Shown: positions 1 to 23,598, counted from the first letter of the stretch. The stretch is DNA of 23,598 bases from an uncultured archaeon (GCA_964392445.1 CAYMPD010000018.1:1-23598), one strand, 5' to 3'. A program made the numbers and translations. The notes: generated by a model not told the origin, from the sequence alone.

Positions 1-70
1 TTGGCACAATTTATTTCTCTTGGGATGATTATTTAGGAATTTTGTCCCACAGTCTTTTTATTTAATTGTT

Positions 71-430
71 ATGTTGTCAAAGGAAGAAATGCTCGTACCA
101 GGTCAGGACTATAATGTAATAATATTAGGGGATGATGAAATAGTACTTGATATAAGATTAAGAGATGTTCATCCTTATAGTGGACCATATTACAGATTTG
201 TGTCCCCAGAAAAGATAAAAAGTGAACCTTCAGATTTAGTTGGGTTGACGGAAGACGAATTTAGTTCAAGAGGGGTGACTTGGGTGCCTAGAATTGGTTA
301 TTTTCTAGTTAGGGTAAGCCCACCTGGATGTTTAGTTCCTTGGGGAAAAGATAAGATAACTTCAGTTTATGAAACTCCCATAACAGAGATAGGAAAAAAA
401 GATAGATTATATAGAAGAGTCCTACCATAA
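71..430 (+). CDS. Hypothetical protein (orphan, 119 aa)
   Basis: Open 119-codon ORF with ATG start and plausible composition; no recognisable motif. Confidence 0.55.
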   Translation: MLSKEEMLVPGQDYNVIILGDDEIVLDIRLRDVHPYSGPYYRFVSPEKIKSEPSDLVGLTEDEFSSRGVTWVPRIGYFLVRVSPPGCLVPWGKDKITSVYETPITEIGKKDRLYRRVLP

Positions 431-534
431 TAATCAAAATGTTAAATGAATAGATTTTAGTTATATTTGGTGTAAACTCCCCCAACTCTCCAAAACCTAG
501 CCCCTCATGGTTAATTGGATACCTCTTAGTTCAA

Positions 535-544
535 TTATTTAAAA
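535..544 (+). promoter_or_regulatory. Putative TATA box of the pheS operon
   Basis: TTATTTAAAA about 25-30 nt upstream of the 25-bp element; same geometry as TTTTAAATA at 5086-5094. Confidence 0.5.
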
Positions 545-565
545 CTAACCAACTAATAATAATCC

Positions 566-590
566 AAGTGAACGTGATGCCGTACCAATT
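566..590 (+). repeat. 25-bp exact direct repeat, copy 1 (AAGTGAACGTGATGCCGTACCAATT)
   Basis: Identical 25-mer read at 566-590 and 5117-5141. Confidence 0.95.
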
Positions 591-616
591 TCTAAGCTAA
601 CTCAAACCGAAGATTT

Positions 617-649
617 TTCTACTCTTAAAACTAAACCATTAAGAGAGGA
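617..649 (+). promoter_or_regulatory. Hairpin occluding the pheS ribosome-binding site
   Basis: CTCTTAA (622-628) pairs perfectly with TTAAGAG (639-645), extendable by TTCT/AGGA past a bulged A621; covers the purine-rich GAGAGGA 5 nt before the ATG at 655. Confidence 0.5.
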
Positions 650-654
650 TAACA

Positions 655-2181
655 ATGAATGACAAGGAATTAATCAATAGATTACATAATAACGAAAAAA
701 GGATTCTAAAGGCTCTAGAAGGAAAGAAATCATTAACTTTCAAAGAATTGCAACAAGAAACTAATCTAAACAAAGACACTCTTGAGAAAGCATCACTCTG
801 GGCAAAGGTTAAAGGAGTGTTAAAAATAGATGAGGAAATAACTGAATTTCTGGAATTGACAAAAGAAGGTGAAGAATATGCCAAAAATGAATTACCAGAA
901 AGAAAACTTCTAAATGAAGTTAAAAAAGGAGAATCGGAAATATCCAAACTCAAGAAAAAAGTGAAAAAGTTTGATATAGGTTTAGTTTGGCTGAACAAGA
1001 ATAATTGGGTTGAGATCCAAAAAGGTGAATTAAAATTAACAAACAAAGGAAGGAAAGCATTGGAAGAAACATTGCCCGAGGAAAAAATCCTTTCTAAACT
1101 AACTAAAGGAAAACAAAAAGCTAAAGATTTTGATCCAATAGTAATTGATAAGTTGGAAAAAAGAGGCTTAATAGATAAATCAGTCAAGAAAAAAAGAGAT
1201 GTTTCATTAACAAAAAGAGGAAAGGAAATTTTACCGAAAATTGAAATCAACCAAAATATAGGTCAATTAACACCAAAAATACTAAAGGAAAAAACTTGGA
1301 AAGAGTCTGGTATTCGACCTTATGACGTTACTTTACCCACGTCCAACATTCATCCTGCGAAAAAGCACTACATGACCCAGATAATAGAGTACATTCGCCA
1401 AATTTGGACAGATATGGGATTCAAAGAGATGACTGGACCATTGCTTGACATTTCATTCTGGAACTTTGATGCTCTATATCAACCTCAAGATCACCCCGCT
1501 CGGGATATGGCAGATACATTTTACATGAAAATACCTGAGAAGGGCAAATTACCAGATGAAGAAATAGTTGAAAAAGTAAAAATGACCCACGAAAATGGAT
1601 GGGATACTAGTTCTAAGGGTTGGCAATATGATTGGGATCCTGAATTTGCAAGAAAATGTGTTTTAAGAACACATACTACTTCATTGTCATCAAGAACTCT
1701 AGCTCAATTAAGAAAGGATATTGATAAAAATGCTTTGCCTGCAAAATACTTTTCCGTGGGTAGATGTTTTAGGAACGAAACGATCGATTGGAAACATTTG
1801 GCGGAATTCTATCAGACTGACGGAATAGTTGTCGGTGAAGATGTTAATTTTAGACAATTCCTATTTTATTTGAAAAGATATTTCTCCAAACTTGGATTCC
1901 CAAAGGCTAGATTTAGACCCGCGTACTTTCCTTACACAGAAATGTCAACAGAAATAGAAGTTTTCCATCCAAAACACAAAGAATGGTTAGAACTAGGTGG
2001 TGCTGGGATTTTCAGACCTGAAGTTGTAAAACCTCTTTTGGGTAAAGATATCCCCGTTTTAGCATGGGGACCTGGATTTGGAAGAATAGTTATGATGAAT
2101 TACGAGGTTGATGATATGAGAGAATTGTATACGAATGATCTGAAAAAAATAAGAGAAGCTAAAATATGGTTGGGTTTATGA
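655..2181 (+). CDS. pheS: Phenylalanyl-tRNA synthetase alpha subunit, archaeal type
   Basis: N-terminal wHTH extension, FWNFDALYQPQDHPARDMADTFY, LRTHTT, motif 2 FRNETIDWKHLAEFYQ, FRPAYFPYTE, motif 3 GGAGIFRPEV..AWG.G..R. Confidence 0.97.
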   Translation: MNDKELINRLHNNEKRILKALEGKKSLTFKELQQETNLNKDTLEKASLWAKVKGVLKIDEEITEFLELTKEGEEYAKNELPERKLLNEVKKGESEISKLKKKVKKFDIGLVWLNKNNWVEIQKGELKLTNKGRKALEETLPEEKILSKLTKGKQKAKDFDPIVIDKLEKRGLIDKSVKKKRDVSLTKRGKEILPKIEINQNIGQLTPKILKEKTWKESGIRPYDVTLPTSNIHPAKKHYMTQIIEYIRQIWTDMGFKEMTGPLLDISFWNFDALYQPQDHPARDMADTFYMKIPEKGKLPDEEIVEKVKMTHENGWDTSSKGWQYDWDPEFARKCVLRTHTTSLSSRTLAQLRKDIDKNALPAKYFSVGRCFRNETIDWKHLAEFYQTDGIVVGEDVNFRQFLFYLKRYFSKLGFPKARFRPAYFPYTEMSTEIEVFHPKHKEWLELGGAGIFRPEVVKPLLGKDIPVLAWGPGFGRIVMMNYEVDDMRELYTNDLKKIREAKIWLGL

Positions 2182-2951
2182 AAGAAGTACTAATCAAAAC
2201 CGCAAAAGAATCAGGGAAGATTTTGTTAGATAACATAGGAGGTGAAAAAGCCACTACTGTACTCGAGCAAAAAAGTAGATATGACTATTCAACGAAAATG
2301 GACAAACTGATCGAAGACAAAATAATTCAAGACTTCAGAGAAAATGGAATCAAAGGGACGGTAATAGCAGAGGAAGGTGGTGAAACTAAATTGAGTGATG
2401 ACGATTACAAGATTTATGTGGATCCTTTGGATGGAACTATTAATTATTCAATAGAGATACCTGTGTTCTGTACTTCAATTGGTGTTAAAAAAGGCAATGA
2501 GATGAAAATGGGTGTTATATATTACCCGGTCAGAGATGAATTATTCTTTGCTGAAAGGGGAAAGGGTGCGTTTTTAAATGGGGAGAAGATTTATTTAAGT
2601 GGTCAAAATAGCTTGGAAGATTCTACACTTGAAGTCGGTTGGAGTTCTGACCAAAAAAAAGAAAGAGATGATATCTTAAAAAAACTTGAGATGGTAGTTG
2701 GAGTCAGAATGTTATGTTGTGCTGCACTTGCAGTCGCTTTTGTTGGGTGTGGTCGGTTTGATGGTTTAGTTCATACATCAGCACATCATCCGTGGGACAT
2801 TGCAGCGGGAAGTGTTATAATTGAAGAAGCTGGTGGTAAAATAATAGATTTTAATGGTAAAAGATGGGATGAGAATAGTGAAACTTTGGTTGCTTCTAAC
2901 AAGGTATTGCACAAACAACTTTTGGAAGTGTTGGAGGATTGGGATAAATGA
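2178..2951 (+). CDS. Inositol monophosphatase / SuhB-like (IMPase-FBPase family)
   Basis: IAEE, DPLDGTINY and WDIAAG motifs. Start taken at ATG 2178, which overlaps the pheS stop (ATGA). Confidence 0.9.
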   Translation: MKEVLIKTAKESGKILLDNIGGEKATTVLEQKSRYDYSTKMDKLIEDKIIQDFRENGIKGTVIAEEGGETKLSDDDYKIYVDPLDGTINYSIEIPVFCTSIGVKKGNEMKMGVIYYPVRDELFFAERGKGAFLNGEKIYLSGQNSLEDSTLEVGWSSDQKKERDDILKKLEMVVGVRMLCCAALAVAFVGCGRFDGLVHTSAHHPWDIAAGSVIIEEAGGKIIDFNGKRWDENSETLVASNKVLHKQLLEVLEDWDK

Positions 2952-3064
2952 AAAATGGTTTAAAATTCAACTTTCAGTTAAAACCGAAAGTTTCGGGAAA
3001 AACCGGAAACTGGTGTTCACTAAAAAGCGAACATCTTGGAAAAAACCGAACGGGTGAAAAATAA
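2948..3064 (+). CDS. Putative 38-aa bridge peptide MKNGLKFNFQLKPKVSGKTGNWCSLKSEHLGKNRTGEK (not in ORF track)
   Basis: ATG overlaps the IMPase TGA (ATGA); its TAA (3062-3064) directly abuts the pheT ATG in the same frame. Confidence 0.45.
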   Translation: MKNGLKFNFQLKPKVSGKTGNWCSLKSEHLGKNRTGEK

Positions 3065-4759
3065 ATGCCAGTAATATCAATCGATAAAAAAGACTTTTGT
3101 CAACTAGCAGGAAAAGAGTTTACAATAGAAGAAATTGCAGAAAATATACCAATGATGGGAACAGCTTGGGAAGGTGTTAGAGGTGATACGTTTGATGTTG
3201 AAGTGTTCCCAAACCGTCCAGACATGTTGTCAGTGGAAGGGTTAGCCAGAGCTTTCTCGAGTTATATGGGTGTTAACTCTGGTCTAAGAAATTATCAATT
3301 AGAAGGATCACAAGAAATGGTAGTGGTCGAAAATAAAGTAGCTGAGGTAAGACCTTACTTCGTTTCGTGTATTATCAAAGATGTTGAATTCAATGATGAT
3401 TTTATTAAATCTGTAATGCAATTACAAGAGAAATTACACATCACTCACTCTAGAAAAAGAAAGAAAACTGCGATTGGTCTCCATGATTATGACAAGATAG
3501 TTTTCCCAGTTATCTATACAACTAAACCAAAAGATTTCAAATTTATCCCACTTGAAGAGAATAAAGAAATGACATTGGAAGAAATTCTTGAAAAGCATCC
3601 TAAAGGTAAAGAATATGCCTGGATACTTGAGGGGATGGAAGAATATCCACTATTACATGATGCTCGCGACAGAGTTTTATCAATGCCACCAATAAGTAAC
3701 TCAGAAGATACTAAGGTTGAGGAAACTACCAAGAATATTTTTGTTGATATAACTGCTACTGATGAAAAGACTGCTAATGAAGTTCTGAATATAATTGCAA
3801 CTACTTTTGCTGATAGAGGAGCTAAGATTCATAAGATAAAAATAAAGTATCCTGGAAAAATGATTTACACACCTGACTTTAGCCCGCAAGCGATGACTGT
3901 TGAGTCTAACTACATAAATAAACTCCTGGGACTGAAATTAAAAAATAAAGAAATAATTGAACTTCTGAGAAGAATGGGGCATGATGTAGAAGAAATAGGA
4001 AGTGATAAATTAAGAGTGTTCTCACCTTGTTATCGGACAGACATAATGCATCCAATGGATCTGGTTGAGGATGTTGCTATTGCTTATGGTTATGATAAAT
4101 TTGAACCCAAGATTCCGAATATAGCGACTATTGGTGAAGAGGATCCAAAAGAGGTTTTCTGTACTAATTTGAGATCACTTCTGGTGGGATATGGTTTGCA
4201 GGAAGTTGTTACATTCATACTCACGAACAAGAATGATTTGTTTAAAAAAATGAACATGGAGGAAAGGGCTATAGCCGAGACAAGTAATGCGAAGACAAGC
4301 GAGTACAATGTTGTTAGAAATTGGTTATTACCTAGTTTAATGGAAGTACTCGCGGGGAATAAACACAATGAATACCCTCAAAATCTGTTTGAAGTGGGAG
4401 AAGTAGTTGAACTTGCTGATAATGATATCGGAAATAAAACCATGAAAAGGCTTGCGATAACTCTTTGTCATTCAAAAGCTAATTTTTCCGAGATGAAGTC
4501 GTTGGTTGAAAGTATTCTTGCTAATGTTGGTGTGGATAGTTACAAAGTTGAAAAATCTGAATGTCCTTGCTATGTTCCTGGACGTGCTGTAAAGTTCACT
4601 GTTAATGATAGAGCCTTAGCTAGGTTTGGGGAGATTGATCCTAAAGTACTGGAAAAATGGGGGTTAGAAATGCCTGTTGTTGGCGGAGAGATTTGTGTAG
4701 AATTGTTATTTGATTTGATTAATAATGAAACCCAAAGATATTTCAAAAATTCATCTTGA
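3065..4759 (+). CDS. pheT: Phenylalanyl-tRNA synthetase beta subunit, archaeal/eukaryotic type
   Basis: MPVI start, EVFPNRPDMLSVEGLARA, LQEKLH...R.RKK.AIGLHD, VLSMPPI.NS, R.DIMHPMDLVEDVAIAYGY, NKHNEYPQNLFEVG. Confidence 0.97.
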   Translation: MPVISIDKKDFCQLAGKEFTIEEIAENIPMMGTAWEGVRGDTFDVEVFPNRPDMLSVEGLARAFSSYMGVNSGLRNYQLEGSQEMVVVENKVAEVRPYFVSCIIKDVEFNDDFIKSVMQLQEKLHITHSRKRKKTAIGLHDYDKIVFPVIYTTKPKDFKFIPLEENKEMTLEEILEKHPKGKEYAWILEGMEEYPLLHDARDRVLSMPPISNSEDTKVEETTKNIFVDITATDEKTANEVLNIIATTFADRGAKIHKIKIKYPGKMIYTPDFSPQAMTVESNYINKLLGLKLKNKEIIELLRRMGHDVEEIGSDKLRVFSPCYRTDIMHPMDLVEDVAIAYGYDKFEPKIPNIATIGEEDPKEVFCTNLRSLLVGYGLQEVVTFILTNKNDLFKKMNMEERAIAETSNAKTSEYNVVRNWLLPSLMEVLAGNKHNEYPQNLFEVGEVVELADNDIGNKTMKRLAITLCHSKANFSEMKSLVESILANVGVDSYKVEKSECPCYVPGRAVKFTVNDRALARFGEIDPKVLEKWGLEMPVVGGEICVELLFDLINNETQRYFKNSS

Positions 4760-5063
4760 AAAAGAAATCGGAAAAATCGAGAAACCCTGGTATCCTGTAG
4801 ATATAACTAGGATAAATGACCAAGTAATTAGACTAGCTAAATTTGATGGTAAATTTCATTGGCATAAACATACAACTGAAGATGAACTTTTTTATGTATT
4901 AAAAGGAGAGATTAATATTCACCTAAAAGATCAACCCAATATAAAATTAAATGAGGGGGAAATGGTGGTGATACCTAAGGGGATAGAACATTGTCCTGAA
5001 AGTGAAAAGCCTTCATATGTTCTTTTATTTGAACCTTTTAACTTGAAGAGTAAAGGTGATTAG
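4725..5063 (+). CDS. Cupin-domain protein
   Basis: Cupin motifs FHWHKHTTEDELFYVLKG and GEMVVIPKGIEHCP; overlaps the pheT 3' end by 35 nt. Confidence 0.88.
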   Translation: MKPKDISKIHLEKEIGKIEKPWYPVDITRINDQVIRLAKFDGKFHWHKHTTEDELFYVLKGEINIHLKDQPNIKLNEGEMVVIPKGIEHCPESEKPSYVLLFEPFNLKSKGD

Positions 5064-5116
5064 TTCAACTCTACTTGCGGGTTTCTTTTAAATATACGAT
5101 TGACAAAATTAATGAG

Positions 5117-5141
5117 AAGTGAACGTGATGCCGTACCAATT
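5117..5141 (+). repeat. 25-bp exact direct repeat, copy 2
   Basis: Identical to 566-590; TTTTAAATA at 5086-5094 lies upstream. Confidence 0.95.
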
Positions 5142-5199
5142 CGAGAGTTTGGTTTAGAACTTTGGTATTTGGTTAGACCTATTTCTGTGCGAGGTGTTG

Positions 5200-5534
5200 A
5201 TGGTGACTGAACGCCAATTTATCTAGCCGAGGGACAATTAGAGGTTCTTCGGAAAATTATTGAAAGAGGATTGAATGATAATCAGATACTTATTCTCGGC
5301 GAGCTTGCAAGTAATGGTCATTATCTTACTGTTACTGACTGCCTGAATAGTATGTCAAAAAAATATGGTATTGCCGAATCTACTCTTCGTTGGAATGTTA
5401 ATGTACTGAAGGATTTGGGATTAATCAAATGCGGTAATGGTGATCCTATCTTACTTACTGATTTTGGAATACTAGTTTGTAAAATTTTAGGAGGTGATGA
5501 ATGGTGTTCTGGTCCCCAAGATTTGGGAAAATAG
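5200..5534 (+). CDS. Winged-helix putative transcription regulator with an apparent 5' frameshift (track start TTG 5271)
   Basis: wHTH-like SKKYGIAESTLRWNVNVLKDLGLIKCG...ILLTDFG. The frame is open and protein-like upstream of 5271 (YLAEGQLEVLRKIIERG), but the SD GAGGTG (5191-5196) and ATG 5200 are in another frame (MVTERQFI*). Confidence 0.65.
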
Positions 5535-5722
5535 AAAATCCAACCCTGAGTGAAATACTATTAACAGAGATGAGAAAAGACCCGGAAAGAGGATATAGAT
5601 CTACTTACTTAGCAGATGGAATAAACTATACCCCACAAGAAGTCGGAGAGGAATTAGCTAGAATGAGAGAATCAGGAGTTGTTATAAAAAATGGCAAAAG
5701 TTGGTATCTAACTGAAAAGTAA
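5501..5722 (+). CDS. Small winged-helix protein
   Basis: SD GGAGGTGA before the ATG; pattern YRSTYLADGINYTPQEVGEELARMRESGVVIKNGKSWYL fits a wHTH. Confidence 0.7.
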   Translation: MVFWSPRFGKIENPTLSEILLTEMRKDPERGYRSTYLADGINYTPQEVGEELARMRESGVVIKNGKSWYLTEK

Positions 5723-5789
5723 AACATAGAGAAAATAATAAAGTGAATAGCAATACCATTTAAATCTTTTAGTTTTTATTAGTTAGCAG

Positions 5790-6002
5790 GTGATTGGTAT
5801 TTCAAGAAAGAATGTTGATGTTAGTGTGAGTTTACCTGATGGTTATGGGCTTTCAGTTGTGAGAGGTAAGAGAGGAGGCTATGATTGGACAATAACTCTT
5901 CATGGAACTCCATTACGTTCAGATACTGTTCAAGCACTTAACCCATGCTATTTCGAAGCTCTCTGTAGGCAACATCAGGAAAAGAAAACAATAATAAGTT
6001 AA
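5790..6002 (+). CDS. Hypothetical protein
   Basis: 70-codon ORF after a TTTAAAT box at about 5760; GTG start uncertain. Confidence 0.45.
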   Translation: MIGISRKNVDVSVSLPDGYGLSVVRGKRGGYDWTITLHGTPLRSDTVQALNPCYFEALCRQHQEKKTIIS

Positions 6003-6075
6003 TGAAACAAATGTCTCATTTTTCAGTCGGTAACTACTAGAACTATCCAACTAACCTTTAATTGGGTAGAGTAAA

Positions 6076-6267
6076 ATGGATGGTTTGGTAACTCGGACAG
6101 GAGAAGAAAAAATCAAAGGATTCCTAAGAACATTAACAGACCAGGAGAAAATAGAACTGATAGAAGAAGTTCAAAAAATGGTTAACTTGAAAACACTTGA
6201 CTTGGATAAACTTGAGAAGAAAGTTGTTGAAGGTGAATACGACTTAATGGACGACTATTATTACTAA
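6076..6267 (+). CDS. Hypothetical acidic helical protein
   Basis: 63-codon ORF, ATG start, E/K-rich helical composition. Confidence 0.6.
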   Translation: MDGLVTRTGEEKIKGFLRTLTDQEKIELIEEVQKMVNLKTLDLDKLEKKVVEGEYDLMDDYYY

Positions 6268-6301
6268 AAACTAATTTCTTCTAGGATTCATTTATTCCAA
6301 A

Positions 6302-7075
6302 TTATTGGCCTCTGAACAAACTAACAACTCTTTCCCAAAGACTAGTTTCTCTCTCAGGAGGCTCGTATCTCACATCGCACAGATTAGCAGCCAACTTCTT
6401 AATTTCAACAGCTGCTGGAGATTCGGGATCATATCCAACAACCGGTTGCTTTTGACCAATACTTTCAGGAATAGTCTCGTCTTCGGGTATTTCTGCTATT
6501 ACTGGAACATCTAACAAATCACTTATCTGCTCCGCAGTTAGTTCATGTTCTTTCCCCTTAACACGATTAACAACCACTCCTAGAATATTGATCTCGGTTT
6601 TTTCAGCGAGTTTAACCATTTTTAATGCATCAGTGACTGCAGGTAGATTAGGATTTGTGATAATTATTGTCTCATCACCTGCCGATAATGCCGATAAAGC
6701 TTCTTTTCCAATTCCTGCAGAACTATCGACAATAATATAATCTGCTCTTCCAAGTAATGAAAATGTTACTTCTGGGAGTCTGGTTACGTCAACACCCTTA
6801 AGATCACTTAAACCGAGAGAAGCAGGAATAACATCAAACCCATAAGCATGAGGATAAATTGCATCTCTTAACCTAGTTTCACTTTTTAAAACATCATGTA
6901 ATGTTCTTTTAGGGAGATGTAAACCCAGATGTAGTCCTAAGTTGGGTGTAGTTAGATTTCCGTCCATTGCTATTACTTTCTGTCCAAAGTCCGCCAATGC
7001 GGCTGCTAGATTACTTGTTATAGTCGTTTTACCCACTCCGCCCTTACCTGAGGTGACTACTATTAGACGCGTCAT
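6302..7075 (-). CDS. minD: Archaeal MinD-family ATPase
   Basis: Deviant Walker A SGKGGVGKTT, D.NLTTPNLGLHLG, DSSAGIG, C-terminal amphipathic helix SLWERVVSLF. Confidence 0.9.
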   Translation of the reverse strand: MTRLIVVTSGKGGVGKTTITSNLAAALADFGQKVIAMDGNLTTPNLGLHLGLHLPKRTLHDVLKSETRLRDAIYPHAYGFDVIPASLGLSDLKGVDVTRLPEVTFSLLGRADYIIVDSSAGIGKEALSALSAGDETIIITNPNLPAVTDALKMVKLAEKTEINILGVVVNRVKGKEHELTAEQISDLLDVPVIAEIPEDETIPESIGQKQPVVGYDPESPAAVEIKKLAANLCDVRYEPPERETSLWERVVSLFRGQ

Positions 7076-7118
7076 TGTTATACCTAAGATAAATATAGTA
7101 GAGATGTATTATTAAATT

Positions 7119-7388
7119 TTAGTAGGGTCTTTTTCTATAAAAATGTGATGATCTGCTACCCTTACTTTTTGAACGGGGACAACTCGAATTACAGGGATTT
7201 AAAAGAGCATTATAATTTTCTTCACTTATAGATTTAGAACCTTCTCTTGGTATATCTATGTATTGATCGTGGATATTTTCGTATACTCTTACTGTAGTAC
7301 CTTCTCTAAATTTACTGGGCCTTAAACTGGGCCAACCTAATACTCTAAATGCTTTCCTAATTGCGATTCTCTTGCAGATATTAACCAA
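7119..7388 (-). CDS. Hypothetical protein, possibly the remnant of a longer ORF from ATG 7436 interrupted by an in-frame TAG
   Basis: 89-codon TTG ORF; an in-frame ATG lies 16 codons upstream with TAG at its codon 13. Confidence 0.4.
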   Translation of the reverse strand: MVNICKRIAIRKAFRVLGWPSLRPSKFREGTTVRVYENIHDQYIDIPREGSKSISEENYNALLNPCNSSCPRSKSKGSRSSHFYRKRPY

Positions 7389-7576
7389 CCTCCTTTTCTA
7401 AACTCGAGATACCAGATTTCTATAATTGAAAATCATACCAAAATTTATTTTCCCCAATAATTAAAAATTGAGGTTCAAAACATATAGTAATATTTTTTCT
7501 ATTTAAGATAATTATTTTTTCTATCTGAAATAATTTTAAATATTTAACGATTATTCCACTTGGTATATAATAAGAA

Positions 7577-8608
7577 ATGAAAGAATTGGTTGAAATAACA
7601 AATGATTATGAGAAAGAATCAGAGAGTCTTGAGAACGAATTTAAAAATAAATTGAAACCGGATTTTACCGAAGATGATACCTTATTCTTACTAGCAACAT
7701 TTAGATTGGCTTCTCAGATACATAGGGAAGAGTCAAGAGAAACAGGGCGTTCTTATCTCAATCATCCTGTTGAGGTAGCAGGTTATCTAGCAGAAATTGG
7801 AATGGATTCTATAGCTATAGCTGGAGGACTCTTACATGATACTGTTGAGTCCTACAATGAAAGAAGTGGGATGACAACAGAAGAAGCACTAGAACATGTC
7901 AGGGAGGTCTATAAGACTAAACTAGAAAGACAGTCCCTTCCCAAATTTTATTTAGAATCTTACTTTCCAGATGTAATGAAATTAGTAGATGTACTTACTC
8001 GAAGAGAAGGAGAAATCTATTATGCTTCTATTGATAGAATACTAACCTTAGATCCTCTGAACAGGTCAAGGGCTTTGATTATAAAATCTGGTGGGGATAG
8101 AAGGTTTAACATTCAAGAAATGGAAGGGTTTTCAACTCAAAGGAAGCTCTACTCATTATTTAAAAATCTTTATATAGCACATGAGATTCAGAGACTCATG
8201 ATAGAAGAAAGAGGTAAAGGTTTACCTTTAGAAGATAAGTTAAGAAGCTCTTTTGAAGATCTAATAACCTTCTCTACTTTGGTTTTACTAGGAATTAGAG
8301 GTAATATAGCGGACGAATATGCCCGAGATACAAAAAAAGGTTTGAAATTGATTGAAATTAGAGACGAATTTAGAAATTACAGAGAACGTGGTGGGTTCAC
8401 TAAAATAACACCAAGTTCTGCGGGTAGTATTTTCGATGGTATGGTAAAGAAATACGATAGAATTATAAGAAAAGAAATGAATTATGAGGATTTGAAACAA
8501 GTCTATTGGGAAGTTTATGCGGATGGTTTGGGTTTAGATATCCTATTTACCAATTTACGAGACGATCTTAATTATTTAATAAGTGGGTTTGAATGGGAGA
8601 AATTATAA
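7577..8608 (+). CDS. HD-domain protein of the RelA/SpoT hydrolase (Mesh1/HD_4)-like type with C-terminal extension
   Basis: ASQIH..ESRETGRSYLNHPVEVA..LAEIGMD..AIAGGLLHDTVES matches AH..Q.RKSGEPY..HP..VA..L...D...AALLHD..ED; later LVDVLTR and IIKSGGDRRFNI. Confidence 0.8.
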   Translation: MKELVEITNDYEKESESLENEFKNKLKPDFTEDDTLFLLATFRLASQIHREESRETGRSYLNHPVEVAGYLAEIGMDSIAIAGGLLHDTVESYNERSGMTTEEALEHVREVYKTKLERQSLPKFYLESYFPDVMKLVDVLTRREGEIYYASIDRILTLDPLNRSRALIIKSGGDRRFNIQEMEGFSTQRKLYSLFKNLYIAHEIQRLMIEERGKGLPLEDKLRSSFEDLITFSTLVLLGIRGNIADEYARDTKKGLKLIEIRDEFRNYRERGGFTKITPSSAGSIFDGMVKKYDRIIRKEMNYEDLKQVYWEVYADGLGLDILFTNLRDDLNYLISGFEWEKL

Positions 8609-8701
8609 TTTCCTAAAAACATGTAAGTTCAAATTAATTTTAATTAGAAAAAGCGAGGGTTTCAATCAATTAATTTTGATTCTAAGAGATTAAAACATTC
8701 A

Positions 8702-8959
8702 TCAATAAGGGTATCCATCTATTATATGTAGTTTTCTTGAAGGTTCTGTTAATTCTTCAACTATTAACCCGTCTTCATTCCCCGAGATTCGATAAATCGT
8801 AACAATATGGTCATGAGTTCCAATATAAGTTAATTCTCTTCTAGGTGTAAAAACCACAAGTCTTCCTTTAGATACAGGTACTAAATTATCTGTACTATCC
8901 ACTCCAAGTCCCTTTAATCTAACTTTATCTCGATCAAAATCACATGTATTATAAACCAT
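8702..8959 (-). CDS. Hypothetical protein (orphan)
   Basis: 85 codons, GTGAGGGT before the ATG, TATTTATAC box upstream on the minus strand. Confidence 0.6.
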   Translation of the reverse strand: MVYNTCDFDRDKVRLKGLGVDSTDNLVPVSKGRLVVFTPRRELTYIGTHDHIVTIYRISGNEDGLIVEELTEPSRKLHIIDGYPY

Positions 8960-9000
8960 ACCCTCACTTCTTAGTCATAAATGTATAAATAGTTTTCTTT

Positions 9001-9032
9001 TTCAACAAAATCTCCCTTTTTGCCAATCATTA
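9001..9032 (-). repeat. Degenerate copy of the GTPase gene 3' end (pairs with 9743-9775)
   Basis: 28/33 identity with one gap by hand alignment; the minus strand reads ..ITNDWQKG.. versus ..IINDWQKG.. in the GTPase. Confidence 0.75.
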
Positions 9033-9126
9033 GTGATTTGAATTATATTGCTTTGATTTCTATATATGATATCAAGTCGATAGAATTCCCTTATAAATAC
9101 TTTCAACCAGGATTACTGATTACAGT

Positions 9127-9471
9127 ATGTCGAATCTAGATTGGGAATCCGATTATAGAATAAAATCTAGAGTCAAAACTGTAGCTCTGGGTTATGTTGA
9201 TATTTCTAGACATATTAAAGGTTTATTGAAAGTTACCCAACAGGATCCTTATCTACTCGCTTTAACTCGTTATGCTGTGTATAAGGGATTAGAAAAACAT
9301 ATTAGTATATTGAAAAATAAAGAGGAGATTAGAGAATTCGAAAGAGTTAGAAAAGAATGGGAAGATGACGAATCCATGGAAATTTCTGAACTAACAATTC
9401 CCGTGAGTCCCTCAGTATTATCAGAAGAAGATAGAAGAAAAATAGAGGATATCAGTAATTATAAGTTTTAA
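9127..9471 (+). CDS. Hypothetical protein (orphan)
   Basis: 114 codons, TTATAAATA box at 9091-9099. Confidence 0.6.
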   Translation: MSNLDWESDYRIKSRVKTVALGYVDISRHIKGLLKVTQQDPYLLALTRYAVYKGLEKHISILKNKEEIREFERVRKEWEDDESMEISELTIPVSPSVLSEEDRRKIEDISNYKF

Positions 9472-9476
9472 TATTT

Positions 9477-9665
9477 TCAGACTGAGAACTTATGTCCACA
9501 ATCATCACATTGATATAAATCTCTACCTCTTCCTGTTAGTCCAACATAATTAAGACGAGTACAACCACAAACACATTTGTGCCTAGAGCGACCTCTACCT
9601 ACTTCAAAAGGACAACCATAAGGCGATTTCTTATTAACTTGCTTTATTCGAGTTTCTCTATCCAT
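9477..9665 (-). CDS. Small zinc-ribbon protein
   Basis: CVCGC ... YQCDDCGHKF cysteine pairs. Confidence 0.65.
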   Translation of the reverse strand: MDRETRIKQVNKKSPYGCPFEVGRGRSRHKCVCGCTRLNYVGLTGRGRDLYQCDDCGHKFSV

Positions 9666-9735
9666 AATATCTTAATTATTTATTTTACTATATATAATTT
9701 TCTATATTTTACTATATAATAGTAGTTACATAAAT

Positions 9736-10533
9736 TCAACCCTTCAACAACAAGTCCCCTTTCTGCCAATCATTAATAATAGTCAAATAAACACGTCTTT
9801 TATCAATCTTTCCACCCTTCTTAAACATATGTCTAACTTGACCTACCTCCCTGACAATCCCTTGAAAAGTTTTTTCGCCGATCTCAATTCCATACTTCTC
9901 CTCGAAAGCTTCCTTGTTTTGCTCAAGAAATATTCCAACTATCCTTTTCGCAACCATCATTGGATCCTGAATCTTTGAAATATCAAGAGCTCCCATCAAT
10001 GCCTGCCTAATCTCATCTTTTTCTCTTAAAGGTATAACTCCAGGGGTGTCTAACAAACGTATATTAGGTTCTGCATTAATCCACTGAATACCTCGTGTAA
10101 ACCCAGGCTTTGCAGCAACTCTTGCCTTTTTTTGACCGGCTATAGCATTAATCAGTGAGGACTTACCTGTGTTAGGATAACCAATAACACCTACCCGAAT
10201 TCGTCTTTTTCGCCTGGATCTTGATTTAGTTCTTTTTTTACCGAGTTCAAGTATTTTTTTCTTAAGATAGGTTATTCTTCGCCGGTTTCTGGTTGATACA
10301 AAAATACACGTCGCTTTCCCTCTCAAAGTTTTCCGGTATTTTTTTTCGGCCTGGGGTTCTATTAAATCCTGTTTGTTGGCGACTATTATCAAAGGTTTCC
10401 GAGCCATTTTAACCATTCTTTCCGCTTTTCTGTTCCTTGTCTCTCTCGGCATTCTTGCGTCTATTACTTCTATAACTACATCCGACTGTTGAATGACGTC
10501 TCTAACTATATCCCAAAAATCTCGCATTGACAT
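9736..10533 (-). CDS. Circularly permuted GTPase, RbgA/YlqF family (ribosome biogenesis)
   Basis: G4 NKQD precedes G1 GYPNTGKSS, G2 PGFTRG and G3 DTPG; N-terminal EVIDARMP. Confidence 0.92.
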   Translation of the reverse strand: MSMRDFWDIVRDVIQQSDVVIEVIDARMPRETRNRKAERMVKMARKPLIIVANKQDLIEPQAEKKYRKTLRGKATCIFVSTRNRRRITYLKKKILELGKKRTKSRSRRKRRIRVGVIGYPNTGKSSLINAIAGQKKARVAAKPGFTRGIQWINAEPNIRLLDTPGVIPLREKDEIRQALMGALDISKIQDPMMVAKRIVGIFLEQNKEAFEEKYGIEIGEKTFQGIVREVGQVRHMFKKGGKIDKRRVYLTIINDWQKGDLLLKG

Positions 10534-10647
10534 AAGAAATCATTGGGAATAAGGAATAAAAAGGTTAACCTAAGTGAATAAATTAAAAATAAAAGTAAAA
10601 ACTCCTTCCAACTATTCTAGTACTTGTAAGCGACTAAAAATCTTACC

Positions 10648-10839
10648 TTAAACTAACTTAACATTCTCTGCTTGTGGGCCTTTAGGTGATTCCTTTACAT
10701 CGAATTCAACCTCTTGACCTTCGCTTAGTTCCATGCCAAAATCTAAAGCTGAATGATGAACAAAAACGTCATCTCCTTCTTCAGGTTCTATAAAACCATA
10801 GCCTTTCATTCGACTGAACCACTTGACTTTTCCTTTCAA
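10648..10839 (-). CDS. csp: Cold-shock protein (CspA family, bacterial-type CSD)
   Basis: KGKVKWF...KGYGFI (RNP1), DVFVHHSAL (RNP2), GPQAENV; TTG start after SD GGAGGTG. Confidence 0.95.
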
Positions 10840-11035
10840 ACTAACACCTCCGATAATTTTTACTGAACCATAAATTGTTAAAATCTGACAACTTCAAACC
10901 AACTCCTTTTTTTCTTGAACTCATAAAATCGATAGAATTAGTGCTTTTTGACCAAAACTACTTTTTCACCACTTCATACTTTACTCCTAATAGGATGTAG
11001 GGACAGGTATTTAAGGCTTTTGGTTGAGGAATTTA

Positions 11036-11129
11036 TGGGCCCGGAGGGATTTGAACCCTCGACCTTCAGGTTAGAAGCCTGCAGCTATAGACTCCTGGAA
11101 AGGATCTATCCAAGCTGAGCTACGGACCC
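11036..11129 (-). tRNA. tRNA-Arg(TCT) with a 19-nt intron at 11087-11105 (position 22/23); CCA not encoded
   Basis: Acceptor GGGUCCG/CGGGCCC, anticodon loop CUUCUAA, T arm GAGGG-UUCAAAU-CCCUC. Removing 19 nt restores the D-stem GCUC/GAGC and a 75-nt tRNA. Confidence 0.92.
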
Positions 11130-11494
11130 TAAATCTTCTCAACAATAATTAGTTTAGATTTTTATAGTATTTAGTCTTTTACGGTTTATCATATGTGAGA
11201 AAATATGTTTAAGAAAAAAATGCAAATATGAGGCACTAACATGTTAAAAATACATTTAATAATTATGTATTTAGGTTCCGTAAACATACCCGACAGAAAA
11301 TCAGTTATCTTTGAGATTAAATTTACGAAGAAGAGGTATAATTTGCTATCCATTACCAAACGGATTTTCATTTTTCCTCACTTTGTAATTAATTTTTCTG
11401 TTTCCCAGTATATAAAACTTACTGGAACTCTATTTCTTGGGGATTAAGGATTTAAATATCTTTGTTCAACTTATATATTAAGTTTACGGGTGTG

Positions 11495-13981
11495 ATGGTT
11501 ATTGCTCCGGTTATTAAATATCACAAAAAAATCGAGGAAAAATGGAAGAAGAAGTGGTTAGAGAAAGGAGTCTTCGAGACTAAAGATGATAAGTCCTTAG
11601 AGAAGTATTATGTACTTGAAATGTTTCCTTATCCCTCTGGTGTTGCTGCACATGTCGGACATGCCAGGAATTATGTTATAGGGGATACTTTTGCTAGATT
11701 TATGAGAATGAACGATTTTAATGTCTTATATCCGATGGGGTGGGATTCTTTTGGCTTGCCTTCTGAGAATGCGGCTAAAAAGAAGGGTATTCATCCAATG
11801 GAGAGTGTTGCTGAGAATATTGAGACGATGAAAGACCAGTTCTATGCGTTATCCTTGAGTTATGATTGGACTAAGGAGGTTACTACATGTAATCCTGAGT
11901 ACTACAAATGGAATCAATGGTTGTTCTTGAAATTGTATGAGAAAGGATTGGCTTACAAAAAGAAAGCTCCTGGTAATTGGTGCCCTCACTGTAAAACTAC
12001 TTTAGCAAACGAAGATGTCAAGGATGGTAAGTGCTGGAGATGCGATACACAAGTTGTTCAAAAAGATATAGAACAGTGGTTTTTCAAGATTACTGATTAT
12101 GCTGATAGACTACTTGAAGGGTTGGAAAAGATTGATTGGTCTGAAAAATTGAAATCTATGCAAAGGAATTGGATCGGAAAGAGTTATGGTTTAAACCTAT
12201 TTTTCAGAGTTAAAGGAACTCAAGAAAAGGTCACCTGTTTCACAACAAGACCTGATACTTACTTTGGGATAACATTCATGGTACTTGCCCCTGAGCATCC
12301 CTTAGTCGATAAACTGGTTGAAGGAACGGAATATGAAGAAGTAGTGAAAGATTTCAAAGAAGAAACAAGAAGAATGACTGAACTGGAGAGAATATCGGAA
12401 GAGAAGGAAAAGAAAGGTGTATTTACGGGAAGATATCTAATTAATCCGATCACAAAAGAAGAAATTCCAATTTGGATTGCTAATTATGTGATAATGTCTT
12501 ATGGAACTGGAGTTGTAATGGGAGTTCCTGCCCAGGATCAAAGAGACTTTGAATTTGCTAAGAAGTATGATTTGAGATTAAAAAATGTGATTAATCCACC
12601 TGGAGAAGAATTAGAAGAGGAAGAAATGGAGAAGGCTTATACTGATCCTGGTCTGATAACCAACTCTGGCCAGTTCAACGGTATGGGTAGTGAAGAAGCT
12701 AAAGAAAAAATGTCTGAATTCTTTATTAAAAAAGGTGTTGCTGAGAAAGCAGTTAATTACAAAATTCGTGATTGGTGTATTTCTAGACAAAGATACTGGG
12801 GAACTCCTATACCTGTGGTTTACTGTGGGAAATGTGGGATACTGCCTCTATCAGAAGAGGATTTACCACTGAAATTACCTTTGGATGTTGACTTTAAGAA
12901 AAAAGTTATTTCACCTTTACAAACAAACGAAGATTTTGTTAAAACTAATTGTCCTAAATGCGGCGGCCCTGCTAAAAGGGAAACAGATACTATGACTACT
13001 TTCGTCGACAGTGCTTGGTATTTTCTGAGATATCCTGATCCCAATAATGAGGAAGAAATTTTTGACAAGAATATCGTTAATTACTGGTTACCGGTTGATC
13101 AGTACATTGGCGGGACTGAACATGCGGTTGGACATTTGATGTACTCCAGATTTATAACCAAATTCTTGCATGACATGGGACTATTACAATTCGACGAACC
13201 TTTTATGAGTTTGTTGAATCAGGGGATGGTTCTAAAGGACGGGGTAAAAATGTCCAAGTCAAAGGGGAACACAATTGACCCTCGAGAAATCATCGACAAG
13301 CATGGTGTGGATGTACTCCGAACTTATCTTATGTCAATGGCTGCTCCTGATAAAGATGTGGAATGGTCTGACAGGGATTTGAGAGGGGTTGAAAAGTTCT
13401 TGGAAAGGGTTATGTTGGTATTCGAACGGATGGGTAAGAAACATAAAAAACAAAAACACATTCAAAGTATCACTCAAAAAACAATCCAGAATGTTACCAA
13501 ATTCATGAGAAAACTTGAGCAGAATAAGGCCTTGTTGGAATTGATGAATTTGACTAATGAGTTGTTGAAATACCCTCACAAAGAATCTTACAAAACTTTA
13601 CTGGTGATGATGACTCCTTTTGCTCCACATACTTGCGAAGAATTATGGGAGATGTTGGGCGGAGAACCATTTATTTCTACAGAAAATTGGCCTGAACCGG
13701 ATGAGAGTTTGATCGACGAAAAAGCAGAGAAACAGGAAGAGTCTGTTAGAAATGCAATTAGAGACATCAATAATGTTATGGACTTGGTTGAAGAAGAACC
13801 GGAAAAAATTTACTTGTATGTGATACCACCCGAGTTAGAATATTACAAAGATTCCAAAGAAATGATTGAGAAAGATTTTAAACAAGAAGTAATTATTGAG
13901 ACTTCGGTTAATCCTGAGTATGATCCTGAAGATAAAGCTAAAAGAGCTAAATTTGGAAAACCTGGGATTTATGTGGAATAG
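11495..13981 (+). CDS. leuS: Leucyl-tRNA synthetase, bacterial-type core with archaeal-like C-terminal tail (track start 11462; ATG 11495 or GTG 11492 more likely)
   Basis: LEMFPYPSG..HVGH, PMGWDSFGLPSENAA, CP1 TTRPDT and VPAQDQRD, WCISRQRYWGTPIP, GGTEHA, KMSKS. Confidence 0.96.
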   Translation: MVIAPVIKYHKKIEEKWKKKWLEKGVFETKDDKSLEKYYVLEMFPYPSGVAAHVGHARNYVIGDTFARFMRMNDFNVLYPMGWDSFGLPSENAAKKKGIHPMESVAENIETMKDQFYALSLSYDWTKEVTTCNPEYYKWNQWLFLKLYEKGLAYKKKAPGNWCPHCKTTLANEDVKDGKCWRCDTQVVQKDIEQWFFKITDYADRLLEGLEKIDWSEKLKSMQRNWIGKSYGLNLFFRVKGTQEKVTCFTTRPDTYFGITFMVLAPEHPLVDKLVEGTEYEEVVKDFKEETRRMTELERISEEKEKKGVFTGRYLINPITKEEIPIWIANYVIMSYGTGVVMGVPAQDQRDFEFAKKYDLRLKNVINPPGEELEEEEMEKAYTDPGLITNSGQFNGMGSEEAKEKMSEFFIKKGVAEKAVNYKIRDWCISRQRYWGTPIPVVYCGKCGILPLSEEDLPLKLPLDVDFKKKVISPLQTNEDFVKTNCPKCGGPAKRETDTMTTFVDSAWYFLRYPDPNNEEEIFDKNIVNYWLPVDQYIGGTEHAVGHLMYSRFITKFLHDMGLLQFDEPFMSLLNQGMVLKDGVKMSKSKGNTIDPREIIDKHGVDVLRTYLMSMAAPDKDVEWSDRDLRGVEKFLERVMLVFERMGKKHKKQKHIQSITQKTIQNVTKFMRKLEQNKALLELMNLTNELLKYPHKESYKTLLVMMTPFAPHTCEELWEMLGGEPFISTENWPEPDESLIDEKAEKQEESVRNAIRDINNVMDLVEEEPEKIYLYVIPPELEYYKDSKEMIEKDFKQEVIIETSVNPEYDPEDKAKRAKFGKPGIYVE

Positions 13982-14245
13982 TCAAACCAATCTCATAATT
14001 TTACTCGAAAGAATTTCCATGTCACTGGAATTCACATCTCTAACAATTATCTCTCCCTTCTTGCTGATGGTTATCTTGGGTTTTCCTATCTTGATTATTG
14101 TTATGAAACTTGTGTCAGCGATTATTTCTCCGTCAAATTCTTCTAGGAGTTTTTTCACTAATTTTTCTCTCTCTACTTTGCACTTAGGAACTAGTTTGAA
14201 TGAATTGTCGGCTTTGCATGGTTTGAAGATAAAACACTTTTCCAT
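13982..14245 (-). CDS. Small hypothetical archaeal protein
   Basis: 87 codons; its stop abuts the leuS stop; alpha/beta pattern (ITISKKGEIIVRDV). Confidence 0.65.
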   Translation of the reverse strand: MEKCFIFKPCKADNSFKLVPKCKVEREKLVKKLLEEFDGEIIADTSFITIIKIGKPKITISKKGEIIVRDVNSSDMEILSSKIMRLV

Positions 14246-14296
14246 GGATTAGTTTTGGGTGTTGGAATATTTAGGTTTTTGTTGGAAAACCGAATT

Positions 14297-14509
14297 TTAT
14301 TTCTTGTATACTTTGACATGTGTTTCAGGGGTTAATCTATCCAACATAACTAAATCTCTTGTTTGAACATGAATTCCATACCCAACATTTCCAGCGTTAT
14401 AGAGAATTTTCTGATCAAGTAAAGGTTCCACCAATCTTTCAGCTGGTAAATAATAAACAGGTATTGAGAGACTTTCACAAAGTTCAATTACATCCCGAGC
14501 GGTGTGCAT
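14297..14509 (-). CDS. Hypothetical protein (orphan)
   Basis: 70 codons, TTATATAAA box about 25 nt upstream on the minus strand. Confidence 0.55.
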   Translation of the reverse strand: MHTARDVIELCESLSIPVYYLPAERLVEPLLDQKILYNAGNVGYGIHVQTRDLVMLDRLTPETHVKVYKK

Positions 14510-14581
14510 GACTTATTCTTGAGGGGTTATTTTATATAAGAATTTTTGTCCTGGAGTGAATATGTTATTCCAATTCAAAAT

Positions 14582-14734
14582 TTAACATAAAACTAATTTT
14601 CTATCTATTTCGTCTAATTGATCTGGTGTAAAATTATGTTTTTCCAATTTTTTAGCTTCCTTGAAAATCTGATCAAGAGTTATTCTCTCAGTTACCCTTG
14701 AAATTTCATTATTTTTCGAAATTGATAAATCCAA
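14582..14734 (-). CDS. 50-aa ORF MDLSISKNNEISRVTERITLDQIFKEAKKLEKHNFTPDQLDEIDRKLVLC (not in ORF track)
   Basis: TTG start after AGGTAGGTGG SD-like tract; amphipathic helical content; divergent from 14812. Confidence 0.5.
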   Translation of the reverse strand: MDLSISKNNEISRVTERITLDQIFKEAKKLEKHNFTPDQLDEIDRKLVLC

Positions 14735-14790
14735 AATTACCACCTACCTTATGAAGATAGTTTTAATATGAACAGATAACTATTTATACT

Positions 14791-14806
14791 TATATCAACT
14801 GATATA
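14791..14806. promoter_or_regulatory. 7-2-7 palindromic operator TATATCA-AC-TGATATA
   Basis: Perfect 7-bp arms between the TATA-like TTTATAC (14783-14789) and the ATG at 14812. Confidence 0.6.
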
Positions 14807-14811
14807 ATAAT

Positions 14812-15081
14812 ATGACACAATTACTAAGATATCCAAGGCTAGACACCGTACTTATGGTAGAGGAATTTATTAGAGAACATGATGGGGAGTTCAAAAAAAC
14901 AAATCTTTGGAAAAATCTCCCTAAAAAGGTTATGTACCAAACTTTTTGTGTAATAATAGATTATCTTTTGTATTCTGGAAAAATATCTGTGGATTCTGAG
15001 GGGAAAATAGGTTGGATTTATTACCCAGAAAGTGTAAGTAAACATTTAAAGAATAAGGAATTATTTTGGGGAGAAGAATGA
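14812..15081 (+). CDS. wHTH-like protein, candidate antitoxin/regulator
   Basis: YPRLDTVLMVEEFI...LWKNLPKKVMYQTF.VIIDYL..SGKI...GKIGWI fits a winged helix; stop overlaps the next ATG. Confidence 0.7.
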   Translation: MTQLLRYPRLDTVLMVEEFIREHDGEFKKTNLWKNLPKKVMYQTFCVIIDYLLYSGKISVDSEGKIGWIYYPESVSKHLKNKELFWGEE

Positions 15082-15413
15082 AACAACCATCTAAGGTCAA
15101 GTTCGCAGACAAAAATTTGTTAAAATCATTTAAAAAACTTGAAAATTCTAAAGGCGATGAAAAGAAATTGTACAAGTTTTTAATTAGAGCATTTAAAGAC
15201 ATTGAAAAGAATGCCTTCTGTGGAATACAGATTCCGAAAAAATTGATCCCGAAAAGTTATCTTAAAAAATATAATGTAAAAAATATCTGGAAATATAACC
15301 TTCCCAATGCCTGGAGACTATTATATTCTATAGAAGCAGATGAAATAATCGTGGTGTCAATAATTCTTGATTGGATGGATCATAAAGACTACGAAAGGAA
15401 ATTTAAATATTAA
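15078..15413 (+). CDS. RelE/YoeB-superfamily-like toxin candidate
   Basis: Small basic protein with a RelE-like layout (N-terminal strand VKFAD, helices, IWKYNLPNAWRLLYSI, terminal MDHKDYE); ATGA coupling at 15078-15081. Confidence 0.7.
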   Translation: MKQPSKVKFADKNLLKSFKKLENSKGDEKKLYKFLIRAFKDIEKNAFCGIQIPKKLIPKSYLKKYNVKNIWKYNLPNAWRLLYSIEADEIIVVSIILDWMDHKDYERKFKY

Positions 15414-15430
15414 CTTTATCATGATGAAGT

Positions 15431-16276
15431 ATGACCCCCAACACAATAATAATCAGATACTCTGAACTCTTCCTTAAATCAGAATTCGTTAGAAATAAAC
15501 TGCAAAAAAACCTAGCGGACAATATCAGAAATGGAATGAACGTCAAAGGAATCGAAGGTAAATTAACCAGAAAAAGAGGTAGAATATTCGTAAAAACGGA
15601 AAAGATAAAAGATATGAAGGAATTGCTAACACACGTATTTGGCATAATCTCATTCTCACCCGCAGTAAAATTGGAACTTAAAGACTTGGAGAAATTCATC
15701 AGAAAGAATTCAAAAAAACTAATCAAAGGTAACTCCTTCGGTGTTAGAGTGAAGAGAAACGGTGATCATGATTTCACAAGTCGGGAGCTAGCCGCAAAAC
15801 TAGGTCAGATAGTAGTGGATGAAACAGGTAAAGAAGTTGATTTGGAAGAACCTGACACTGAATTGTTTGTTGAGGTTAGGTACAAGAACAGTTATGTGTT
15901 TACTGAGAAGATTGGTGGTCCTGGGGGAATGCCGCTTGGTTCTCAAGGTAAAGTTAATTGCTGGGTTAATTCTCGTGAGGGTTTGGTTGCCTGTTGGCTG
16001 ATGATGAAAAGAGGGTGTAATGCTAGAATTTATTACAAGAATAATAGTCCTGATGTTTTGGATAATTGGTCTTATGGAACTACTTTGAAAAAGGTTAAAA
16101 TTGCTAAGGCAGATGAAATTGAAACTGATATACCTCTAGTTTTAGGATTCAACCTAGAGAAAGATGATATAGAAAAGATAAGAAACTACGAAAAAAAAAT
16201 TAGTACGGTTTTAACCCCCGTCTCCGCGTTCACAAAAGATGAAATTGATGAATTCATGGATAAGATAAACAAATAA
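15431..16276 (+). CDS. ThiI-like THUMP-domain protein with a degenerate PP-loop and truncated catalytic domain
   Basis: IIRYSELFLKS, VFGIISFSPA, FGVRVKRNG.HDFTS.ELAAKLG, VDLEEPD...VEVR, GPGGMPLGSQGKV, WLMMKRG; SGGxDS absent. Confidence 0.85.
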   Translation: MTPNTIIIRYSELFLKSEFVRNKLQKNLADNIRNGMNVKGIEGKLTRKRGRIFVKTEKIKDMKELLTHVFGIISFSPAVKLELKDLEKFIRKNSKKLIKGNSFGVRVKRNGDHDFTSRELAAKLGQIVVDETGKEVDLEEPDTELFVEVRYKNSYVFTEKIGGPGGMPLGSQGKVNCWVNSREGLVACWLMMKRGCNARIYYKNNSPDVLDNWSYGTTLKKVKIAKADEIETDIPLVLGFNLEKDDIEKIRNYEKKISTVLTPVSAFTKDEIDEFMDKINK

Positions 16277-16289
16277 ATCTTAAACTACC

Positions 16290-16303
16290 TATAATTATTA
16301 GAT
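16290..16303 (+). repeat. 14-bp direct repeat TATAATTATTAGAT (second copy 16980-16993)
   Basis: Exact match read at both positions, flanking the orphan ORF 16404-16748. Confidence 0.6.
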
Positions 16304-16403
16304 CCCTTAATTTACGTTTAATTGTATTTTATCTATTATTTTTAAGGCGGAAGATTACTGTGTATTCGAACATAATCCTCAAGAAGTAAATCCATTTTAT
16401 GTA

Positions 16404-16748
16404 TTATTTAGATAGATATCTCACAGCGGCTTCTCCTATAAGATAAAGAGCAGCAATTACTGTACTTCCACCTACTAAAATAATCATTGCATTTGCAAAT
16501 GCGTCTGTTTCGCTTTCACCATATCCTCTCATAGGTACTTCTCTAAGATTTCCATCCCTGCCTACAACGTATTGTGCAGGTACTCCCCTTCTTATAGTTT
16601 CTGCCATGGATTCTTCCAATTTTACTTGTGGGTCATCTGGACTTCCCACTTCTATAACATCATCACCTAATCCAACATCTATTCTAGAAGGCCATGGTAT
16701 TCTGCCTCTCCTACCAGAATAAGGAACTATATCAGTTTCTTTTTCCAT
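16404..16748 (-). CDS. Orphan protein with a C-terminal transmembrane anchor
   Basis: 114 codons; hydrophobic AMIILVGGSTVIAALYLIG near the C-terminus. Confidence 0.6.
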   Translation of the reverse strand: MEKETDIVPYSGRRGRIPWPSRIDVGLGDDVIEVGSPDDPQVKLEESMAETIRRGVPAQYVVGRDGNLREVPMRGYGESETDAFANAMIILVGGSTVIAALYLIGEAAVRYLSK

Positions 16749-16997
16749 CCATACACACCATTTTACTATTCGATAGTTACACTAATTGCATCCCCAGTAT
16801 ATAAATATTATTATATTAGAAAATATATTTTAAAATATATTAATGATTCAAATAAAAACTTCTAAGATTCATTTCTTGACAAAGAATATTTACAGTTAGA
16901 TTTATTCCCTGAAATTTCAATAGATTTAATATGAGCTTAAGTTAGTTTCAGGGAATAATTGATATATAGCTATGTACGTTATAATTATTAGATAGCG

Positions 16998-17393
16998 ATG
17001 GTTCCTCATAAGATTCCTAAGGAAGATTTCGTTTATCAGATAGTACGTGACGTTGTGAGGAAAAAAGGAATAGTAGAGACACAAGGTGAACTCGGAGAAT
17101 TAGTTGAAAAAAGGCTAAAAGATTTTAACAAGGAATTTGTAATATCATCCAGCCGAGCAAAAAATATTGCACTTAAAGTCCCCAAAATAAAAATAATAAC
17201 CAAAACCAGATCGTCTTCAAAGTTGAAAAAAATCAAGAAATGTCCTGTATGTAAAACCAGGATTAAACGAGTCAGTAGCACCAATCTTATGGGTAAAAAA
17301 GTTCATATGGGTTATAAATGCAATAATTGTGGTTTCTCTGCGGATTTAGATGCTATTGTTCCTATGAAATATACTTTTGTTTGGAAAAGATAA
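16998..17393 (+). CDS. Archaeal-type hypothetical protein with a C-terminal zinc ribbon
   Basis: CPVC and YKCNNCGF pairs; helical N-terminal domain. Confidence 0.8.
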   Translation: MVPHKIPKEDFVYQIVRDVVRKKGIVETQGELGELVEKRLKDFNKEFVISSSRAKNIALKVPKIKIITKTRSSSKLKKIKKCPVCKTRIKRVSSTNLMGKKVHMGYKCNNCGFSADLDAIVPMKYTFVWKR

Positions 17394-17490
17394 TTTTTGT
17401 TTAACTATAAAGTGGTTATATACCTTAATTTTAAATACTAGTAATAATATATATAGGAATAGATACTGGTACCAATAGGAGTGGGTATGA

Positions 17491-17724
17491 TTGTTCAGAA
17501 AAAATAGAATAGAAAAAATACCTTGTTATACTTTAGATAAATTGAGAGATTTGTATGGTGAACCAGAATTCCAAGAATTAGTTAAAAGAGGTACAAGAAT
17601 ACAAGTCTCCATACCAAGAGCCAGTAGTCATGAAGGTAGGATTATTTATGATAGAGATGTCAGAGGTTATTTACTTGAAGTTAATTCCAATGTTTCTTTT
17701 GATCTCGGGATATCTGAATACTGA
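17491..17724 (+). CDS. Hypothetical protein (orphan; TTG start, or a frameshift from ATG 17487)
   Basis: 77 codons; SD AGGAG at 17477-17481; ATG 17487 gives only MIVQKK*. Confidence 0.5.
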   Translation: MFRKNRIEKIPCYTLDKLRDLYGEPEFQELVKRGTRIQVSIPRASSHEGRIIYDRDVRGYLLEVNSNVSFDLGISEY

Positions 17725-17947
17725 GTAGCATTACCAATACAAAAATTGGTGGTTTATTATGGTTGAAACTCTGAAACTTGGGTTGTGCAGACGTAATGGA
17801 AGTTCAACAATGCAGCTGATTTAGATTATATTTTAATTAGATTTCGTATGGATATTATGTAAGGACCGTAGGTAGAAACATAATAAGAATTGGTCAAGAA
17901 CCTCCCAAAATAAATCGACAATAAGGGACAAAAAATAGACCTACTTA

Positions 17948-18490
17948 TTATTTTAACTCATTATTCTTAATTAATTTCTCAATCTCCTTCAAAACTTCTC
18001 TCTGATCCATTCCACTACTATCAATAACAATATCTGCCGCTTGTTTCTGTTCACTTCTATCAAATCCGTAAATCCGTTTCCATTCGTTCTCTTCCATCTT
18101 TTCCCGTTCCTTGAGTTTCTGCTTCGCTTCTTCAAGACCAATCTTATCCCTCATCGCAGACCTTCTCACCCTTTCCTCAAAATCACAATCCAACCAGATT
18201 TTATGATCAGCTAAATCGTCCAAGGCCCAGATTGATAACTTTCCACATATGACTACATTTCCTTTTTTTGCTAAATCCCGTTGTAAATCATCCAATTTTT
18301 CGTTGAATTTTTTGTTCTTACCTTTATTTTCCCAGTGTTTGGTTGCTTTATCGGTTTGGGATTCACCCTCATACATCTCTTTCACATACTCTCCAGGAGA
18401 AAAGTAATCTATCCCTAATTTTTCCGCAAGCATTCTAGCAATCGTTGAAGTACCCGCACCCGGTTTTCCTGATATTGCAATAACAACCAT
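17948..18490 (-). CDS. cmk: Cytidylate kinase, archaeal type
   Basis: IAISGKPGAGTSTIA, NVVICGKLS, KIWLDCDFEERVRR, E..E...WKRIYG, DIVIDSS. Confidence 0.9.
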   Translation of the reverse strand: MVVIAISGKPGAGTSTIARMLAEKLGIDYFSPGEYVKEMYEGESQTDKATKHWENKGKNKKFNEKLDDLQRDLAKKGNVVICGKLSIWALDDLADHKIWLDCDFEERVRRSAMRDKIGLEEAKQKLKEREKMEENEWKRIYGFDRSEQKQAADIVIDSSGMDQREVLKEIEKLIKNNELK

Positions 18491-18531
18491 TTAATCCCTG
18501 AAAACAAATAGTATTAATAAAACAAATAATT

Positions 18532-18909
18532 GTGGTAATCATGAGGATACTTAGGTCATTGATAGGATTACTTCTGGTAACCGTGGCTTGGATTGACCCT
18601 TTTGGACTAGGAATGGAGTTTCAGGCGTTGCTGTTTATCCTAGGATTTGATTTCATGCACTTGGTATTTAAATTGGGGGTATTTGCAGCGGATTTTTTTC
18701 TTAATATCTCTGAACTGGGTTTTTATTTAGTTGTTCTTATAGGAATAGAGGCTTTGATTTACTTTCTAAAACTTAAAAAACTTGTTGGTTATATTGTTAA
18801 ACCCCTGACAGTATTTGGAATAATATATCTGGGCGGGTTTGGTTGGCAACTGGGATTGATTGTAGGGGGAATAGATTTATTGTTAAATTATTCAAAGAAA
18901 TATATCTGA
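18532..18909 (+). CDS. Hypothetical multi-pass membrane protein
   Basis: Several hydrophobic segments; an internal repeat-like pattern (WIDPFGLG / YLGGFGWQ). Confidence 0.75.
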   Translation: MVIMRILRSLIGLLLVTVAWIDPFGLGMEFQALLFILGFDFMHLVFKLGVFAADFFLNISELGFYLVVLIGIEALIYFLKLKKLVGYIVKPLTVFGIIYLGGFGWQLGLIVGGIDLLLNYSKKYI

Positions 18910-18917
18910 TTGGTTAA

Positions 18918-19001
18918 GCCGAGATCGCATAATCTGGTATTGCGCAGGTCTGGAAAACCTGTTCTCTTCGGAGTATGAGGGTTCAAATCCCTCTCTCGGC
19001 G
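18918..19001 (+). tRNA. tRNA-Ser(GGA); CCA not encoded
   Basis: Acceptor GCCGAGA/UCUCGGC, anticodon arm CAGGU-CUGGAAA-ACCUG, long variable arm CUC-UUCG-GAG, T arm GAGGG-UUCAAAU-CCCUC, discriminator G. Confidence 0.95.
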
Positions 19002-19015
19002 CTACTAAATTTGTC

Positions 19016-19594
19016 TCAATAAGGAACTCCTTTATCCCTTCCCTTTTTCAAAGCCCTAACATACCATTCAAACTCATCCAAATATCTTTTAACCCGCCTA
19101 TTGTAAGCTTTCTCGATCGCATTACCATCCTCATCAAGAGCATCCTGAACAAAGGTCACAGGAAAAAACGAAGGGATACTAACCATACCTAACTCACCCA
19201 AGACCGCTCTCAAATGAACGGCCACTCTAACCCCACCAAAAGGCCCACGAGAATAACAAAGAATCCCAGCGGGTTTGAAAAAGTACTCTCTCTGAAAATG
19301 ATCCAAAATATTCTTGAGTGCAGGTGGAGTTCCATGATTATATTCCCCAGTTACTACCACAAATCCATCAGAATCGTCCAGAATCTTAGCAATTTTTTTC
19401 ATGACTTCAGGTGCTTTACCTTTCTCGTATTCCTTATACATCTTATCAAGAAGAGGAAGTTGATATTCCAAAGGGTCTATTAATTTTACCTCATGGCCTC
19501 GGTCTTTTAGTTTCTTTACTATGAATCTTGCTGCGTTAATTCCTTGTCGGTTTGTTCTAACTGATCCATAAATGACTGCTATCTTAAAGCCCAT
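19016..19594 (-). CDS. NAD(P)H-dependent FMN reductase (flavodoxin-like family); start revised from track 19693 to ATG 19594
   Basis: IAVIYGSVRTNRQG, DGFVVVTGEYNHGTPPALKNILD, KPAGIL.YS.GPFGG. Confidence 0.9.
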   Translation of the reverse strand: MGFKIAVIYGSVRTNRQGINAARFIVKKLKDRGHEVKLIDPLEYQLPLLDKMYKEYEKGKAPEVMKKIAKILDDSDGFVVVTGEYNHGTPPALKNILDHFQREYFFKPAGILCYSRGPFGGVRVAVHLRAVLGELGMVSIPSFFPVTFVQDALDEDGNAIEKAYNRRVKRYLDEFEWYVRALKKGRDKGVPY

Positions 19595-19724
19595 GATTAG
19601 TATTTGTTTGGTAAATATAATAAAGATTGGTTTTTCAGTGGTTATTTGTTTGATTTTAACTCGAATAGAAATTAATTTCATAGAGAACATCAAAGATAAC
19701 CATAAAAATGCTTAATGTGATAAA

Positions 19725-19979
19725 ATGTTTATGTCCAAAGAGCCCATAGGTCTCCTATTGCTTCAAATGGGCACAAATAATTGTTTTGGTCGTATAGTAG
19801 CTTATGAAGATGGGGTTTATGTGGTCGAAAGTCGGGGTCCCATTAAAGTAACATATCATTTCCAAGAATCAGATAGAAACAAATTTTACTATCTGGAAGG
19901 TGAAAAACCAGAGCCTCCAGTTCCTCTTGCCCTATCAGGCAGAGGGGTTAGACATTTAAAATCAAGGGTGTATTTCTAA
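19725..19979 (+). CDS. Hypothetical protein (orphan)
   Basis: 84-codon ORF; start uncertain. Confidence 0.5.
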   Translation: MFMSKEPIGLLLLQMGTNNCFGRIVAYEDGVYVVESRGPIKVTYHFQESDRNKFYYLEGEKPEPPVPLALSGRGVRHLKSRVYF

Positions 19980-19983
19980 TAAC

Positions 19984-20202
19984 ATGATACGTGGACTTTA
20001 TGGAGAATTACTTTTAACAAGAAAGGAACTATTAGAAAGAGGTCCAAATGAAGAAGAAACATACAAAAATGATACTGAAGTAATTTTCCATCAACTTGGA
20101 GGACGTAATTACCCCGCAACTGTAGAATCGGTCCCATTAGGAGTAAATTTCTTTATCCCCGGAGATCCACAAGTATATAGTCTAATTCCTAATAATACAT
20201 AA
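19984..20202 (+). CDS. Hypothetical protein (orphan)
   Basis: 72 codons, starts 4 nt after the previous stop. Confidence 0.55.
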   Translation: MIRGLYGELLLTRKELLERGPNEEETYKNDTEVIFHQLGGRNYPATVESVPLGVNFFIPGDPQVYSLIPNNT

Positions 20203-20281
20203 AAGAATCAATTCTTTTCACTACTTATAGATTACTACACAACTCTTAAAACCCCAGATAACGAAGTTTATTTAGATAACT

Positions 20282-20896
20282 ATGGTAACAGAAATGGTTG
20301 CACTAGAAAATCTAGCGAATTCTTTCCTTGAATTATTTCCAAATATGATAGGAGCATTATTTCTCCTAGTCTTGGGATGGTTGATAGGGCGAGTAGTAGC
20401 AGAGCTTTTAAGAAGATTACTAGAGAAAGTGAAAGTTGATAAGCACTTCAAGATCAAAAAAGACCTAAAAACGTCAGAAATAACTTGTGTAGTATTAAAG
20501 TGGTTGATATATCTTGTGTTCATCTCATCAGCAATAGATGTACTAGGAGTAACAACTCTAAGCATTTATTTCCAGAGATTGGTCTCATTGATATTAGGGC
20601 TTCTTGGAGGCACAGTAGTAATACTAGTATCATATCTAATCGCAAGATATCTACAAAAACAAGTAAAATCAACAAAAAAAGATTATTCAGGAGTAGTGTC
20701 ACAGTTAATCTTCTTTTTCATTATGGTAATAGCGATTTCAATAGCATTTGATGTCGCAGAAATACCAAATGATTTAATCAACACAATAATAATAGTAATA
20801 GTGGCTTCAGTGGGTCTAGGAATTGCAATTGCGCTGGGTTTGGGATTAAAGGATACAGTCGCTAGATTAGCAAAAAAGTATGAGAAAAAACTTTAG
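20282..20896 (+). CDS. CmpX-like / MscS N-terminal TM-helix repeat membrane protein
   Basis: LPN.IGAL..LVLGWLIGRVV-like start, LKWLIYLVFI..A.DVLG, five hydrophobic segments, GLGIAIALGLG; no MscS beta domain. Confidence 0.8.
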   Translation: MVTEMVALENLANSFLELFPNMIGALFLLVLGWLIGRVVAELLRRLLEKVKVDKHFKIKKDLKTSEITCVVLKWLIYLVFISSAIDVLGVTTLSIYFQRLVSLILGLLGGTVVILVSYLIARYLQKQVKSTKKDYSGVVSQLIFFFIMVIAISIAFDVAEIPNDLINTIIIVIVASVGLGIAIALGLGLKDTVARLAKKYEKKL

Positions 20897-20899
20897 CCG

Positions 20900-20919
20900 T
20901 TTTTTATTTTTTATATTTT
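20900..20919 (+). terminator. Putative archaeal oligo-T terminator
   Basis: T-rich tract 3 nt after the stop at 20896. Confidence 0.45.
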
Positions 20920-20959
20920 CCTATTTTAGGTAGGGTTAAAAGTCTTGTGAGTTAGTGAT

Positions 20960-21142
20960 TTGATGGTAAAGAAAAAAAGTTCTGATAAAAAATTTGAGGT
21001 TGGAATAGCTCTAGGTATGGGAGTACTGGTATTCTCTACTTGCGTACTTAATTTTATTTTAGATCAAAATCTAGGAGTGAGTGTATTAATTGGCTCTATT
21101 CTAGCTATTGCCCTCGGACTGGTTTTCATAAAAGAACTGTAA
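20960..21142 (+). CDS. Small two-TM membrane protein
   Basis: Basic N-terminus plus two hydrophobic segments. Confidence 0.65.
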   Translation: MMVKKKSSDKKFEVGIALGMGVLVFSTCVLNFILDQNLGVSVLIGSILAIALGLVFIKEL

Positions 21143-21178
21143 GTATCTTTATTTTCTCTGGCTGTTAAAATTATTAGT

Positions 21179-21622
21179 ATGAAAAAGATGGTGATGAATA
21201 GGTCCAGGAAATCCTTTTTTGTTGGATATATTTTTGCGATACTATTTGCTCTGTTCGTAATTTTTGTCTATATCTTGGACGTATTTCCTCCCTTCTTTAT
21301 CTACTTATTATCTTTCCCTGCGATTTACTTGTTTTTACTCCCGGAATACAACATACTCAACAACAGATACTTAATCAAGGACGAGAATGTAGAAGAAGAA
21401 ACCGGAATCATAAGCAAGAAAAAAACCATTATCCCCTGGAATTTGGTTGGCCATGTCTCGATGAAGAAAAGTATTATGGGAATTTTTTTGGACTACGGGA
21501 ATATCATCGTCAGTAGTATAGGTGGTCATGGGGAGAAGATTGTTATGAGAGGGATAAGTGATCCTGAAAGAGTTCTTAGAAAGATTGAAGAGAAGATTGG
21601 GAAGAATAAGGTAAGTTATTGA
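21179..21622 (+). CDS. Membrane protein with a bacterial-type PH domain (bPH_2-like)
   Basis: Two TM helices then RYLIK....EETGIISKKKTIIP, SMKKSIMGIFLDYGNI.V, MRGISDPE. Confidence 0.8.
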   Translation: MKKMVMNRSRKSFFVGYIFAILFALFVIFVYILDVFPPFFIYLLSFPAIYLFLLPEYNILNNRYLIKDENVEEETGIISKKKTIIPWNLVGHVSMKKSIMGIFLDYGNIIVSSIGGHGEKIVMRGISDPERVLRKIEEKIGKNKVSY

Positions 21623-21698
21623 GATTCTTTTTTGTATAGGTGTTTTTTCTATTTTAGTAAAATGTTAAAAATAAAATGATTCAGATCCTATTTTAATT

Positions 21699-21920
21699 AT
21701 GGGACGTTATATTAATTTATTAGAATGTGATGATGATGGTAACTACTTAATTGCTATTCCAGACCCTTATGCCCAAGCAGCGGCAAGACATATCGGAGTT
21801 CCAATAGAATGGGCAGGAAATTGTGCATATCACCCTGAAACTCTTCCGAAAAAAGAAGCACGTAGACTTGCGGGTAGGATAGGAGGACCTTTAAGTGAAA
21901 TTAAATATGATCATCAGTAA
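21699..21920 (+). CDS. Hypothetical protein (orphan)
   Basis: 73-codon ORF with ATG start. Confidence 0.55.
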   Translation: MGRYINLLECDDDGNYLIAIPDPYAQAAARHIGVPIEWAGNCAYHPETLPKKEARRLAGRIGGPLSEIKYDHQ

Positions 21921-21969
21921 TTTGGACTTTATCCAACACTAATTAATCTATTTTACCCAAAAATAACTT

Positions 21970-23223
21970 ATGCGAATCTATCTAGAAACTTATGGTTGTA
22001 GCGCCAATCAGTCTGACTCAGAAATAATGATGGGTTTACTGAAAAAAGAAGGTTATCAGATAGTTAACTCTCCCAAGAAATCCGATATCAATATTCTGAA
22101 CACATGCATAGTCAAGTCACCCACAGAAAATAGAATGAAACACAGAATAAAAAAACTGAAAAAAACTAATAAACCGCTTATAGTCGTGGGATGTATGCCC
22201 AAAACCGAACAGAAAGTCGTGGAAAAACTAGCCCCTGAATCTTCTTTGATCGGACCTAATTCTATTCATGATATTTCCAAAGTAGTAGAAAAAACACTCA
22301 AAGGAAAAAGGATTGTTGAAGTAAAAGATATCAAAAAACCAAAACTATCCTTACCAAAAATCCGCATAAATCCAATCATTGATATAGTCCAAGTTTCAAC
22401 TGGTTGCTTAGGCAATTGCTATTATTGTCAGGTAAAGCTTGCCAAAGGGAAATTATTCAGCTATTCCTCAAAATTAATCCTCAAACAAATTAAAACGAGT
22501 TTAAAGCAGGGTGTCAAAGAAATATGGTTAACATCACAGGACATGGGAGCTTATGGTAAGGATAGGGGTGAAAGCCTTCCAGAATTATTAGAAAAGGTCG
22601 GAGAAATCCGAGGTAAATTCTTTGTAAGAGTAGGAATGATGAATCCGAATCAAGTCGAGCAGAATCTTGATGAGCTGATACAAGCGTATAAATCCGAGAA
22701 AATTTTCAAATTCCTGCACATACCAGTACAGTCTGGGTCAGATAGAATCCTGAAAAAAATGAACAGATATTACACCAGTCAAGATTTCAGAAAAATAGTT
22801 GCGAAATTCCGAGAAAAGTTTCCTATGATTACTTTTTCCACTGATGTTATTATTGGTTATCCAGGTGAAACTGAGAAAGACTTACAAAAGACCATTAATT
22901 TGCTGAAAAGTGTTAAGCCAGATGTCGTGAACATTTCCAAGTATTGGCCGCGCCCAGGAACAGAAGCAGTAGAAATGGATCAATTGGACAGAAAAACAAT
23001 CAACAAAAGAACAAAGAAGGTGTCAGATTTAGTAAAAGACATCAAAAAACAAAGAAACAAACGATGGTTAGGATGGCAAGGAGAAGTATTAATAGACAAA
23101 AACAAATCAGGAAGAAATTACTGCTATAAACCTATTGTTACACAAGGAGAATTAGGAATTTTTAAAAATCTTACAATAACAAGGACTTACACCAATTATC
23201 TCAAAGGAAAGCAAACTAAATGA
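21970..23223 (+). CDS. mtaB: Radical-SAM methylthiotransferase, archaeal e-MtaB (tRNA t6A37) type
   Basis: UPF0004 cysteines TYGCSAN, NTCIVK and GCMP; CLGNCYYC; EIWLTSQDMGAYG; RVGMMNP; HIPVQSGSDRIL..MNR; TDVIIGYPGET. Confidence 0.9.
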   Translation: MRIYLETYGCSANQSDSEIMMGLLKKEGYQIVNSPKKSDINILNTCIVKSPTENRMKHRIKKLKKTNKPLIVVGCMPKTEQKVVEKLAPESSLIGPNSIHDISKVVEKTLKGKRIVEVKDIKKPKLSLPKIRINPIIDIVQVSTGCLGNCYYCQVKLAKGKLFSYSSKLILKQIKTSLKQGVKEIWLTSQDMGAYGKDRGESLPELLEKVGEIRGKFFVRVGMMNPNQVEQNLDELIQAYKSEKIFKFLHIPVQSGSDRILKKMNRYYTSQDFRKIVAKFREKFPMITFSTDVIIGYPGETEKDLQKTINLLKSVKPDVVNISKYWPRPGTEAVEMDQLDRKTINKRTKKVSDLVKDIKKQRNKRWLGWQGEVLIDKNKSGRNYCYKPIVTQGELGIFKNLTITRTYTNYLKGKQTK

Positions 23224-23290
23224 ATTTAAGATAATCTTCTTCGTCCCATTCATCTTCGATTTCTTCATTTAAAGGTTGTTCTTCTTCCAT
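23216..23290 (-). CDS. Acidic micro-ORF MEEEQPLNEEIEDEWDEEDYLKFI (not in ORF track)
   Basis: ATG after a GGGGG tract; 12 of 24 residues are D/E; stop overlaps the mtaB 3' end. Confidence 0.35.
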   Translation of the reverse strand: MEEEQPLNEEIEDEWDEEDYLKFI

Positions 23291-23415
23291 TGAAACATAC
23301 CCCCAATCCAATTATTCTTGGATGGTTGATTATTTAACGTTATATATGGTGGAGACTATATTTGGACGTAAAATATTTAAAAGTTGTAGGAATAGCGTAT
23401 AAAAAGTAAATGGAA

Positions 23416-23487
23416 TTAATTCTTCTTTTTATTCTTCTTTTTCTTCTCGGTTTTCTTCTTTTTACTACCGCAACAAAAACATCCCAT
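23416..23487 (-). CDS. Cys/Lys micro-ORF MGCFCCGSKKKKTEKKKKNKKKN (not in ORF track)
   Basis: Strong SD GAGGTGA (23500-23494) 6 nt before the ATG. Confidence 0.6.
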   Translation of the reverse strand: MGCFCCGSKKKKTEKKKKNKKKN

Positions 23488-23598
23488 ATTTTTTCACCTC
23501 AATAATATTAGGATTTTAGGTATATGAAGATTTTAGTTAGAATGACTGTGGGACAAAATTCCTAAATAATCATCCCAAGAGAAATAAATTGTGCCAAA

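Follow-up and report, generated by a model that had tools for sequence, protein, structure and literature searches.

The question raised by this locus is what an identical 25-mer does near the start of both the pheS operon and a winged-helix (wHTH) gene. The window, that is the whole stretch of 23,598 nucleotides from an uncultured archaeon that was analysed here, had been read in an initial annotation as carrying an operator or 5' RNA motif that co-regulates phenylalanyl-tRNA synthetase (PheRS) with its wHTH neighbour. An exact search confirmed the two plus-strand copies of the element, AAGTGAACGTGATGCCGTACCAATT (Table 1), which are identical to each other although their flanks differ. No further match with up to three mismatches was found in the window (shuffled sequence leads one to expect none), the whole genome of 1,215,121 bases contains no third copy at the same threshold, and none of the sub-words of 12 nt or more occurs elsewhere in it. 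The presence of only two copies in 1.2 Mb speaks against the repeat family that had been offered as an alternative. The surroundings of the copies proved to be as first described: a TTTAAA box begins 28 nt upstream of copy 1 (at 538) and 30 nt upstream of copy 2 (at 5087), and the copies are followed by leaders of 64 nt, with the Shine–Dalgarno (SD) sequence GAGAGGA (643-649) before the pheS ATG at 655, and of 58 nt, with GAGGTG (5191-5196) before an ATG at 5200. Copy 1 leads into pheS, an inositol monophosphatase gene, pheT and a cupin gene, a gene content that Pfam bears out, and the proposed controlled operon spans 655-5063 (+). Small genes also follow copy 2, as claimed; the second of them, which had been called a wHTH gene, resembles one by eye only, and its product (5501-5722) has no Pfam family match, while a conserved partner of it is present in the orthologous locus L016.

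Upstream of the pheS and wHTH orthologues of related genomes the element is conserved. It is carried with zero to three mismatches by 69 loci in more than 40 related genomes (Aenigmatarchaeota), about 25 nt 3' of a TATA box, and it is kept at orthologous positions across genera, families and orders, its orientation and its distance from the TATA box being always alike. When the 69 elements are aligned, a TTTTAAA signal peaks at -29 to -23 (motif position 1 as reference); transcription is accordingly expected to start at about motif positions 1-3. The Aenigmatarchaeota elements are spread over one class of DPANN archaea; the motif is absent from the pheS upstream regions of 40 other archaeal lineages, and no element lies upstream of this genome's own serS. 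The sequencing runs listed are of DNA, from a microbial mat metagenome.

The anatomy of the element is that of a small coding unit: an SD-like GUGA, two or three nucleotides, RUG-AUG-CCN-NNC-CAA, and then one variable codon. The AUG of this mini-ORF is invariant (69/69), its second codon specifies Pro in 62/69 elements with synonymous variation between CCG, CCA and CCC, and TTT/TTC as well as TAT/TAC interchange among elements. The GUGAU of the 25-mer can form 5 bp with the 3' end of this genome's 16S rRNA (...GGAUCACCUCCU). Other features of the 25-mer were considered and set aside, namely an internal ACG/CGU hairpin, whose variable positions 8 and 17 do not covary, a C box or k-turn (GUGAUG) of a C/D sRNA, as the leaders have no D box, and mimicry of a tRNA acceptor or anticodon (ACCA, UGAAC), which is inconsistent between variants.

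The variable codon agrees with the gene that follows. TTY stands before pheS (12 loci) and prephenate dehydratase, TCC before serS (7 loci) and SerB-like HAD genes, TGG before trpS (TrpRS, NCBIfam match of 377 bits) and GAC before a wHTH gene plus aspS (AspRS, 419 bits). Codon and gene agree at 22/23 aminoacyl-tRNA synthetase (aaRS) or pheA loci, the sole exception being a serS leader (L094, genome G004) that has TTC where TCC is expected; five independent gene families match their own codon, and the chance of this is estimated at about 6e-8. The element is thus not specific to PheRS, and the PheRS regulon first proposed gives way to a wider set of modules, with Ser, Trp, Asp, Tyr, Gly, Ile and Pro codons, that precede other genes. 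A GGT version precedes an ArsR-like factor, and DUF7768 marks another locus with a regulator unrelated to the wHTH; several regulators with Gly, Tyr, Ile or Pro codons have no evident cognate target gene.

Reading frames downstream of the codon differ sharply. In frame 0, counted from the first base of the cognate codon, the median distance to a stop is 4 codons (5 or fewer in 49/69 elements). All 69 elements keep the -1 frame open for at least 18 codons, with a median of 33; the +1 frame stays open as long in only 10, with a median of 7, and of 26 clusters of unalignable leaders, 25 have their longest frame in -1. In 26 elements the -1 frame is itself the main ORF (fusion layout), which encodes Tar/TK0271-like wHTH regulators and others. 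The other 43 have a coupling layout: in 32 an ORF of at least 55 amino acids starts within 30 nt of the -1 stop, mostly at -12 to +8, and in 4 further ones the -1 frame ends in a second mini-ORF, uORF2. Because the AUG is invariant, the Pro codon varies synonymously, the variable codon follows the genetic code and the -1 frame is open, we interpret the element as a leader that is translated and contains a frameshift site. As another way into the -1 frame, near-cognate initiation at the -1 codon (AUU, AUC or AUA) was rejected: the Gly, Asp, Ile and Pro types have AGG, AGA, AAU and ACC there, and the match between codon and gene would be left unexplained.

The putative slip site is C-CAA in 66/69 elements. 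Two elements have AAA, each time after A (A-AAA), so that re-pairing after a -1 slip is kept, and one uORF2 has C-CGG. Both changes from C-CAA are covariations of the kind expected, the positions re-paired being two of three for C-CAA, three of three for A-AAA and two of three for C-CGG. C-CAA-XXX differs from the classical slippery heptamer X-XXY-YYZ. TAA replaces CAA in leader L007 (genome G012), and the indel of leader L006 is of 6 nt and preserves the frame. In the 25-mer as in uORF2 and the module at C4:38352, GUGA is separated from the P-site codon by 8 nt. The same genome has a +1 cassette at C19:18631, GGUGA-N4-GUU-UGG, compared with GUGA-N8-CAA-XXX for the -1 modules, a difference that parallels the bacterial rule of a short SD spacing for +1 and a long one for -1 shifts (Larsen et al., as cited in PMC8211752). 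RNAalifold yielded neither a consensus structure for five pheS leaders nor a stimulatory structure downstream of the slip site, and the folds of single leaders are weak and inconsistent with each other.

Table 1. Features of the two leaders and of the genes that follow them (positions in the window)
Feature	Position	Strand	Basis or remark
TATA box of the pheS promoter, ATTTAAAA	537-544	+	sequence; TTTAAA begins at 538
25-mer, copy 1	566-590	+	leader 5' end; SD-like GUGA 568-571, GUGAU 574-578; exact repeat, conserved in relatives
Leader mini-ORF 1, ATG CCG TAC CAA TTT CTA AGC TAA (MPYQFLS-stop)	577-600	+	sequence; invariant AUG in relatives
Proposed -1 slip site C-CAA-TTT	585-591	+	P site CAA 586-588, A site Phe codon 589-591
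-1 frame carrier ORF, 24 codons	588-662	+	frame analysis; ATT 588 to TGA 660-662
TTTTTCT tract in the pheS leader	614-620	+	candidate terminator/pause signal, or 5' arm of an SD-masking hairpin
pheS	655-2181	+	Pfam
Inositol monophosphatase family gene	2166-2951	+	Pfam
pheT	3065-4759	+	Pfam
Cupin gene	4725-5063	+	Pfam
wHTH promoter, ACTTGCGG (5072-5079), then TATA box TTTTAAATATA (5086-5096)	5072-5096	+	orthologue comparison
25-mer, copy 2	5117-5141	+	exact repeat
Leader mini-ORF of copy 2, MPYQFESLV-stop	5128-5157	+	slip site C-CAA-TTC 5136-5142
-1 carrier ORF of copy 2, 23 codons	5139-5210	+	TGA 5208-5210, 8 nt past the uORF2 ATG; TATTTCT 5180-5186 inside
SD GAGGTG and uORF2 (MVTERQFI-stop)	5191-5226	+	ATG 5200 to TAG 5224-5226
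Tar/TK0271-like wHTH regulator	5217-5534	+	-1 frame of uORF2; open from 5211
Second small operon gene, 73 aa	5501-5722	+	wHTH-like by eye

At pheS, the stop of the carrier ORF overlaps the start of the gene as ATGAATGA (655-662), and this overlap, or ATGGATGA, is preserved in four other pheS leaders. T-tracts like that of the pheS leader occur in about 20 coupling-type leaders, in variable codon phase, and are absent from fusion-type leaders; in this genome such 7-mers are 2.6-5x enriched directly 3' of stop codons. The TTTTCT motif was also considered as the seat of a second cognate codon, an idea dropped because its codon phase varies. The hairpin that would mask the pheS SD (618-628 with 639-649) is a single-sequence fold only and is not conserved.

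The wHTH locus has a more intricate layout. ACTTGCGGRTTT plus the TATA box is conserved in four orthologous wHTH promoters; ACTTGCGG was discarded as a regulon motif, being unique in this genome. The ATG at 5200 is out of frame with the wHTH ORF (5211-5534) and opens the 8-codon uORF2, within which a GGUGA (5202-5206) precedes a further putative slip site, C-CAA-TTT (5214-5220). Its orthologues read MVTEHQFI, MVIDSRF (with C-CGG-TTC) and VINYQF, each followed by a stop, and the arrangement of carrier ORF and uORF2 is the same in the orthologues L009, L012 and L016. Recoding of the TGA at 5208 as a sense codon was ruled out because that frame has no upstream start. The wHTH frame has no canonical start before TTG 5271, yet its match to NF053753 extends over 5244-5501 (profile positions 1-87, 62 bits), and in the AlphaFold2 model (pLDDT 83.7, pTM 0.75) helix 7-20 is encoded upstream of that TTG. 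Because family homology and a confidently modelled helix both lie upstream of the first canonical start, synthesis of the complete wHTH protein appears to need a frameshift. The top Foldseek matches, with weak E-values, are ArsR/SmtB/MarR regulators (TM 0.5-0.6), which points to a winged-helix fold. As judged from its sequence, the protein is a distant relative of the TK0271 (Tar) family and no certified member: NF053753 is the best and mostly the only family match of these wHTH proteins, and the scores, 62 bits for the window's protein and 17-85 bits for its relatives, are all under the curated cut-off of 130 bits.

From these comparisons we consider it probable that an mRNA leader beginning with the 25-mer senses tRNA charging by a programmed -1 ribosomal frameshift on C-CAA-XXX when the cognate tRNA is uncharged. 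On a transcript starting at about motif position 1-3, a ribosome would initiate at the AUG (motif positions 12-14), guided by the SD-like GUGA, and read Met-Pro-Xaa-Gln; once CAA has reached the P site, the cognate codon, in this window the Phe codon TTT or TTC, would stand in the A site. If Phe-tRNA(Phe) is plentiful, the Phe codon would be decoded, translation would terminate a few codons on and the downstream gene would be poorly expressed, a state possibly aided by a terminator-like signal in the U-tract or by masking of the SD. If Phe-tRNA(Phe) is scarce, the P-site tRNA(Gln) would slip from CAA to CCA, keeping its first and third positions paired, and the ribosome would go on in the -1 frame. 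Slippage of a single P-site tRNA next to a vacant A site is the accepted mechanism of 'hungry' -1 frameshifting (PMC8211752). At pheS the -1 frame would take the ribosome 24 codons further, to the stop overlapping the start codon, where termination-reinitiation would raise PheRS synthesis. At the wHTH locus it would end just inside the second SD-led mini-ORF, which has a C-CAA-TTT site of its own and whose -1 frame is the Tar-like regulator, so that the regulator would be made only by frameshifting. The direction of the response, more shifting with uncharged tRNA, we infer from homeostatic logic only. Sensing of a shortage of charged tRNA by such a leader gene would be an unpublished mode, and we found no published description of such a frameshift leader.

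The main features of the leader could also be read as those of a leader peptide without frameshift, on which stalling at the cognate codon reshapes the leader RNA or blocks a termination factor and so switches the gene on; precedents for stalling are TnaC, which blocks Rho, and ermC-type translational attenuation. We regard this as unlikely. In its favour, there is a translated mini-ORF that contains one cognate codon and soon stops, coupling-type leaders have a T-tract resembling a terminator after it, and the SD of the window's pheS leader could be hidden by a hairpin, but stalling does not explain why 69/69 -1 frames are open and end at a start codon, nor why 26 main ORFs lack a start of their own and directly continue the -1 frame, and conserved alternative hairpins were not found. 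It is much less probable still that the element belongs to a T-box-like RNA, in which the anticodon of an uncharged tRNA pairs with the variable codon and remodels the leader without translation. Such an RNA would account for a single specifier codon that agrees with the downstream aaRS, and leader L007, with TAA before the specifier, would still function. Against it, Rfam covariance models, applied both at the gathering score and at E<=1, match only two tRNAs in the window, both away from the leaders, and neither the T-box model (RF00230) nor any other matches the element, in keeping with the earlier remark that it is no recognised riboswitch. There is moreover no conserved secondary structure, the possible internal hairpin being without covariation. 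The roughly 25 nt at the 5' end in which the element lies leave no room for a platform like Stem I, and ribosomal decoding is indicated by the in-frame AUG, which never varies, by the synonymous changes in the Pro codon and by the frame statistics.

Little credence can likewise be given to a DNA operator at which the neighbouring Tar-like wHTH binds the 25-mer over the start site in an autoregulated PheRS regulon. The element does overlap the predicted transcription start, where archaeal repressors act, and the wHTH gene itself carries it, with ACTTGCGG upstream of its TATA box as a separate candidate site; an added layer of control at the DNA level is conceivable. Inspection of the 25-mer, which had been called weakly palindromic, reveals no dyad symmetry, however; before Phe, Ser, Trp and Asp genes alike the variable triplet obeys the genetic code, genomes and loci whose regulators are unrelated (ArsR-like with GGT; DUF7768) have the element as well, and the frame statistics are left unexplained. 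What stands of the initial annotation is a functional cis element close to the start site that couples the pheS operon to the wHTH gene and is conserved at their orthologues; its identification as an operator or structured RNA lacks support, for want of a dyad, an Rfam match and a conserved fold. A neutral recent duplication would produce identical copies in different flanks, as would a functionless small repeat family, but both are hardly conceivable with two genomic copies only, conservation at orthologous positions across genera, families and orders, and fixed orientation and TATA distance; recent duplication, also raised in the initial annotation, is excluded by the presence of the element in relatives at 0-3 mismatches.

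The proposed frameshift leader has features in common with several known systems. Like the E. coli attenuators (pheST/pheM, pheA/pheL, trp) and T-boxes, it would sense tRNA charging in the 5' leader of cognate genes with a codon as specifier. Unlike attenuators, it has a single cognate codon instead of a tandem run and no conserved terminator/antiterminator hairpins; unlike T-boxes, it has no Stem I or T-box sequence, and its readout would be a change of reading frame. An attenuation layer is possible, given that the T-tract resembles the genome's 3'-end signal. T-boxes and classical attenuators are bacterial and, to our knowledge, archaeal sensing of the charging of individual tRNAs and archaeal aaRS gene regulation are largely unknown. 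In bacterial prfB, with its autoregulatory RF2 +1 frameshift (PMC5009743), the zero-frame ORF is likewise short, an SD-like element precedes the shift site by a fixed spacing, the P-site tRNA slips while the A-site codon awaits a limiting decoder and the post-shift product restores that decoder, RF2 there and, as proposed, an aaRS or an activator of amino-acid supply here. It differs by a +1 shift, UGA, CUU-U and an SD spacing of 3 nt, compared with -1, a sense codon, C-CAA and 8 nt; in addition, the leader module is here archaeal and programmable, with at least 8 amino-acid codons, and the shifted ribosome would often only be delivered to a separate start codon. In the ketolide-induced ermC leader (PMC5009743), frameshifting causes translation into the spacer and activates downstream initiation, as proposed for the coupling-type pheS, serS and trpS leaders, but ermC is bacterial, with an antibiotic as trigger and a defined SD-masking structure, whereas the trigger proposed here is a hungry codon. 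Hungry-codon frameshifting (Gallant and Lindsley) and the -1 shift of B. subtilis cdd at CGA_AAG, which has an SD upstream (cited in PMC5009743), share the one-tRNA P-site slip, the vacant A site and the SD-like -1 stimulation; they differ in being errors or set-ratio events. According to a 2016 review, no example was known of a natural hungry-codon shift that makes a starvation-specific product (PMC5009743).

With more reserve, we lean towards a broader proposal, in which a modular, codon-programmable frameshift switch serves the Aenigmatarchaeota (and other archaea, with other slip sites) as a general sensor of individual aminoacyl-tRNAs. Exchange of one codon would put aaRS genes, biosynthesis genes and Tar-like activators under the control of Phe, Ser, Trp, Asp, Tyr, Gly, Ile or Pro charging, and activators made only by frameshifting would broadcast starvation to a regulon. 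If this is true, natural hungry-codon frameshifting would act as both sensor and effector, the module would be a compact, reprogrammable part in which a one-codon swap changes the amino acid sensed, and dozens of cases would be added to fucA1, the single cellular -1 programmed frameshift described in Archaea (PMC8211752). Standard gene finders will miss the wHTH gene and others of the fusion type or call them truncated. For Tar (NF053753), of which the leader-fused wHTH proteins are distant members, no frameshift requirement has been reported; in the study of Tar, neither Trp nor Tyr nor Phe released the protein from DNA, and the means by which it senses that an amino acid is absent was left unanswered for each of them (PMC6737238). 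The frameshift leader, if real, suggests how Tar-family regulators could sense the absence of an amino acid without binding it, and offers a testable idea for the switching on of Tar-type activators of aromatic amino-acid genes (PMC6737238). The leaders of Tar-like wHTH genes carry Phe or Tyr codons, and one leader-fused wHTH gene is followed by a HisC-like aminotransferase gene.

The 25-mer AAGTGAACGTGATGCCGTACCAATT is present as described in the initial annotation, in two exact copies on the + strand (566–590 and 5117–5141) that have no match in the shuffled window, with TTTAAA boxes 28 and 30 nt upstream of copies 1 and 2. The gene content was likewise confirmed with Pfam: copy 1 leads into pheS, an inositol monophosphatase family gene, pheT and a cupin gene, and copy 2 into a small winged-helix (wHTH) gene. 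The genome (1.2 Mb, 54 contigs, 94.9% complete, about 34% G+C; the window is the entire contig C18) carries these two copies only, with up to three mismatches allowed, and no stretch of the 25-mer of at least 12 nt recurs elsewhere in it. Conservation in related genomes, proposed earlier as a check, was found in 9 of 60 relatives at up to three mismatches, and the reversed control gave none. A wider search, by a degenerate pattern and by a covariance model (sequence only) derived from 38 copies, detected the element in 32 of the 118 genomes available for the order and also in other families of the same class, each genome carrying 1 to 6 copies. After removal of matches inside coding sequence (e.g. 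rpoA'), 69 elements were kept. All 69 have the orientation of the downstream gene and a TTTTAAA signal at −29 to −23 relative to motif position 1, so that transcription is predicted to start at about motif positions 1–3. The motif is absent at 40 pheS loci of other archaeal lineages; the closest public pheS records are labelled Candidatus Aenigmatarchaeota, and the sequencing runs containing the DNA are from a microbial mat metagenome only. The conservation in relatives rules out a repeat family without function and refutes a neutral duplication of the 25-mer.

Read as RNA, the element is composed of an SD-like GUGA, a short spacer, a GUGAU overlapping the start, AUG, CCN, NNC, CAA and a variable codon (positions 24–26), the cognate codon. 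The invariant or nearly invariant positions are G3-U-G-A6, R9-U-G-A-U-G14, C15-C16 and C20-C-A-A23, and GUGAU is complementary to the 16S 3' end of this genome (...GGAUCACCUCCU). Codon 2 is Pro in 62 of the 69 elements, with CCG, CCA and CCC all used, and TTT interchanges with TTC, and TAT with TAC; such synonymous variation is characteristic of a translated mini-ORF rather than an operator. The variable codon matches the downstream gene: TTY precedes pheS (12 loci) and one prephenate dehydratase-ACT gene (PF00800), TCC precedes serS (7 loci) and HAD-IB phosphatases whose best NCBIfam match is SerB, under the cut-off, TGG precedes TrpRS (377 bits, trpS equivalog), and GAC precedes a wHTH gene followed by a non-discriminating AspRS (419 bits). 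The estimated chance of finding the codon of their own amino acid in five independent families (pheS, pheA, serS, trpS and aspS) is about 6e-8, an estimate that takes in independent gene families only. TAY, GGT, ATC and CCA precede small wHTH regulators, and one TAT locus runs on into a HisC-like aminotransferase. Exceptions are a serS leader with TTC (genome G004), in which the first SD-like element is degenerate and a clear TATA box is lacking, and a serS leader in which TAA replaces CAA (genome G012); the element was not found at this genome's own serS. The element is almost certainly a conserved, translated leader specific for its cognate codon. At one locus (L084, G099:C11) a TCC element precedes a 479-aa fusion of MtrA-like, methanogen-type thymidylate synthase and pterin-binding domains, and this Ser-codon leader may tie one-carbon metabolism and dTMP synthesis to the supply of serine. 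Phe-codon leaders in other orders of the class stand, aaRS genes aside, most often before the gene of a conserved ~90-aa protein of unknown family (motif ...VLE..SR.Y..GG...EIWYKS; L103, L104, L110, L115), which in one case is directly fused in the −1 frame.

All three frames were tested in every element, the −1 frame being counted from the last A of CAA. The −1 frame is open for at least 18 codons in 69 of 69 elements (median 33), and the +1 frame in just 10 (median 7); the frame 0 stop lies a median of 4 codons after the start of the cognate codon. At the genome-wide stop triplet frequency of 0.063, an open run of 18 codons is expected by chance with a probability of about 0.31. When leaders were grouped by 60% identity across the 60 nt that follow the cognate codon, so that those of different clusters are essentially unalignable, −1 was the longest frame in 25 of 26 clusters. 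Two layouts were observed. In the fusion layout, seen in 26 elements, the main ORF is the −1 frame itself, encoding a Tar-like wHTH protein (86–118 codons), a DUF7768 protein or others, and the family profile starts 7–21 residues past the shift site. In the coupling layout (43 elements) the −1 frame is 18–46 codons long and stops at the start of the next gene (Table); in 32 of these an ORF of at least 55 aa begins no more than 30 nt from the −1 stop, and in 4 more the −1 frame ends within a second shift module. The sole indel among pheS leaders is of 6 nt and therefore preserves the reading frame.

Features of the two window copies, related modules of the genome and coupling junctions (window positions unless a contig is named)
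Feature	Position	Strand	Sequence or remark
Copy 1 mini-ORF	577–600	+	MPYQFLS, stop
Copy 1 slip site	585–591	+	
Copy 1 −1 frame	588–662	+	last codon TGA overlaps pheS ATG 655
Copy 2 mini-ORF	5128–5157	+	
Copy 2 slip site	5136–5142	+	
Copy 2 −1 frame	to TGA 5208–5210	+	TGA 8 nt past uORF2 ATG 5200
uORF2 (second mini-ORF before the wHTH gene)	ATG 5200	+	SD at 5191–5196; MVTERQFI, stop
Third −1 module	C4 ~38352–38710	+	GTG ATG GTG ATG AAC CGC CAA TAT (~38352–38390)
+1 cassette	C19 18631–18680	+	ATG ACT GGT GAA TTA GTT TGG
Stop/start junction, pheS			ATGAATGA
Stop/start junction, serS			ATGTTTGA or ATGTTAG
Stop/start junction, trpS			ATGGAAACTGA
Stop/start junction, pheA			TAGATG
Stop/start junction, other genes			GGAGGTGAaaagATG
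tRNA gene, 94 nt	11036–11129	−	Rfam 52 bits; ARAGORN gives 4-nt anticodon

In 66 elements the P-site codon is CAA with a C in front; both AAA variants follow an A, and one uORF2 has C-CGG as its slip site. After a −1 slip on C-CAA, A-AAA or C-CGG, the first and third positions, or all three, stay paired. This re-pairing fits slippage of a single P-site tRNA while the A site is vacant, which is the accepted mechanism of 'hungry' −1 shifts (PMC8211752). An 8-nt spacing separates GUGA from the P-site codon in the 25-mer, in uORF2 and in a module on contig C4, where the −1 frame encodes a 105-aa wHTH protein of a second type (like those at L056 and L109) and an Asp/Glu racemase gene lies downstream. 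In a cassette on contig C19 (GGUGA-N4-GUU-UGG), GGUGA is 4 nt before the P-site GUU and the +1 frame encodes a wHTH N-terminus. Comparison of this cassette with the −1 modules suggests a rule relating spacing to the direction of the shift, short with +1 and longer with −1, a pattern that parallels the bacterial prfB/dnaX rule.

We consider it probable that the leader works by a −1 frameshift at the hungry codon, its response to starvation being, in every aspect, one that we infer. Ribosome stalling at the cognate codon without frameshift would account for the codon, but leaves the frames unexplained. A regulatory RNA of the T-box type is contradicted by the signs of translation, by the lack of structure and by the comparison with Rfam suggested in the initial annotation, which returned no T-box or other leader match. 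The 25-mer had also been read as a possible DNA operator, a proposal contradicted by the missing symmetry and by the variable triplet, which follows the genetic code. The proposed leader shares the logic of prfB (a slow A site, slippage in the P site, stimulation by an SD and a product restoring the limiting decoder), and its coupling layout recalls the frameshifting that ketolides induce in the ermC leader (PMC5009743). What sets it apart is the −1 direction, the use of sense codons as sensors, the modular exchange of these codons and the occurrence in Archaea. According to PMC5009743, no natural example of hungry-codon frameshifting yielding starvation-specific products is known, a single case of cellular −1 PRF is listed for Archaea (PMC8211752), and full-text literature searches found no published description of this leader system.

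The wHTH regulator of the window appears to need the frameshift to be made. Its ORF is the −1 frame of uORF2, which contains a second C-CAA-TTT (5214–5220); it overlaps the mini-ORF and lacks a start of its own, being open from 5211 with its first ATG, GTG or TTG at 5271. The match to the TK0271 (Tar) family profile NF053753 begins at 5244, before this TTG, and in the AlphaFold2 model (pLDDT 83.7) a helix of residues 7–20 precedes residue 21, which corresponds to TTG 5271. Synthesis possibly involves two successive Phe-dependent shifts. A shift at uORF2 would yield the trans-frame junction MVTERQ-IYLAEGQLEVLR, and one at copy 1 MPYQ-ISK.... The wHTH proteins are distant relatives of TK0271 (17–85 bits vs a cut-off of 130). 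In T. kodakarensis, Tar is the activator of the aromatic amino-acid operons; in the study concerned, Trp, Tyr and Phe failed to release it from DNA, and the authors left open how the absence of each amino acid is recognised (PMC6737238). A Tar-like activator made only at Phe- or Tyr-tRNA shortage would, if true, answer this question simply for these archaea. Immediately 5' of the wHTH TATA box stands ACTTGCGG (5072–5079), which is unique in this genome and conserved in four orthologous promoters (L002, L009, L012, L016); it may serve autoregulation or bind another factor.

TTTTCT(A) is found about 25 nt past the shift site, in varying codon phase, in about 20 leaders of the coupling type and in none of the fusion type. 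In this genome, 7-mers of this T-tract are enriched 2.6- to 5-fold in the 50 nt that follow the stop codons of 659 long ORFs, and this holds for the coding strand alone. The tract could be a terminator or pause signal, which would be overridden when a shifted ribosome trails the polymerase. The sequence TTTTTTCTAT occurs three times in intergenic DNA (7493–7538 and 21643–21666), one copy being about 20 nt past the stop codon of ORF 21179–21622; as it fits the enrichment of T-tract plus CT(A) after stops, it is likely a transcript 3'-end signal. A putative SD-masking hairpin in the pheS leader of the window (618–628 with 639–649) is not conserved among pheS leaders.

The contig ends (1–65 and 23533–23597) form a 65-nt inverted repeat. 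About 55 nt of it also terminate contigs C5, C12 and C27, which indicates that the assembly stops at a repeat with several copies, perhaps one end of a mobile element, and led us to reject the terminal repeat of a linear replicon. Finally, the tRNA gene on the − strand is probably an intron-containing archaeal tRNA.
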